A stretch of DNA of 64,000 nt from Planctomycetota bacterium (GTDB lineage: Bacteria > Planctomycetota > B15-G4): assembly GCA_029259745.1 (NCBI GenBank), contig JAJDEO010000048.1, positions 111,024 through 175,023 on the forward strand, read 5' to 3'. The notes beneath the pieces were generated by a model, which worked only from the letters and a program-made list of their open reading frames with translations, was not told the origin of the DNA and did no database searches. Positions 1 to 64,000 of this stretch are shown here, one piece after another; the first letter of the stretch is position 1; each line of letters opens with the position of its first letter. Both the position numbers and the translations under genes were made by a program.

Positions 1-18
1 AGTTCCGACGAGCGGCAG

Positions 19-1587
19 GTGCCGCGCGAGGTCGGCATCTCGGTGTCCGGTCTCGCGGGTGTGGCGTTCGCCACCGGCGCGGCCGTGATGGTCGTGGAGT
101 TGATGGCCGTGCGGCTCATGGCGCCGTGGTTCGGTCAGAGTCAGATCGTCTGGACGAACGTCATCGGCGTCGTGCTGCTCGCGCTTGCCGCAGGGCAGTG
201 GGTCGGCGGGCGCTGGGCCGAAGGCTGGGCGGCGAAGAAGGACGGTGCGTCGCCGGGGTGGGCCAGCCCGGCGGTGCTGCTCACCGGCGCGGGGGCCTTC
301 GCGATCGCCCTCCCATCGATCGTGCCGGCGATGGCCGCAGCCGTGCTGCCCGATGACCTGCGACTGACGGAGGCCTTCCCGTTCGTATCGCTCGGGTCGT
401 TGCTCGTTGCGCTCGTCGGGATCGGTGTGCCGCTGTTCGCGCTCGGCGCTGTGACCCCGTGGCTCGTGCGTCTGTCGCGCGGCGTCACGACGGAGCCCGG
501 CCGCGTCACGGGACGCTTGCTGGGTGCCGGGACGCTGGGGAGTTTGCTCGGGACTTTCGGCGCCACGCACATCCTGCTGACGCTCATGGGGGCCGCCGGC
601 GCCATCCGCGCAGCCGGCCTCGTGCTCGTCGTGATCGGCGTGCTCTTGGCGCGCACGCTCGGCAAGCGTCTGCGCGGTGCGTGGGTTCTCGTCGCGGCAG
701 CTCTGGCGACCGCAGCCTTGGCCGACGCGGCGCCGCGCACGAGCGGCGGTCGGATCCTCGAGATCGTCGAGACGCCCTACCAGTTCGCCTACGTCGACGA
801 GGACGAGCACGGCACGCGCGCCCTGCGCATCAACGAGGCGCTCGATTCGTTCCACTCGCTGTACCGCGAGGGCGAGCTGCTCACGGGCATGTACTACGAC
901 GCCTTCCTCGCGCCGACGCTGGCGTCACCGCCGACGCCCAGCGGCACGCAGCGCGTGATGATCGTCGGCCTCGGTGGTGGCACGATGGCGCGCCAGCTAC
1001 TCGAGCTCGATCCGGATCTGCAGGTGGCCGGGATCGAGATCGACGCCGAGCTCGTGCGCCTCGGTCGGCAGTACATGGCGCTGCCCGATGACGTCGATGT
1101 CGCTGCCGGGGTCGACGGCCGCTTCGGGCTCGCGGCATCCGAGGGGCCTTTCTCGGCCGTCCTCATCGATGCCTACGCCCAGCAGATCTACCTCCCGCAC
1201 CACCTCTGTACGGCCGAGTTCTTCGCCCTCGTGCGCTCCAAGCTCGTCGACGGCGGACTCGCGGCGCTCAACCTCGGGGGCCTGACGCGTAGCGACCCGG
1301 TCGTGCGCGCCGTCGCCGGCACGTTCGCAAGCGAGTTCGACCACGTCACGATGGCGCGCATCCCCAACTCGCGAAACCTGATCTGCCTGGGCTGGCGCGG
1401 AAGCGACGCCTCGCGCGGGCGGTGGGGCGACGTGCTTGCCGAGCACGGTCTCGACCAGGACGTCGGGTGGCTGACGGACGCCACGCTGTTCGGCGACGTT
1501 CCCTCGCTCGCCGACGTCGAGATCTTGACGGACGGCTACGCGCCGGTCGAGGCTCTGGCCCACGCGAGCTGGAAGAGCGGGGGATGA
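19..1587 (+). CDS. Fused membrane domain / spermidine-synthase-like SAM-dependent transferase
   Basis: N-terminal multi-TM region (GAAVMVVELMAVRLMAPWFG), then ETPYQ, the SAM-binding IVGLGGG motif, GIEID and LIDAY. Confidence 0.85.
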   Translation: MPREVGISVSGLAGVAFATGAAVMVVELMAVRLMAPWFGQSQIVWTNVIGVVLLALAAGQWVGGRWAEGWAAKKDGASPGWASPAVLLTGAGAFAIALPSIVPAMAAAVLPDDLRLTEAFPFVSLGSLLVALVGIGVPLFALGAVTPWLVRLSRGVTTEPGRVTGRLLGAGTLGSLLGTFGATHILLTLMGAAGAIRAAGLVLVVIGVLLARTLGKRLRGAWVLVAAALATAALADAAPRTSGGRILEIVETPYQFAYVDEDEHGTRALRINEALDSFHSLYREGELLTGMYYDAFLAPTLASPPTPSGTQRVMIVGLGGGTMARQLLELDPDLQVAGIEIDAELVRLGRQYMALPDDVDVAAGVDGRFGLAASEGPFSAVLIDAYAQQIYLPHHLCTAEFFALVRSKLVDGGLAALNLGGLTRSDPVVRAVAGTFASEFDHVTMARIPNSRNLICLGWRGSDASRGRWGDVLAEHGLDQDVGWLTDATLFGDVPSLADVEILTDGYAPVEALAHASWKSGG

Positions 1588-2078
1588 CGAGGCACGCGAA
1601 GGTCATCGCTTGTGTGACGTCGGCGCTGCTCGCGCTCGCGTGCTGGGCACCGGGCGCTGCGGCGAACGAGCGTGTCGCCGAGGCGCTCGAGTCGGCGCGG
1701 ATCGCGACTCGGCGCGGCGACGTGGCCGGCGCCGAGGCGCTGCTCGACGGTATCCGGTTGGCTGATGCCACGCCGCACCAACGGGCGTTCCTCGAGCTCT
1801 ACCGCGGCAACGTCGACTTCATGCTGCATCAGCTCGGCGAGGCGCGCGCGCATTTCGTCGCGGCGCGCGATGTCTTCACGTCCCTCGAGGCCGCCACCCC
1901 CGGCTCCGTGACGCACGCCCTCGATGTCACCGCGAAGAACGTCGAGCTCGCGGACGCGGAGTTGGTGCGCGCCGAGCGGCTCGCCGGTCGGGTCGGCACG
2001 CTGCGCACGTGGATCCTCGGCCTCATGACGGCCGCAGTGCTCGGAGTGGGTGTCCTGGCGCGCCGCGCGCGGCTGTAG
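1584..2078 (+). CDS. Hypothetical exported protein with a helical TPR-like core and C-terminal TM helix
   Basis: ATGA overlap with the upstream stop; signal peptide ending AAA; C-terminal hydrophobic stretch followed by RRAR. Confidence 0.65.
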   Translation: MTRHAKVIACVTSALLALACWAPGAAANERVAEALESARIATRRGDVAGAEALLDGIRLADATPHQRAFLELYRGNVDFMLHQLGEARAHFVAARDVFTSLEAATPGSVTHALDVTAKNVELADAELVRAERLAGRVGTLRTWILGLMTAAVLGVGVLARRARL

Positions 2079-2587
2079 CGCGCTGCCGGTGAAGGGCTCC
2101 GTTGCGCGCGAGTCTTCCGGGCAGTCGAGCACCGTCTGCTCGGGACGCAGGAGCGCGGGGTGATTCCGTCGCGCACGAGTGGCGTGTCGGTCGCGCTGCG
2201 CTCCTGGATCAGGCAACGTCCGCAGGGACCGCAGGTCTCGTGCCGGCCGGCGAAAACTGACGGCACGGTTCGATGCCGCGAGCGGTTGAAGGTGCGCCCG
2301 CGATCTCGAAGGCTCGGTGCCCGGTGGGGAACACCGAGCCGGTCGTCTGTCGTTCGAGACGGATCCACCCGACGCGTCGAGTCGACGGGCGCGGGGCTCG
2401 CGCGCGCCGCTGACCGTCTGCGCCGTCTCGCAGCCGTCCGCCGCCGGCGCTGCCGTGCCCGCCTCCGACACGACGTCCGAGGAGCGCGCGCCGCGAAGCT
2501 GTCAGAACGACCGACACTGCCTGCAATCTTGGCGCATGGCATCCGGAAGCTCGCGGTTCGGACGGGACTCGGGGGCTGCGTCGTGCT

Positions 2588-2603
2588 TGGCACAGTCGTT
2601 GCT
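2588..2603 (+). promoter_or_regulatory. Sigma54 (-24/-12) promoter for the Hsp20 gene
   Basis: TGGCAC-AGTCG-TTGCT matches the TGGCAC-N5-TTGCW consensus exactly, about 95 bp upstream of ATG 2699. Confidence 0.7.
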
Positions 2604-2698
2604 GACTGCTCACTGAACCCGATTCGCCCGCGCCTCGGCGTCGCTGTGTCGGCTCTTCGAGGCCCGTGGGCGTCTCACATCCCCGATGGAGACAAGCC

Positions 2699-3361
2699 AT
2701 GCAGATCACACGTGACCAGGTCCTGTGCGCTCTCCTCGCCGTTCTCACGGTCGGCGTCGGCGTGCAGGCGTACTCGATCATGGAGCTGCGCGAGCAGCTC
2801 GGCCAACTCGATGGTGAGCGCGCGGTGCACACCGCGGACGCGACGACCGCCGCGCCCCTCGACGTCACGCCGACGCGTCCCGCAACGCCGGACACGGATC
2901 CACTCGCCGCCGCGCCGCCGCCCATGCCCGTCGACCCGTACGACGACTTCGCACGCATGGACGCCCACATGGACCGCCTCTTCGATGGCTTCATGCAGCG
3001 CTTCGACACGCGGGGCGCCGGTCCAGCTTTCCTCGACCCGGACACACTCTTCGGTCGCGCGTCGGCCTTCGGGCCGCGCCTCGACTTCCAGGATCGCGGT
3101 GATCACTACGAGGTGCTCGTCGACATTCCCGGGACGAATGAAGCCGAGCTGAAAGTCGAGGCCGATGACGAGCGACTCGTCATCGAGGGCTCACGATCGA
3201 CGGAAACCGAAGCGCAGGAGCCGGGCAGCTTCGTGCGACGCGAACGTCACGTCGGTCACTTCAAGCGCCAGCTCTGGATGCCGTCCGACGCCGACCCGGC
3301 GTTGCTCGACACGGAGTACGACGACGGCGTGCTGCGCATCCGCGTCGGCAAGCGCGGTTGA
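2699..3361 (+). CDS. Hsp20/alpha-crystallin family protein with an N-terminal signal/anchor
   Basis: GGAGA RBS; YEVLVDIPG, RRERHVGHFKRQL and YDDGVLRIRVGK motifs; hydrophobic N-terminus. Confidence 0.88.
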   Translation: MQITRDQVLCALLAVLTVGVGVQAYSIMELREQLGQLDGERAVHTADATTAAPLDVTPTRPATPDTDPLAAAPPPMPVDPYDDFARMDAHMDRLFDGFMQRFDTRGAGPAFLDPDTLFGRASAFGPRLDFQDRGDHYEVLVDIPGTNEAELKVEADDERLVIEGSRSTETEAQEPGSFVRRERHVGHFKRQLWMPSDADPALLDTEYDDGVLRIRVGKRG

Positions 3362-3429
3362 CGCAACGCGCAGCGGCGCACGTCCGTTGCGCGACATCGC
3401 GCGTGCGGAGCGTGCGCCGCGCGCGCCGT

Positions 3430-3906
3430 TCAGTCCGAGCTGATGAAGGCGACACGTCCGGTGGCTTGGTAGACGACCGCGGTCCGACCGTCGCCGAGTC
3501 CGATCACGACGACGGCATCCTCCGAGATGCTCTGACCACAGTCTGTCGACACGCCGTCCTCGGTGATCACGCGGACGAAGCGCTCTTCCGCGACGTGGAC
3601 GTTGTCGCGTTCACTGTTGGTGTAGCGAAAGCCCCACGTCGGACGGCGCTCGTCGGGGATGAGCACGTGCACGCCCAACCCCACGGGAACGACACTGCCG
3701 TGGATGAGCGTGAACTGCAGCCCGAGGTCTTTGCGCATGTCATGCCACGCGCGAAGGAAGTCGGCGTCGTTCTCGAGGCCGACGATGTCCGACAGGCGCG
3801 AGCGCAGCTCGGCCGTCTCAGACGACGCCGCAAGCGCCTCGTCATCCGCTGGAGCGAACGACGTCGTGATGATTGCGAGGGCTGCCGCGAGAATGGCGTG
3901 ACGCAT
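3430..3906 (-). CDS. Hypothetical secreted protein
   Basis: Signal peptide MRHAILAAALAIITTSFA; GGGAGA RBS; globular composition. Confidence 0.6.
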   Translation of the reverse strand: MRHAILAAALAIITTSFAPADDEALAASSETAELRSRLSDIVGLENDADFLRAWHDMRKDLGLQFTLIHGSVVPVGLGVHVLIPDERRPTWGFRYTNSERDNVHVAEERFVRVITEDGVSTDCGQSISEDAVVVIGLGDGRTAVVYQATGRVAFISSD

Positions 3907-3973
3907 GCCGTGGGTCTCCCGATGGGGGTGAGGATGGATGACCGACCTTTCACCCACGACACCGTAGCCCACG

Positions 3974-4011
3974 AAAAAACCCGGGGGTGCCGACGTGTCG
4001 GCACCCCCGGG
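3974..4011 (-). terminator. Rho-independent terminator of the HEAT-repeat gene
   Basis: Perfect inverted repeat CCCGGGGGTGCCGAC/GTCGGCACCCCCGGG followed by a T6 tract on the minus strand. Confidence 0.85.
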
Positions 4012-4065
4012 CTCTTGCTCTGACTCGGTGGCTCGCTCTCGCAGAGAAAGAGAGCCGTCGCGAGA

Positions 4066-6015
4066 TCAGAGGATGTCGAGGATCTCGTCGATCGCCGGGA
4101 TACGAGCGCGATAGTTGTTGTCCTCGGAGATCATCGCGTTGAACGGCAGGTCACTACGCTCCGCGACGATGCCGACGGCAACGGCGGCGAAGGCGCGCGT
4201 GATGTCGTTCTTGCGGCCGTCCTTGGCGATCTCGAGCAGCGAACCGATCGCGCTCTGGTCACCGATCAGGCCCAGCGCCTTGGCGACAGCGGAGCTGACA
4301 CCGAGCGTCGTGGCCGTCTCGAGCGACGAGATGAGCACCTGGATGGCGTCTTCGTCACTCATGAGACCGAGCGAGGTCGCAACCTGCAGACGGAACGTCG
4401 GCGGGATGTTCTTGTTCTGCACGATGCCACGGAGATCGTTGGCTGCATCCGTGTGACCGATCAGACCGAGCGCGATCGCCGCGTAGCCGCGGAAGTCGTT
4501 GTCGTTCGAGTCGAGGAAGTCACGGTGGATGTCCGGCGCCATCTCGCGGCTCTTGAGCAGGCCGAGAGCGACGGCGAAGCCAGCCTTGTAGGACGGGTTC
4601 GACTCGTCCTTGTAAGCCTTCTTGAGGCGGTTGATCGTCTCGATCTCGGCCTCGCTGCCTTCGAACTCTTCGCCACGGGCGTAGAGCGCGCCGGCGAGAC
4701 CGGCCCACGGGGCGTTGGTCTTGCGGCTCGGCTTCGTGATCTCGTTGTGGAGGAACTTGGCGACCTTCTCGTGAGCTTCGGCGTGTGCCGCAGGCTCGGT
4801 GTCACGGCTGGCGATCTTGCCGAGCGAGATGAGCGCGAAGTGACGCGTCTGGGCATCCTTGCCTTCTGCGACGAAGTCGATGAGTGCATCGACGACATCC
4901 ATGTTGCTCATGTTCGAGAGGCGACCCAGGGCGATCGCGCACGACTGACGCACGTAGTTGTCCGTGTCGCGGTCCGTGAACGACTCGAGGATCGGCTCGA
5001 CACCGATGGCCATCGAGCTGTTGCGCATCTTCGCGAGCGACGTCGGGATGTAGCTCTGGATGACGGCGTCGAGACGACGGTCCTGGAGCTTCGTGACGAG
5101 GAACTCATGCGCCTCCGTGACGCCTTCGTTGTCCATCAGACCCAGGGCGACGATCGCGCAGACCTTCGTGTCGCGCTCGGAGTCAGGAAGCTTCTCGATG
5201 ACATCCATCAGCGCCTTGACCGAACGAGCATCGTTGACGAGGCCCAGGCCGAGCGCACCGAAGGCGCGCACGAGCTGCGGAACTTCGCCGCCGCCGATGA
5301 CCTTGCGGCCAGCCTGGCTGTCCGTCATGAGGCCCGTGAGCGTGTCGACGGCATCGGCACTCTCGAGAACGCCGAGCGAGATGGCCGCCGACGTCTGCAC
5401 CGAGAGCTCAGCGTGCTTCATGAGCGGCATGGCGAGGTCGAGGACCTCGGCCTGACCGGCTTCCGGCACGGAGCGAGCAAGCGCGAGGATCGACGAGTCG
5501 ATGATGTCGCGGTTGTCTTCGGTGCGGAGGAGGTTCGAGAGTGCGGGCAGCACCTCGTTCATGATCTGGTCTTCGGTCGGACGACGCGACGACGCGCCAC
5601 CGGACTTACGACCACGACCCGAGAGGGCACCGAGCGAACCTGACGCCGAGTTGTTGTCGACGAGGCGCTCCTTCAGGCCCAGGTAGCGGTCCTTGTTGTT
5701 TTCCCACCAGAACTCCCAAGCCTCGTAGTTGGGGCCGAAGTCCTGCTGCGCGCCACCCGTGGTGGCCTTACGACCGGACTGGCCGCGCACCGCGCGTCCG
5801 CCCGTGCCGCTGCCGGGGAGACCTGCTCCACCGGAGGCCGGAGCGCCGGGGCCGGGCGCAGCCGCGCCGCCGGGGTTCGTCGGGGGGGCCGCGACACCGC
5901 TGTTGCCGGCGCCGCCAGCGCCAGCATCACCGCTGCCCTTGAACTGCCCGCCATGCGAGAAGGCGGGCGACGCGCACAGCGCGACAAGCGCGGCGCTGAG
6001 GAGGATCTTTCGCAT
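4066..6015 (-). CDS. Secreted HEAT-repeat protein
   Basis: Signal peptide, Gly/Pro-rich linker, WEFWWENNK motif, many HEAT-like repeats (SAAISLGVL, CAIALGRL, YAAIALGLIG). Confidence 0.85.
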   Translation of the reverse strand: MRKILLSAALVALCASPAFSHGGQFKGSGDAGAGGAGNSGVAAPPTNPGGAAAPGPGAPASGGAGLPGSGTGGRAVRGQSGRKATTGGAQQDFGPNYEAWEFWWENNKDRYLGLKERLVDNNSASGSLGALSGRGRKSGGASSRRPTEDQIMNEVLPALSNLLRTEDNRDIIDSSILALARSVPEAGQAEVLDLAMPLMKHAELSVQTSAAISLGVLESADAVDTLTGLMTDSQAGRKVIGGGEVPQLVRAFGALGLGLVNDARSVKALMDVIEKLPDSERDTKVCAIVALGLMDNEGVTEAHEFLVTKLQDRRLDAVIQSYIPTSLAKMRNSSMAIGVEPILESFTDRDTDNYVRQSCAIALGRLSNMSNMDVVDALIDFVAEGKDAQTRHFALISLGKIASRDTEPAAHAEAHEKVAKFLHNEITKPSRKTNAPWAGLAGALYARGEEFEGSEAEIETINRLKKAYKDESNPSYKAGFAVALGLLKSREMAPDIHRDFLDSNDNDFRGYAAIALGLIGHTDAANDLRGIVQNKNIPPTFRLQVATSLGLMSDEDAIQVLISSLETATTLGVSSAVAKALGLIGDQSAIGSLLEIAKDGRKNDITRAFAAVAVGIVAERSDLPFNAMISEDNNYRARIPAIDEILDIL

Positions 6016-6348
6016 CGATGAGACCTCGAGCTGAGAGATGCAGAAGGGGTACTCGGGGACTTCGACACCCGACCGCCGCTTCCAGGGATATTGGGTTGTT
6101 TATCTCACCACTTCGGTGAGTGCGCAGCAACGCTACGAAGGGCTCAAACGACGAAAACACTCGGCCTGGACGCACTTTTTGGCCGATTATTCGCCGTTTC
6201 CGCGAGCGCCCAGCGGCCACGAATGGTTGCGGTGGAGATGCTCGCAAATGACGCGAAGCAGAGCCCAGGCGTCTGCGCCCAGGCCCCGCCTCGCTTGTCA
6301 TACCTGCCTCGACTCCGAAAAGGAGCCGAGGCCGTCGCCTCCGACCTG

Positions 6349-6585
6349 TCAGTTCAGACCGACGTTGCGCGGATCGGAGACCTTCTTGACGGACCGTATG
6401 TCTTGGATGTCGAAATCGAACCGCGTTTCGTCGATCGCATTGACCACGGTGCCCGTGCGGCGGATGGGGTTACGAATCACGTTTCCCTCGAGCTGCCGCC
6501 CATCGACGAGCAGGACTTGGACCCACTCGACCTTCTGAGCCGACTCCTCGAAGGCGACGGCTGCTGACTTCTCTTTACGCACCAT
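6349..6585 (-). CDS. Small hypothetical protein, possibly Sm/SH3-like beta barrel
   Basis: Strong RBS GGAGGGAG; VQVLLVDGRQLEGNV pattern; host-like codon usage. Confidence 0.7.
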   Translation of the reverse strand: MVRKEKSAAVAFEESAQKVEWVQVLLVDGRQLEGNVIRNPIRRTGTVVNAIDETRFDFDIQDIRSVKKVSDPRNVGLN

Positions 6586-6805
6586 TTAAGAACTCCCTCC
6601 CGGCATTGCGGGCGCATCGAAGAGGTCGCGGTCCGCCATAGACCACAACATCTTCCTCATGACTGAGGCCCTCAACGCCATATGTCGCGCGTGTACGAAA
6701 ACTTCATCTAGCGTTCTGACGTATTTCTCGAAATTAGTCACGAGAAAAGGGCTGATTCGCCTCGTTTTTTTGATAGAGGCCGCGAATTCGTACACCGAAC
6801 AGGTG

Positions 6806-7273
6806 TTACGCGCCCGCCTCTGGCGCGGGGTCTCGTCGCAAGACGAGATACCAGTGGCCCGACATGACAACCTTGCCGTGCTGGTTGCGCAGCTTGGTTT
6901 CGAAGCGGACGCGGCCGCGGGTGGGGCGCGGGCGCTCATCGAGCTCGTCGACCTCGAGAGTCAGGGTCAGATCGTCATCGGGGAAGACCGGACGGTCGTA
7001 GGAGGCCTCGAGCGATCGGAAGGCGAGCACGGTCGTCTCGAAGGCGCCGGTGTCGTGGGCCAGGCCCGTGGCGATCGCCAGGGACAGGGCGCCATGGGCC
7101 ACGAGCCCACCGAGCGGGGTGGCGGCGGCGTACTCGGCATCCGTGTGGAGGGCGGTGAAGTCGCCCGAGATGCGCGCGAAGGTGGCGATGTCGTCGAGCG
7201 TGACCCGGCGCGGGCCGGCCTCGAAGGTCTGGCCGAGACTCAGGGCATCGTACGTGTAGGAGCGGTCAGACAT
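6806..7273 (-). CDS. MaoC/PaaZ-type hotdog-fold dehydratase
   Basis: FARISGDFTALHTDAEYA and VAHGAL motifs. Confidence 0.9.
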   Translation of the reverse strand: MSDRSYTYDALSLGQTFEAGPRRVTLDDIATFARISGDFTALHTDAEYAAATPLGGLVAHGALSLAIATGLAHDTGAFETTVLAFRSLEASYDRPVFPDDDLTLTLEVDELDERPRPTRGRVRFETKLRNQHGKVVMSGHWYLVLRRDPAPEAGA

Positions 7274-7423
7274 CGCGACCCTCGGTCGGGGGCATCGGCG
7301 GCAGAAGGCGTGGGTTGGGATTTTGCCGATCCATCGGCGTAGAATCCGCCCCCTTCATGAACTCTCCCCTGCGGCGCGCCGATTCGGAGCGCCTGCGTCC
7401 CCCTGTCTAGAAGGTCGACATTC

Positions 7424-8632
7424 GTGAGCGAGCCCATCGGAGTTTGGACGATCGGAGCCCAGGGTGGGATCGGGACGACAATGGTCGTCGGCGCCCGCGC
7501 CATGGCCCAGGGACTCGTCCCGGACACCGGACTCGTGACGAGTCGCGAGGAGTTCGCTCCGCTCGAGCTGGTCGAGGTCGAGGATCTCGTCTTCGGCGGG
7601 CACGAAGTGCGCATGACGAACTACTACGAGTCGGCCAAGCAGATCTACAAGGCCAGTCGCTCGATCGATCTCGAGGTCATCGAGGCCGTGAAGGAAGACC
7701 TGCTCGACATCTCCGAGGCGCTCAAGCCCGGCACCGTCGTCAACGGCGGCGAGGCGATTTTCGACGTTGCGACGAACCCCGTCACGCACATCGACGACGG
7801 CCTGCGTTCGATCGTCCAACGCATCCAGTCCGACATCCGCGCCTTCCGCGCCCGCGAAGCGATCGACACGGTTGTCGTCGTCAACCTCGCCTCGACGGAG
7901 CCCGACCTCGACAGTGTCACCGACATCGAGACCATCGAGGAGTTCGAGGCGCTGCTCGACAGCAACGACAGCTCGAAGATCCGCCCGTCGATGCTCTATG
8001 CCTACGCGGCGTTCCACGAAGGCTGCGGGTACATCAACTTCACGCCGAGCCAGGCCGCGCTGTCGCCGATCATGTGCAAGATCGCCGAGGCGTGCGGTGT
8101 GCCCTACATGGGATCGGACGGGAAAACCGGCGAGACGCTCGTGAAGTCGGCGCTCGCGCCGATGTTCAAGTACCGCAACCTCAAGGTGCTGTCGTGGCAG
8201 GGCTACAACATGCTCGGCGACCGCGACGGCAAGGTGCTGAGTCACCCCGAGAATCTCGCGAGCAAGGTGCGCTCGAAAGACTCAGTGATCCCGAGCATCC
8301 TCGGTTACGACGTCCACACGCACGTCGGCATCGACTACGTCGAGTCGCTCGACGACATGAAGACGGCCTGGGACTTCATCCATTTCGAGGGCTTCCTCGG
8401 TCACAAGATGACGATGTCGTTCACGTGGCAGGGGTGCGACTCGATCCTCGCTGCGCCGCTCGTGCTCGACATGGTGCGACTGACGGAGTTGGCGATGAGG
8501 CGCGGAGAGAAGGGGCCGATGACGCAGCTTGCGCCGTACTTCAAGTCGCCGATCGGTGCGACCGAGCACGACCTGCACAGCCAGTTCCACGGCATGATGG
8601 ACTACTTCAAGAAGGCGGGCGTCGACGGCTGA
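7424..8632 (+). CDS. ino1: myo-Inositol-1-phosphate synthase
   Basis: GSDGKTGETLVKS, YNMLGDRDG, KTAWD and CDSILAAPLVLD motifs. Confidence 0.93.
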   Translation: MSEPIGVWTIGAQGGIGTTMVVGARAMAQGLVPDTGLVTSREEFAPLELVEVEDLVFGGHEVRMTNYYESAKQIYKASRSIDLEVIEAVKEDLLDISEALKPGTVVNGGEAIFDVATNPVTHIDDGLRSIVQRIQSDIRAFRAREAIDTVVVVNLASTEPDLDSVTDIETIEEFEALLDSNDSSKIRPSMLYAYAAFHEGCGYINFTPSQAALSPIMCKIAEACGVPYMGSDGKTGETLVKSALAPMFKYRNLKVLSWQGYNMLGDRDGKVLSHPENLASKVRSKDSVIPSILGYDVHTHVGIDYVESLDDMKTAWDFIHFEGFLGHKMTMSFTWQGCDSILAAPLVLDMVRLTELAMRRGEKGPMTQLAPYFKSPIGATEHDLHSQFHGMMDYFKKAGVDG

Positions 8633-8899
8633 GTCCCACCGACGTTGCCCTGTTTGAAGGCTGTGCGTGGTCGTGTGCCGAGGCGCCGCGTGAGATTCCT
8701 CGCGCGCCATGCCGAAGGCACACCGCGGCAAGCCCGCGCGCGTCGAACTCAGCGCGTTCGCGGGGGCGCCTCGCCGAGCAGATCGAAGGCCTTGTCGAAG
8801 CGAGCGAGATCGCGTTCGTATCCACACTCATGGTCGTCGCCTGAGCGCGGCCGCGGACCCTCTCTGCTTCAAAGGCCTGTTCGTCCGAAGACCCGCGCG

Positions 8900-9154
8900 T
8901 CAGAAGGCCTGCTCGACCAGCTTCGCGAGGCGCCCGAGGTCCTCGTCGCCGATCGTTGCTTCGATCTCGTGATCGTGGAAGCCGAGCGCCTTGAGGTGCT
9001 TGCGCGCAGCATTCCAGGAGCGCTTGCGCTTCGCCTCGCTGTCCTCGAGGTAGAGGTTGGAGACGATCTCACTGAGCTTCTGAATCGCGATGTGGCCGCG
9101 GTTCTCGTAGAAACGCTGGATGATGCCCTTCTGATAGCGCGTGTACTCGGTCAC
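8900..9154 (-). CDS. Small hypothetical protein (84 aa)
   Basis: GTGA overlap with the glycosyltransferase stop; protein-like helical sequence YQKGIIQRFYENR...KLSEIVSNLYL. Confidence 0.75.
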   Translation of the reverse strand: MTEYTRYQKGIIQRFYENRGHIAIQKLSEIVSNLYLEDSEAKRKRSWNAARKHLKALGFHDHEIEATIGDEDLGRLAKLVEQAF

Positions 9155-10350
9155 GATGTCGGTCCTGGCGAAGCGGTGGTTGCCGACGCGCGTTCGGTCG
9201 CGTCGACGTCGAGCACCGCACGGTACACCTCCAGCATGCGGACGCAACTGTGCTCGATCGGATGGAGTTCGGCTCGTTGACGCGTGGCCGCCGCGATGGC
9301 GCCGCGCTCGTGCCGTCGTGCCAGCCAGCCGCTGAGTGCCGCGGCGACGTCGTCGGGGTGAACCGGCGCCGTGACGACCGAACCATGCACGCCTTCGTCG
9401 ACGATCTCGGCGGCGCCGTTCATCGTCGACGTGACGTGCGGTGTGCCGGCTGCGAGCGACTCCAGCGTGGCGTTGGCGGCCGGGTCGTAGGCCGTCGGCA
9501 AAGCCGTGACGTCGGCGAGCGCCGCGATCACCTCGGGGTCGCTGCGTCCGCCCAACCAGTGCACGCAGCTCGCGACGCCCAACGCTTCGGCCAGCGACCT
9601 CCAATGCGCCATGCTGCCGTCGCGCCCTGCCACGATGAGTTGCGCCGCGGGATGGTCGACGAGCGTCGCGGGCAACGCACGCAGGAGTGGCTCGAGTCCC
9701 TTGCGTCCGTAGCCGGTGCCGATGAAGGCGATGACGGGATCCTCGGCGGTGAGGCCGAGCGTCTCGCGCGCCGCGCCGCGTTGGACGTCGTCGAACGGCA
9801 CGAAGCGCTGCAGGTCGACGCCGTTGCGAACGACGTGGAAGAGCGCCGGATCGAGGCCGTCGCGGAAGATGAAGTCGTCGCGCGTCATCGCGCTGTTCGT
9901 GATGATCGCGCGCGTTGTCGGCGCGCTGAGCATGCGTTGCTCGAGCAGCGCCTTGCCGCGCTGGAAGGGCGTGCTGGCCAGCAGGCGCCGTTGCCACGGC
10001 GGCTTGTCGAGCGCATGGGCATGGTCGAGATAGGTGCGATGACATCCGCCACCGATGCGGTAGACGCTCTGGCCGAGCGTGCGGCCGAAGCCGTGCGTGA
10101 TGTCGAACGGTCCCAGGGCCCTGCAGCGGCGCGTCGCCCAGGAAGAGAAGGCATGCATCTGCGCGAGCTTGCCGGGCGCGCGCCACGGCATCACGGCCAC
10201 GTCGACACCGTCGGGAGCCTCGCAACGCTTCTGACTGCAGACGATCGTGACGGCGTGTCCGCGCGCGACGAGTTCACGTGCGTGCATGAGCACCTGACGT
10301 TCACTGCCGCCGTGGTCGGAGAGGCGTTTGTAGACGAGCGCGATGCGCAT
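9151..10350 (-). CDS. Glycosyltransferase family 4 (WaaG/RfaG-like)
   Basis: HGGSER N-terminal motif; RKGL; PTAYDPAANATLESLAAGTP. Confidence 0.9.
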   Translation of the reverse strand: MRIALVYKRLSDHGGSERQVLMHARELVARGHAVTIVCSQKRCEAPDGVDVAVMPWRAPGKLAQMHAFSSWATRRCRALGPFDITHGFGRTLGQSVYRIGGGCHRTYLDHAHALDKPPWQRRLLASTPFQRGKALLEQRMLSAPTTRAIITNSAMTRDDFIFRDGLDPALFHVVRNGVDLQRFVPFDDVQRGAARETLGLTAEDPVIAFIGTGYGRKGLEPLLRALPATLVDHPAAQLIVAGRDGSMAHWRSLAEALGVASCVHWLGGRSDPEVIAALADVTALPTAYDPAANATLESLAAGTPHVTSTMNGAAEIVDEGVHGSVVTAPVHPDDVAAALSGWLARRHERGAIAAATRQRAELHPIEHSCVRMLEVYRAVLDVDATERASATTASPGPTS

Positions 10351-10385
10351 GGTCGTCACGGTACCAGACGGCAGACGCACTCACG

Positions 10386-12005
10386 ATGACCGCGGACGTG
10401 CAGACGAGTTGGCTCTGGGGGACGCCGCCGAGCGCCGCGCTCGGCGCGCTCGTGCGCACGCTCGAGGCCGGCGCTGAACCGACCGCCAGCACGACGATCA
10501 AGGCGGGGCGCAGTCGCACGGTGTACGCCGTGCCCGACGTCGGCGTGCTCGTGAAACGCTTCGCGCCGGCACGCGGTCTCGTGGCGCGCCTGCGTCCCGG
10601 CCTCGCGCAACGCGAGTACCGGATCATGGAGGGCTTGTGCCGCGCGGGCCTGCCCACGACACGCCCGATCGGCGTCGGGGAGCGTCGCGTCGACGGACAA
10701 CCCACCGACACGTGGTTCATCGCGCGTCTCGAGCCCGACGCGCGGACGCTCGCGGACGTCATCGAGACGGTCGACGACGAGGCACTCGACGGGTGGATCG
10801 AGCGCGCCGTCGACGTCGTCGCGCGGCTGCACGACCATCCCTTCCATCACCGCGATCTGCACGCCGGCAACCTGCTGGTCGACGAGCACGACGCGCTGCT
10901 CATCATCGATCTGCACTCGGTCTGGCGTGTGGCCGGCTCGCTGAGTGACGCACGGCGCGCCGCGACACTCGCCGAGCTGCTCTATTCGCTGCGCTCGCGC
11001 ATGTCGCTCGACGACGTCCCGCGCTGGGCGGCACACTACGCACACATGCGCGGCGAGCGCGTCGATGCGACGGTAGCGCGGGTTGTGGCGGCCACGCGCG
11101 CCTTCGCCCGCGATCACGTCCGCGGGCGCGCAGCGCGCTGTCTGCGCAACAGCTCGGAGTTCATGCACGGCAAGCTGCCCGCCGCGCTCGGCAGGACCGG
11201 CTACGTCTGGCGTCGGCGTGAGGTGTCGGACGACGAGCTCGCGGCAGCTTGGCAAGAGTTCGAGGACATCGCCATGACGCGTCCCGCCGAGCTCCTCGGC
11301 GACGCGCGGCGCAGTCAGGTCGCGCGTGTCCACGCAGGCGAGTGGGTCGGGAAGTCCTTTCGCGAGAAGGGACTCGGGGCGCGGTGGCGCGCACGGTTGC
11401 GAGCAGGGCGCGGGCGGAGTGCCTGGCGCGCTGGTCGGCGGCTCGAGGTCGTCGACATCCCCACGCCGGCAACGTTGGCACTCGTGGAGTGGTCGGACGG
11501 CTCGGCGTTCTTGCTCGTCGAGCACGTCCCCGGTCAGACGCTGCGCGAGGTGCTCGAGGGGCCGCCCGTGTCTCCGCGTCGGCGCCGCCAGCTCGCGGCT
11601 GCCGCGGGGTGGTTGGTGGGGCGGTTGTGGCGCGCGGGGCTGCATCACCCCGACATGTCGACGAAGAATCTGCTCGTCGCGGCGACGGGGGAGATGCCCG
11701 TGGGTCGAGATCGGAGCACGCGTGCTGTTCCCGGGACGCCGCTCGTCCACCTGATCGACCTCGACAACCTCGCCACGACGAGGCCGCACGACGCCGACGC
11801 CCTGGCACGCATGCTCGGGCAGCTCAGTGACGTGCCCGACACCGTCACGCGCACCGATCGTCGCCGTTTCGAACGCGCGCTCGAGGATGTCGCCGGGCGG
11901 GCCGTGCCCGGGGCCGTTGCCGAGGCGGCGGCGGCCCGGGCCCAGGCGCGGCGCGCGCGGCGAGAGTCGCATGCGCGCTCGACGTCCACGCCGCCCCTGG
12001 CGTAA
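10386..12005 (+). CDS. Lipopolysaccharide kinase (Kdo/WaaP/InaA family) with two kinase domains
   Basis: Two catalytic loops, HRDLHAGNLLV..IIDL and HPDMSTKNLLV..LIDLD. Confidence 0.82.
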   Translation: MTADVQTSWLWGTPPSAALGALVRTLEAGAEPTASTTIKAGRSRTVYAVPDVGVLVKRFAPARGLVARLRPGLAQREYRIMEGLCRAGLPTTRPIGVGERRVDGQPTDTWFIARLEPDARTLADVIETVDDEALDGWIERAVDVVARLHDHPFHHRDLHAGNLLVDEHDALLIIDLHSVWRVAGSLSDARRAATLAELLYSLRSRMSLDDVPRWAAHYAHMRGERVDATVARVVAATRAFARDHVRGRAARCLRNSSEFMHGKLPAALGRTGYVWRRREVSDDELAAAWQEFEDIAMTRPAELLGDARRSQVARVHAGEWVGKSFREKGLGARWRARLRAGRGRSAWRAGRRLEVVDIPTPATLALVEWSDGSAFLLVEHVPGQTLREVLEGPPVSPRRRRQLAAAAGWLVGRLWRAGLHHPDMSTKNLLVAATGEMPVGRDRSTRAVPGTPLVHLIDLDNLATTRPHDADALARMLGQLSDVPDTVTRTDRRRFERALEDVAGRAVPGAVAEAAAARAQARRARRESHARSTSTPPLA

Positions 12006-12081
12006 TCTCGGCGCCTCTGCGGACGCGTGCACCCCTGGGCGCGTCGCTTTGCCGATCGTCCCCCAGACCGGACACCTGTCG

Positions 12082-15000
12082 ATGGCTCTTCCGTCGAACC
12101 CTGCGCGCCTCGTCGCGCGGCTCGCGCTCGTTGCTCTTCTCTCGGTCGTCCCCGCGCTCGAGGCCGCCGACCCGCCGCTCGCGCTCGTGGGCGCGACCGT
12201 TCACGTCGGAGGCGGCGCCGAGCCGCTGAATGATGCTGTCGTCGTCGTGCGTGACGGACGCATCGAAGCTGTCGGTGGTGTCAACGATGTCGCGATCCCG
12301 ATCGACGCGCGCGTCGTGTCCGTGGCAGGGCTCACGATCACGCCCGGCTTCGTGGACGCGGCGCACCATCTCGAGCTCGCCTTCCCGGATGCCGTTCCGC
12401 ACCAGGGCCGAGTTGCGAACGACACGCGTGACGTCTTCGTCGGCATGCTCGACGCCAACCGTCGCGGACTCGTTCCCGAGCGCGAGGCCTGGCGCGTGCT
12501 GAACCAGGACGCGTCCGATCGCAAGGATCACCGTGAGCACGGCTTCACGTCGCTGGTCGTGGCGCCGAGCGGCGAGCTGATCGCCGGCACCGGCGCACTC
12601 ATCGCGGCCAACGGACGTCCGCCGCGCGAGTCGGTTCGTGACGGTGACGTTGCGATGTTCGGCTCGCTGACGTGGCGCTCGCGTCCCGAGGACTACGGCG
12701 GAAACGAGTACCCGGCCACGCTCATGGGCGTCATGGCGCACCTGCGCCAGGTGCTGCTCGACGCCGGGCATCACCGCGACCACGCCGCGCGCTTCGCGGA
12801 CGGCGACAGCGACACAGCGCCGCTCAACGACCCGGCGCTGATGGCGCTGGAACCCGTGCTCACGGGCGAGACGACGCTCGTCATGCACGCCGATATCAAG
12901 GAAGACGTCCAGCTCGTCCTGCGCATCGCCGACGAGTTCCCCGGCCTCAAGGTCGCCATTGCCGGCGGACTCGAGTCGCACGCGTGGGCCGACGACCTTG
13001 CTCGTCGCGGTGTCTCCGTGATCCACGATCTCGACTTTGGCAAGGAGCCCGAAGAACCAGGCGCCAAGGACGGAAAGAAGACGGTCAAGGCGGCCAAGGG
13101 ACGGCGCGGACGTGGTCGCGCGGATCGCGGTGAGTCGGAGGACGAGGGCGACGACGACACGAAAGACGAGGACGCCGAGGACGACGAAGAAGACGACGAC
13201 GATGACACCGAGGACGAGGCGGAGGCGGACAAAGAGCCGAGCCCGGTGCTGGCGCCGTTCAACCCGGGGCTGCCCACGCGGGTTCGTGCCGATCGCCATG
13301 CGCGTTGGCTCGAGAACGTCACGGGCGTCGCGGAGCTCTTCGAGGCCGGCGTCGATGTGCGCTTCGCCACGCGCTCGCGCGACCCGAAGGAACTCGTCGA
13401 GAGCGTCCGCATCGCGATCGAGAAGGGCGGGCTGACACACGACCAGGCGCTCGCGGGGCTCACCGGCGGGGCGGCCGTGGAATCGGGCGAGGCTGGTTCG
13501 CTCGTCGCCTGGAAGGGCGCGATGTTCGACGAAAAGAGCAAGGCTCGCGTTGTTGTCGTCGATGGGCTGCTGTTCGATCTCCGTGATGTCGCCGAGCGCC
13601 GCACGGTCGTGAAGGCTGCGGACGACGCCGACGACGACAGCAAGGATGGCGAGGAGAAGGACGACGAGGCGGACTCCGATGACGAGTCCTCCGACGACGA
13701 GATCTCCGTGCCGCTCGTCGAGTGGCCCGCCGAGCTCGACGAAGACCGCGTGCCGAAGCTCCGCACGGGCGGTGACGTCCTCATCCGCAATGTCACGATT
13801 CTCACGGCGAGCGACGGCACGTTGGTCGACCACGATATGCTCGTGCGCGACGGCAAGATCGCCGAACTCGGTCAAGGGCTTGCGGCCGTCGACGACGTTG
13901 CCGAGGTCGACGCGTCGGGCATGTTCCTCACGCCCGGGATCATCGACTGCCACAGCCACGCGGGCATCCGCGGCGGCATCAACGAGTGGACGCGCAGCGT
14001 CACGGCCGAGGTCACGATCGAAGACGAAGTCGACCCCGACGACGTCAACCTCTACCGCGCACTCGCGGGCGGCGTCACGTCGATCCGCCAGCTGCACGGA
14101 AGCGCCAACGTGATCGGTGGCCGACACGCGATCATCAAGCTGCGCTGGGGCAAGACGGCTGACGAGATGCTGTTCGAGGGCGCGCCTGCGGGCGTGAAGT
14201 TCGCGCTCGGCGAGAACCCGAAGCGCTCGAACTGGGGTGATGCGAATCGCTTCCCCGGCTCGCGCATGGGCGTCGAGGCGTCGCTGCGTCGCACCTTCGA
14301 GGCCGGTCTGCGCTACGTCGAGGACCACGCACGCTACGAGCGCGGTGAGATCAGCGACCCGCCGCGCCGCGACCTGCGTCTCGAGGCCATCGCCGGCATC
14401 CTCGACGGGTCGATCGGTGTGCACAGTCACTGCTACCGCGCCGATGAGATCCTGATGCTCATGGGCGTCGCCGAAGACTACGGCTTCAAGGTCGCGACGC
14501 TGCAGCACGTGCTCGAGGGCTACAAGATCGGGCGCGAGATCGCGGCTCACGGGGGCCTGGGCGGATCCACGTTCGTCGACTGGTGGGCGTTCAAGGCCGA
14601 GGCCTACGAGACGACGCCCTACAACACGGCGTTGATGCACGAGGCCGGTGTCTTGATGAGCATCAACAGCGACAGCGACGAGCATCTGCGGCGCCTCTAT
14701 CTCGAGGCCGCCAAGGCCGTGAAGTACGGCGGGATGGACGAAGAGGCTGCGCTGAAGACCGTGACGTTGAACCCGGCGATCCAGCTTGGCATCGCCGATC
14801 GCGTCGGGTCGATCGAGGTGGGCAAGGACGCCGACTTCGCGCTCTTCAGCCACCATCCGTTCGACGTGCGGACGGCGTGCATGCACACGTTCGTCGACGG
14901 CGAGTGCTACTTCACGCGCGACGCGTCCGTCTACGACGCGTGGCGCCGCGACGCACAGCTCGCCCACGCGTTGCCGCCCGTCCCTGACCGAGGTTCCGCC

Positions 15001-16437
15001 GATGCACGCACGCGTGATGTCGACGCCGCGGCCGCGATCGCGGCGCTCGGTCTCCCGCGCGCCGGCACGAAAGCCACGACGACGCCCGCACGCCCCGCTC
15101 CGCAGACGCGCATGGCGCTCGTCGGCGGCACGGTGCACACGCTCGACGCCGACGGCACGGTGCACGAGCCGGGTGTCGTCCACATCGAGAACGGACGAAT
15201 CGTCGCCGTCGCGGCCGGAGGCACGGTGCGCGCTGGCTTCGAGACGATCGACGTCACGGGTAAGCACGTCTGGCCCGGAATGATCGACGCCTCGTCCACG
15301 CTCGGCCTCGAGGAGATCGGCTCGGTCGGCGGCACGATGGACACATCCGACCGCGGTGGCAACCAGGCCGACCTGCGCGCCTCGACGGCCTACCATCCGT
15401 CGTCGGCGCACATCCCGGTGGCACGCGTGAACGGCATCACGTCCACGCTCGTCACGCCGCGCGGCGGATTCGTCTCCGGGCAGTCGTCACTGATGGCGCT
15501 CGAAGGTTGGACCGTCGCCGAGGCGCTCATCGGCGATGGCGTCGCGTTGCATGTCGCCGCGCCGCGCACGCGTCGCGAGGCTCGCGCCTGGCAGGAGCAG
15601 AACTTCGACGCGAGTTGTCACCTCTGCACGCAGTTCACGTCGGGGCGGATCGACGAGGGTGACGAGGCCCCCGTGACCGTCGCGCTGAGCAAGGAGGACA
15701 CGAAGCTCGCCAAGTCGATCGACGATAGCTGGGCGTCGATGCGCGACACGTTGGCGGATGCTCGTGAGTACGCACGCCGCGTGCTCGCGGCCGAGCGCGA
15801 CGGGGCGTCGATGCCAGACTACGATCCGCGTCTCGCGTCGCTGGCTCCCTACGCACTCGGTGTCGCGCCGATCGTCTTCCGTGCCGACCGCGCCGACCAG
15901 ATCGCCGACGCGGTTCGCTTCGTGCGCAGCGAAGGCCTGCGCGGCGTGATCGGTGGGGGGCGCGAGGCATGGAAGGTCGCGAAGCTGCTTGCCGCGGCCG
16001 AGGTGCCGGTGCTTCTCGGGCCGGTGCTCTCGATGCCGATGAATGGTTGGGATCCCTACGACGCGCCGTACAGCAATGCGTCGATCCTGCACGACGCTGG
16101 CGTGCGTTTCGCGTTCACGTCGAGCAGTTCGTCGGCCGCGCGCAACCTGCCCTACCAGGCGGGCATGGCCGTGGCCTACGGGCTTCCCGAAGACGCGGCG
16201 ATCGCGGCGCTGACGCGCAACTCGGCCGAGATCCTCGGCTTCGGCGACGAGCTCGGATCGCTCGAGACCGGCAAGCGCGCCGACGTCATCGTGACGAACG
16301 GCTCGCCGCTGCAGGTGCGCACGGCGATCGATGCCGTCATCATCGGCGGCCGTGAGATCTCGCTCGACACGAAGCACACGCGTCTCTACGAGCGCTACCG
16401 CACGCGTCTGCTCGAGCCGACGACGCCGTCGTACTGA
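12082..16437 (+). CDS. Large exported amidohydrolase-family protein with three tandem domains
   Basis: Signal peptide; three PG-x-x-D starts (PGFVDAAHH, PGIIDCHSH, PGMIDASST); GSIEVGKDADF and GSLETGKRADV; acidic linkers. Confidence 0.88.
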   Translation: MALPSNPARLVARLALVALLSVVPALEAADPPLALVGATVHVGGGAEPLNDAVVVVRDGRIEAVGGVNDVAIPIDARVVSVAGLTITPGFVDAAHHLELAFPDAVPHQGRVANDTRDVFVGMLDANRRGLVPEREAWRVLNQDASDRKDHREHGFTSLVVAPSGELIAGTGALIAANGRPPRESVRDGDVAMFGSLTWRSRPEDYGGNEYPATLMGVMAHLRQVLLDAGHHRDHAARFADGDSDTAPLNDPALMALEPVLTGETTLVMHADIKEDVQLVLRIADEFPGLKVAIAGGLESHAWADDLARRGVSVIHDLDFGKEPEEPGAKDGKKTVKAAKGRRGRGRADRGESEDEGDDDTKDEDAEDDEEDDDDDTEDEAEADKEPSPVLAPFNPGLPTRVRADRHARWLENVTGVAELFEAGVDVRFATRSRDPKELVESVRIAIEKGGLTHDQALAGLTGGAAVESGEAGSLVAWKGAMFDEKSKARVVVVDGLLFDLRDVAERRTVVKAADDADDDSKDGEEKDDEADSDDESSDDEISVPLVEWPAELDEDRVPKLRTGGDVLIRNVTILTASDGTLVDHDMLVRDGKIAELGQGLAAVDDVAEVDASGMFLTPGIIDCHSHAGIRGGINEWTRSVTAEVTIEDEVDPDDVNLYRALAGGVTSIRQLHGSANVIGGRHAIIKLRWGKTADEMLFEGAPAGVKFALGENPKRSNWGDANRFPGSRMGVEASLRRTFEAGLRYVEDHARYERGEISDPPRRDLRLEAIAGILDGSIGVHSHCYRADEILMLMGVAEDYGFKVATLQHVLEGYKIGREIAAHGGLGGSTFVDWWAFKAEAYETTPYNTALMHEAGVLMSINSDSDEHLRRLYLEAAKAVKYGGMDEEAALKTVTLNPAIQLGIADRVGSIEVGKDADFALFSHHPFDVRTACMHTFVDGECYFTRDASVYDAWRRDAQLAHALPPVPDRGSADARTRDVDAAAAIAALGLPRAGTKATTTPARPAPQTRMALVGGTVHTLDADGTVHEPGVVHIENGRIVAVAAGGTVRAGFETIDVTGKHVWPGMIDASSTLGLEEIGSVGGTMDTSDRGGNQADLRASTAYHPSSAHIPVARVNGITSTLVTPRGGFVSGQSSLMALEGWTVAEALIGDGVALHVAAPRTRREARAWQEQNFDASCHLCTQFTSGRIDEGDEAPVTVALSKEDTKLAKSIDDSWASMRDTLADAREYARRVLAAERDGASMPDYDPRLASLAPYALGVAPIVFRADRADQIADAVRFVRSEGLRGVIGGGREAWKVAKLLAAAEVPVLLGPVLSMPMNGWDPYDAPYSNASILHDAGVRFAFTSSSSSAARNLPYQAGMAVAYGLPEDAAIAALTRNSAEILGFGDELGSLETGKRADVIVTNGSPLQVRTAIDAVIIGGREISLDTKHTRLYERYRTRLLEPTTPSY

Positions 16438-16462
16438 CGGTCGCCGACGAGCGAGCCCCATG

Positions 16463-16504
16463 AAAAACACCGCCCCGGTCGACGTCTCGTCGGCCGGGGC
16501 GGTG
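16463..16504 (-). terminator. Rho-independent terminator between convergent genes
   Basis: Stem CACCGCCCCGGTCGAC/GTCGGCCGGGGCGGTG with a T5 tract on the minus strand. Confidence 0.75.
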
Positions 16505-16541
16505 CATGTTCGTGTGGAGCGCGATCAGATCGCGGTGCTGT

Positions 16542-16961
16542 TCAAGCGCAGTGTTCGGCGAATGCCTTCGAGAGAGCGCTGGCGATGTCTTCGGGCGCGC
16601 GGCCCTCGATCTCGTGGCGCTGCAGCATGAAGACGCACTCGCCGTCCTTGAGGAGAGCCATCGAGGGCGACGAGGGCATGAAGCCCTTGAAGTAGGAGCG
16701 CGCCTTGTTCGTGGCTTCGCGGTCGACGCCGGCAAACACGGTGGCGACCGTGTCGGGCTTGACGTCGTTCTTCATGGCCAGCTTCACGCCCGGGCGGGCG
16801 TTGGCAGCGGCACAGCCGCAGACCGAGTTGACGACGACGAGCTGCGTGCCCTGACCGGGCGAAAGCAGCGCGTCGACAGCATCGGCGGACTCCAGCGATT
16901 GGACACCAGCGCTCGTGAGGTCGTCGCGCATCGGCGCGGTCATCATCGGGTCGTACATCAT
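16542..16961 (-). CDS. BrxA/BrxB (YphP/YqiW) family bacilliredoxin
   Basis: VVNSVCGCAAANARPG, TVFAGVDREAT and PSSPSMALLKDG motifs. Confidence 0.92.
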   Translation of the reverse strand: MMYDPMMTAPMRDDLTSAGVQSLESADAVDALLSPGQGTQLVVVNSVCGCAAANARPGVKLAMKNDVKPDTVATVFAGVDREATNKARSYFKGFMPSSPSMALLKDGECVFMLQRHEIEGRAPEDIASALSKAFAEHCA

Positions 16962-17086
16962 GGGAGAATCTCCGGCGGCAGAAGCGCGTTGTATAGCGTT
17001 CCTCGGCTCGAGCGGAAAGAGAGTTTGCGCCCGATCCCGGGTTATCGCCACGATCGAGCAACAAACCTTGGTCCACCCGGTGTCTC

Positions 17087-17659
17087 ATGTCGAACTCTTC
17101 ACAGCCTTTCCTGCTCGTTGCGGCCCCTGAACTGCGCGATCCGAACTTCGCGCGGAGCGTCGTGCTCGTGACGCGTCATGATGAGGACGGTGCGTTCGGG
17201 TGGGTGCTCAACCGACCTCTCGGTCAGCGACTCGGCGATGTCGTCGGCAGTGATGCGCTCGACGACCGGGTGCGCGACGTGCGGCTCTTTCGCGGCGGTC
17301 CGGTCGAGCCCCAGGCGGCGCAGTTCCTGACGAACGCCGAAGGGCCGGGCGTCCAGCCGACGCCGCTCCGTGGCGTCTCGATGCTGCCGATCGACGGGTC
17401 GACGGGCCCGGCGGATCTCGGTCCGTTGTTCGACGAACTGCAAGACGGCGCCGAAGTGCGTGGCTTCCTCGGCTACGCCGGTTGGGGGCGCGAGCAGCTC
17501 GAGGGCGAGATCGACGAGGGCTCGTGGTTGCTCGCCGAGGCCGGCGTGCGCCACGTCTTCGGCATCGAACCCGAGAAGCTCTGGTCGACGGTGCTCTGGG
17601 AGCAAGGTGGGGCGACGCGCTGGATCGTGCTCGACGACGTCGATCCGTCGCTGAACTGA
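17087..17659 (+). CDS. YqgE/AlgH family protein
   Basis: DPNFARSVV, GGPV and GYAGWGREQLEGEI..GSW motifs. Confidence 0.92.
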   Translation: MSNSSQPFLLVAAPELRDPNFARSVVLVTRHDEDGAFGWVLNRPLGQRLGDVVGSDALDDRVRDVRLFRGGPVEPQAAQFLTNAEGPGVQPTPLRGVSMLPIDGSTGPADLGPLFDELQDGAEVRGFLGYAGWGREQLEGEIDEGSWLLAEAGVRHVFGIEPEKLWSTVLWEQGGATRWIVLDDVDPSLN

Positions 17660-17807
17660 CTCGCACTCTTCATGGAGCTGCGGCAGCGCAGGCTCACGCG
17701 ACGTGCAGCGGGGCCGCAGAGCACCTGATGCCCTGCAGCCCCGACGAGTTTGCACTTCGGTTTCCACTCGGTGTTGCACCGAGTGTTCACACGGTGCGTG
17801 CGCGACG

Positions 17808-20654
17808 TCACGGAAGCTCGCTCGGCACTTCCTGCACGATGCCGTCGATGACCGCCGGCGGGGCCTCGACGGTTGGCTCGGGGCCGATGTCGGGCAAGGT
17901 ATAGACGCTCTCTTCGGGGAGCTCGAGCGCCTCGGCGGCAGTGAGCGTGAGTCCCTCGCAGCCCAGCTCGTCCTCCTGGAGCGTCAGCTCCTTGTCGAGC
18001 GCGCGCACGACGTACTCCGTGCCGGTCGGTCCGACGAGCGTGCCGTCGGCGATGTTGATCCGCGGGTACCAACGGTCCGGGAAGTCGTCGCCATCGAGGT
18101 CGACGGGATCGTGCGGGATGCCGGAGAGGTCGCCATGCCCGTGGAATGTGAGCAGGAACGTCTGGCCGTCGGCAACCGACGAGCCGTTGGCGTCGTCGTC
18201 ACTCGAGTGCTGGTAGGCGAACTCGAGCGGCGGGTCGAAGGAGACGAACGCACCCTCGCCGTCGACGAGCGCCGTGAACTTGTTCCAGGGGTTGGCGCCC
18301 GTCTCGTAGGTGTAGAACTCTTCGGCTTGCCAGATCTCGTCCATCGACGAGAAGCCACTGACATCCGGGACGAGCGGTCCTGTCCGCATGCCCCACTCGA
18401 ACGGGCCACCCTCGGGCACGACGCCGTCGGCGAGTCCGACCTGCGCTTCGCCTTGCTGGTTGCTGATGAGCAACGTCAACGTCTCGGCGTCGAAGCGCAG
18501 CGTGTGTGGCGACTCGACGCTGAGCGGTGCGGGGAGGAAGACGTCGCCGATGTTCGCATCGCTCTGGTCGATGTCGGCGGCGAGCACGTCGAAGAAGCCG
18601 TACAGCGAGAGGTCGCCGTTGGCGAGCTGCGGGTCGTCACCGTCGACGAACTCCTCGCTCCAGACCGTGAAGTTCGCGTTGCCGTGCTCGATGAAGACCG
18701 AGCCTCCGAGAGCGTCACTCCAGAGGCCGAGCCAGCCGATCTGTTGCAGATCAAGCGCCTCGACCTGCTCGCCGGGGAACTCGTCCCAGGTGCCGGTCTG
18801 CTCGTCGAACGTCGCGACCATGAGCCACTCGTCGGAGTCGAAGTCGTAGCGCAGCCGCCAGTGCGTGGGCGCCGTCTGCGGTTCGAACGAATCTTCGAAC
18901 CACTCGAACTCCATGCCGTCGATCGCGGCGAGCGAGAGTTCCTCACGGACGTTGCGAATCAGTCGCCCCGGGGCGACGAAGACGCCGAAGTCCTCGTCCG
19001 AGTCTTCGCCGAACACCTGCTTCGTGACGACATCGCCGGTCTCGAGGTCGTCGGGCGCCCAGACGCCCCAGTACGACGCCCAGCCGTACGACCCTTCGTC
19101 GGTCTCGAATCCGAAGCCGCCGTTGCGCTCGACGCGCTGGCCGGCGTCTTCGCCCGTCGCGTGGTAGAGGCCGTAGCGCCAGATGTTCTCGTGGAACGAG
19201 GCGCGGTCGAAGCACACGTCACCGAACTCGTCGCGCCGCAGCATGTGCGTCTCGTTGAAGGCGATGAGGAAGTCGTGGCTCAGGATGCCCGTGTCGAGCG
19301 GGCCGCTTTCTCCGCCGGCGCCGAGGTCTTCGCCGTAGCGCTGCTCGACGCGGATGCGCGCGAAGCCCTCCGTCTGCTCGGGTGACATGCGCACCGAGAC
19401 GCGCACGCGTGAGGCGTCCTTGCCGGCCTGCACGGGCTGGTCGACGTCGCCGCGCCCTTCGAAGAGAGTGAAGCCCAGCGAGTCGTCGTCGGTGTCGAGC
19501 GTCGTGAGGTTGCCGAATCCGTCGCCGTCGCTCGGCTTGCCGTTGCCGCCGAAGTTGGCCCAGTTCATCGCGAATGAACCGAACGGGTTGGCCTCGGTGC
19601 GCTCCTCGTGGACGACGATCTTGGCGCGGATGTGTGCCTCCTCGTCGAAGTCCTGGGGGCCGCCGTCGGGGCCCGTGTCGCCGTGATCGTCGTTGTTCGG
19701 CACCCACATCTTCACGAGCTGCAACGACGCGTCACTGCCGCGCGCGGAGCTGACCGTCCAGAGCGACGGGGCCTCGGTGATCGGAGCCGACGACTGGCCT
19801 TGAGCGCTCGACGACGACGAGTTGTCGTTGCCGGATTCGCAGCGCGACTCGTCCACCTGGGCGACGTAGTCACCCCGGTTCACCATGTCGGCGTAGCCCG
19901 TCGCCGCGATGTAGCAGAGCAGCGCGTTGACGGAATCGATGGGCTCCATCGCCTGGTCCCAGACGTGCGAGGAGAGCGGGTCTTGTTCGTAGTCGGACTC
20001 GGGCGAAAAGGCCGGCGCGAGGAAGGCTGCGAGCGGCCCGGCGTCGGGAGTGACGACCGACATCTGTTCGGCGACGAGCATGCCGGCGACGCTGCCCGAC
20101 GAGTTGCCGGGGTCGAGATCCTCGATCGCATCCGAGACGTCGCCGATCTTGTCCGTCGTCTTCACCTGCTTGGCGACGAGCTTGTCGGTCTTCTTGCCCA
20201 GGCCGGCGAGCTTCTTCTGGAGCTTCTTGATCAGCTTCGCCTTGGCGGCGGCGTCCTTCGGATCTTCTTCAGGCAGCAGGAGCGCGGCTTCGAGCTGCGC
20301 AGCGAAGTCGTCGATCTGAGCCGAGAGGAGATCGGCTTTCGCCTCGAGCTTCGCGAGTTTGCCCTGGGTCTTGGCGAACTTCTTCTCGAGCTTCGCGATC
20401 TTCTTCGCCTTCTTGGCTTCCGGATCGGCCGCGAAGACATCCGTGGAGAAGTCGAGCGCGCGAACGTCGGAGCTCAGAGCCGTGACGTGCACGGGCAGCG
20501 ATGCGGAGGTGGCCGTGATGCGCGCGGGTTCACGCGGCGCGGGCTGCTCGAGTGCGGAGACCGACCGCGCGTCGTTGGACGGTGCCAACGCGAGCCATGC
20601 GGCAACGAGAACAACAATGGCCAGCGATGCCATCGACTTGGTGTGCGTCATCAA
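17808..20654 (-). CDS. Large secreted hypothetical protein (948 aa)
   Basis: Long ORF with strong codon bias; signal peptide; Lys-rich coiled coil followed by an acidic beta-rich body. Confidence 0.8.
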   Translation of the reverse strand: MMTHTKSMASLAIVVLVAAWLALAPSNDARSVSALEQPAPREPARITATSASLPVHVTALSSDVRALDFSTDVFAADPEAKKAKKIAKLEKKFAKTQGKLAKLEAKADLLSAQIDDFAAQLEAALLLPEEDPKDAAAKAKLIKKLQKKLAGLGKKTDKLVAKQVKTTDKIGDVSDAIEDLDPGNSSGSVAGMLVAEQMSVVTPDAGPLAAFLAPAFSPESDYEQDPLSSHVWDQAMEPIDSVNALLCYIAATGYADMVNRGDYVAQVDESRCESGNDNSSSSSAQGQSSAPITEAPSLWTVSSARGSDASLQLVKMWVPNNDDHGDTGPDGGPQDFDEEAHIRAKIVVHEERTEANPFGSFAMNWANFGGNGKPSDGDGFGNLTTLDTDDDSLGFTLFEGRGDVDQPVQAGKDASRVRVSVRMSPEQTEGFARIRVEQRYGEDLGAGGESGPLDTGILSHDFLIAFNETHMLRRDEFGDVCFDRASFHENIWRYGLYHATGEDAGQRVERNGGFGFETDEGSYGWASYWGVWAPDDLETGDVVTKQVFGEDSDEDFGVFVAPGRLIRNVREELSLAAIDGMEFEWFEDSFEPQTAPTHWRLRYDFDSDEWLMVATFDEQTGTWDEFPGEQVEALDLQQIGWLGLWSDALGGSVFIEHGNANFTVWSEEFVDGDDPQLANGDLSLYGFFDVLAADIDQSDANIGDVFLPAPLSVESPHTLRFDAETLTLLISNQQGEAQVGLADGVVPEGGPFEWGMRTGPLVPDVSGFSSMDEIWQAEEFYTYETGANPWNKFTALVDGEGAFVSFDPPLEFAYQHSSDDDANGSSVADGQTFLLTFHGHGDLSGIPHDPVDLDGDDFPDRWYPRINIADGTLVGPTGTEYVVRALDKELTLQEDELGCEGLTLTAAEALELPEESVYTLPDIGPEPTVEAPPAVIDGIVQEVPSELP

Positions 20655-20743
20655 CGAGCGCCCTCACGAGAAGAATCCGAAGACTCTCCATCGCCCGTGG
20701 CGCAGCTTGGCTTGACGTAGAGTTGTCCCTGAACGCCGGGGTC

Positions 20744-22318
20744 TCATCGTGAGCGAGTCGGCCGCCACCCCTCGGGCGGCGCGATCAGCCGCCGACGGCC
20801 GTCGGAACTGCGGTCGACGGGGCCTTCGGCGAGGGGCTTGGCGTCACCCTCGTGCGGAGCCCAGCGGTCCCAGAGTTGGCAGGTGACGGCCTCGTGTCGC
20901 TGATCGAGAGCCTCGCAATAGTTGGTGTAGATGCAGCGGACGACCTCGGCGCCACGGCCTGCGCGCGTCTTGGCGAACCAGTCGGGGTCGGCGAGGGTCT
21001 GCCGCGCAGAGCCGACGAGGTCGATGTCCCCGCGCTGCAGTGCCCCCTCGGCGACCGCGAATCCGTTGATGCCACCGGCGCCCACGATCGGCGTCGTGTG
21101 TCCGGCATCGCGCACGGCGCGGCGGATGGCTGCGGCGAGCTCGAGGTTGACGCCGAACGGTGCGCGGTCGCCGAAGACGGTCGGCATGCAGGCGTGGCCG
21201 CTCGGCCCCGTGTATGGGTAGACGGCGGCGCCGATCTTCGGCTCGGCGGCGTCTTCGAACTTCCCGCCGCGCGAGATCGACAGCGCGTCGAAGCCGGCCT
21301 CCGCGAAGCGCTCGGCGAACCACACGGCGTCGGCAAGTCGGCTGCCGCCCTCGATGACTTCGTCGCCCAGGAAGCGCGTTGCCACGGTGAAGTCGGCGCC
21401 GACTTCATCGCGCACGGCGCGGTAGACCTCGAGCGGCAGGCGGACGCGGCCCTCGAGCGTGGTGCCGTAGCCGTCATCACGCGCGTTCGTGCGCGAGAGG
21501 AAACTCGCCATGGTGTAGGCGTGCGCATAGTGCAACTCGACGCCGTCGAAGCCCGCGTCGCGAGCCCGCCGTGCCGCGTCGCCGAAGAGCGTGGGGAGCA
21601 CCTCGGGAAGCTCGGCGACGTGCGGGAGGTGGACGTCAGTGACGCGTTCGCGGTGACCGCGGCGCAACGATTCGAGTTCACGCGCGTCGAGCGCCGAGGT
21701 CCACAGAGCGTCGCCGCCGGCGAGGAGTGCCGCGCGCACGGCGTCGTCGTCGGCGACATCCACGCGCGCATCGTGCGCTGCAACGGCCTCGCGGTGCGCG
21801 TCGCGCAGTGCGAGGTAGCGCTCGAAGAAGCGTCGAGGCTCGGGGCGCCGGCGAATGCCCATGAAGTCGATGCACTGGATCAGCAGCCGTGTTTGTCTGT
21901 CACTCGCGTCGGCCACGGCGCGGGCGAGGTCGCGCAGGCCGGGCACGAAGCGGTCGTTCCCGATGCGCAGCAGCGGCCCGCTCGGGACGTCGCGGATCCC
22001 CGTCGCTTCGACGACGATCACGCCTGGGCGTCCGACTGCAAAGCGTCGGTACCAGTCGATCACCTGCGGCGTGACGAAGCCCTCGTTCGTGGCTCGCCAG
22101 GGCACCATCGCCGGGACCCAGGAACGGGTTTGCAGCTCGAGCCCCGACGCGAGACGCAGCGGCGAGAAGAGCAAGCTGCCCTCGGCCTCGTTCGCCGTCG
22201 GCCACGATTCGTCGGGAATCGGGTGACGATTTCGAGCGGCTCCCGACGGGGGTGGGCGCGGCGGCGGGGGCGTCGGGATGTCGGGAAGGTCGGCAGACGG
22301 CACGGCAGGGCACCTCAC
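20744..22318 (-). CDS. NADH:flavin oxidoreductase (old yellow enzyme family)
   Basis: AGFDGVELHYAHAY, FLS..N.RDDGYG, ARQTLADPDW and CIYTNYC motifs; start codon uncertain. Confidence 0.9.
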   Translation of the reverse strand: MRCPAVPSADLPDIPTPPPPRPPPSGAARNRHPIPDESWPTANEAEGSLLFSPLRLASGLELQTRSWVPAMVPWRATNEGFVTPQVIDWYRRFAVGRPGVIVVEATGIRDVPSGPLLRIGNDRFVPGLRDLARAVADASDRQTRLLIQCIDFMGIRRRPEPRRFFERYLALRDAHREAVAAHDARVDVADDDAVRAALLAGGDALWTSALDARELESLRRGHRERVTDVHLPHVAELPEVLPTLFGDAARRARDAGFDGVELHYAHAYTMASFLSRTNARDDGYGTTLEGRVRLPLEVYRAVRDEVGADFTVATRFLGDEVIEGGSRLADAVWFAERFAEAGFDALSISRGGKFEDAAEPKIGAAVYPYTGPSGHACMPTVFGDRAPFGVNLELAAAIRRAVRDAGHTTPIVGAGGINGFAVAEGALQRGDIDLVGSARQTLADPDWFAKTRAGRGAEVVRCIYTNYCEALDQRHEAVTCQLWDRWAPHEGDAKPLAEGPVDRSSDGRRRLIAPPEGWRPTRSR

Positions 22319-22552
22319 GAGGCTGGTCGCCCATCATGGCCCGCCGGGTCCTCGATCTCACGTGTCGCGCAGCGGGACACGCGCTTTGTCAGGCTGTGAG
22401 CCCACGGTAGGCTGTGTGTGCTAGGAAGTTCTGCGGATGCGCGCGGAACGCCCGGCTGCGCGTCGCCCCGACACGCCTGACGCCTTGCCCGCGATCACGA
22501 AGACCCGTGCCTCGTCATCGCAGGCCCCACCGTTTCGACTGACCTTCCTTCC

Positions 22553-23512
22553 ATGACCACTCTCGAACCGCCCCGCGTGAAGTCCAAGCACGTCCGCCTC
22601 CTCGGTGTTCCGATGGATCTGGGGGCTGGCCGGCGTGGCGTCGACATGGGTCCCTCCGCCTTGCGCTACGCCGGACTTGACCAGACGGTCCAAGCTCTCG
22701 GTCACACGTTCGAGGATGGGGGCGACGTCTCGGTGCCGATTCCCGAGCGCCGCGATCGCGACCAGAAGCCGCGCTTCCTGAAGGAGATCACGCGCGTCTG
22801 CCAGCGCCTGGCGCACCGCGTCGAGCACACGCTGGACGAGGGCTCGATGCCGCTCGTCATCGGTGGCGATCACTCGATGGCGATCGGAACGATCGCAGGC
22901 GTCGCGTCGCACTTCCGCAAGAAGAACGAGAAGGTCGGCGTGATCTGGGTCGATGCCCATGCCGACATGAACATTCCCGCGACGTCACCGTCGGGGAACA
23001 TCCACGGCATGCCGCTGGCGTCCGTGCTCGGCTACGGCGCCCCCGAACTCGTCGAACTCGGCGGGTTCTCGCCGAAGGTCGACGCCGACTCGTGCGTGAT
23101 GATCGGGATCCGCTCCGTCGACCGGGGTGAGCTCGAGGTCGTGCTCAAGAGCGGCATCCACTACTTCGAGATGATGAAGATCGATGCGCTCGGGATGAAT
23201 GAAGTCGTCAAGCGCGCGATCAAGATCGCGAGCAAGAACACGGCGGGGATTCATCTGTCGTTCGACATCGATGGCGTCGACCCGATGTTCGCTCCCGGCG
23301 TGGGCACGCCGGTGCCGGGCGGGCTCTCGATGCGCGAGGCGCATCTGCTCTGCGAGATGGTGGCCGACAGCGGGAAGGTCGTCTCGATGGAGTTTGCCGA
23401 GGTGAACCCGATCCACGACAACGCCAACGCCACCGGCGAGCTGTGCCGCGACCTGATCGCCTCGGCGCTCGGTCAGAAGGTCATCCCCGGACTGCCGCCC
23501 GGACGCGACTGA
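22553..23512 (+). CDS. rocF: Arginase
   Basis: GGDHS, DAHAD, SPSGNIHGMP and SFDIDGVDP motifs. Confidence 0.93.
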   Translation: MTTLEPPRVKSKHVRLLGVPMDLGAGRRGVDMGPSALRYAGLDQTVQALGHTFEDGGDVSVPIPERRDRDQKPRFLKEITRVCQRLAHRVEHTLDEGSMPLVIGGDHSMAIGTIAGVASHFRKKNEKVGVIWVDAHADMNIPATSPSGNIHGMPLASVLGYGAPELVELGGFSPKVDADSCVMIGIRSVDRGELEVVLKSGIHYFEMMKIDALGMNEVVKRAIKIASKNTAGIHLSFDIDGVDPMFAPGVGTPVPGGLSMREAHLLCEMVADSGKVVSMEFAEVNPIHDNANATGELCRDLIASALGQKVIPGLPPGRD

Positions 23513-23581
23513 CGAGCCCAGCCTCTCGCAGGTGAGCTCCAGTTCGGTACATTCGGGCAGTCCACCGTCCGGAGATCGTTT

Positions 23582-25144
23582 GTGAAGTTGCACTGGCAGA
23601 TTGTGATCGCACTCGTCCTCGGCGCGATCGTCGGCGGCCTCTTCCAGACGCAACTCGAGGCCGATCCGTACATCGGCGTGAAGTTCGTCGATGCACCGGG
23701 AGGCGGGGCGCTCGTCGAATCGATCGCTGACGGCTCCCCAGCCGCCAAGGCGCAGCTGGCCACGGGCGGCACCGTCGCCGCGCTCGTCCGCCACAACGGC
23801 GACCCCGAGCTCGAGGAGCGCGTCACGATCGGGGGGGCCGCCGACGCCGCCGCCGTGCTGGCTTCGATGGACATGGGCGAGGCCCTCTGGATCGAGTTCG
23901 TCGACGACGCGCGACAGCCGCGTCCCGTCACCGTGACGCTCGCCCCCGACAGCCAGCGCGCCGGGTGGATCAAGCCCTTCGCGTTCATCGCCGAGATCTT
24001 CCTCAGCCTGCTGAAGATGCTCATCGTGCCGGTGATCCTGACGTCGATCATCACGGGCGTGGCGAACGTGGGCTCAGGGCGCGACCTGCGTCGGCTAGGC
24101 ACCAAGACGTTTGCCTACTACCTCACGACGTCACTGTTGGCCGCCGTGCTCGGCCTGACGCTGGTGAACCTCATTCGCCCGGGTGACGGGGCGATGCTCG
24201 GGCTCGCTCCCTCGAACTCGTTCGAAGAGGTCGCGAAGCAGAGCTTCTGGGACATCCTGCTGCGCATGGTGCCGCCCAACATCTTCGCGGCCTTCAGCGA
24301 CAACGCGCAGATGCTGCAGGTGATCGTCTTCGCGCTGTTCTTCGGATTCTTCATCACGCGTGCTGCGCCCGTCCATCGTGAGCGCATGTCGTCGTTCTTC
24401 GAGTCCGCTTTCGAAGTGATGATGGAGATGGCGAAGTTCATCCTCGGCCTGATTCCGTACGGCGTCTTCGCGCTGCTCGTGAAGGTCTTGGCTGAGACGG
24501 GCTTCGCACTGTTCAAGCCACTCGGCCTCTACATGGTGACGGTGGCCGCGGCGCTGCTGATCCACGCGCTCGTCACGCTGCCGATCATCGTGCGCGTCGT
24601 CGGGGGGCTCTCGCCGCTGCGCTGGGCCAAGGCCATGGGGCCGGCGCTGATGACGGCGTTCTCGACGTCGTCTTCGTCGATGACGCTGCCCGTCACGCTC
24701 GAGTCGGTGGAGAAGCGCGGCGGGGTCTCGAACCGCGTGACGTCGTTCGTCCTGCCGCTCGGCGCGACGATCAACATGGACGGCACGGCCTTGTACGAGT
24801 GCATCGGCGTCATCTTCCTGGCGCAGTACTACGCGGGCATCGACCCCGCGCTGACACTCACCCTGACCGACCAGGTGCTCGTCGTGATGATGGCGCTGAT
24901 GGCGTCGGTCGGCGCGGCGGGGATCCCGTCGGCCGGTCTCGTGATGATGCTCACGATCCTCAGCGCGCTCGGGCTGCCCGTCGAAGGCGCGGCGCTGCTG
25001 TTGGCCGTCGACCGCCCGCTCGACATGATGCGCACCGTGGTCAACGTCTGGAGTGACTCGTGCGGCGCTGCCGTGGTCGCGTCGACGGAGAACGAGAGGC
25101 CGCTGGCGCTTACGACGAGCATCATCGAGCCGCGCGACACATAG
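23582..25144 (+). CDS. Dicarboxylate/amino acid:cation symporter (DAACS/GltP) with a PDZ-like insert
   Basis: AFSTSSS, PLGATINMDGTALY and DRPLDMMRTVVN motifs; insert containing VESIADGSPAAKAQL. Confidence 0.92.
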   Translation: MKLHWQIVIALVLGAIVGGLFQTQLEADPYIGVKFVDAPGGGALVESIADGSPAAKAQLATGGTVAALVRHNGDPELEERVTIGGAADAAAVLASMDMGEALWIEFVDDARQPRPVTVTLAPDSQRAGWIKPFAFIAEIFLSLLKMLIVPVILTSIITGVANVGSGRDLRRLGTKTFAYYLTTSLLAAVLGLTLVNLIRPGDGAMLGLAPSNSFEEVAKQSFWDILLRMVPPNIFAAFSDNAQMLQVIVFALFFGFFITRAAPVHRERMSSFFESAFEVMMEMAKFILGLIPYGVFALLVKVLAETGFALFKPLGLYMVTVAAALLIHALVTLPIIVRVVGGLSPLRWAKAMGPALMTAFSTSSSSMTLPVTLESVEKRGGVSNRVTSFVLPLGATINMDGTALYECIGVIFLAQYYAGIDPALTLTLTDQVLVVMMALMASVGAAGIPSAGLVMMLTILSALGLPVEGAALLLAVDRPLDMMRTVVNVWSDSCGAAVVASTENERPLALTTSIIEPRDT

Positions 25145-25157
25145 CGAGAAGGATGCG

Positions 25158-25406
25158 ATGGTGAAATCCGTGTCATGCGGCAAGTGCGGCTCCGGCGAGG
25201 TGCTGCAGGGTGTCCGGCCGATCGGCGGGGCGCACGAGGAGCAGCTCAAGGTGCAGGTCTTCGAGAAGCCGAACGCGACGCTCTTCAAGGGCGCGGTGAG
25301 CGTGCCGCTGCTTGCACACGTCTGCGGCGCCTGCGGGTTCACGGAGCTGTACGCGCAGGAACCCGAGCGACTGCTCGAAGCCCGGCGCCGCGCCAAGCAC
25401 GAGTGA
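25158..25406 (+). CDS. Small zinc-ribbon protein
   Basis: CGKCGS and VCGACGFTELY motifs; GAAGGA RBS. Confidence 0.8.
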   Translation: MVKSVSCGKCGSGEVLQGVRPIGGAHEEQLKVQVFEKPNATLFKGAVSVPLLAHVCGACGFTELYAQEPERLLEARRRAKHE

Positions 25407-25674
25407 CGGAGCTGCCGTCCGTGCGCGGGTTCGCCAAGCAGGTCTCGAAGCCGAGGGCGTGATCGTGCGGAGGCAGGGGGCGGGGTGCTTCGTGACGGGC
25501 CGCACGAGCGAGCTCGCGAGGTCGGTGAAGCGCCGGGCGTTGCGCAGTCTCGTCGACCGCCTCGTGACGGAGGCGGCCCACCTGGGAATCGAGGGTGACG
25601 AGGTCGTCGCCGAACTCGACCGCGCCTTGAAGACCCTGGCGCCCAGCAAGAGTGCAGCAGAGGAGCGACGATGA
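25403..25674 (+). pseudogene. GntR (YtrA-type) regulator remnant
   Basis: ELPSVRGFAKQ in one frame continues as LEAEGVIVRRQGAGCFV in another; the N-terminus and recognition helix are missing. Confidence 0.7.
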
Positions 25675-25947
25675 GTTCCGCTGTTGCGTCCCCTGCCCGC
25701 CGTGCTCGCCAGTGCCACGCACGAGATCGATGATCCGCTCTGGGACACGCGCGCGGCGCGCATCCTTCTCTCCGAGCCGCTGACGATGGATGGTCAACGC
25801 CCCTGGCTCGTCGCCCTGCATCTCGCGGTCACGCTCGGTTTCAGCGCGCTGCTGCGAGGCTGGGCGCGTCAGGCTCACGCCTCGCGTCGACGCACGACGC
25901 TCTGGACGATCATCATCGCCGCGTTCGGGATGACGCGCCGCCGCGCC

Positions 25948-26361
25948 TTACGCCTTGCCCCAGCGGAACGTCACGGGCTTTTCGATCTCGGGGTGCAGGC
26001 TCGCGTGGACGGGGCAACTCAGGGCCGCGCGTTCGAGGAGCGTGCGTGTCTTCTCGTCGGGCTCGACGGGGATGTGCAGCACCGTCGTGAGCTTACCGAT
26101 GCGGCGCACGGGCTCGGCGACCATGTCCTTGATGACGGTGACACGCATGCCCTCGAGATCGACGCCGTGACGATCGGCCACGATGCCCATGATCGTGGCG
26201 ATGCAGGCGCCCAGCGCCGTTGCGACGAGGTCCGTCGGTGAGAACGATTCACCCTTGCCGTGGTTGTCGACGGGCGCGTCGGTGATGACCTCGGTGCCCG
26301 ACGGAGTGTGAGTGGCCTTCGTGCGCAGATCGCCTTCGTACGTGATGTCGATGCGAACCAT
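25948..26361 (-). CDS. OsmC family protein
   Basis: TDAPVDNHGKGESFSPTDL...GAC and CPVHASL motifs. Confidence 0.92.
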   Translation of the reverse strand: MVRIDITYEGDLRTKATHTPSGTEVITDAPVDNHGKGESFSPTDLVATALGACIATIMGIVADRHGVDLEGMRVTVIKDMVAEPVRRIGKLTTVLHIPVEPDEKTRTLLERAALSCPVHASLHPEIEKPVTFRWGKA

Positions 26362-26363
26362 CG

Positions 26364-27038
26364 TCAGGTGTTCCTGTCGGAATGAGAGTGGGTGGGCGCG
26401 TCGTATGAGTCAAGTGAGTCGACGAGTTGCTCGATGATCGCGTGCAGGCAGACTTCGCTGCGTTCGAGCGGCAGCGACGGCTCACCGGTGCCACGACGTT
26501 CGGCCTGCTCGGGAAGGAGCGGCACGTGCACGAAAACCGCGCCGACCTGTGGGTGGCGTCGGAGCATCGTGTAAAGCGAAGCGTTGCAAAGGTGGCGGCC
26601 GGCGTCGACGCTCAATGCGACGGGCAAGCCCGCGGCGCGCAGGCGGTCGGCGAGGGCGGCGAGGGCGAGCCGCGAGTCGAGCGCGTCGGGGCCGTCCGGT
26701 TCGAGGGGCTCGCCGCTGGCGCTGTGACCGCCGTTGTCAGTGGCTCCGCGGAAGTCGATCGCGTTGTGCGCGCGGCTCTCGAGGTCGACGTGCCCGCGCC
26801 CCGTCGCTTGACCGACGAGCACGACGAGGTCGGGACGGATGCGCGCGACGGCCTCGTCGAGCGCGGCCGGCACACGTGTGCGGTCGACGGGCAGCACCGA
26901 TGTGGTGATGCGGATGTCGCGGCGCCGGACGACGAGCGCGTCGAGGCGCTCGACGAGCTGCTGCGAGGGGTTCACGGGTTCGCCGCCGAACGGCTCGAAC
27001 CCCGTCACCAAGACGGATCGTTCGGCGCGATCAGCCAT
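26364..27038 (-). CDS. pcp: Pyroglutamyl-peptidase I
   Basis: LVTGFEPFGGEPVNPS, DAGRHLCN (catalytic Cys) and FVHVP motifs. Confidence 0.92.
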   Translation of the reverse strand: MADRAERSVLVTGFEPFGGEPVNPSQQLVERLDALVVRRRDIRITTSVLPVDRTRVPAALDEAVARIRPDLVVLVGQATGRGHVDLESRAHNAIDFRGATDNGGHSASGEPLEPDGPDALDSRLALAALADRLRAAGLPVALSVDAGRHLCNASLYTMLRRHPQVGAVFVHVPLLPEQAERRGTGEPSLPLERSEVCLHAIIEQLVDSLDSYDAPTHSHSDRNT

Positions 27039-27540
27039 CGTCTCGTTCGTCGAGCGTAAAGTGGTACTCGCCGCGTTGGCCGAGCGTCTCTTCGACGGCC
27101 GCCATGAGGTGATCGACGCGCAGGTCGGGGAAGCGTTCGTCGAGCCGCTTTCGTAGCTCGCGACCAAACCATGTCGCGAGGTTCTCGGCGCTGATGTTGT
27201 TCATCTGCATGATGATCACATCTTCCTCGGGCGCCGCGTAGTAGCGCTCCTTGTAGCGCACTTCGACGACCCCATCCGGGCGTCGCACGGCCTCGAGGAC
27301 GGGGTGCTTACCGGGCACGAGCCAATGCTCGTCGAGCTCGGCGCACATCTCGCGGATGACGGGCTTGACGAGCTTGAAGTCGGCGACGAGTCCGTGCTCA
27401 CAGAGCACAGCAGCGACGTCGACGTAGACGCGGTAGTTGTGACCGTGCAGTCGCTCGGCCGAACCGTCGGGGAAGATGAGGAAGTGTGCCGCGGAGAACT
27501 TGAAGTCCTCCTTCGACATCGAGATCGACCAGTGTTCCAT
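27031..27540 (-). CDS. 6-pyruvoyl-tetrahydropterin synthase / QueD family protein
   Basis: FSAAHF, ERLHGHNY, SAENLA and VEET motifs. Confidence 0.88.
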   Translation of the reverse strand: MEHWSISMSKEDFKFSAAHFLIFPDGSAERLHGHNYRVYVDVAAVLCEHGLVADFKLVKPVIREMCAELDEHWLVPGKHPVLEAVRRPDGVVEVRYKERYYAAPEEDVIIMQMNNISAENLATWFGRELRKRLDERFPDLRVDHLMAAVEETLGQRGEYHFTLDERDDG

Positions 27541-27843
27541 GTGTCTGCCGTGCGCTAGAAGCGTGTGGTGGAAGTGCTTTCGATCGTGGTGGTGTCGGCT
27601 TGGTCGAGACATCGGCGCCCAAACCGAGGGCGAAGTGGCGCTTCATCGAGGTTGGCAACGTGGAGCTCGGCCCGGCGGGCGCTGCCACGGGCGGACTGAC
27701 TGATCCCACACGCTGCTTTGCCTCGGGGTTGCCGTCAGGAGGCGAACATAGACGATCAGAACGGGGAGCGCTCGCCCGACTCCCGGGCCTTCGGTGCGGT
27801 GGTAGTATTCGCACTCTCCCCGTCCTCGCCCGAGCACCATGCC

Positions 27844-29367
27844 ATGCCGCGACTCGTCCGCGCTCTCGCGCTCGCCTGTGCCCTTGTCGCCGCGCCCGCT
27901 GCCCATGCGACCTGGTCGATCATCATGGTCGACACGGAGACGGGCGAGGTCGCCATCGGTTCGGCCACGTGCCTGACGAGTTTCGACCTGGCGCGGCTGC
28001 TGCCCGTCGTCGTCGTGAACAAGGGGGCCGCAGCCGCGCAGAGCGCAATCGACAACGGTGCCATCAACCGCAAGAAGATCTGGGACCAGCTGTTCCTCTG
28101 CACGCCGGCCGGCGAGATCATCGACATCGCGAAGCAGGGCGATCCTTTCAAGGCGTCGCGGCAGTACGGCATCGTCGAGAACTCACCGACGGCCGCCGGC
28201 TTCACGGGCAACGCGGCGTTCGGCTACAAGGAAGACCGCCAGGGCACGGTGGGGAGCGTGACGTACTCGATCCAGGGCAACGTGCTCGCGGGCGTCGAAG
28301 TCATGGACGCCATGGAAGCCGCGATCGTCGGATCGAACGGCCCGCTCGCCGAGCGGCTGATGCTCACGATGGAGGCCGCGCGCCTGACGGGCGGGGACGG
28401 GCGCTGCTGGTGTTCCGAGAATCAACCGGCGTCATGTGAACCCGAGGACTTCGACCCAGACCTCGACAAGACAGCGCACATCGGCTTCATGATCGTTGCG
28501 CGCGCCGGCGACGAGGACGGCGTGTGCACAGCCGGTCAAGGCTGCGCGAACGGCGACTACTACATGCGCTTGAACGTGATCTTCCAGCCCGTCGACGCGC
28601 CCGACCCGGTCTTGCAGCTGCGCGACCAATACGACCAGTTCGTCCTCGCGCAGAGTGGCCACCCCGACGGCGTGACGTCGACGTTCGTGTTCGACGACGA
28701 CGAGGTCGTGGCGCAGGGCGGCGAACTGCGTACCTTCACCGTCACGGTGCGCGACATCGACGGCGCCGTGCTCGACGCGAACGCGCTAAGTGTCACGGTC
28801 GAGCACGCCGCGGGAAGCGCGGGGTCGGCGGTGATCGAGACGGTCGAGATGACGCCGGTCGGAGAGGTTGTCGTGACGTTGCGCGCCGGCGACGTCATCG
28901 GCACGGACGTCTTCGACGTGCGCGTCTCCGACGCTGCCGTGACGGCCACCGTCGCGCCGCAACCGACGCTCGCCAACGTCGCCTCGCTGAGCGTCGGCGA
29001 AGGAGCGTCCGTGACGGCGGGCGGCACCGTCGAGTTCGCGCTGCGCGGGCCTGATTCGCTGGCCGGCGGGGGCTACTTCCTCGCGCTGTCCGCCAGCGGT
29101 TCCGAACCCGGCGTCGTCCTGGCACCGGGGGTCGTGCTGCCGCTCGGCGTCGACCGCCTCTACATCCACACGATCGACCTCGCGGCGCTCGGCTACTTCG
29201 TCGGCAACCCGGGGCCGCTCGATGCAGACTCGCGAGCCGCGGTCGTGCTGCGCGTGCCGCCCGGTGACTTCGCCTTCTTGGCGGGCCTCGAGATCACGGC
29301 CGCCTGGGCGTTCTCCGGAACCGTTCCGTTCGCGTCGAACGCCGTGACCTTCGAGCTCCGCAGGTGA
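27844..29367 (+). CDS. Secreted DUF1028 (Ntn-hydrolase-like) protein with an Ig-like region and a C-terminal domain
   Basis: Signal peptide ending AHA, then TWSII; RQYGIV, QGNVLAG and GGDGRC motifs. Confidence 0.85.
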   Translation: MPRLVRALALACALVAAPAAHATWSIIMVDTETGEVAIGSATCLTSFDLARLLPVVVVNKGAAAAQSAIDNGAINRKKIWDQLFLCTPAGEIIDIAKQGDPFKASRQYGIVENSPTAAGFTGNAAFGYKEDRQGTVGSVTYSIQGNVLAGVEVMDAMEAAIVGSNGPLAERLMLTMEAARLTGGDGRCWCSENQPASCEPEDFDPDLDKTAHIGFMIVARAGDEDGVCTAGQGCANGDYYMRLNVIFQPVDAPDPVLQLRDQYDQFVLAQSGHPDGVTSTFVFDDDEVVAQGGELRTFTVTVRDIDGAVLDANALSVTVEHAAGSAGSAVIETVEMTPVGEVVVTLRAGDVIGTDVFDVRVSDAAVTATVAPQPTLANVASLSVGEGASVTAGGTVEFALRGPDSLAGGGYFLALSASGSEPGVVLAPGVVLPLGVDRLYIHTIDLAALGYFVGNPGPLDADSRAAVVLRVPPGDFAFLAGLEITAAWAFSGTVPFASNAVTFELRR

Positions 29368-29562
29368 ACGCGACGGATCACTCCCGCGAGCGTCGTCCGC
29401 GGTGCTCCGAGGCGTGCTCCGGAAGGCCGTGCCACCGCATTTCTACGTGACGTCGTTGTGAGACACGCCCGGCGGCGGCGGACGATTCGCGGGCATCAAG
29501 GCTCAGTTGGACCCCTCCGGGGGCCGAAAAGGAGACAGCCCTGTTTCCTCGGAGGTTGCCCC

Positions 29563-30975
29563 TTGAGCGCCCAAGACGACGATTTCGACGGTTTCCACGT
29601 CAACCCGCCCCCGCCGCCGTCCGCTGCCGACGAGGCGGCTTCGACGCCCTCCGCTCCGGAGAGCCGCGAGTCCGTCGAGGCCGTGGGGGAGAACGCGGAA
29701 CTGCCGAGCATGTCCGGTCTCGGGGATCCCGCGGTCGAGACGGCTGCGCTGACCGAGGAGATGTCGGGAGTGGGGCCCGGTGAGCCGGCGTCGGCACCGT
29801 CGGGCGACCTCTCGCCCAACGGCCTGCGGATGCAGCCCTGCTACACGTGGAAGGGTGAGAAGGTCGGCATCCTCGAGTTGCTGCGCCGCTTCAACCTCGA
29901 GGAGTACATGATCAACGGCATCAGCCGTCTGGCCGACCTCCACCTCAAGTGCAACGAGCCGGCGCATTACCGTCTCGACGGTGAGCTCATCCCGCTCGAG
30001 GACGCCGGCATTCTCGACAGCAAGACCGTCAAGGCGCTGATCTACCCGCTGCTCCGTCGCGACCAGATCGAAGACCTCGAGCGCGAGCTGCCCGTCGACG
30101 TCGACGCGGCGTTCCACCTCGAAGAAGAAGAGGGCATGAACTTCCGCATCAACGCCTTCTTCGATCGGGATGGCCTGGCGGCCGTCGTGCGCGCCCTGCC
30201 GCGCCATGTCCCGCCGATCGAGACGCTCGGGTTCCCGGATTTTCAGGTGCTCCAGGACATCCTCAAGATGCGTCAGGGGCTCGTGATCGTCAGTGGCATC
30301 ACGGGTTCGGGCAAGTCGACGACGATCGCGGCGATCCTCAAGGAGATCAACCGCACGCAGAAGCTGCGTATCATCACGCTCGAGGATCCTGTCGAGTACG
30401 TCATGCATGGCGACCAATGCCTGATCTCGCAACGCGAGGTCGGCGGACAGGCGGGCTCGTTCAAGGGCGGTCTGCGCTCGGCGCTGCGCGAGGATCCCGA
30501 CGTCATCTTCGTCGGCGAGATCCGCGATATCGAGACGGCGAGCCTGGCGCTCTCGGCCGCCGAAACCGGACACGTCGTCTTCACGACGCTGCACACCAAG
30601 GATGCCAAGGGCGTCGTCACGCGCATGGTCGACCTCTTCCCGGCCGAGCGCAGCAAGGAGATCCAGAGTCAGATGTCCTTCTCGATCAAGTACGTGATCG
30701 CGCAGAAGCTGTTGCCGCGAGCAAGCGGCAGCGGGCGCGTCGCGGCCTACGAGATCTTGCACAACGTGGCGTCGGTCTCGAACCTCATCCGTAGCGGCAA
30801 CTGGCACCAGATCTACGCGACGATGCAGCTCTCGGCGAAGGACAAGATGATCACGCTCGAGAAGCATCTCGAGAACATGGTGCGCGACGGCGTCATCACG
30901 GCCGAGCACGCCGTGCAGTACGCCAACGACCCCTCGCATCTCCAGGCCCTCACGGCGCCGTCGATGGCCGTCTGA
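29563..30975 (+). CDS. pilT: PilT/PilU family ATPase with an acidic N-terminal extension
   Basis: GITGSGKSTT, TLEDPVEY, LREDPDVIFVGEIRD and TLHT motifs; GGAGG RBS before the TTG start. Confidence 0.88.
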   Translation: MSAQDDDFDGFHVNPPPPPSAADEAASTPSAPESRESVEAVGENAELPSMSGLGDPAVETAALTEEMSGVGPGEPASAPSGDLSPNGLRMQPCYTWKGEKVGILELLRRFNLEEYMINGISRLADLHLKCNEPAHYRLDGELIPLEDAGILDSKTVKALIYPLLRRDQIEDLERELPVDVDAAFHLEEEEGMNFRINAFFDRDGLAAVVRALPRHVPPIETLGFPDFQVLQDILKMRQGLVIVSGITGSGKSTTIAAILKEINRTQKLRIITLEDPVEYVMHGDQCLISQREVGGQAGSFKGGLRSALREDPDVIFVGEIRDIETASLALSAAETGHVVFTTLHTKDAKGVVTRMVDLFPAERSKEIQSQMSFSIKYVIAQKLLPRASGSGRVAAYEILHNVASVSNLIRSGNWHQIYATMQLSAKDKMITLEKHLENMVRDGVITAEHAVQYANDPSHLQALTAPSMAV

Positions 30976-30984
30976 CGACGCGCG

Positions 30985-31722
30985 TCAGTGGATCTCTTCC
31001 TGGACGAGCTCGCCGATGTCCCAGTTGTCGACATCGCGACGTTCCATGCGTCCGCCGATGAAGACGCTGAGCAGCGCGAGGTAGAAGCCACCGATCAGCG
31101 ACACGACGACAACCGGCGGGATCGCGCCGACACCGCAGCGCTCGTAGAGCGTGGTGAGATCGGCCGTGGGCTCGGGGTGGATGTCGAGCTTGATGAGCCA
31201 CGCGACGAGGAGCACGGCGAAGATCGGCAGGTAGTTGCGTGCCAACCGCAGGCGTAGCGCCTGGAGCTTCGTGACGTGGAAGTGCGGCTCGTGCAGGTCG
31301 TTGGCGACGAGTCGACTCCACGCGGCGGTCGGCGACGTGAGTTGACGTTCGAGGATGGGCGCGAAGAAGTTCTCCTCGATCATCCGAATGCGTGAGCGCC
31401 AGACGTCGAAGAAGCGGAAGCGCCGCGCCTCGAGAAACATCAGGACGACGATCAGCAGGTTCGCGAACTGAAGGCTCAGGTGTGACGCTTCGCTGCTCCC
31501 GAACGCGAAACCGAGCGCGCTGGCTGTCGTCAGAACTGCCCAGTTCGTCGTCTGATCGAGGCGTAGCCGCCATGCGTTCGCCCGACTCACCTCGCCCCGA
31601 TAGAGGTGGATGACCGCTGTCACATACTGCGACCGCTCCAGTTGCTCTGTCTCATAGTCGACGCGTTCGTGTGGGAGTGCGGCCTCACCTCCCGAGGTCT
31701 GAGAGCGATGTGCGTTCGACAT
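30985..31722 (-). CDS. DUF2270 family membrane protein
   Basis: HLYRGEVSRANAWRLRLDQTTNWA and EARRFRFFDVWRSR motifs. Confidence 0.88.
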   Translation of the reverse strand: MSNAHRSQTSGGEAALPHERVDYETEQLERSQYVTAVIHLYRGEVSRANAWRLRLDQTTNWAVLTTASALGFAFGSSEASHLSLQFANLLIVVLMFLEARRFRFFDVWRSRIRMIEENFFAPILERQLTSPTAAWSRLVANDLHEPHFHVTKLQALRLRLARNYLPIFAVLLVAWLIKLDIHPEPTADLTTLYERCGVGAIPPVVVVSLIGGFYLALLSVFIGGRMERRDVDNWDIGELVQEEIH

Positions 31723-31843
31723 GTTCGGACGATCCGCTGGAGTGGAACTCGAAGACTGACTCACCCACCTGGCCAACCCGATGAAGACCCCGAAGAGCCT
31801 CGAGCCTCGCCTGGCATGGCCGAGAGCGTATAACGAAGCACCG

Positions 31844-33376
31844 ATGTGGGCACGTCTCAGACAGAACCATCTCGTGGTGCCGGTGCTGGTGCTGCTGCTT
31901 GGCATCGCCGTCGCGGTGTTCACCTGGTTGACGACCTCGAGGAACGAGGCGTTCCGGCGTGAGCTCGCCTTCGACGGCGTGGGGCAGCGTAACGCGCGTC
32001 GGATCACGGAAGCCGTCGAGGAACGCGCGGATCTGCTCCGGCAGGTGCGCGCGCTCTATGTCGCCGATGGTGATGTGGGGGAGGAGCGCTTTATGCGCTT
32101 CGTCGGCGAGCTCATGCTTACGGGGCGCACGAAATCGACTTCAGTCGTCATGTTCGCCGTGCCGCGCGAAGGCGGGATCTTTGCCGACGTGGTCATGCCG
32201 GCACGCGCCGCGACGCGCTGGTCCGGGGTCGACATGCTGGCCGACGTCGCGTTCGCGGATGCCCTCGAGCGGTCGCTGACGCGGGCCGACATCACGGCCT
32301 CGGCGCCGATCTCGACGGGGACGGGCGACGAGGACATGTTGACGCTGCTCGCCGTCCCGGTCTTCAAGCGCCCGGGCGCCGCACCGTCGGAGGCTCGCGG
32401 ATCGGAGGTCGTCGGTTACCTCGTCGCGATCGTCTCCGTCGACGCACTGCTCGACGACGCCTTCGCCGACATCCACGCCCTCGAAGATGTGCGTCACCAC
32501 GCCGTCTCCGTCACCGACGTGTCCGACACGTCTGCCGCCGTGCCCTTCGCGTCGTTCGGCGCCGAGGCGATCGACGCCACGCCGGCGACGCGCGAAGTCA
32601 TCCACGTCTTCGACCGCTCTTGGAGTGTCGACACCAAGCGCGTGACGGTCGACGAACAGACGATCAGCGACTTCCTCCAGCGTCCGTCCACGACGCTGTC
32701 GGCCTGCATCTTCCTCGTCGTCACGTTGTGCGCGCACATCGCCTATGCGTTGAACCGTCAGAGGGCGCTCGTGCAGAAGGAGGTCGAGTCGCGGACGTCC
32801 GAGTTGCGTCAGAAGAACCTGCTGCTCGAACGGCATGAGCGCGAGCTCGCAAAGGTCAACCTGAAGCTGCTCGAGCAGAGTCACACCGATCCACTCACGG
32901 AGCTGATGAACCGTCGCGGGTTCGAGGAACACCTCGAACAGGAGCGCCAGCGCACGGGGCGCACCGGAGTCCCGTACGGCCTGTTGATCTTCGACGTCGA
33001 CAACTTCAAGAGCTTCAACGATCACTACGGACACGTCGCCGGCGACGAGGTGCTCAAGCGCGTCGCACACATCATCTACGGCGAGGCGCGGCGCATCGAC
33101 TGCGTGGCACGCTTCGGTGGTGAGGAGTTCGTGATCCTGGCTTCCGCGACGGACGCCGTCGGCCTGCTCGCGCTCGGTGAGCGCGTGCGCGAGCGCATCC
33201 AGGAGGCGGCGATCCCGCACGTCAAGTCGCCGCTCGAGGTCGTGACCGTCAGTGGCGGGGGAGCGCTCTCGAAGGTGGACGCCGAGCACGACCCCAAGCC
33301 CGTGCTCGAGATCGCCGATCGCTGCCTGTACGAGGCGAAGGCGACGGGCAAGAACCGCGTCGTCATGCGCATGTAG
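31844..33376 (+). CDS. Diguanylate cyclase with a CHASE-type sensor
   Basis: Two TM helices flanking a periplasmic domain; DPLT, DVDNFKSFND and ARFGGEEF motifs; alternative start at 31781. Confidence 0.9.
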   Translation: MWARLRQNHLVVPVLVLLLGIAVAVFTWLTTSRNEAFRRELAFDGVGQRNARRITEAVEERADLLRQVRALYVADGDVGEERFMRFVGELMLTGRTKSTSVVMFAVPREGGIFADVVMPARAATRWSGVDMLADVAFADALERSLTRADITASAPISTGTGDEDMLTLLAVPVFKRPGAAPSEARGSEVVGYLVAIVSVDALLDDAFADIHALEDVRHHAVSVTDVSDTSAAVPFASFGAEAIDATPATREVIHVFDRSWSVDTKRVTVDEQTISDFLQRPSTTLSACIFLVVTLCAHIAYALNRQRALVQKEVESRTSELRQKNLLLERHERELAKVNLKLLEQSHTDPLTELMNRRGFEEHLEQERQRTGRTGVPYGLLIFDVDNFKSFNDHYGHVAGDEVLKRVAHIIYGEARRIDCVARFGGEEFVILASATDAVGLLALGERVRERIQEAAIPHVKSPLEVVTVSGGGALSKVDAEHDPKPVLEIADRCLYEAKATGKNRVVMRM

Positions 33377-33535
33377 CTCGGGGCGCAGCGGCGGCCGAGC
33401 AGGCTGAGACCGGCGTGCGCGACCTCGCCGCACCGTCGACGGCGGCCTTGGTCCCGAGTCGACGAGCGCAAGGATGGAATGCGCCTCGTCACGGGTTGTT
33501 ACGCTGCTCCGCGACCCCAACGGAGCTGCTCGCCC

Positions 33536-35692
33536 ATGTCTCGTTTGCCCCGCCGGCCGCTCGGCCGGATCCTCGCTGCCTGCTTGATCGTCACGCTGCT
33601 CGCCGGCTGCGCGCTGCTTGGCCCCACGCCTTCGTTCCCGGCGGTCGTCACGCCGCGCACTGCGACGGTGGAGCATGTCGACAGCTACCACGGCACGCAG
33701 GTTGCCGACCCTTATCGCTGGCTCGAAGACGATCGGTCCCCGGAGACCGCTGCATGGGTGGCGGCGCAGAACGCCGTGACGGAGTCGGTCCTCGCGGCGA
33801 TCCCCGTGCGCGACGAGCTGCAGGAACGACTCACCGAACTCTGGAACTACGAGCGACAGAGCGTGGCGCGACGCGTGGGCGCTGGCTACGTCTGGTCGCG
33901 CAACGACGGACTCCAGGCGCAGAGCGTCCTGGTCTATGGCAGCGAGCCCTATGGCGAGGCGCGCGTGCTCATCGACCCCAACGCATGGTCGTCCGACGGC
34001 ACCGTCGCGCTGGGCGGCTTCGTGGCGTCGCCGGATGGTCGCTACCTCGCGTACTCGACGTCCGAAGGCGGTTCCGACTGGCGGACGTGGCGGGTCAAGG
34101 ATGTGGCCACCGGCGTCGATCTCCCCGACGTGATCCGCTGGACGAAGTTCACGAGTGCGACGTGGTCGCCCGACGGTCAGGGCTTCTGGTACGGCGGATA
34201 CGCGGCACCGAGCGAGTCGGACACGCTCAAGGGTGCGAACACGAATCAGCGCGTGCTGTACCACCGCCTCGGCACCGACTCGGCGTACGACACGCCGGTC
34301 TTCGAAGACACGGCGAACCCCAATCGCATCTACTCGCTCGAAGTCACGCACGACGAGCGCTTCGTGCTGCTGTACTCGCGCCTCGGCTCGGCTTCGAAGT
34401 GGCTCCTGCACGTCAAGCAGCTCGACGTGCCGGGCGCGCGCTTCGTTGCCATCGACGACTCGGGCGACAACGACCTCGGGTATGTCGGCAATGACGGCGA
34501 CACGTTCTACTTCACGACGACGGCCGAGGCGCCGCGCCGACGTGTCGTTGCCGTCGATCGCAACGCGCCGGGTCCCTCGCGCTGGACGGACGTCATCGCC
34601 GAAGGGAACGACACGCTGCAGTCCGCGACGTTGTTCGGCGACACGCTCGTCCTGCTGCGCATGCGTGATGCGCGTCACATCGTCACGCTCGGCGACCTTT
34701 CCGGGGGACCGCAGCGCGAGGTCGTCCTGCCGGGCCTCGGACGCGTGTCGGGCCTGGGCGGCGAGCGCGACCACGCCGAGACATTCTTCGCGTACACGTC
34801 CTTCACGCAGCCACCGAGCTCCTACCGGCTCGACATCGCGTCAGGGCAGGTCGAGGAGCTCTGGCGCCCTGATGTCCCGTTCGATCCCGAGGACTTCGTG
34901 ACGACGCAGGTCTTTGCCTCGAGCGCCGTCGACGGAACCTCCGTTCCGCTGTTCCTCGTGCACAAGCGGGGTCTCGAACCGAACGGCGAGCGACCCGTCT
35001 ACCTCTATGGATACGGTGGTTTCAACGTCTCGATGACGCCGAGCTTCAGCGTCGCGCGCATCCCGTTTCTCGAGCACGGTGGTGTCTACGCCCACGCGGT
35101 GCTGCGCGGCGGCGGTGAGTACGGCGAGGAGTGGCACGCCGCGGGAACGCTGGAGCGCAAGCAGAACACCTTCGATGACTTCCATGGATGCGTCGACTGG
35201 TTGAAGTCGGCGGGTTGGAGTCGTTCGGACCGGATCGCGATCGGTGGGGGCAGCAACGGCGGGCTGCTCGTCGGTGCCGTCATGACGCAGCGGCCCGACT
35301 CGATCGCCTGCGCCGTGCCCGCCGTCGGCGTGTTGGACATGCTGCGGTACCACGAGTTCACGATCGGTTGGGCGTGGGCCGGCGACTACGGGCGGTCGGA
35401 CAACCCCGACCATTTCCCGTTCCTCTACGCCTACTCACCGTTGCACAACATCCGTCCAGGGACGGCCTACCCGGCGACGCTCATCATGACAGCCGACCAC
35501 GACGACCGCGTCGTGCCGGCGCACTCGTTCAAGTTCGCGGCAACGCTGCAGGCCGCGCAGACCGGGCCCGAGCCTGCGCTGATCCGCGTGGCGACGAAGT
35601 CCGGTCACGGAGCGGGAAAGTCGGTCGAGATGCGCATCGCGGAGGCCGCCGACAAGTGGGCATTCGTGCTGCGCGCACTGGAGCAGGAGTGA
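33536..35692 (+). CDS. Prolyl oligopeptidase (S9A), probable lipoprotein
   Basis: DPYRWLED, YGYGGF, GGSNGGLL, DHDDRV and KSGHG motifs; LAGC lipobox. Confidence 0.95.
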   Translation: MSRLPRRPLGRILAACLIVTLLAGCALLGPTPSFPAVVTPRTATVEHVDSYHGTQVADPYRWLEDDRSPETAAWVAAQNAVTESVLAAIPVRDELQERLTELWNYERQSVARRVGAGYVWSRNDGLQAQSVLVYGSEPYGEARVLIDPNAWSSDGTVALGGFVASPDGRYLAYSTSEGGSDWRTWRVKDVATGVDLPDVIRWTKFTSATWSPDGQGFWYGGYAAPSESDTLKGANTNQRVLYHRLGTDSAYDTPVFEDTANPNRIYSLEVTHDERFVLLYSRLGSASKWLLHVKQLDVPGARFVAIDDSGDNDLGYVGNDGDTFYFTTTAEAPRRRVVAVDRNAPGPSRWTDVIAEGNDTLQSATLFGDTLVLLRMRDARHIVTLGDLSGGPQREVVLPGLGRVSGLGGERDHAETFFAYTSFTQPPSSYRLDIASGQVEELWRPDVPFDPEDFVTTQVFASSAVDGTSVPLFLVHKRGLEPNGERPVYLYGYGGFNVSMTPSFSVARIPFLEHGGVYAHAVLRGGGEYGEEWHAAGTLERKQNTFDDFHGCVDWLKSAGWSRSDRIAIGGGSNGGLLVGAVMTQRPDSIACAVPAVGVLDMLRYHEFTIGWAWAGDYGRSDNPDHFPFLYAYSPLHNIRPGTAYPATLIMTADHDDRVVPAHSFKFAATLQAAQTGPEPALIRVATKSGHGAGKSVEMRIAEAADKWAFVLRALEQE

Positions 35693-36483
35693 TGGATCAC
35701 GATCTGAAGGGGCGCGTCGCGGTCATCACGGGGGCCTCAGCTGGCATCGGTGAGGCGACGGCCGAGCGCTTGGCTGCGCAGGGCATGGATCTCGTGCTCG
35801 GCGCGCGGCGCCTCGAACGTCTCGAGGAGATCGCGACGCGACTGCGCGAGGCGCACGGCGTTGCCGTCACGCCGGCTGTGCTGGATGTCTGCGACGCCGC
35901 GTCGTGCGATGCCTTCGCGCGCACGGTTGCCGACGTGGCGGCCGACAGGGGCGTCGAAGTGCTCGTCGGCAACGCCGGGCTCGCGCGCGGGGTCGCGCGT
36001 CTCGCGGAGGGCACGGCGGACGACGAACGTGACTGGGAGACGATGTTCGAGACGAACGTCATGGGGCTGCTGCGCGTCATCCGGCGCCTCGTTCCGGACA
36101 TGGTCGCGCGGCGGCGCGGCACGGTCGTCAACGTCGGCTCACTGGCCGGCATCGAGACGTACGAGGGCGGCGGCGTCTACTGCGCCACGAAGTCGTCCGT
36201 GCGCGTCATCTCGCGTGCGCTGCGTCTCGAACTCCTCGGCACGGGCGTGAAGGTGAGCTGCGTCAACCCCGGGCTCGTCGAGACGGAGTTCTCGATGGTG
36301 CGCTTCGAGGGCGACCAGGCCAAGGCCGACTCCGTCTATGCCGGGATGACGCCGCTGACGGGCGACGACATCGCCGCCTCGATCGAGTGGATCGCGTCGC
36401 TCCCGCGGCCGATGAACATCGAGGAGGTCACGCTCTACCCGACCGATCAGGTCTCGGCCCAGAAGGTCCATCGCTCGACCTGA
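35692..36483 (+). CDS. SDR family oxidoreductase (YdfG-like)
   Basis: TGASAGIG, NAG, YCATK and PGLVETEFS motifs; overlaps the upstream stop. Confidence 0.92.
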   Translation: MDHDLKGRVAVITGASAGIGEATAERLAAQGMDLVLGARRLERLEEIATRLREAHGVAVTPAVLDVCDAASCDAFARTVADVAADRGVEVLVGNAGLARGVARLAEGTADDERDWETMFETNVMGLLRVIRRLVPDMVARRRGTVVNVGSLAGIETYEGGGVYCATKSSVRVISRALRLELLGTGVKVSCVNPGLVETEFSMVRFEGDQAKADSVYAGMTPLTGDDIAASIEWIASLPRPMNIEEVTLYPTDQVSAQKVHRST

Positions 36484-36570
36484 CGTCGACTCGCGAAGAA
36501 TCGTGGAAATCGGTGTTAGCGCGGGGCCGCGGGGGGCGTATTCCCTCGTGAAACCCCGAAGAGGACGGGT

Positions 36571-37149
36571 TTGTTGACCGACACCACCCACGAGCCGCGA
36601 GGCCCCGAGATCGACGACGAGGAGGAACAGCTCCTGGCGCGCCTGCGTGCCGGCGACCGTTCCGCCTTCGAGGATCTCGTGGCGCCGCACGTCGCCGTCG
36701 CCCGGTCACTCGCCGTCCGCATGCTCGGGAACCTCGATGACTCGGAGGACGCCGTGCAAGACGCGATGCTCAAGGCCTACCGCGGGCTCGACTCGTTCCG
36801 AGGCGGCTTCCGGGCCTGGTTCCTGCGCATCGTCTACCACCAGTCCGTCGACGCCACGCGCCGCCGGAGCACGCGCAAGGGACACGAATCGCGCGCCGCT
36901 GTTTCGCCCGAGGCCAGCACGCAAACGGCCGGCGCCATCGAGCAGCGCGAGACGCTTGCTCGGGTGCGCGCCGCGATCGACACACTCCCCGCGCGTCAGC
37001 GCGCCGCGCTTCATCTCCGCGTGGTCGAGGGTCTTGCCTACAGGGCCATCGCCGAGGTGCTCGGCATCACGCCGGGGTCGGCGCGGGTCTACGTGGTGCG
37101 TGCGCGCAGCATCTTGCGCGACCGCGTCGGCGGGGAGGTGCCGGAATGA
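36571..37149 (+). CDS. ECF RNA polymerase sigma factor
   Basis: DSEDAVQDAMLKAY and FRAWFLRI; region 4 LAYRAIAEVLG. Confidence 0.92.
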   Translation: MLTDTTHEPRGPEIDDEEEQLLARLRAGDRSAFEDLVAPHVAVARSLAVRMLGNLDDSEDAVQDAMLKAYRGLDSFRGGFRAWFLRIVYHQSVDATRRRSTRKGHESRAAVSPEASTQTAGAIEQRETLARVRAAIDTLPARQRAALHLRVVEGLAYRAIAEVLGITPGSARVYVVRARSILRDRVGGEVPE

Positions 37150-39113
37150 ACCATCCGCGTCGCTCACATTTCGAGCGCTATGTCCTCGGTGACCTCGATG
37201 TCGATGCGCGACTCGCGCTCGACGAACACGTCGCGGTGTGTGAGCGCTGTGCGGCGCTCCTGGCGCGTGAACGCGAGATCGATGCCTGGGTCGTTCAGAC
37301 GAGCGCCGAGGCGTTGCCCGACGGAACGTCGCGGCGCATGTTCGATGCGCTGTGGGAGCGGATCGACGAAGACGCGCAGCCGCCAGTGACGACGACCATC
37401 GACGCGGGGACGAGCTGGTGGCGCGGGATGCGTCGGGCGGCGGCGATGCTCGTGGTCGGGGCGCTTGCTTGGTGGGCCGTCGTGTCGTTCGCGGACGCGC
37501 CGCAGCGATCATCGGCGCCAGAGGTGGTGGAGTCGGGCGCTCCGACGTCTGCTCCCGTGCCCGAGCCGCCGAACGCCGAGCCGCCGAGCCCTGAGGCGAC
37601 GATCGTCGAGACGACGCCGCCGGGCAGCGCCGAGCCGACGACCTGGGAGCTGCGGCTCGCAGCGGCACTCGACAATCCCGGCACGCGTTCGGTTCCTGCA
37701 TGGGGCGGCGACGATGCGACGAGCAGCCAGCGTCTCGATGCCGTCCGGCAGCGTGTCGCGCAGGTGTTGCTCGCCGCCGATGACGCGCACCCGGACGACG
37801 ACGCACAGTTCGCCGCGGCCTGCGCGCTGGCATGGGACGAGCTGCGTCCCGAAGGTTGGGCCGTCGACCAGCTCGTGCGCAATGTCCTGCTCCGTGGACG
37901 CGACGGTGCGGCGGCCGAAGCCGCGCTGCGCGCCGTCCTCGTCGATCCGACGGCCGAGATGACCCTGGCGCGCGTGCTCGACGATGACCGCTGGGCCGAC
38001 GCCGTGCTCGCCGGGTTGCTCGTCCATCCACGCGATCTCGGCGCCGCGCGCGCACTCGGGCGTGCCGTCGCTCAGCGGCTCGATGACGAAGAGCGTGTGC
38101 CCATGGCTGTCGACGTGCTCGTCGCGCTGCGCGGCGAGACCCTGCTGCGCGACGAAGTCGAAGAGATCATCACGCGCGCCCTGCGCAGTCCGTCACCGGT
38201 TCGCACGAAGTCTGCCTTGGCACTTGTCCGCGCGGTTCCGGCGCGGCTCGCGGTCGGGGCCTGGATCGACCTCGCAGATGTGGTGGGCGCCAACGCCGCG
38301 GCGCGTGGCTTCGAGGGCGTCCTCGCGGCGTCCGAGACCGAGGCGGTGGCGGCGCTTGGACACGCGCTGTCGCAGCCACGGCGGCGCGAGACGGCGATTC
38401 AATGGGTGTTCGAACAGGGCCTGGCCGAGCTCGTTCCGCAGCTCGTGCGCGTGGCGTCCGACCGACAAGATGCCGAGTTGCTCGACGCGCTCGGCGCGCT
38501 CGCCGACGCACGTGCGGCACGGCCGTTGTTCGAGGCCTGGCGTGAGCACCGAGGGCGTCCACTCGACGGACGCCTGGCCGACGCTCTCGTTGCGCTCCTC
38601 GTCGACGACGCAGAGGCGCGGAGTGTCCTGGCCAGCTCGACGCGTGCGCATGAGGTCGGCGATCTCATCGATCTCATGACGCACGCCATCGACAGCGCTC
38701 CGGGGCTCGATCGCCGCAGCGAACACGCCGAGCTTTGCGCTGATGTGCTCAGCGGCGTCGTCGTCGATCCCACGCTCGACGCCGGCCGCCGGGCGCGCAC
38801 CCTCGGAGCCCTCGCGCGCCACGGGCACGAGCGCCATGCCGACCGTCTGCTCGAGGCACTGGTGAGTCGTCCCGACGATGCCCTCGGCTGGATCACGGCC
38901 GCGACTCTTGCGCCCGAGGCGACATACCTCACGTTCCAACGTGTCGGCGGTGACGTCGACGACTTGACCTCGGCCGTGCGCGACATCGGCGCGTGGCCGA
39001 CCTTCGCCGTGGCGCCGCCCACGCGCGTCTTGCGCCGTATCGAACGCGCGCTCGATCGCTTGGACACCACGCCGATGTCCCGATCCAAACCTGTCACAGG
39101 AGACGACGAATGA
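37146..39113 (+). CDS. Zinc-finger (HxxxCxxC) anti-sigma factor with a TM helix and large helical C-terminal domain
   Basis: HVAVCERC near the N-terminus; one TM helix; Pro-rich linker; ATGA coupling to the sigma gene. Confidence 0.8.
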   Translation: MNHPRRSHFERYVLGDLDVDARLALDEHVAVCERCAALLAREREIDAWVVQTSAEALPDGTSRRMFDALWERIDEDAQPPVTTTIDAGTSWWRGMRRAAAMLVVGALAWWAVVSFADAPQRSSAPEVVESGAPTSAPVPEPPNAEPPSPEATIVETTPPGSAEPTTWELRLAAALDNPGTRSVPAWGGDDATSSQRLDAVRQRVAQVLLAADDAHPDDDAQFAAACALAWDELRPEGWAVDQLVRNVLLRGRDGAAAEAALRAVLVDPTAEMTLARVLDDDRWADAVLAGLLVHPRDLGAARALGRAVAQRLDDEERVPMAVDVLVALRGETLLRDEVEEIITRALRSPSPVRTKSALALVRAVPARLAVGAWIDLADVVGANAAARGFEGVLAASETEAVAALGHALSQPRRRETAIQWVFEQGLAELVPQLVRVASDRQDAELLDALGALADARAARPLFEAWREHRGRPLDGRLADALVALLVDDAEARSVLASSTRAHEVGDLIDLMTHAIDSAPGLDRRSEHAELCADVLSGVVVDPTLDAGRRARTLGALARHGHERHADRLLEALVSRPDDALGWITAATLAPEATYLTFQRVGGDVDDLTSAVRDIGAWPTFAVAPPTRVLRRIERALDRLDTTPMSRSKPVTGDDE

Positions 39114-40879
39114 TTCTCGCCACGCTTCTCACGGCGGCCCTGACGGTCGTCACGGATCCCCTTGCGACCCCGAGTCCCAGTGCTTCGGAAGTGCTTGCAA
39201 GCGACCTCACCGTCGCGAGTTACGACCTTTCGAACCTCATGCCGGATCCGAACAAGCAGCAGGCCCGGATGCCGCTGCTTCCTCTGATCGGTCCGAGCGA
39301 CGACGACTCGGGCTACGACGAGGGCGGCTTCGAAGACGACTTCCGCGACCGCGTGGTCAACCTGGTCGTCGATGTGATCGGCCGCGAGCTCTTCGAGTCG
39401 TCGTCGGATGCCTTCGCGTACATGATCGACGACGACGTGCTGCTCATGCGCGCGACCGACGAGGTCCACGACGCGCTCGAGCGTTACCTCGACAGCGTCC
39501 GCGCGTCCACCGGGCGCTCGGCGACCATCGAACTCGAAACCTACCGGAGTCTCGGCGGAGTCACGACAGATGTGGAGTCGCTCGTCGACGCCGTCCGCAC
39601 GGGCAAGGCCGCCCTTGTCGGGTCGCTGCGACGCGAGATCCATGTCGGCAACACGCACGACTTCGGGACTCGGTACATGGTCGACTTCGTGCGCGGGTAT
39701 TCCTCCGAGATTGCACACAGCGCTGCGATCGGCGATCCCGACATGGAGCTGCTGACGCTCGGTTCGCGCTGGCTCGTGCGTCTGGAGTCGCCCGTCGGGC
39801 AAGACCTGCGCCTGCGCTACGCGCATCGTCAGGCCGCCGTCACGGACTGGGAGACGCGCGACGCGGGGCTCGCGGCGGTGGTGGCGCTCAACGAGCGGAT
39901 GGCGCACGTGAGCACGGTCGGGCACATCGACATGCCCAACGTCGGCGTGGCATCGGTCTGGGGCGAGGTGACCTTCGGGGCCTCGGGCGGGACGACGTGG
40001 ATCGCTTCGCAGGTCGACACTCCGGCCGGCGTGATCTCGTACGTCACGCGCCTCGCTGTCGCGGACGTGGCGCCGGCGCCGCCGCCGGTCGAAGTTCGCA
40101 ACTCGACGTACGCGTGGATGCTCGACGCCAGTCACCTCATCTGGCGCGGGCACCGCTCACACCATCCGCGCCCCGAGTTCCTGGCGCCGACGAGTGTGCG
40201 CTACGACGGTGATGACTGGCTCGATGCCACGGCGCTCGCGTTCCCGTCGGGACAGGAGGAGTCCTGCGACAACCTCATGAGCGCGATCTACGATCTCGAG
40301 ATCGCCGAGGATGAAGAGGACATGGACCTCGGGGCGGTCGGGTCGTGGCTCTTCCTGACCGGTTCCCAGGCGGTACTCGCCGAAGCGGCCGGGCTGAGCA
40401 AGGTCTTCGGGCGCGCGACGGCGTCGTCGTCGGTCGATGTGGTCGTCACGCGCCGGCAGCGCGGCTCGCCGGTGGGCGCTGGAACTGCCCTCGGGCAGGC
40501 GCGGTTCGACGTCGATACGCGCGGTCGTGCCGGCACGTTCGTCGGGCACCAGCAGCCTGTCGTGTCGGACTTCGACGTCGAGGTCGCGCAGGGCGCGTCG
40601 CTCTCCGAGCCGCGCGTCGACACGATCTTCGACGGCATGACGGTGGAGGCCACCGCTGTCGGCGCCGACGTGTTGCTCGACCTCCTGCTGCATCTCCGCC
40701 GCGACGTCGGCCAGGTGCCGCTCCACGGCGAGACGTTCGGGAGTCTCGACCGCGTTGCGGTGCTCGCCGCGAGTGTGTCGGTACGCGTGCCGCGCGATGG
40801 GGAGCGTCACACGTGGCGTGAGATCGCCACCGAGGACGGCACCGTGTTCGACGTGCACGTCACGGTGTCCGGCAACTGA
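39110..40879 (+). CDS. Secreted hypothetical protein with two repeated secretin-like modules
   Basis: Signal peptide; YDLSNL; repeated motif FVRGYSSEIAHSAAIGDP and VVSDFDVEVAQGASLSEP; ATGA coupling. Confidence 0.7.
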   Translation: MILATLLTAALTVVTDPLATPSPSASEVLASDLTVASYDLSNLMPDPNKQQARMPLLPLIGPSDDDSGYDEGGFEDDFRDRVVNLVVDVIGRELFESSSDAFAYMIDDDVLLMRATDEVHDALERYLDSVRASTGRSATIELETYRSLGGVTTDVESLVDAVRTGKAALVGSLRREIHVGNTHDFGTRYMVDFVRGYSSEIAHSAAIGDPDMELLTLGSRWLVRLESPVGQDLRLRYAHRQAAVTDWETRDAGLAAVVALNERMAHVSTVGHIDMPNVGVASVWGEVTFGASGGTTWIASQVDTPAGVISYVTRLAVADVAPAPPPVEVRNSTYAWMLDASHLIWRGHRSHHPRPEFLAPTSVRYDGDDWLDATALAFPSGQEESCDNLMSAIYDLEIAEDEEDMDLGAVGSWLFLTGSQAVLAEAAGLSKVFGRATASSSVDVVVTRRQRGSPVGAGTALGQARFDVDTRGRAGTFVGHQQPVVSDFDVEVAQGASLSEPRVDTIFDGMTVEATAVGADVLLDLLLHLRRDVGQVPLHGETFGSLDRVAVLAASVSVRVPRDGERHTWREIATEDGTVFDVHVTVSGN

Positions 40880-40890
40880 CGGCGGCTCGC

Positions 40891-40947
40891 AGGCGAGGAA
40901 CGCTCGGGAGGCCCGCGAGTCGGGTGTCTCGAGCGTTCCTCGCCTTT
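40891..40947 (+). terminator. Long hairpin ending the ECF operon
   Basis: AGGCGAGGAACGCTCG ... CGAGCGTTCCTCGCCT, a 16-bp perfect stem with only a short T tail. Confidence 0.6.
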
Positions 40948-41168
40948 GCTGTCACGGCGACGGCGCTCCGCACACGTGCAACGTCCTCGACGAGCCGGAC
41001 GCTCGTCTGGATGACTCGCTGCGGTGGTCGCGAGGTCGAAGGGGCCTTGCTGGCAAGGCGCCGCGAAAGTCTGACCGGCCGCGGTCTGGTTCGACCGTTG
41101 GGCTGTTTCCTCCGTCGAAGATCAGACACCTCGCTTCAACGCAGGCAGGAAGCTCACAGATGCTGCTC

Positions 41169-41328
41169 GTGGTGTGATTCAAGAGTTCGCGAAATTCGCT
41201 TTGTGTGACCGTCGTCGCTGGCAAGGCGCGTCGACGCAGGCGAATGGGTGGAGTCGTCGAGGAGCTGCAACACACCCAGCGGTGAGGAGGGCGCGAAACA
41301 AATGACGCGAACTTTTGAATCACACCAC
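41169..41328. mobile_element. MITE/REP-like element, 160 bp, with 23-bp terminal inverted repeats
   Basis: GTGGTGTGATTCAAGAGTTCGCG (41169-41191) versus CGCGAACTTTTGAATCACACCAC (41306-41328), one mismatch; followed by TAG; no ORF inside. Confidence 0.7.
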
Positions 41329-41340
41329 TAGAGTGAGGCG

Positions 41341-43350
41341 ATGAAGCCCGCGCTCGCTGCCCTCGCCGTCGTGCTGTCTGTGATGACGTCGGCATGCGGG
41401 CCGAGTGGGTGGAGTGGTGCGAGTGGTGCGAGTGCGGATGCGGTCGACGACGCGATGCCGATCCGACCGAGCGCCACGCTCACGGCGCCCACGCGTGAGG
41501 CCGCGCCCGCCACGGCGCGTCGCACGATGGACGACGATCTGCGCCAGGCACGCGCGGCGGCGCGTCACCCTTCGGACGGCGGCGGGGCGGCTGTCCTCAT
41601 CTCCGGCGACGATCCGATCGAGGTCGCGACGGCCGGGAAGTGGGTGTTTCGCTACACGGCCGGCGCCGACGGGATCGCCGTCGGTGGTCGGCTCACGTTC
41701 CAGGTCTCGCCCTTCTGGGGGTGGTCGGCGCCGCAGACGTTGGCCCCCGCAGCGCCGGGCTACACACGCGTGACGACGGCCGCGAAGGGAGTGCGCCTCG
41801 ATATCCGTCCGACGCCGCCGGCGCGTGATCCGGCGCCCCTCGTCGTCACGATCGCGGGCGCTCCGTTGCGTGCTGGCGACGAGATCACGCTGGAGTACGG
41901 CGCGGGGCCGAGCGGTGCCTTCGCAGACCAGTACGCCGAGGAGTTCGCGCGCTTCTGGTTTCTCATCGACGGTGACGGCGACGGTGTGGCGTCCACGACA
42001 GCCGACCCGCCCGCGGTGCGCGTCGTGGCGGGACGTGTACGTCAGCTTGTCGCGACGGTGCCGAGTACGGCCGCGCCGGACGAGCCGATCGAACTCGTCG
42101 TGGCGGCACTCGACGCGCGCGGCAACGCCGGCTCGCGCGTCGCCGGTGAGTTCGAGGTCCGCCTGCAGACGGCAGCCGAGGTGTCCGCCGCCGTGACCTT
42201 CGAACTCGATGCTCGCGGCTTGGCGCGGCTGTCGTTGCCGGCTGCGCCACCGGGCGTTTCGCGTTGGGTCGTCGGCGGTCCCGAGGGACTCTCCGTGACG
42301 ACGAACCCGTGCTCGGTGTCGGCGACCGGGCGTGGCCTTCTGTGGGGCGATCTGCACGGGCACAGCCTGCTCTCGGATGGTTCGGGGAGCGTCGAGCAGT
42401 ACTACAGCTATGCACGCGACGTTGCGGCCCTCGACGTCGCAGCGCTCACCGATCACGATCACTGGGGCTTCGAGCCGCTCGACGACAACCCCGGCGTGTG
42501 GGAGCACATCAAGGATGTGACGGCGACGTTCCACGAGCCGGGGCGTTTCGTGACGCTGCCGGCCTACGAGTGGACGAGCTGGCTCCACGGTCATCGTCAC
42601 GTGCTGCACTTCGGACCGGGGCGCGGCGACGAGCTTCCCTTCGTCAGCTCACTCGACGACGCGACGCGCCATCCCGGAGATCTCTGGGATGCCCTGCGCG
42701 GTCAGCCCGCGATCACGATGGCGCACCATTCGGGCGGCGGTCCCGTGCCGACGAACTGGACCTGGCCGCCGGACGCCGAGCTCGAGCCGGTCACGGAGGT
42801 CATGAGCGTCCACGGCAGCAGCGAGGCGCTCGATTCGCCGCGGCTCATCTACGCGCCGCTGCGCGGCAACTTCGTCCGCGATGTGCTCGACGCCGGGATC
42901 CGACTCGGATTCGTAGCCAGCGGCGACAGTCACGACGGTCATCCGGGTCTCGCGCAGCTCGCGTCGCCGGCGGGAAATGGCGGACTCGTCGCGTTCGTCG
43001 CCGCCGAGCACACCCGCACCGGTCTGCTCGAAGCTCTCCGCGAGCGCCGCACCTACGCGACGAGTGGGGCGCGTATGATCGTACGCTGCTCGCTCGGCGG
43101 CCACACGATGGGAGCCGACGTCGGCCCCGGCAACCACGACCTGCGCTTCGTCGTCTACGGCACGGGGCCGCTCACGTCGGTGGAGTTGATCCGCAGCGGC
43201 GAGGTCGTCGCCAAGTCGGACGGCGGTGGCCATGATGAACTCATCGGCATGCTGCCCGTGCGAGACCTGACCGCTGGCGAGTACCTTTACCTCCGCGTCA
43301 CCCAGCGCGATCGTCACGTCGCCTGGACGAGCCCGTTCTTCATCCACTGA
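41341..43350 (+). CDS. PHP-fold metallohydrolase (CehA/McbA/DUF3604-like), probable lipoprotein
   Basis: WGDLHGHS..SDG, LTDHD, YEWT, HGHRHV and GDSHDGHPG motifs; TSAC lipobox-like sequence. Confidence 0.85.
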   Translation: MKPALAALAVVLSVMTSACGPSGWSGASGASADAVDDAMPIRPSATLTAPTREAAPATARRTMDDDLRQARAAARHPSDGGGAAVLISGDDPIEVATAGKWVFRYTAGADGIAVGGRLTFQVSPFWGWSAPQTLAPAAPGYTRVTTAAKGVRLDIRPTPPARDPAPLVVTIAGAPLRAGDEITLEYGAGPSGAFADQYAEEFARFWFLIDGDGDGVASTTADPPAVRVVAGRVRQLVATVPSTAAPDEPIELVVAALDARGNAGSRVAGEFEVRLQTAAEVSAAVTFELDARGLARLSLPAAPPGVSRWVVGGPEGLSVTTNPCSVSATGRGLLWGDLHGHSLLSDGSGSVEQYYSYARDVAALDVAALTDHDHWGFEPLDDNPGVWEHIKDVTATFHEPGRFVTLPAYEWTSWLHGHRHVLHFGPGRGDELPFVSSLDDATRHPGDLWDALRGQPAITMAHHSGGGPVPTNWTWPPDAELEPVTEVMSVHGSSEALDSPRLIYAPLRGNFVRDVLDAGIRLGFVASGDSHDGHPGLAQLASPAGNGGLVAFVAAEHTRTGLLEALRERRTYATSGARMIVRCSLGGHTMGADVGPGNHDLRFVVYGTGPLTSVELIRSGEVVAKSDGGGHDELIGMLPVRDLTAGEYLYLRVTQRDRHVAWTSPFFIH

Positions 43351-43371
43351 AACCTCCCTCGACCCACACCC

Positions 43372-43707
43372 ATGCCCGATTCGCCCGATGCCCCGATCTC
43401 GCTCTACGTCACGGTTCCGTCCGAAGAGCTTGCCCGCTCGATTGCCCACACGTTGGTGAACGAGCGGCTCGTGGCGTGCGTGAACATCGTGCCGGCGATC
43501 ACGTCCATCTACGCCTGGGAAGGTGTGTTGCTCGAAGACGCCGAGGTCCTGATGTTCGCGAAGACCGATCGAGCGCGCATGGAGCGCGCCGGGGCACGCA
43601 TCGTCGAGCTGCATAGCTACGACGTTCCGTGCCTCTTGGCGCTGCCGATCGTGGGCGGGCACGGGCCATACCTCGATTGGCTCAATCAGTCGCGGCCGCC
43701 CGTGTAG
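43372..43707 (+). CDS. cutA: Divalent-cation tolerance protein CutA
   Basis: LVACVNI, SIYAWEG, LHSYDVP and YLDWL motifs. Confidence 0.93.
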   Translation: MPDSPDAPISLYVTVPSEELARSIAHTLVNERLVACVNIVPAITSIYAWEGVLLEDAEVLMFAKTDRARMERAGARIVELHSYDVPCLLALPIVGGHGPYLDWLNQSRPPV

Positions 43708-43708
43708 C

Positions 43709-45148
43709 TCACACCAGTGTCGGCGGCTCGTTGCCTCCGCACATCGTGCTCGGGTCGAGCAGCTTCGCGATCTGCTCTTCGCTGAGCAGCCCCTTCTCAC
43801 GTACGAGTTCGACGATGCCACGGTCGGTCTGCAGCGCCTCGGCAGCGATGCGCGTGGCCATCTCGTAGCCGAGCACCGGGTTGAGCGCCGTGACGACACC
43901 GATGCTGCGTTCGATGAAATGCTGGCAAACGGCTTCGTTGGCCGTGATGCCGTCGATGCAGTGCTCGCGCAGCGTGCGCGAGGCGTTCATGAGCATCGTC
44001 TGCGACTCGAGAATGCTCGCAGCGAGCACGGGCTCCATGACGTTGAGCTGCAGCTGACCGGCCTCGGCCGCGAGTGTCACCGTGAGGTCGTTGCCGATGG
44101 CGCGGAAACAGACCTGATTGACGACCTCCGGGATGACCGGATTGACCTTGCCCGGCATGATCGACGAGCCCGGCTGCTTGCGCGGGAGGTTGAGCTCGTT
44201 GAGGCCGGCGCGCGGACCCGACGACAGCAGGCGCAAGTCGTTGCAGATCTTGCTGAGCTTGATCGCGAGGCTCTTGAGCGCCGAGGAGTACAGCACGAAC
44301 GGCTGGGTGTCTTGCGTAGCTTCGACGAGGTCGGGTGCACGCCGCATGCGCTTACCCGTGACGGCCGAGAGATGCCGCGCGCAGCAGTCGGCGTAACCGG
44401 CCGGCGCGTTGAGACCCGTGCCGATCGCCGTCCCGCCCATGTTGCTGTCGAGCAGCACGGCCTCGACGCGTTCGAGCGAGCGGCGTTCGTTCGCGAGGCT
44501 TTCGGCCCACGCACGAAACTCCTGTCCGAGCGTCATCGGCACGGCGTCTTGGAGCTGTGTGCGGCCCATCTTGAGGATGTGATGGAACGCATCGCCCTTG
44601 CGACGAAATGAGTCGACGAGCAGATTGAGCTCGGCGCAGACGTGCGTGTTCATGAGTGCCATCGCGATGTGCAACGACGTCGGGTAGGCATCGTTCGTCG
44701 ACTGCGACAGGTTCACGTGGTCGTGCGGGTCGCAGTGGTCGTAGTCGCCGCGCTGATGGCCCATCAGCTCGAGGGCGCGGTTCGCGATCACCTCGTTCGC
44801 GTTCATGTTCGTCGACGTGCCCGCGCCGCCCTGGAACAGGTCGACTTCGAAGTGCTCGTGGAGCTTGCCTTCCATGATCTCGAGGCAAGCGCCCTCGATC
44901 CCCGCGAGGATCTCAGGGTTCAGAACGCCGCACTCGGCGTTCGCGCGGGCCGCGCCGAGCTTGACCATCGCCAGCGCTCGAACGAGTTCGGGATGCTGGG
45001 AGAGCTTCACACCCGAGATATGGAAGTTCTCCATCGCGCGCGCCGTCTGGATGCCCCAGTAGGCTTCGCGTGGGATCTCTTTGGTTCCGAGAAGGTCTTC
45101 TTCGGTGCGCGTGTCCGTAGACGTTCCCGCATCGGGGAGAGAGGTCAT
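43709..45148 (-). CDS. aspA: Aspartate ammonia-lyase
   Basis: QGGAGTSTNMNANEVIAN, KMGRTQLQDAVP and GSSIMPGKVNP motifs. Confidence 0.95.
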   Translation of the reverse strand: MTSLPDAGTSTDTRTEEDLLGTKEIPREAYWGIQTARAMENFHISGVKLSQHPELVRALAMVKLGAARANAECGVLNPEILAGIEGACLEIMEGKLHEHFEVDLFQGGAGTSTNMNANEVIANRALELMGHQRGDYDHCDPHDHVNLSQSTNDAYPTSLHIAMALMNTHVCAELNLLVDSFRRKGDAFHHILKMGRTQLQDAVPMTLGQEFRAWAESLANERRSLERVEAVLLDSNMGGTAIGTGLNAPAGYADCCARHLSAVTGKRMRRAPDLVEATQDTQPFVLYSSALKSLAIKLSKICNDLRLLSSGPRAGLNELNLPRKQPGSSIMPGKVNPVIPEVVNQVCFRAIGNDLTVTLAAEAGQLQLNVMEPVLAASILESQTMLMNASRTLREHCIDGITANEAVCQHFIERSIGVVTALNPVLGYEMATRIAAEALQTDRGIVELVREKGLLSEEQIAKLLDPSTMCGGNEPPTLV

Positions 45149-45292
45149 CACCGTTTCCGAGCTGTGGGGGAGGGGGCGACATCGTACGCGCCCACGGGCG
45201 TCGGCGGGTGCCGGCGCCTGGCGACTTTTTGCAAAGCCCGGCGAGGACGCTTGACGACGAGTCTCGACGGCGAGACTCGTCACCGAGAGCCG

Positions 45293-45865
45293 TCAGTCGA
45301 GCAGCGAAAGGAACGCGTCAATGCGCTCGTCGGGCTCGGGCGTCGTCGCGAACGTCATGAAGCCGCTCGTGAGAACCGTGGCAAGGGCTTGCGGGTCGCG
45401 TGACGGACCGAGTCGGCCCATCTCGCGCGCCTCCCGCAGCGCGTTCGAGAGCCCGCGGAAGATCGAGTTGCCGAGCCGATCGAGCGACGATCTGATCGTC
45501 GGATGCGAGTCGCGCAGCTCGGCGACCGTGCGCGTCACGAGACAGCCCTGGTTGTGAACGCGCTGCCAGAACTCGTCCTCGGTGGTGGGGTGCCGCAGCC
45601 TCAAGAGTCGCTCGATGCGCGCGCGGGGGTCGCCTTGCATCGACAAGATCTCGTCGATGCTCGCAACCGCCTCATCGCAGTAGCGCGTCAAGGCTTGCTC
45701 GAGGAGGCCGAACTTGTTGCCGTATCGGCTGTACAGGCTGTGACGATTCAATCCTGTGCTACGAACGAGGAGTTCGACGCTGACGGCGTGAAATCCGTGT
45801 TTCCAGAACAGGTCCATGGCTCTTTGCAGAGCCAACTCGGGGTCGTACGTGATCGGCCGCGCCAT
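45293..45865 (-). CDS. TetR/AcrR family transcriptional regulator
   Basis: AMDLFWKHGF and GLNRHSLYSRYGNKFGL helix-turn-helix. Confidence 0.92.
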   Translation of the reverse strand: MARPITYDPELALQRAMDLFWKHGFHAVSVELLVRSTGLNRHSLYSRYGNKFGLLEQALTRYCDEAVASIDEILSMQGDPRARIERLLRLRHPTTEDEFWQRVHNQGCLVTRTVAELRDSHPTIRSSLDRLGNSIFRGLSNALREAREMGRLGPSRDPQALATVLTSGFMTFATTPEPDERIDAFLSLLD

Positions 45866-46210
45866 GAGACTCTCTGAGGAGTGTGGCTTGTGAGGCTCTG
45901 CAGGGAGCCTCGATGTGCACATCACCGTTTCGAACCACCAAGGCTGCCGCGCCCCACTGGCCCAAGTTGCGGTGGGACAGAGACTTCAGGCGCCGCTAGC
46001 GCCGTCGGCAGGATGCTCTGTCCGATACCGAGTATACAGCGAACACGAAAACACCGGACCCACACATTGTGGCGGTGCGCGCCGAATGACTTCTTCAACG
46101 CGCTGGTGGGGGAGGAAGCCCGCTTTTCCTGCACTCAACGGGCTGCTGTTCGGTGATTCATCTTTCGTACGCTTCCACGAGCGTCTCTTCTCCAGATGGA
46201 ATCTTTCACA

Positions 46211-47107
46211 ATGTCGCCCACTCTGCTCGCCAAGGCCGCGGCCGGCCTTCTCGCATTCTCCGCCTCGGCTCTCGCTTCGGACGCTTGGATCGAAGATCTC
46301 GAGACTGGCTTCGCGGAGGCGCGGGCCACCGGAAAGCACCTCCTCGTCGACTTCACGGGCTCGGACTGGTGCCCGCCCTGCAAGGCGCTGCACGCCGAGC
46401 TGCTCTCGAAGCCGAGCTTCGAACAGCGCGCCGGGGAGGCCTTCGTACTCGTCTCGCTCGACTACCCGAGCCGCAAGCCCCAGCCGGCCGACCTCAAGGA
46501 ACGCAACGCGGTTCACAAGGACACGTACGCGATACGCGGCTTTCCGACGTTGATCGCGATGACGCCCGAGGGCGTTGAGTACGGTCGGCGGGTTGGCTAT
46601 CAGCGCGGGCTCGCGGACGACTACCAGGCCTGGATCCTGCGTCTGGCCGACAACCGCGACGCGGTCGTCAGTGCACTCGCCGTTCTCGAGGAGGAACTCC
46701 CGGCCGATGAGGCCGAGCGCGACGCCTACCGCACGCGCCAGGTCGGCGCCGCCGCCTCACTCGTGACGACGTTGGGTGTCGATGCCCCGGCGCGCGCGAC
46801 GTTGATCCTCGAGCTCCACGATCCCGACGACACGACGTTGGCGCGTGCGCACTTGGCCGTGCTCGGGTTCGAGGCACGCTTCACCGCCGAGGAGGAGCCG
46901 AACTTCGAGGCCATGTATAACGAACTCACGAACCTCGCTTCTGACAAGCCGACCGTGAAGAAGCTCGGCACGTACCACGCGTGGCGTGCACTGGCCGCAT
47001 CACAGATCGACAAGCCCGATGTTGCGAGGAGTGCGTTGGACGAAGCCCGCAAGCTCGACGCGCCCGAGGCGCTCGTCGCATGGGTGGCGTCGATGTTCGA
47101 ACGCTGA
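46211..47107 (+). CDS. Exported thioredoxin-family protein
   Basis: Signal peptide; DFTGSDWCPPC and IRGFPT motifs. Confidence 0.9.
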   Translation: MSPTLLAKAAAGLLAFSASALASDAWIEDLETGFAEARATGKHLLVDFTGSDWCPPCKALHAELLSKPSFEQRAGEAFVLVSLDYPSRKPQPADLKERNAVHKDTYAIRGFPTLIAMTPEGVEYGRRVGYQRGLADDYQAWILRLADNRDAVVSALAVLEEELPADEAERDAYRTRQVGAAASLVTTLGVDAPARATLILELHDPDDTTLARAHLAVLGFEARFTAEEEPNFEAMYNELTNLASDKPTVKKLGTYHAWRALAASQIDKPDVARSALDEARKLDAPEALVAWVASMFER

Positions 47108-47141
47108 CGCAGGGCCGCTTGCGTTCACGCACGCCTTCCAG

Positions 47142-47178
47142 CACGACGCCCTTCGTTACCTCGACGAAGGGCGTCGTG
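47142..47178. terminator. Hairpin downstream of the thioredoxin gene
   Basis: CACGACGCCCTTCGT/ACGAAGGGCGTCGTG, a 15-bp stem with no strong T tract. Confidence 0.5.
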
Positions 47179-47477
47179 AAACGAAGCGAGCGCCGGGACG
47201 ACGCAGCGGTCACGAGGCCTACGATGGGGCGCGGGCACCGCGTACAGCACGCTGGGCGACGCGGCGGGTGAGAAGCACCGCTCCGCCTCGGGCTGGGCGA
47301 CGCGCGCAGGTGGAGACGGGGACACCGTGGGGCGTCTTCCGTGGGCTGACGCGGCGCGCGTGTGGCCCGGCGAGACACACGCGTCCACCATCGAACTCAC
47401 CGAGTGCAGGCCCCGCGTCCTTCGAGGGCGCGTGGCTCTTCGGACGTTCGCTGTCGCGTCGGCGCACCGACGGACAC

Positions 47478-48266
47478 TCACGTGAGATAGACGTCGAAGC
47501 GCACGCGCGTGGAGTTGACCGAGTGCGCGGGAGCGGCGCCGAGGGGTGGCGCATGGGGCGGCCGTTTCACGACGACACGATGTCGTGCGCACTCGCACGC
47601 AACTTCCCAGAGACGCTGCTCGGCTGACACGTCGTGCCGTTGGTCGCCGAGGAGCTTGCCGAGAACTGCCAGGTCGTGCTTCACCTCGGCGGCCTTGCGG
47701 CGCGGCGGATGCATCGGGTCGAGGTAGATGACGTCGGGACGCGCGCCGTCGGGAAGCGCCGCGATGACCGCGGTTGCCTCGGCGTGGATGACGGCGGGGA
47801 TGGACGACGGGTCGCGTCGGTGTGCGTCGGCGAGCAGCAGCGCCATCACCGCCGAGCGCTCGATCAACGTGACGTGACAGCCCCAGCGTGACATCGTCAG
47901 AGCGTCGCGGCCCAAACCGCCCGTCGCGTCGAGCACCGTCAGCCCGTCGGCGACGCGCTTGTGCACGCCGAGCGCCCGTCCCAACGGACTGCTGCGACCC
48001 ACCGGGTTCGTGCGCGCCACGCCGGCGCGCACGGGCTCGGACTCGGGCTTGCCGGCATCGAGCAGCGTCCAGGCCTCGCCGTCATGGAACACGACGACCG
48101 CGGGCCGCGGGGTGATCGCCGCCAGCCAGGCCTTGCGGGCCGCCGGGTCTGCGGCGCCGAGCGGGGCCTCGACGAACGCGACCCCGAGTGTCACAGCGAG
48201 CTGCTGACCTTCGGCCCGAATCCTGGGATCGACCGGCGTGGTGCTGGCGACGAGCAGTTCGGGCAT
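47478..48266 (-). CDS. rsmJ: 16S rRNA m2G1516 methyltransferase-like protein (RsmJ/YhiQ)
   Basis: VLDATGGLGRDA, IERS, DVIYLDPMHP, RVVVKRP and RFDVY motifs. Confidence 0.85.
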   Translation of the reverse strand: MPELLVASTTPVDPRIRAEGQQLAVTLGVAFVEAPLGAADPAARKAWLAAITPRPAVVVFHDGEAWTLLDAGKPESEPVRAGVARTNPVGRSSPLGRALGVHKRVADGLTVLDATGGLGRDALTMSRWGCHVTLIERSAVMALLLADAHRRDPSSIPAVIHAEATAVIAALPDGARPDVIYLDPMHPPRRKAAEVKHDLAVLGKLLGDQRHDVSAEQRLWEVACECARHRVVVKRPPHAPPLGAAPAHSVNSTRVRFDVYLT

Positions 48267-48381
48267 CGCAGACAGGGGTCCGGGGCGTGACGAGGCGCGG
48301 ATCCTCGCATACCGAACAGGCAGACACGGCCGGTGATCACGTCGGTCGCACGAGCGGTCACCTCCCGGTCACCTCCCCACG

Positions 48382-48409
48382 GCGCATCATAATAATGATT
48401 ATCGGACGT
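48382..48409 (-). other. dif-like XerC/XerD recombination site
   Basis: Minus strand reads ACGTCCGATAA-TCATTA-TTATGATGCGC, an 11-6-11 layout like E. coli dif (GGTGCGCATAA-TGTATA-TTATGTTAAAT); AT-rich patch in intergenic DNA. Confidence 0.55.
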
Positions 48410-48537
48410 AACGAATCCAACCCACGGAGATGCCCCTTCGCCACGGTTGGGCTTCGGTTCCCAAGGTTCGCGTGGCAGGATGCCCGCGTTCGGCTCGCCC
48501 ACGCCCGCGCCGAGCCGTCCCTCCCGAGACTGCATCG

Positions 48538-50238
48538 ATGACCGACGCCGACGCGCCTCCGCCGCCGCCACGCCAGCCCAACTCCTTCGGCCGCGTCCTG
48601 CTCGTCCTCCTCGGGCTCGCCGCCGGCTTGGCCCTGCGCTACGGCTATGCCACGCAGCTGGCCGGCTGGGTCGCCGATTGGGAGGCCGATGCCTTCTTGC
48701 GAGCCTGGGAAGGTCGCCCCTGGGAGGCGCTCAATCGGCTTCGTCCGCCGGGCGCCGACTGGCTCTATCACCGGATCGCCGAAGAGCTCGGCGGCACGCC
48801 GTCGATCTTGACGTTGCGACTGGCGTCGGTCGGCGTCTCGGTTGCTGCATTGATCGCAGCGTTCGACCTGGCCCTGACCATGTCGCGATCCTCGACCATC
48901 CAGCGCCGTTCGGTGCTCGCGGCGCTCGTGTTCGTCACCTGGATCTGGGCGTTGCACCCGACGCTGATCGCCGCGTCGGTGCGTCCCGATCGCGTCGTGC
49001 TTCTCGGCGGATGGCTGTGCTTCACCGTCGCTGGTGCCCTGCGCATTCACCAAGAACACTTCATCGTCGGCTGGCTGCAGCTGGCCGTCGGGCTCACGGC
49101 TTCGGTCCTGACGGGTGGGATCATCGTCGCGTTCGCGGCCGGTGTGGGCCTCATCTGGAGTCTGCTTCCCGTCCCGCGTTTCGCCGCGATGGCGCGTGTC
49201 GTGAGCGCCTTTGCGCTGGCGTTCGGCGTCGCGTGGTTCGTGCAGCGCGGGCCGCTCACCGAGCCCCCCCGCCCGTGGCTCCCCGACACGGCCGGCATGC
49301 ACAGCGCGATGGCGCTCGTCGAGGCGCCGTTCACGATGTTCGATCCCGCGGAGATCGATCCTGACGCGCGCGAGAACGCGCGCTTTGACATGCTCGCCGA
49401 TGCGGTCGAGAACACCCCGTCCATCGAAGTGTTCCGCGACGTCATCGACCGCTGGGTCGGTGACTTCCACGGGCCGCTGCGTTTCGAAGGGTTGCCCGGG
49501 TCGTGGCCGCGACCTTGGTCGGCGCTTGCGATCGCGCTCCTCGAGGGGCTTCTGCGCGGCGGCGTCTTGCTGTTCGTCGTCGCCACGCTCACGTCGACTC
49601 CCATCGCTTCGGATTCCGCGTGGCCGCGGGCCGGCGCCATCGTCGCGTTCATTCTCTTCGGGCTCTTGACGACGCTGACGCTCACCGGACCGTTCGACCT
49701 CGCCGCGCTCGACATGTTGCTCGTCGGAATGGCCGGCGCGGGCATGGCTGGCACCGACCCCTCGCGTCCCGGCGCCCGGCGCACGTTCTTCCTCATCGGC
49801 GGCGCGCTCGCCTGCACGTTCCCGCTCATCGCCTGGCGTGCCGATCTGCCGCCGTCGCACTGGGTACTGCACGGACACGCTCGCCAAGGGGAACCGGCGG
49901 CGCTTGTTGCACAGTACGACTACTTGCGAGAAGTGCCCGATGATGTCGAGGCTCTGCAGCGCGCGACGTCCTACTTGATGCACTACGAAACCCCCTTCGT
50001 TCGCCTTCCCGAAGCGGCCCTGCGGCGCGCTTGGCAACAGCAGGACCTCGCGCCTGACGGTTCGCTTGCAGTCGATCTCGTCGTTCGGGCGCTCCTCGAG
50101 AACGGGCGGATCGATGAGGCGCGTGATGTCGCGACGGACAGCGTGCTGATCACGAACAACAACGACGCCTCGGCCCGCAAGATGCTCGATCACGTCGACC
50201 ACGTTGCACGTCTACAGCGTTCGCGGGGCGAGCAATGA
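48538..50238 (+). CDS. Polytopic membrane protein with a C-terminal TPR-like region
   Basis: Many hydrophobic helices in a GT-C-like layout; C-terminal ALLENGRIDEA; overlaps the cvpA start. Confidence 0.7.
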   Translation: MTDADAPPPPPRQPNSFGRVLLVLLGLAAGLALRYGYATQLAGWVADWEADAFLRAWEGRPWEALNRLRPPGADWLYHRIAEELGGTPSILTLRLASVGVSVAALIAAFDLALTMSRSSTIQRRSVLAALVFVTWIWALHPTLIAASVRPDRVVLLGGWLCFTVAGALRIHQEHFIVGWLQLAVGLTASVLTGGIIVAFAAGVGLIWSLLPVPRFAAMARVVSAFALAFGVAWFVQRGPLTEPPRPWLPDTAGMHSAMALVEAPFTMFDPAEIDPDARENARFDMLADAVENTPSIEVFRDVIDRWVGDFHGPLRFEGLPGSWPRPWSALAIALLEGLLRGGVLLFVVATLTSTPIASDSAWPRAGAIVAFILFGLLTTLTLTGPFDLAALDMLLVGMAGAGMAGTDPSRPGARRTFFLIGGALACTFPLIAWRADLPPSHWVLHGHARQGEPAALVAQYDYLREVPDDVEALQRATSYLMHYETPFVRLPEAALRRAWQQQDLAPDGSLAVDLVVRALLENGRIDEARDVATDSVLITNNNDASARKMLDHVDHVARLQRSRGEQ

Positions 50239-50759
50239 CGAGCGGTTGGCACGACCTCGACAAGCTCGCCGCGCTCGTCGTCTTCGTCTGTGCCTGGCTC
50301 GGACTCTGGCGCGGTGCGACGCGCACGGTCGTCGGGCTCGTTGCGCTTGCCGCCGGTATCGCGCTCGCCGCGGTGTTCGGCGCCGAGGTTGGTGACGCCG
50401 TGACCTCGGGGCGCTCAGCCCTCGAGCCCTTCGCGCCGCTGATCGGGTCGTCGATCGTCTACGGCGCCGTGCTCATCTTTGGTGCATTCGTCGCACGCGT
50501 CGCGCGCCGGCGGGCCGAAGAGCGAAGCTTCGGTGCCATCGACCGCGTGTTCGGGCTCGTGCTCGGCACGGGCCGCGGAATCGGTTACGTGGCCGTCGCG
50601 ATGATCGCTCTGCGCACGCTGCCTCTCGACAGCCTCCACGCTGCGTCGGAGCACACCGTCGCGCTCGGCGTGACGCGCACGGCGTTCGAGCTCGTCGAAC
50701 CCGTGCTCCCCACCAAGATGACGGCCTGGGTCGGAGACGCACTCATCCCGACGCGTTAG
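50235..50759 (+). CDS. cvpA: CvpA (colicin V production) family protein
   Basis: GLWRG and IDRVFGLVLGTGRG motifs; about four TM helices. Confidence 0.85.
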   Translation: MTSGWHDLDKLAALVVFVCAWLGLWRGATRTVVGLVALAAGIALAAVFGAEVGDAVTSGRSALEPFAPLIGSSIVYGAVLIFGAFVARVARRRAEERSFGAIDRVFGLVLGTGRGIGYVAVAMIALRTLPLDSLHAASEHTVALGVTRTAFELVEPVLPTKMTAWVGDALIPTR

Positions 50760-50916
50760 CAGCTCGTGCGGCGCCGCACTTGCGGTGGTGACCGCCGGCA
50801 CGGAGACCAGAGGCGCCCCGCGCGCCGTCGACGTCGCGCTCCGCCGAGGTCTGGCCCACCAAGATGACGGCCTGGGTCGGAGACGCACTCATCCCGACGC
50901 GTTAGCAGCTCGTGCG
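50709..50916 (+). repeat. Exact 62-bp direct repeat of the cvpA 3' end
   Basis: 50709-50770 is identical to 50855-50916, with an 84-bp spacer. Confidence 0.95.
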
Positions 50917-51005
50917 AGTGGTGTCGCTTCGTCGCGGTCTGGCAACGCCGAGTCCGGCTCAGCGAGCGCGGCCACGAACGTGCTGCTCGCCCGCCGAGAC
51001 ATGGC

Positions 51006-53351
51006 TCACGGGTCGGTCTCGTCGTCCTCGCCGCCGGTGTGACGGATCGGCACCTCGGTCTTGGCCTTAGCCTCGGCCTCGGCCGCAGCCGCGCGGGCCA
51101 GCTCGAGCAGGCGCGGTGCGAGGTTCCAGCGCTGGACGCGCTCACGGATCCGATGGTCTTCACCCTGCGTGGCGATGAGTTCGGTGAGCAGCGACTCGCC
51201 CTTGCGTTCGGCGCCGGTCATGTAGAGCGCGTCGACTTCGTAGCAGCGGAAGGCAATGTGCTTGGCCTGCGACTCTTCGAGGTCGGTCGGGATCAGGAAC
51301 TTGAGACGCGTGAGCGCCGTGTCGGGATCGGCGGCTTCCTCGTCGCTCGGGAAGAGCAGCATGTGAATGTAGGCGAGGTTGACGCTCTCCTCACCGCTGT
51401 GTTCCATGAGGTAGCCGCGTGCCACTTCCTGGCCATCCTTCGAGAAACCGTAGCGGTCGAGCAGCCGTGCGATCTGAACTGTCGTCACGGCGTCATCGGT
51501 GTTTTCTGCCGCAAGTGCGAGGAACTCGTCAAGCGCCGACGAGATGCCGCCGGCGAGGCGCGCGCGCGCCGCGATGAATCGATCGGCATCGTTGAAACGC
51601 CCCTCGCGCTCACGCTCGGCGAGGATCTCGAGCGCCTCGATTCTCGTCGACACGATCGGGGACGCGAGGAGGTCCATGGGCGGACACGCGACCTGGTCCA
51701 TCAGCAACGGCTGGTCGAAGTCGGGCGAGCGTCGTTCCGTGTGGCACTTGCCGCACTTCTGCTCGTTGCGGATCGACCAGACGTACAGCGGCTGCATCGT
51801 GCGTCGCGCATTGCTGCCGTGGAGCGTCGAGACCCCGTCGTGGCAGGCGAAGCAGCTCACGCCGCCGAGCGGATCCTCGAGGCGAACGTCGTCATAGCCC
51901 CCCTCGAGCCCGAAGCCCGTGCTGTGACATTCGAGGCAGCTCGGATCTGAAGCGCGTTGATTCTCACGAAGTGACTCAAAGGCCTGGGCGTGCGGCGTCT
52001 GCGACCAGAAGTTGTACTGCTCTTGGTGGCATTCGTAGCAGTCGTCCGGGCTCGGGATGCGCGGGTGCTCGAGTGTGCGCTGCGGCGGTGGGAGATCGGC
52101 CTGGGCGAGTGCTGCCGCGAAGCGTTCGGCGAACGCGCCCGGCTGGATGCGCACCGCGTGATCGGCGGAAACTTTGGGAAGCTCGGCGACTCGGTGGTCG
52201 ATCGCAGAGCCGGTGTAGCTGGCCATCTCAACGAGGCCGGCTCGGTCCTGCTCGAGGAAAGCGATGCGCTCGGCAAATCCTGCGCCGTCGATCGACGGGT
52301 CGGCTTGGGCGGTGGCTCGAAGCTGGTCGAGGTCGGAGGTGCCGTAGCGCTCGACGAACTGCCCGAGCCAGATGTCTTCGCGTTTGAGCTTTTCTTCGAG
52401 CAGATACTGCTCGGACACATCGGAGAGGTTGAGGTCGTTGTCGACGACTCGGATGATCGTCTGTCCGACTTCCTTGCCGAGCGGTGCCGCCACGGCCAGT
52501 GCCGCACCGAAGCGGAAGGCGATGTCGCGGACTTCTGACGACGCGTCGCGCGACCCGATGACGAGGTCGACGGTACCGAGGTCCAAGATCTTGCTGTTCG
52601 TCGTACCGGCCACGGCGCTGAGAACGACGAGGAAGTCGATGTCGTGCTCGCTGCGAATACGCTCGGCCTCGGCGCCGACCGCGTCGATGACGTTCGTGAG
52701 TTCGAGGTCGTCGTCGGACAACGACCGCATCTTGCGCGCCTTGTCGGCCCCGCGCGTCGGCGCCGCGCCGAGGAACGCAAGCCGGGGTCCGTCGGGGGCG
52801 CTCGGTTCGGGCATCCAAGACGACACCACGCGTCCCAGGCCCTTCTTGTCGTTGGCATTCGTGATGAGCAGGCGCACACCTCGCTCGGCGGCCATGTCGA
52901 GAAGCGCGCCGGCGCCGAACGACAGGTCGAGCGATCCGGGAACGAGGGCGTCGACCCGCGCGGCCCCGAGGGCTTCCATGGTGACGCCGCTCTCGACGTC
53001 GAGCGCCATGTGGTCGATCTTGTTCGCCGGCGCGTACTTGGTCGAGACGAGCGTGTCACCGACGCAGACGAGGTAGGCCTGGTCGCCGGCGTCCCGCAGG
53101 CTGTTGCGGAGCTCGCTTGCGCCTGCAAGGACGGGCTCGGGGTCCTCGATGCACGGAATGCCGTCGACCATGCCTTGCAGCCGGTTGAGCTGGAGCAGGT
53201 GCACCTGCCCGTCGACGTGCCGCCGGTCCCCCACGTGCGCCGGATCTTCACCGGGCGCGCTCGCCTGTTCTCCGCAGCTGAGCAAGCAGGACGTCAAGAG
53301 GCCGGCGACGAGCGACGACCGCGCGGTGCCGAGGGACGAAATGCGGCGCAT
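51006..53351 (-). CDS. Lipoprotein: 5'-nucleotidase/UshA-like N-terminal domain, tetraheme c-type cytochrome domain and TPR-like tail
   Basis: LLSC lipobox; VCVGD and LLITNA; four heme motifs CYECH, CLECH, CFACH, CGKCH; WSQTPHAQAF. Confidence 0.82.
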   Translation of the reverse strand: MRRISSLGTARSSLVAGLLTSCLLSCGEQASAPGEDPAHVGDRRHVDGQVHLLQLNRLQGMVDGIPCIEDPEPVLAGASELRNSLRDAGDQAYLVCVGDTLVSTKYAPANKIDHMALDVESGVTMEALGAARVDALVPGSLDLSFGAGALLDMAAERGVRLLITNANDKKGLGRVVSSWMPEPSAPDGPRLAFLGAAPTRGADKARKMRSLSDDDLELTNVIDAVGAEAERIRSEHDIDFLVVLSAVAGTTNSKILDLGTVDLVIGSRDASSEVRDIAFRFGAALAVAAPLGKEVGQTIIRVVDNDLNLSDVSEQYLLEEKLKREDIWLGQFVERYGTSDLDQLRATAQADPSIDGAGFAERIAFLEQDRAGLVEMASYTGSAIDHRVAELPKVSADHAVRIQPGAFAERFAAALAQADLPPPQRTLEHPRIPSPDDCYECHQEQYNFWSQTPHAQAFESLRENQRASDPSCLECHSTGFGLEGGYDDVRLEDPLGGVSCFACHDGVSTLHGSNARRTMQPLYVWSIRNEQKCGKCHTERRSPDFDQPLLMDQVACPPMDLLASPIVSTRIEALEILAEREREGRFNDADRFIAARARLAGGISSALDEFLALAAENTDDAVTTVQIARLLDRYGFSKDGQEVARGYLMEHSGEESVNLAYIHMLLFPSDEEAADPDTALTRLKFLIPTDLEESQAKHIAFRCYEVDALYMTGAERKGESLLTELIATQGEDHRIRERVQRWNLAPRLLELARAAAAEAEAKAKTEVPIRHTGGEDDETDP

Positions 53352-53526
53352 GGACGAGTTCTCCGGGGCATGGACGGTCGGGAGCATAGCAGTCGCAGAG
53401 CTGACACTGGAGCGACCGCTGGGCCGACTTTGCGCGGGGCGACGGGTGTCGAAAGCATGTCCGGGGTCGAGACGCCGCGGTGAGTAGGACAGAATGGCGC
53501 CCCCCTCATGTATCGGATCGAAGTCG

Positions 53527-54273
53527 ATGACGGACTCAGCGGTAATGGTGGAGGCCAAGGGCCTCCGAAAAGTGTTCAAAGGACGACGCGGTGACCACAC
53601 GGTTGCCGTCGACGACCTCACCCTGACGTGTCGAGCGGGAGAGGTGTTTGGCCTGCTCGGCCCCAACGGTGCGGGCAAGACGACGAGCCTGCGGATGCTT
53701 TCCACCGTCTACCGCCCCACCGAGGGCGTCGCCACGATCGACGGCCACGACGTCACGTCCGACCCCGAGAGCGTCCGCAAGAGCATCGGTTTCCTCTCCG
53801 GGAACACGGGGCTCTACCCGCGCCTCACGGCCCGCGAGGTGCTCACGTACTTCGGCCGGCTGTACGGCATGGACGACGGCGCGATCGAGGCGCGCATCGC
53901 GCACCTTGCGCAGCTGCTCGACATGGACTTCCTCGAGAAGCGCTGCGACAAGATGTCCACGGGCATGAAGCAGAAGGTGAACATCGCGCGCACCGTCATC
54001 CACGACCCCGCCGTGCTCGTGCTCGACGAGCCGACCGCCGGCCTCGATGTCCTTGCCGCACGGACGATCGTCGACTTCGTCAAAGACTGCCGCACGCGCG
54101 GCAAGTGTGTGATCTTCTCGACGCACATCATGCACGAGGTCGAGCGTCTGTGTGACCGTCTCGCCGTCATCCACAAGGGGCGCATGCAGTTCGACGGCAC
54201 GCTCGAACAGATGCGTGCCACGCATGGACACGACCTCGAAGACGCGTTCATCTCAGTGTTGGAGGCCGCGTGA
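53527..54273 (+). CDS. ABC transporter ATP-binding protein (NatA-like)
   Basis: GPNGAGKTT, MSTGMKQK, LDEPT and FSTH motifs. Confidence 0.92.
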   Translation: MTDSAVMVEAKGLRKVFKGRRGDHTVAVDDLTLTCRAGEVFGLLGPNGAGKTTSLRMLSTVYRPTEGVATIDGHDVTSDPESVRKSIGFLSGNTGLYPRLTAREVLTYFGRLYGMDDGAIEARIAHLAQLLDMDFLEKRCDKMSTGMKQKVNIARTVIHDPAVLVLDEPTAGLDVLAARTIVDFVKDCRTRGKCVIFSTHIMHEVERLCDRLAVIHKGRMQFDGTLEQMRATHGHDLEDAFISVLEAA

Positions 54274-55796
54274 TGAATGCCCGTCGAGTGATGGTGATCG
54301 CGAAGAAGGAGTTCAAGGACGTGCTGCGCGATCGGCGCACGCTCATCTTCATGGTGCTGCTCCCGCTTCTCGTCATGCCGGTGATGTTCCTGGGGATCGC
54401 GAAGTTTGCGCAGGAGCAGCAGTCCAAGAAGCAGTCGCGCACGTTGCGCGTTGCCGTCGACTCGAATGTCGAGCCGATGATCACGGCTCTCGCCGATCAA
54501 TGGATGGCTGAGAACTCGCCGCGGCTGATGATCACGAGTGCGAAGATCGGTCTGTCGTTTCCGGCTGCGGGCGGGGATCGCAAGGGGCTCGGCACGATGA
54601 TCGAGCAGGTCAGGGACATGATGGATGGCGGGGCTGACGCGGCCTCGCTTGCGGATCTCGATCCGGACCTCGTCGAGAGTGGCGTGCGTCTTGCGCGCGA
54701 GATCGATCCCGCGGACAAGGCGCTCTTCGATGACGCCAGCACGATCTCCACGTTCCGGACGAAGACCGAGTTCATCCTGATCGAGGACCTCGAACCAAGT
54801 GAGACACGCCTGCCGGCTGGGGTGGAGGTCCCCGACGATCTCCCCGAATCGTGGGACGGAGAGCAGCTTGCACGCGCGATCCAGGACAAGACGATCCACG
54901 CGGCGATCCACCTTCCGAGCAACGTTTTCGACATGCTCGAAGACCAACGCGCGAGTGTTCCTTTCAGCGTGTTCTACGACGAGAGCGTGAGTCTGTCGGA
55001 AGAAGCGTCCGACCGCCTCGCGGCGTTCGCGCGCATCGTCGGCAACGGCCTACTCGAGATGCGTCTGGCCGACAACGGACTCGCGCCGCAGTTCGCCGAG
55101 CCCATCGTGTTCGAAGGCGCGGACATGGCCACCCCCTCGCGGCGTGTCCAGGCGTTCCTCGGCGGCTTGCTGCCGTACATGATCATCATGTTCAGCTTCT
55201 TCGGTGCCTTCTACCCATCGCTCGACCTCACGGCCGGTGAGAAGGAGCGCTTCACGATGGAGACGCTGCTGCTCGCGCCCGTGTCGCGCATGGAACTGGC
55301 GGCCGGCAAGTTCGTCGTCGTCTTCGTCGCCGCCGTCGTCGCGGCGGTGCTCGCCACGACATCACTCGGTCTGACGTTCACGCAGGGCATCCTGCCCCAG
55401 GGTGTCGCCGCAGGCTTCGACATCCAGTTCGAGCCGGAGGCCGTCATGCTCACGGCCGTGCTCTTGATCCCGGTGTCGGCTCTGTTCGCGGCCGTGTTGC
55501 TGGGCGTCGCGCTCCTCGCGCGTTCGTTCAAGGAGGCACAGAGCTACACGGCGCCGCTGCAGTTCATCGTGATCCTGCCGGCCATGGCTGCGATGCTGCC
55601 CGACCTCGAAGCCGAGCTGCACCTGGCGTGGATCCCCTTCCTCAACGTCTCGATGCTGATGCGCGAGCTGTTGAAGGGCAACTATCTTTGGGACTTCTTC
55701 GGCATCACCATGCTCAGCATGGGGCTACTCACGCTGCTGACGATCTGGGGCGCGAGCCTGATCTTCCGGCGCGAGACGGTCATCCTGCGCACCTGA
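54270..55796 (+). CDS. ABC transporter permease (NatB-like)
   Basis: KEFKDVLRDRRTL, DLTAGEKERFTMETLL and ARSFKEAQSY motifs. Confidence 0.9.
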   Translation: MMNARRVMVIAKKEFKDVLRDRRTLIFMVLLPLLVMPVMFLGIAKFAQEQQSKKQSRTLRVAVDSNVEPMITALADQWMAENSPRLMITSAKIGLSFPAAGGDRKGLGTMIEQVRDMMDGGADAASLADLDPDLVESGVRLAREIDPADKALFDDASTISTFRTKTEFILIEDLEPSETRLPAGVEVPDDLPESWDGEQLARAIQDKTIHAAIHLPSNVFDMLEDQRASVPFSVFYDESVSLSEEASDRLAAFARIVGNGLLEMRLADNGLAPQFAEPIVFEGADMATPSRRVQAFLGGLLPYMIIMFSFFGAFYPSLDLTAGEKERFTMETLLLAPVSRMELAAGKFVVVFVAAVVAAVLATTSLGLTFTQGILPQGVAAGFDIQFEPEAVMLTAVLLIPVSALFAAVLLGVALLARSFKEAQSYTAPLQFIVILPAMAAMLPDLEAELHLAWIPFLNVSMLMRELLKGNYLWDFFGITMLSMGLLTLLTIWGASLIFRRETVILRT

Positions 55797-55908
55797 ACGC
55801 GACGCGACGCGGATCGAGCGGGCGTGTCAACGCACCGTCTCGATCCGCGCCGTGTCGTCGAGTCGACGACCCCATGCGTGGTGGTCGGCTGAGCGAACGC
55901 GTCGTCGA

Positions 55909-57018
55909 TTACTTTCCGGACGCGGCCTTTCCGGCCTTGTTCTGAGCGCGCACACGGTAGGCCTTGTGCGGGTTCGAGAAGCGGATCGCGCCGCGCTTCG
56001 TCGGTGCCAGTGAGTTGGGCACGTGCGGGACGACGACCGGCTGCGGCGCGGGCGCGTTGGCCTGCGCACGCGCGGCGCGCTTCTTGCTCATGGCCTTGGC
56101 GACGCGGTTCGGCTTGCCCGTCACCTGCGCGCGCTTCTCGAGCTTGGCGATGTGGTTGCGACGCAGCGCGTCGATCTCCCACGGGAGCATCTGAGCGAGG
56201 CGTTCGGCAGCACGTTCCTTGTACGTCACCGCGAGCGCATCTTCCTTCGCCGACTGGGCGTTGGACTGACGAGTCGCGAAGGCTTCGGCGAAGCGGTTGT
56301 TACGTCCGGTCTTCTCGGCTCGCTCGGCCTGGGCTGCGGCGAAGTTGCGCGCGTGGGCTTGGATCTCCCAGGGCTTCATCGCGGCGAGACGCTCAGCGGC
56401 GCGGTTGCGGTAGAACTCGCGCTCCTTGTCGCTCATCACCTTCGCGTCGTCGTTCACGCTGGCGACGCGCTTGTTGTTCGCAGCGTTGTTGTTGTTGTTC
56501 GCCTGCTGGTTCGCGGCAACACGGTTGCGTGTTTGCGCGAGCGCGACACGTCCGGCCTTGTTGACGAGGGACGGGTTGACGAGGGACGGGTTGACCAGAG
56601 ACTTGTTCGAAGGTTGGCGCGCGGCCTGGCGCATCGGCGAGACGACCATGGTTGACGACGGCGCTGACGACGGCGCAGCGACGCGCGTGGTCTCGCGCAC
56701 ACTCACGTTGGCGTTCTGGGGTGCGAGCGGAGCCCGCAGCGCGGGTGCACGCTGCGGTGGCGTCGCGGCGATCGGTCGCGGCGCTGCCTGACGAGGTGCA
56801 GCCTGACGAGGTGCAGCCTGCTGCACCTGCTTGCGGGCGTTCATGTTCTTGGCCGGCGCACGTCCCTTGGCGCGCGGCAAGGAGGTCGACGAGGTCGACG
56901 GCGAGGACGCGCGATTCGCGCTTCCGCGGTTCGCGCCGCCCTGGTTCTGGGCATTGGCGACGTCGGACATCGCGAGCACGGCCGCCAGGCTGGCTGCGAT
57001 GATGTGGGTAATGCGCAT
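55909..57018 (-). CDS. Secreted basic low-complexity protein with a duplicated ~50-aa module
   Basis: Signal peptide ending ANA; (QAAPR)3 and (SLVNP)-type repeats; two RAAERLAxMxPWEI modules. Confidence 0.75.
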   Translation of the reverse strand: MRITHIIAASLAAVLAMSDVANAQNQGGANRGSANRASSPSTSSTSLPRAKGRAPAKNMNARKQVQQAAPRQAAPRQAAPRPIAATPPQRAPALRAPLAPQNANVSVRETTRVAAPSSAPSSTMVVSPMRQAARQPSNKSLVNPSLVNPSLVNKAGRVALAQTRNRVAANQQANNNNNAANNKRVASVNDDAKVMSDKEREFYRNRAAERLAAMKPWEIQAHARNFAAAQAERAEKTGRNNRFAEAFATRQSNAQSAKEDALAVTYKERAAERLAQMLPWEIDALRRNHIAKLEKRAQVTGKPNRVAKAMSKKRAARAQANAPAPQPVVVPHVPNSLAPTKRGAIRFSNPHKAYRVRAQNKAGKAASGK

Positions 57019-57310
57019 GGGTTGATGACTCCGAGGGGGATGCATTTCTCTTCGGCACCCGCAAACGTGAACTTCACCCTCCTTCTCGGTGTGTTGCCCG
57101 ACTGACTCGTGCTGGGACACGGGTTGGCCTGGGCCGATGGCTGGCCTGGCAACCTGGCCGGCCTGCGCACGGGAAGTCCCTGGCCGGGTCGCGCGCGGAC
57201 ACGGGCGGACACGGTGCGTGTCTCGATCTGTCCAGGTCTTGCTCTCCGCGTCGGTCGCCCGCCGGTCCCGCTTGCGGCGAGAGCGTGAGCTGCACGGCTT
57301 GTGTGTCGCT

Positions 57311-57350
57311 GGATTGCCGGGTTGCTGGGTGAGCGGATTGCTGGGTTGCT
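57311..57350 (+). repeat. Five degenerate 8-bp tandem repeats upstream of the sulfatase gene
   Basis: GGATTGCC GGGTTGCT GGGTGAGC GGATTGCT GGGTTGCT. Confidence 0.6.
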
Positions 57351-57361
57351 AAGCTCCGGCG

Positions 57362-58774
57362 ATGACGCGTTTCGACCCCGTTCTTCGGCTTGTCTTCGCG
57401 GCACTCCTGGTGGTCTTGGTGGGCTGTGCCTCGGAGGAGTCGCGTGTGCCGAGCGCGCGCCCCGACGTCGTGCTCGTCGTCGTCGACACGCTGCGCGCCG
57501 ATCGCACCGGGCTCCTCACGCCGGGCCTGATGCCCGAGATGGCGGCTTTGGCCGAGCGCGGTGTCGCCTACAGCACGGCCGTCGCCCCGTCGTCCTGGAC
57601 CCTGCCGTCGATCGCGGCGCTTTTTTCCGGGCGTGAGATCACGGCCCGCCGCACGAGTGCGTATCACGACCCGACTCTGGCCGAGCGCTTCGCCGAGGCC
57701 GGGTACCGCACGGTCGGTCTCGTCGCCAACCCGCTCCTCACGGACGACAACGGCTTCTCGCGCGGCTTCGACGAGTTCGACGTTGCCCCTGCGACGACGA
57801 CTTCGAAGCGTCTCGCCGATGCCTCGATGCTTCCCGAGCTTCGTCGCTGGGACGCCGCGGCGCTCGTCTCGCGCGCCGTCCGCGTGCTCGACGACGCCTC
57901 GCGCGCACAGCCCGTCTTTCTCTATGTGCATCTCATGGACCCGCACCTCCCCTACGACCCCGCGCATGTCCCGCGCGCCGAGGCAATCGAAGGCTGGTCG
58001 ACGTCCGAGCTCCCGGTCGTCTGGCGCGACGAGCCGCTCGCGGGCACGGAGGCGAAGATCGCCGGGACGCTCCGGCGCGCCTACGACGGACAGGTCGCGT
58101 TCGTCGACGAGGCGCTCGGGCGCTTGGGGCGCATGGTCGTCGACGGGCGGCCGCTGCCGCGCAACGGTGACACGCCGCCCGCGCGACGCCCCTGGCTCAT
58201 GGCCGTCACGTCCGACCACGGCGAGGGACTCTTCTCGCATCGCCGCAACCCCGACAGCCCTTCAAGCGGCGAGGTGCTCGACGAGGCCTACCTCGAACAC
58301 GGCGAGCAGGTTTATGAAGAGGCGGTCCGCGTGCCGCTGTGGCTGCTCGGCGCCGGTGTCCCCGCACAGCGGCGCGAGACACGTCCCGTCGCCATGACGA
58401 CGCTCGGCGCGACCCTTGCGCACCTCGCTGCCCTCGACGAGCTCCCGCCCGGCGGGGTCCTCCCGCTCGCATCGACCGACCCCGCGCCGGCTACGATCTT
58501 CGGCACCGGCACGCGCGACTGGTTCGCACGCACACCGGACGCCAAGTACATCGCCCCGTTCGAGGAGCGTCTCACGCACCCGGACGTCGACAACCGCCTC
58601 CTCGAGGTCGCCTCCGAGCGCTACCTCCCCGAGATCGAGTCCCGCCCCCACGCTTCGGGCGACGCGAACCTCCCCTCCAGCTTTCTCATCTGGCGCGCGG
58701 CGAACATCACTCCCAGCGACGTCACGGACCCGGCCACGTACGAACGCCTCAAGCGCCTCGGCTACCTGAAGTGA
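57362..58774 (+). CDS. Sulfatase/alkaline-phosphatase superfamily lipoprotein
   Basis: VDTLRAD, SWTLPS, HLMDPHLPY, TSDHGE and LKRLGYL motifs; LVGC lipobox. Confidence 0.88.
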   Translation: MTRFDPVLRLVFAALLVVLVGCASEESRVPSARPDVVLVVVDTLRADRTGLLTPGLMPEMAALAERGVAYSTAVAPSSWTLPSIAALFSGREITARRTSAYHDPTLAERFAEAGYRTVGLVANPLLTDDNGFSRGFDEFDVAPATTTSKRLADASMLPELRRWDAAALVSRAVRVLDDASRAQPVFLYVHLMDPHLPYDPAHVPRAEAIEGWSTSELPVVWRDEPLAGTEAKIAGTLRRAYDGQVAFVDEALGRLGRMVVDGRPLPRNGDTPPARRPWLMAVTSDHGEGLFSHRRNPDSPSSGEVLDEAYLEHGEQVYEEAVRVPLWLLGAGVPAQRRETRPVAMTTLGATLAHLAALDELPPGGVLPLASTDPAPATIFGTGTRDWFARTPDAKYIAPFEERLTHPDVDNRLLEVASERYLPEIESRPHASGDANLPSSFLIWRAANITPSDVTDPATYERLKRLGYLK

Positions 58775-58826
58775 GCCGCCCTCTTGCGACGCCCCATGGC
58801 GATGCGGATACTTGGCCGTCTCGGCT

Positions 58827-58902
58827 GGGCGAATGGCGCAGTTGGTAGCGCATCTGGATCACAACCAGAGGGTCGGGGGTTCGAGTCCCTCTTCGCCCAC
58901 CA
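58827..58902 (+). tRNA. tRNA-Val (anticodon CAC)
   Basis: Full cloverleaf: GGGCGAA/TTCGCCC acceptor stem, GCGC D-stem, TCTGG-ATCACAA-CCAGA anticodon arm, TTCGAGT T-loop, encoded CCA. Confidence 0.95.
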
Positions 58903-59051
58903 TCAATATCGCCAGAGAATCGGCGATTCGCAGGCAAAGCGGCATCTGAGCGTGCAAGGTCACCCACTCTCAGAAGTGTGTCAATGACACACCTCCAGCC
59001 ATGCGAATGCCGAAGCTGTGCCTACATCGGGCCAGCGGGCGCGAGTCTGTC

Positions 59052-59110
59052 TCACTCCTGCCACGCCCGCCAATCTCGAAGAGCCGCTTCACGTGCTCGG
59101 GGTCCGCCAT
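59052..59110 (-). pseudogene. N-terminal stub of a second pentapeptide-repeat gene
   Basis: RBS GGAGG then ATG; MADPEHVKRL resembles MPNPEHVAML of the upstream gene; similarity ends within about 20 codons. Confidence 0.55.
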
Positions 59111-59185
59111 GGTTCCTCCCTCTCGCATGGATGTCGTCCTCTTCTCGAAGCAGCAGATCCAAAGCTGAGCGTTGCGTGGCGAGCG

Positions 59186-60499
59186 CTACGCGTTCTCCCT
59201 CGTCCCCACCGCCCCATAGTTGTCGCGCAGCCCGCGGTAGAGCTTCGTGAACGCTGCCTCGAACTTCGTCTCGTTCTCCCACTCGGAGAAGTCGAGCACG
59301 TTGTAGCTCTCGATCTGGCGGCGTAGTGGGCCGGGCCAGTCGCATTCCTTCCACGCATCGTCGAGCGCGACCGGGCATAGCACTGGTCTGCCGATCTTCT
59401 TCTCGAGCTTACGTGCTTGGCCGGCCTCCCACTCGACCCATTCGCTTTCCAGCGACCTCTCTGATAGCAAGCTCACGACGACCGGATTGATCGTGTTGAA
59501 CACGTGGTCGATCTGGCGGTCAACTTTGCCGGCATTAAGATCGTGAACGTCGAACCACGTGCGCATGTGTTTTTCGTCGAACGCTGCCTTCAGACGCTTC
59601 GCCAAGGCGCCATCAACGTCGTCGTGCTTGTACGAGATGAACACCGGGTGAAGCTGCAACGGATCGTGGAAGCGTAGATCGTACACGCGATACTGGATCT
59701 CGGTGATCTCCTCCGGCGAAAGCGATGCATCGTACATCCGCACAGCTAAGGTCTCCCAAGGCGTAAGACCTGCTCCTTCGAGGAAGGTGTCCGAGAGCTG
59801 GCCACGTGATCTTGCCAGAGCGCTTGTAGATAGTGAGCTTGGGCCACGGTACTGGACATCGTTTAGGTCGACTTGCGAGAGATCCACATCGTCGAAGTAG
59901 GCTCCGCCGAGGGTCGCGGCGGTCATGTCGGTGTTCCGAAGGATCGTTGCCCGGAAGACCGTAGCGCTTAGGTTCGCATGTCGTAGTTTTGCATTACTTA
60001 GGTCCGCGCGACTAAGGTTGGCACGATTGAGATTCGCGCGGACGAGCCTCGCACCGTTCAGTTTCGCACTGTCCAGGTTCGCACCGGTGAGGTTGGCTTC
60101 GACCAGTACCGCATGAAGCAAGTCGGCGTTGCTCAGGTCAGCATCTACCAGCTCCGCACCACTGAAGTCCGAATAGCTCAGGCTCGAATCGGTTAGATCC
60201 GCGTTGATTAGGTAAGAGCTGTTTAGGTCCGCACTGTCAAGATCCGCACGGCGCAGATCAGCGCCGCTTAGGTCGGCACCGCTAAGGTCAGCGCTGTCCA
60301 AGTTCGCACTGCTTAGGTCAGCGTGGCTCAGAACAGCCTCGTCTAGCTTCGCACTGTGTAAATCCGCGCCTTCTAGAGCTACGCCGCCTAGATTTGCTCC
60401 GCTCAGGTCAATGCGCTCACCTCCGAAGCGGAAGAGTGCCCACAGGTCTCCCTTCCCGCGGGTCTTCTTGAGCATCGCAACGTGCTCGGGGTTCGGCAT
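59186..60499 (-). CDS. Pentapeptide-repeat protein with a C-terminal TIR domain
   Basis: About 36 A(D/N)Lxx repeats; TIR motifs VFISY, WFD, LLSERSLESEWVEWE and LCPVALD; GAGGGAG RBS. Confidence 0.93.
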   Translation of the reverse strand: MPNPEHVAMLKKTRGKGDLWALFRFGGERIDLSGANLGGVALEGADLHSAKLDEAVLSHADLSSANLDSADLSGADLSGADLRRADLDSADLNSSYLINADLTDSSLSYSDFSGAELVDADLSNADLLHAVLVEANLTGANLDSAKLNGARLVRANLNRANLSRADLSNAKLRHANLSATVFRATILRNTDMTAATLGGAYFDDVDLSQVDLNDVQYRGPSSLSTSALARSRGQLSDTFLEGAGLTPWETLAVRMYDASLSPEEITEIQYRVYDLRFHDPLQLHPVFISYKHDDVDGALAKRLKAAFDEKHMRTWFDVHDLNAGKVDRQIDHVFNTINPVVVSLLSERSLESEWVEWEAGQARKLEKKIGRPVLCPVALDDAWKECDWPGPLRRQIESYNVLDFSEWENETKFEAAFTKLYRGLRDNYGAVGTRENA

Positions 60500-60716
60500 G
60501 CTTCTCCCTCGATCGATCGTCCGACCCTTTTTCGGACTGTGCATCAGGCGTGACACACTTCTACACACTTTGCCCTCGAACCGCCCGGATTCGCCCGGAT
60601 ACCACGCACCGGTTCGCACTGCGCTGCCCCCCCCGTGGTACTGTCCGTAGGCACGTCTTCGACGCCGATTTCGTCGCAACGGGCTGATTCCTCGCCGATC
60701 CTCGCCGTGACCCGAT

Positions 60717-60766
60717 TCTGGATCACAACCAGAGGGTCGGGGGGGCGAGCCCCTCTTCGCCCACCA
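60717..60766 (+). repeat. att-site duplicate of the tRNA-Val 3' half
   Basis: 47/50 identity with 58853-58902; all three mismatches are in the T-loop. Confidence 0.92.
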
Positions 60767-60885
60767 CTTCGAGACCCGCCGGCCAACCCGCGCGGATGAG
60801 CGGCGCGGATGAGCGGCCCTCGGGCGCCGCGCCGACGGGGAGCGTGCGCTGAAGTAACGGCGCCGACGTCGTCTCCCGCTCCCGC

Positions 60886-60990
60886 TCACTTGGGGACCGT
60901 CTGTGGGGCATTGCTCTCCCCCCAACCCTGCGTCGCTCCGACGACGTTCATCCAGACGTGCGCGAAGAAATCGGCACCGCCCGCTTCTCC
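60886..60990 (-). pseudogene. Degenerate copy of the C-terminal domain of the neighbouring secreted protein
   Basis: Reads GADFFAHVWMNVVGATQGWGESNAPQTVPK* versus GFDLFTQVWMNDAGAEQGLAGSNALRTLLE*. Confidence 0.65.
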
Positions 60991-61150
60991 CAGAGCGTGG
61001 GTCTGTAAAGCGCTGACTCACGCGAGCCATTGCGCGGCTCGACGCTCGCGATCGTGTGGGTCAAAGTGCGCCAACCCCGCCACGGTGAGCCGTCAGGTCA
61101 CACCGGTGCGGGGTTGGTCGTCCAGGTCGCGCGCGCCGAGGCGCGGACGT

Positions 61151-62191
61151 TCACTCCAGCAGCGTGCGCAGTGCGTTGCTGCCCGCCAGCCCCTGCTCGG
61201 CGCCGGCGTCGTTCATCCAGACCTGTGTGAAGAGGTCGAAGCCGGACAGCGCGGCCGGGAGCGCCGGGATCGTCGTCGAGGCCTCGCCGAGCGTGTCCGT
61301 CTGCAGCGAGACGACGGCGTCGACCGAGGGAACGAAGGTGCCGCCGAAGTACGGCAGGCTCACGTTCTCGAGCCCGAGGAAGAGCAGCGCCGACTCGGAC
61401 GGCAGGGCGCCGAGGAGCGCGAGCTCACCGCCACCGCTGCTTGCCGACGGGGTGCCCGAGCCCACGAGCAGGAGGTCACCCGCCGTGCCGGCGACTCCCC
61501 CACCAAGCGACTCGAACGCAAGCGTCTCGACCATGACGCGGCCCAGGCCGGTGATGGACTGGTGAGCGTCGAGCGGAACACCGTTGGGTGCCGCTTCGTC
61601 GGTCCCGATGCTGGCACCGACGAGCGCCTGCTCCACGTCGAGGATGATCTGATCGAACACGTCGTCGGCGAACATGGTCGTGGAGTTGAAGCCGCGGATG
61701 CGCACCGGGCCGGGAATCGTCCCGCCTCCCGGCGGCGGCTCAGGCAGCTTGCCCTGCAGCTTGAAGCAGAGGTCGACTTCGTTACCGACGCCGAGCGGTA
61801 CTTCGACCGGTGCGACGAACGAGTACCAGTTGCCGGACAGCGTCACGTCCCAGGCTTGGTCCCCGGCGGCCGTGTTGTCGAACGATCCGAAGCCGGGGAC
61901 CGGAATGTCCGTCCCCGGGAACGTCACGCGCGCACTGATGATCTCGCAGAGCTTGGTGCCCGTCGGCAGGTTGAAGGCGCACGAGCAGAACTGGCCCGGT
62001 GACCCGCCGAAGAGCGTGTAGCCCTTCACGTAGATGTCGACGGTGTACATGTCGTCGGTGATCTCCAGCGAGCCCTTGTCGAGACAGACGCCCGGCGACG
62101 TGACGGGCGGCGGCTGGACGCAGGCATCACTGACTGAAACGAATGCTGCGATGGCAACGGCTGTTGCTTGAATCCATCGTGAGTGCTGCAT
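61151..62191 (-). CDS. Secreted Cys-rich hypothetical protein with a conserved C-terminal domain
   Basis: Signal peptide ending SDA; six Cys in the N-terminal domain; C-terminus QVWMNDAGA..GLAGSNAL. Confidence 0.8.
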   Translation of the reverse strand: MQHSRWIQATAVAIAAFVSVSDACVQPPPVTSPGVCLDKGSLEITDDMYTVDIYVKGYTLFGGSPGQFCSCAFNLPTGTKLCEIISARVTFPGTDIPVPGFGSFDNTAAGDQAWDVTLSGNWYSFVAPVEVPLGVGNEVDLCFKLQGKLPEPPPGGGTIPGPVRIRGFNSTTMFADDVFDQIILDVEQALVGASIGTDEAAPNGVPLDAHQSITGLGRVMVETLAFESLGGGVAGTAGDLLLVGSGTPSASSGGGELALLGALPSESALLFLGLENVSLPYFGGTFVPSVDAVVSLQTDTLGEASTTIPALPAALSGFDLFTQVWMNDAGAEQGLAGSNALRTLLE

Positions 62192-62598
62192 GATTTCGGG
62201 TTCCTTCGACAAGTGTCGTGAGTGAGTCGGTTCGCGCGAAGGTCGAGTGACCCTCGCGGCGTGTGGCGCGCGTCGAATGCACGCGTCTCCTACTCACACT
62301 TGATGAGCTGCGGTCCGCTTCTCTGATCGACTCTCGACAAATGCGCGTGGCGCGCTCGTCGTGCCATCGTCGCTCGGCTGGAGTGCCGCGCGCCTCGACG
62401 CAAGTGCATGCGTGACACGTGCACGCCGCGCCATGCGTTCTCGGATCAGGCCGCGTCGCGGTCACGCCCTCAGCGCACTGGAGCGTCGGAGAGCACGCGC
62501 GAGCGGTGCAAGGGATGCAAGGACATCGAGCGTCGTAGGCGCTCTTCGCCGAAGACGTGGCGTCGAGCGCACGGCGCCCGCGCAAGTCCCCGGCGCGG

Positions 62599-62991
62599 TC
62601 AGCCGTCCTTCAGAAGCTCGGCCTTCGCCGCCTCGAGTTCGGACGCCAGCTCATCGAGCTGCGCGCGTAGCTCAGCGCGTTCCTTGCGCAACTCGCTGAC
62701 CTCGGGGTCGACGTTGTCGTCGTCGTGCGCGTGGTCATGATGGGCGTCGCCGTCATCCTCGGCATGGGCCTCTGCTTCGGGTCGGGCCGATGATCGCAAG
62801 GCGATCGTGGTCCGCTCGATCTCTGCGAGGGCCTGCGCGCGAGCTTCGAGAGCTTCGAGGCGGGCGACCTCCGCGCGGGTGTTCAGCATGTCGACGACGA
62901 AGGCACCGGCGGCCAGGACCGCGATGAAGAGCACGCCGATGAAGACGAAAAGTCCGATGCCGCTGTCATCGTCGGAGCGCTTGCTTGCCAT
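62599..62991 (-). CDS. Membrane-anchored coiled-coil protein with a His/Asp-rich linker
   Basis: One TM helix; HAEDDGDAHHDHAHDD; C-terminal heptad pattern. Confidence 0.7.
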   Translation of the reverse strand: MASKRSDDDSGIGLFVFIGVLFIAVLAAGAFVVDMLNTRAEVARLEALEARAQALAEIERTTIALRSSARPEAEAHAEDDGDAHHDHAHDDDNVDPEVSELRKERAELRAQLDELASELEAAKAELLKDG

Positions 62992-63447
62992 CGGTCGCGT
63001 CTCATGGAGAAGCTCGTGAGCGCGCCATTCTAACAGTCTGTTCACAGGCGATTCACAATGGCGCGTACGCACGGGGATTCCTGCACCGCGAGGTCTTCGC
63101 TGCCGTCTTCTTGGATGAGGGAGGTCAGCCTCCGAGTCTCATCCGGAATCGATCTCATGCAGTCCCACGCCAACATCACGACCGCGCTGTTTTCACGCAG
63201 CAGTCTGCGTCGTGCGACGAGCCCCGAGGGCCTTCGCACGGCTCTGTTCGTCGCCTTGCTCGCCGCGGCAGTCGTCACGGCCTGATGGCCCGCGCGACCT
63301 GACGGTCCGAGCCATCGTCCTTCCGCGCGAGGCCGCGCCAACGGAGTCGTTCGCACCGTTGTGAAACGCCGACAGCGCGACTTCGACCGCGCTTCGCCGC
63401 TGACGACTTACCCGTGCCGCTGGCGGTCGGCGCGCAGCGGCCTCACG

Positions 63448-64000
63448 TCACTCGATCGTGACGTCGAACCCATCGCTGAGAGCGCCGAGTCCGTTCGGCG
63501 CGCCGCTGTCCACGACGAGCCATTGGCTCACGATGTGGATGCCGACGATCGACGGCTTGTTGGGCAGCGGGAAGGCGAACTCCGTCGTGCCGCTCGCGTC
63601 GGCGCTCGAAGGAAAGAGACTCAGCATTGTGCCGAGGTCGACGTGCAGCGTCGTGTCGGGAAGCTGCGGGGCGAGGTCGACGCCCGGGATGAGCGCACCT
63701 GTCCCGAGGATCAGGAACGTTGGTGCGCCGGGCAGGACATTGACGCCGCGCAGGACGAAGTCGCTGCTCCCGATCGCGGGCGTGCCGCCGATCGTCGCGC
63801 GTGGTTCGAGTGCGTAGGTTCCCGGGGACGAAACGCCGAACGGCGTGCCGCTGCAGCCGGCGAAGAGCCAGTCGGAGAACACCGGATAGTGGTCCGAGGC
63901 CGTGAAGCTCGTGGTCCCGTCCAGGGGCGAGCCGCTCTTGTGGAGGACGAGCCCGATCGGCCCGCCGTCGAGGCCGTCGTCGTCCTCCGAGGAGTAGATC
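63448..64000 (-). CDS. Partial gene (3' end): endonuclease/exonuclease/phosphatase-family protein with a conserved C-terminal domain
   Basis: The frame stays open to the window edge and contains ASDHYPVFSD (the EEP SDHxPV motif), followed by a GGTPAIG...QWLVVDSGAPNG..ALSDG domain. Confidence 0.72.
   Translation of the reverse strand, partial: IYSSEDDDGLDGGPIGLVLHKSGSPLDGTTSFTASDHYPVFSDWLFAGCSGTPFGVSSPGTYALEPRATIGGTPAIGSSDFVLRGVNVLPGAPTFLILGTGALIPGVDLAPQLPDTTLHVDLGTMLSLFPSSADASGTTEFAFPLPNKPSIVGIHIVSQWLVVDSGAPNGLGALSDGFDVTIE

Follow-up and report, generated by a model that had tools for sequence, protein, structure and literature searches.

A pentapeptide-repeat/TIR gene in a small islet at tRNA-Val of a Planctomycetota bacterium: a candidate single-gene immune NADase

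Introduction

TIR NADases are central to the immunity of bacteria, plants and animals, and the mode in which infection is sensed is the open part of their biology. A locus of a Planctomycetota bacterium raises this question in a small format: an islet bordered by a tRNA-Val gene carries one intact gene, which joins pentapeptide repeats to a TIR domain. How did this gene reach the chromosome, what became of the element that brought it, and what would its product do? These points are addressed here within a window of 64,000 nucleotides (assembly GCA_029259745.1, contig JAJDEO010000048.1, positions 111,024 to 175,023), whose numbering is used throughout (Table 1). A preliminary description, made from the letters of the window alone, had taken the locus for a decayed, integrase-less island around a one-gene anti-phage cassette.

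Table 1. Features of the islet at tRNA-Val, in window coordinates
Feature	Position	Strand	Basis and remarks
tRNA-Val(CAC)	58827..58902	+	ARAGORN; left (attL-side) islet border
Direct repeat, left copy, 50 nt	58853..58902	+	Repeat search; anticodon stem to 3' CCA end of tRNA
Tyrosine integrase, putative 5' stub, ~19 codons from ATG	59001..59057	+	tblastn and HMM; tRNA-adjacent family of this bacterial order
Second pentapeptide-family gene, 5' stub (RBS, ATG, ~17 codons)	59060..59110	-	Repeat D3, translation
Pentapeptide repeats-linker-TIR gene, 437 aa + stop	59186..60499	-	ORF, Pfam, model
TIR domain, residues 286-419	59243..59644	-	Pfam TIR_2
Linker, helical, residues 214-285	59645..59860	-	Alignments A1 and A3; predicted homodimer interface
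Pentapeptide repeats, residues 29-213, 37 units	59861..60415	-	PF00805; predicted right-handed beta-solenoid, ~9 coils
Upstream non-coding stretch, 217 nt	60500..60716	-	GGGAG before start codon
Direct repeat, distal (attR-side) copy	60717..60766	+	47/50 vs tRNA 3' 50 nt; right islet border

An acquired islet at tRNA-Val(CAC)

The repeat of the last 50 nt of the tRNA 1.86 kb downstream, on which the idea of an islet had been founded, was recovered by a repeat search at 94% identity (47/50), with the two copies spaced 1864 nt from start to start. All three mismatches lie in the T-arm and T-loop of the distal copy, which is left with a degenerate T-loop. According to ARAGORN, the tRNA gene is the single Val-CAC gene among the 54 tRNAs of the genome, and a blastn-short search of the 5.88 Mb genome found no partial copy of it longer than 24 nt other than the distal repeat. 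The composition also departs from that of the host, as the preliminary description had noted in the AT-richer codons: the GC content is 59.6% in the islet and 58.6% in the gene versus 67.2% in the genome, GC3 of the gene is 70% versus 87% and 86% in two flanking genes, and just 0.96% of the 8,841 genome windows of the same size (1,314 nt) reach a GC content as low as that of the gene. To the right of the distal repeat, GC climbs to ~70%. Part of the lower GC may stem from the amino-acid make-up of the repeats.

The proposed comparison of the tRNA-Val locus among relatives supported an acquired islet. The distance from tRNA-Val to tRNA-Leu is 6.5 kb here versus 327 bp and 363 bp in two relatives (G002 and G009), and the spacers of relatives carry proteases, FG-GAP proteins and other ordinary genes of native GC, with no repeat of the tRNA found in them. 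Among the relatives compared, G004 alone, a member of the same family, has an integrase in this spacer; the gene is intact and follows tRNA-Val at a distance of 116 nt. Contigs from four sequencing runs of two studies were compared with positions 57300-62300. The whole region is spanned, with zero differences, by one contig from the run that is probably the source, and the three further runs gave only short exact pieces, from both flanks and from the islet. No contig joining 58902 to 60767 was found among the four runs; the comparison indicates neither excision nor an empty site, and contigs cannot prove absence.

The horizontal acquisition of the islet is thus supported by traits that characterize tRNA-integrated genomic islands: it lies between a tRNA gene and a direct copy of that tRNA's 3' end, its composition deviates from that of the genome, and it was not found in relatives. 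It differs from such islands in measuring just 1.86 kb and in having an integrase reduced to a putative stub. Jointly with the functional reading developed below, we narrowly favor the explanation that 58903-60766 is the remnant of an integrative element, inserted by a tyrosine integrase into the 3' end of tRNA-Val(CAC).

Two stubs and one probable deletion

The islet had been described as lacking an integrase, which is true solely for an intact gene, because a putative 5' stub was found ~100 nt past the end of the tRNA gene, in the orientation also seen in G004. With the tRNA-Val-side integrase of G004 as query, tblastn aligned 24 residues, 12 of them identical (E 0.013 in 8 kb), and an HMM of ten integrase N-termini placed the stub frame at the top (E 0.011) of the 124,877 peptides from a six-frame translation of the genome. 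The HMM region was picked after the tblastn match was known and E values of 0.011-0.013 are marginal alone; the case draws its strength from position. Of ten integrases of this family whose 5' ends are complete, nine are found immediately after a tRNA. The resemblance ends where the conserved G-K-D-x-Y-L-G block is due.

The second stub was revealed by a repeat (D3) between 59066-59115 and 60455-60504, of 70% identity, whose DNA alignment spans the ribosome-binding site and the start codon, and its peptide agrees with the N-terminal consensus of the pentapeptide-TIR family. A second pentapeptide gene was thus formerly present in tandem, downstream of the intact one. Because the two stubs abut, the integrase and the remaining cargo were probably lost in a single internal deletion, and the decay looks like one such event because the first ~19 integrase codons persist. 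The junction would lie near 59058-59065, and the deletion would have taken the integrase from about codon 20 on, any intervening cargo and the second gene beyond its first ~17 codons, leaving one intact gene. The earlier picture of an island decayed around its gene therefore stands insofar as the rest is reduced to stubs, with its decay amended to one probable deletion, and the 437-aa frame was confirmed as the sole intact ORF of the islet.

Architecture of the intact gene

The start codon was placed at 60499, where the family N-terminus aligns and which GGGAG precedes; a 614-aa ORF listed at this locus was rejected as the gene, being an in-frame upstream extension across the repeat. A consensus scan of 58700-61100 found no promoter or terminator, and the organism may use other signals. 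The architecture of repeats, linker and TIR domain given at first was upheld, and its count of about 36 repeats became 37 in register (PF00805, 153.1 bits versus a cut-off of 20.2, 1.2e-45). The AlphaFold2 model has a pLDDT of 88.8 as a whole and of 90-99 over the repeats. Foldseek with the whole model returned pentapeptide solenoids only (HetL, Np275/276, QnrB1, MfpA), and the repeat part matched Qnr, MfpA and AlbG with E values of 1e-7 to 3e-6. The net charge of residues 1-213 is -13, in a range of -25 to +7 across the family. The linker is conserved across the family; this segment, in which the family motif F-L-R-G-C-G reads F-L-E-G-A-G, had zero matches in the PDB by sequence or by Foldseek.

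The TIR domain was recognized by Pfam (TIR_2, PF13676; 54.6 bits versus a cut-off of 28, 1.9e-14). It keeps the SEWVEWE motif, as had been noticed, whose final glutamate, Glu358 (codon 59426-59428), is shared by all 64 family members in the alignment. A search of the PDB with the TIR sequence by itself gave weak matches at most (best E 0.097), and a family profile was required; its best sequence-profile match was AbTIR (7uwg/8g83; about 1e-13, 3.4e-13), with the S-x-W-x-x-x-E block aligned, and TIR-STING 6wt6 followed at 8.5e-12. In the profile search, Glu358 aligns with the glutamate of AbTIR, TIR-STING and Cat1, the established catalytic residue of TIR NADases. Because the whole model had retrieved solenoids alone, the C-terminal half was modelled separately (pLDDT 88.3), and it matched SPARTA, SARM1, RPP1, TIR-SAVED and AbTir with a Foldseek probability of 1.00, as expected of a flavodoxin-like TIR fold. 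The closest solved TIR fold was that of SPARTA (8qlo_A, E 9e-6, rmsd 2.7 Å over 151 columns of 437), to which no part of the protein but the TIR domain aligns.

A homodimer in which two chains join tail to tail through the linker is predicted, with a score of 0.59 versus 0.02 for the best control and an interface at residues 201-277. Of 30 proteins solved as pairs, 20 reached the mark applied, as did 1 of 23 solved as single chains; at least 68% of contacts recur between runs, with a partner pLDDT of at least 82. Solved dimers of Qnr and MfpA exist, and for this reason the pass may mirror likeness to these proteins.

Proposed function

We lean, if not strongly, towards the reading that the pentapeptide-TIR protein acts as a self-contained, single-gene NADase of abortive infection, or as one directed against mobile elements. 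The cytoplasmic protein would consist of a capped pentapeptide beta-solenoid, a helical linker that pairs two chains and the TIR domain. The repeat rod would offer a sensing or regulatory surface to a phage-derived trigger, upon whose binding the TIR domains would form an oligomer able to cleave NAD+, leading to growth arrest or death of the infected cell. What the sequences show are the anatomy of the gene, its foreign origin, its accessory status and the traits of its family; cleavage of NAD+, the nature of the trigger, the part played by the repeats and phage protection are inferred. The DNA-mimic decoy that the preliminary description placed at the sensing step would be one conceivable form of such recognition, against which stand the missed cut-offs of the Qnr and MfpA models and the net charge of the repeat part, which varies from -25 to +7 in the family. 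The repeats need not be the sensor, because one family member (P0209, pentapeptide-TIR-SAVED) also bears a SAVED sensor.

The family and the state of the window copy

The genome has one copy of the gene, and no match covering the TIR domain was found in 30 related genomes; that the gene is accessory is therefore supported, and the expectation that it would not be core in relatives was borne out. The family comprises at least 3066 representative clusters (50% identity) at E<=1e-30, in Chloroflexota, Acidobacteriota, Planctomycetota and other phyla. Tandem arrays occur in 8 of 68 loci, and within tandem pairs identity is 67% over linker and TIR domain and 46% over the repeats, with the C-terminal part diverging less in 13 of 17 pairs. 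Fusions to SAVED, ParA or DUF4062 occur in some members, and the GC content of homologues is below that of their flanks in 52 of 71 loci.

In a comparison of 64 sequences, for which the set had been selected by conserved motifs, the window protein departs from the family at 13 of the 49 columns with a conservation of 85% or more, which exceeds the count of any other sequence (median 3). Among these changes, Cys243, near-invariant in the family linker, is replaced by Ala, and Arg241 by Glu. This copy could be decaying, with the reservation that the choice of the comparison set favors conserved members, and a rather unlikely alternative to the preferred reading is that it is now a functionless passenger in this genome, still intact since too little time has passed for a disabling mutation. 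The loss of the remainder of the element and the lack of a consensus promoter in the scan are compatible with this explanation, as are the three changes in 50 nt of the distal repeat, which suggest long residence. However, the 437-codon frame is still open amid stubs, all 13 columns invariant in alignment A3 are kept, including Glu358, the model is confident and the ribosome-binding site is intact.

Genomic neighborhoods of homologues

Four viral contigs carry the family amid replication, immunity-region and structural genes, with one copy directly after a Rosmer RmrT/RmrA pair and another between primase and terminase. Most homologues are chromosomal, found among housekeeping genes and with no phage genes within 5 kb. 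Neighbors were annotated by PADLOC for the first 300 and by Pfam for the first 150 of 558 ORFs, covering loci L030-L072 of L030-L109. Strong PADLOC neighbors within 5 kb were found in 6 of 39 genome loci (L034, L048, L054, L057, L058 and L060), mostly at near-full-length matches; this raw count has no control set and is for that reason not an enrichment figure. Domain-level PADLOC matches to PD-T4-6 (Ser/Thr kinases), mad3 (ABC ATPases), mad2 (methyltransferases) and SspA/DndA (cysteine desulfurase) were set aside. At single loci, the homologue adjoins an integrase (L038), a gene that joins pentapeptide repeats to an Mrr-type nuclease (L040) and one that joins them to an ion channel (L042). 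The 80 loci yielded no conserved partner gene, the largest non-self neighbor cluster consisting of generic ABC ATPases (8 of 80). In the window itself, the 12 ORFs neighboring the gene gave no PADLOC match beyond one weak methyltransferase-level match. An association of the family with tRNAs was rejected, as a tRNA lies no more than 4 kb away in 7 of 80 loci, close to the ~0.09 that a rough estimate of chance gives, and a tRNA-derived repeat was found at none of the six tRNA-near homologues checked.

Several marks of conflict and immunity are thus supported for the family, namely the viral contigs, some defense neighbors, tandem arrays with diverged repeats, SAVED and ParA fusions, and nuclease and channel neighbors, and it is probably an immune family. 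The same viral copies, the arrival of the gene on an integrative element and the predicted rod-shaped acidic dimer, similar to those of Qnr and MfpA, could also suggest that the gene serves a mobile element, by superinfection exclusion, as an addiction toxin, or in counter-defense, where a DNA-mimic rod would block restriction and the TIR domain would alter NAD-derived immune signals. Prophage-borne defense genes are common, and for this reason a viral location does not separate such service from host-type defense. We consider service to the element quite unlikely, given that most homologues reside on chromosomes, with phage genes lacking in the 5 kb around them, and that retention of the gene after loss of the element argues for host benefit or neutrality.

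Comparison with known systems

The gene did not prove to be a known defense system as far as PADLOC v2.0.0 is concerned: no model covers the protein, and the 7 matches are all to TIR parts (residues 283-394). Our search of the literature found no paper naming a two-domain pentapeptide-TIR protein as a defense system, and comparative-genomics supplements, outside its scope, may list the architecture.

Among these matches, the best was SAVED_TIR (7.8e-15), and the fold matches 7qqk, which relates the TIR domain to the TIR-SAVED proteins of CBASS and type III CRISPR. In TIR-SAVED and TIR-STING the NADase is turned on by oligomerization, and the same logic would be expected of the preferred NADase reading. 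Unlike these proteins, the window protein lacks a SAVED or STING sensor and a nearby cyclase gene, the place of the nucleotide sensor being taken by the pentapeptide solenoid and the predicted dimerizing linker. Nor does it fall among CBASS or Pycsar effectors, as Pfam finds pentapeptide and TIR domains only and the islet offers no neighbor gene. SPARTA TIR-APAZ provides the closest solved TIR fold, but the window protein has neither an APAZ domain nor a short Argonaute (pAgo) partner. AbTir, the best sequence-profile match of the family, has an N-terminal coiled-coil; the window protein differs from it in genomic setting and family, and bears a pentapeptide solenoid at its N-terminus.

A resemblance to Thoeris ThsB, a TIR protein thought to sense phage, was seen in the tandem diverged paralogues at some loci of the family. 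Thoeris loci with multiple thsB occur, and these tandem TIR paralogues recall them. The window protein could accordingly be a signal-producing TIR, which would sense infection and act on a separately encoded effector through a signal of the cyclic ADP-ribose type, with no NAD+ depletion of its own, in line with the weak matches to ThsB models (PADLOC 1.3e-4; Pfam ThsB_TIR 17.4 bits) and with the closeness to AbTIR, which makes cADPR isomers. This appears improbable, however: the ThsB_TIR score is below the cut-off of 21.2, that of Thoeris type III ThcB4 is 24.4 versus 220, no neighbor is conserved in the 80 loci, and the islet has neither a ThsA partner nor any second intact gene.

The combination of a repeat superstructure and a killing effector is shared with the bNACHT/Avs STAND proteins, and two reports count pentapeptide repeats among those that serve bacterial NACHT proteins as C-terminal sensors (10.1101/2022.07.19.500537; 10.64898/2026.10.19.760177). 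In contrast to STAND/NLR-like proteins, the window protein has 437 aa and the reversed order, with N-terminal repeats and a C-terminal TIR domain, and no NACHT or AAA+ NTPase was found in it by Pfam, NCBIfam or PADLOC. A further parallel is offered by Hailong HalA, in that the channel-pentapeptide gene adjoins a pentapeptide-TIR gene at one locus (L042). A review describes the cytoplasmic crown of HalA as gated by oligo-dA (PMC13434031). This ligand-binding crown may correspond to its pentapeptide part. Unlike Hailong, the window encodes neither a channel domain nor a nucleotidyltransferase of the HalB type.

With Qnr, MfpA and AlbG the protein shares a right-handed quadrilateral beta-solenoid of similar length and acidic character, and a tail-to-tail dimer formed by C-terminal helices is predicted for it; it differs from them in its TIR domain and in that no link to topoisomerases was seen. 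A non-immune cellular role, such as a Qnr/MfpA-like binder of topoisomerase or another DNA enzyme coupled to NAD+ turnover or signaling, would agree with these structural matches and with the housekeeping neighbors of many homologues, but it is very improbable, as the equivalog models were widely missed (Qnr 60.8 bits versus 240; MfpA 55.9 versus 360) and a housekeeping role does not suit a family that is accessory and patchily distributed, diversifies in tandem, occurs on viral contigs and has its killing-type effector domain swapped.

Implications

Beyond the preferred reading of a single-gene NADase, a broader proposal can be made for the family, which we put forward as a rather unlikely speculation. 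Pentapeptide rods would form an unrecognized class of NTPase-free, single-chain immune sensors, either as DNA-like, tail-to-tail dimers of the Qnr/MfpA type that bait phage DNA-binding or DNA-processing proteins, or gated by oligonucleotides as in Hailong. Their killing domains would be swappable (TIR, Mrr-type nuclease, ion channel), and their repeats would diversify in tandem like receptor repertoires.

The islet plainly illustrates a defense-type gene outliving its vehicle, with the putative integrase stub and that of the second gene meeting at the scar of one probable deletion. The family would pair TIR with a type of sensor lacking any known trigger, in a small, easily cloned protein. If the repeats are the sensor, it would provide a compact model for repeat recognition with no NTPase switch, and would allow testing whether DNA-mimic rods serve as immune bait.

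Structure and origin of the islet

The preliminary description had placed an islet of atypical composition between tRNA-Val and a downstream repeat of its 3' end, and this was borne out, since 47/50 positions of the repeat match and the islet has a GC content of 59.6% versus 67.2% for the genome. The three mismatches of the distal copy lie in the T-arm/T-loop, each T being replaced by G or C. This tRNA is the single Val-CAC gene among the 54 tRNAs of the whole 5.88 Mb genome, in which blastn-short detected no further partial copy of it longer than 24 nt. The GC profile runs at ~0.70 on either flank and at 0.56–0.59 within the islet. The intact gene itself has 58.6% GC, a value this low being found in 0.96% of 8,841 gene-length windows genome-wide, and its GC3 is 70%, versus 87% and 86% in the flanking sulfatase and 353-aa genes, respectively. 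Low-GC windows (1.3 kb, GC ≤60%) are concentrated on contigs C28 (47), C24 (28) and C3 (20), which could represent plasmids, prophages or sizeable islands.

Features of the tRNA-Val islet (positions within the window)
Feature	Position	Strand	Evidence
tRNA-Val(CAC)	58827-58902	+	ARAGORN; sole tRNA within 55000-64000
Direct repeat, left copy (last 50 nt of the tRNA)	58853-58902	+	repeat search
Direct repeat, distal copy	60717-60766	+	1864 nt downstream of left copy
Integrase stub	59001-59057	+	~19 residues like a tyrosine integrase N-terminus
Second-gene stub	59110->59060	-	RBS, start codon and first ~17 codons like the intact gene's
Intact gene	60499->59186	-	437-aa product

The 283 nt separating the tRNA from the stop codon of the gene are occupied by two stubs. 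The second-gene stub is a repeat (D3) with 70% identity over 50 nt to the 5' end of the intact gene, with which the DNA alignment agrees, and its peptide matches the N-terminal consensus of the family. Because it copies both the translation signals and the first codons and also fits this consensus, a second family gene therefore formerly stood in tandem here. The integrase stub shares 12/24 residues (tblastn over 8 kb, E 0.013) with the integrase that, in the relative G004, starts 116 nt past the corresponding tRNA-Val(CAC). Across the order, 42 genomes yielded 13 loci of this integrase family (which comprises G004 L026:1807-3123 and loci L110-L122). Of the members with a complete 5' end, 9/10 directly follow a tRNA (Val-CAC 1, Val-GAC 2, Pro 4, Gly 2), and they have in common an N-terminal motif that is useful for detecting integrase stubs. 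With a 24-column HMM of 10 integrase N-termini, built with the window left out and on a region picked after the tblastn match was known, the window's frame ranked first among 124,877 six-frame genome peptides (E 0.011; runner-up 0.047). These E-values are marginal taken alone; the case carries weight because the best genome match falls ~100 nt past this tRNA, on the right strand and at the N-terminus of the query. The similarity stops where the next conserved block of the family is due, and the two stubs abut at ~59058-59065. A single deletion taking away the body of the integrase, whatever other cargo there was and the greater part of the second gene would explain this layout. The islet is a decayed tRNA island, a known kind of element, and probably an integrative element cut down by this deletion, whose scar is unusually clear.

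The locus in related genomes

The gene, present in one copy in its own genome, is accessory: a search of 30 relatives' genomes, 15 of them from the same family, matched the repeat part alone (within query residues 1-247) and never the TIR domain. Gene order from the sulfatase through tRNA-Val and tRNA-Leu(CAA) to the dapB block is conserved, with a spacer between the two tRNAs of 327 bp in G002, 363 bp in G009, 1.8-4.1 kb in three other relatives and 6.5 kb here; the tRNA-derived repeat was found at 0/9 relatives' loci.

Several other genes were observed in these regions. The 4.6 kb from the islet to tRNA-Leu(CAA) (60767 to position 176456 of C43; L029:2791-7457) has native GC, and nothing equivalent was seen at the loci of 10 relatives. 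A 353-aa protein (61151-62212, minus strand) has a hydrophobic N-terminal stretch and may be secreted; its C-terminal region is like that of a 513-aa protein with an endonuclease/exonuclease/phosphatase domain (L029:5475-7013), a 157-aa protein lying in between. On the other side of the tRNA, a 403-aa ORF (55912-57120, minus strand) combines an N-terminal hydrophobic stretch with short-repeat runs (QAAPR, NPSLV), and no Pfam family was found for it. In the relative G001, the variable stretch downstream of tRNA-Val encodes a 1006-aa TPR-CHAT (caspase-like) protein (L022:5196-8213). The sole other query match in the own genome is a 701-aa open frame of pentapeptide repeats without TIR (L002, L003; G000:C1:3017-4708).

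The pentapeptide-TIR protein

ATG 60499 was taken as the start because GGGAG precedes it and the nearly invariant Met1 and N-terminal consensus of the family align there; a 614-aa ORF was rejected as a real gene, being an in-frame upstream extension that crosses the repeat. Pfam recognizes Pentapeptide (1.2e-45) and TIR_2 (1.9e-14; 54.6 bits versus a cut-off of 28; residues 286-419), with 37 pentapeptide units at residues 29-213. As regards the anti-phage role proposed beforehand, PADLOC recovered the TIR domain and nothing outside it, all matches being partial and the best one SAVED_TIR (7.8e-15, residues 284-366). Among NCBIfam models, HetL, Qnr, MfpA and Thoeris-III ThcB4 were matched, all far under their cut-offs. 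The family profile matches AbTIR (3.4e-13), TIR-STING (8.5e-12) and Cat1 (1.9e-11), and Glu358, invariant in the family alignment, aligns with the Glu of these three proteins, the known position of the catalytic residue in NADase TIRs. This is a foreign, accessory gene kept intact, whose TIR domain retains the catalytic-position Glu. At conserved columns the protein deviates at 13/49, the most of 64 sequences (median 3), a contrast exaggerated by the selection of this comparison set by those same motifs; its linker motif has Ala at the near-invariant Cys243 and Glu for Arg241. To judge from the alignment, decay of the gene in this genome is possible.

In the full-length AlphaFold2 model (pLDDT 88.8, pTM 0.79), a two-helix cap at the N-terminus precedes a regular beta-solenoid, which a helical linker connects to an alpha/beta domain. 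Foldseek related the whole model to designed solenoids, HetL, Np275/276, QnrB1, MfpA and AlbG, and the C-terminal half, modelled separately (pLDDT 88.3), to SPARTA TIR-APAZ (8qlo_A; E 9e-6, rmsd 2.7 A over 151 columns) and to the TIR domains of SARM1, RPP1, TIR-SAVED and AbTir; it gave no structural match for the linker. Homodimer prediction scored 0.59 (best of 3 controls, 0.02), a mark reached by 20/30 proteins solved as pairs and by 1/23 solved as single chains, with at least 68% of contacts in common among runs and a partner pLDDT of at least 82. The predicted interface is symmetric and formed by residues 201-277, the last coil and the linker. Since Qnr, MfpA and AlbG have been solved as tail-to-tail dimers, this pass may reflect likeness to them.

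Family size, architectures and genomic surroundings

A word-indexed search returned at least 5870 matches at E<=1e-3 among 8000 candidates scored; among the matches listed, 119/119 non-self proteins carry pentapeptide and TIR_2 domains (35-48% identity). The full HMM search with a linker-TIR profile gave 3066 representatives (50% identity) at E<=1e-30 and 26,526 at 1e-10. In a set limited to a single genome for each species, 138 stretches selected by pattern were confirmed and 76 loci retained, mostly from Chloroflexota, Acidobacteriota and Planctomycetota MAGs, besides 4 more on IMG/VR viral contigs. The linker is conserved across the family, its F, L, G, G pattern being invariant. Architecture was scanned in 34 representatives picked for odd length, comprising one pentapeptide-TIR-SAVED, one ParA-pentapeptide-TIR, one DUF4062-pentapeptide-TIR, one double unit, four giants in which six or seven TIR domains are combined with WD40 repeats, and seven of the shorter proteins (237-343 aa) with TIR only at the threshold used, the remainder being plain pentapeptide-TIR. 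The giants (P0131, P0134, P0138, P0210; 1426-2208 aa) show a TIR row followed by WD40 propellers and have high linker-TIR profile scores.

Clustering of 850 crude ORFs lying no more than 6 kb from the gene revealed no conserved partner gene across 80 loci, the biggest non-self cluster being generic ABC ATPases (8 loci). Tandem paralogues are frequent (four in L034; three each in L039, L053 and L091), with at least two motif-complete copies at 8/68 loci. Tandem copies vary in repeat length and share a mean identity of 67% in the linker-TIR and 46% in the repeat part, the C-part being more conserved in 13/17 pairs, which are non-independent (6 from one locus). The family couples diversifying repeats to a constant effector, with no partner gene and occasional immune-type fusions. 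Killing-type domains are also interchangeable on the same kind of repeat module: beside pentapeptide-TIR genes, similar repeats are joined to an Mrr-type restriction-endonuclease domain (L040:12990-14147, minus strand) and to an ion-channel domain (L042:514-1704, plus strand), the latter recalling the pentapeptide and channel architecture of the Hailong effector, and L047 holds two pentapeptide genes with an unassigned C-terminal part. One paper terms a Hailong-like effector a pentapeptide-plus-channel protein.

Neighbours were annotated on crude ORF calls, PADLOC covering 300/558 ORFs and Pfam 150/558. At 6/39 genome loci scanned, PADLOC made strong and mostly near-full-length matches among the genes within 5 kb: PDC-M19A/B (L048), PDC-S08 with type III restriction-modification (L054), PDC-S01 (L057), a methyl-directed restriction enzyme (L058), PDC-S05, ~half of the model matched, with a dGTPase (L060), and L034. 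The last offers the family's clearest case of a defence island, its four genes (L034:8938-13625) being flanked by PDC-S02 and a type I methyltransferase (PADLOC), DUF429 and a NACHT protein (Pfam). Enrichment near defence genes is suggested by this uncontrolled count. An integrase adjoins the family gene in L038, and the remaining scanned loci have ordinary-looking surroundings; the window's own 12 neighbouring ORFs gave no defence match beyond one weak methyltransferase-level PADLOC match. On viral contigs, the family gene lies between primase-polymerase and terminase genes (L031), near a tape-measure gene (L033), after an ORC/CDC6-like gene (L030) and after a Rosmer RmrT/RmrA pair (L032; RmrA 1e-142). 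Homologue GC is below that of the flanks in 52/71 loci (median -2.8 points), to which the amino-acid composition of the repeats may contribute.

Possible mode of action

NADase TIRs need higher-order assembly, as in SARM1, plant TIRs, TIR-SAVED, TIR-STING and SPARTA. The protein at rest would probably be a tail-to-tail dimer whose repeat rod would bind a phage-derived trigger, leaving the TIR domains free to form a higher-order assembly that would consume NAD+ and abort the infection. The repeats need not be the sensor, since a pentapeptide-TIR-SAVED member exists. Alternatively, the protein might be gated by an oligonucleotide, as a review describes for Hailong HalA (PMC13434031). The DNA-mimic decoy first proposed would be one form of the trigger-binding mechanism, and an improbable one: the Qnr/MfpA-like shape, predicted dimer and net charge of -13 would fit it, but the Qnr and MfpA models were missed and charge spans -25 to +7 over 115 family members.

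Earlier papers mention pentapeptide repeats, described as forming superstructures or as sensors, in conflict systems and in STAND/NACHT proteins (PMC7159879; PMC8195603; 10.1101/2022.07.19.500537; 10.64898/2026.10.19.760177), and another paper mentions fusions of Orc/Cdc6 immunity proteins to such repeats or to TIR (PMC10853773); a search of full-text literature, supplements aside, turned up no account of a defence protein made up of a pentapeptide and a TIR domain. The large, unnamed family of this gene most plausibly represents a variant of TIR-based single-protein immunity, no surprise in kind, and the gene is a good and cheap experimental lead.
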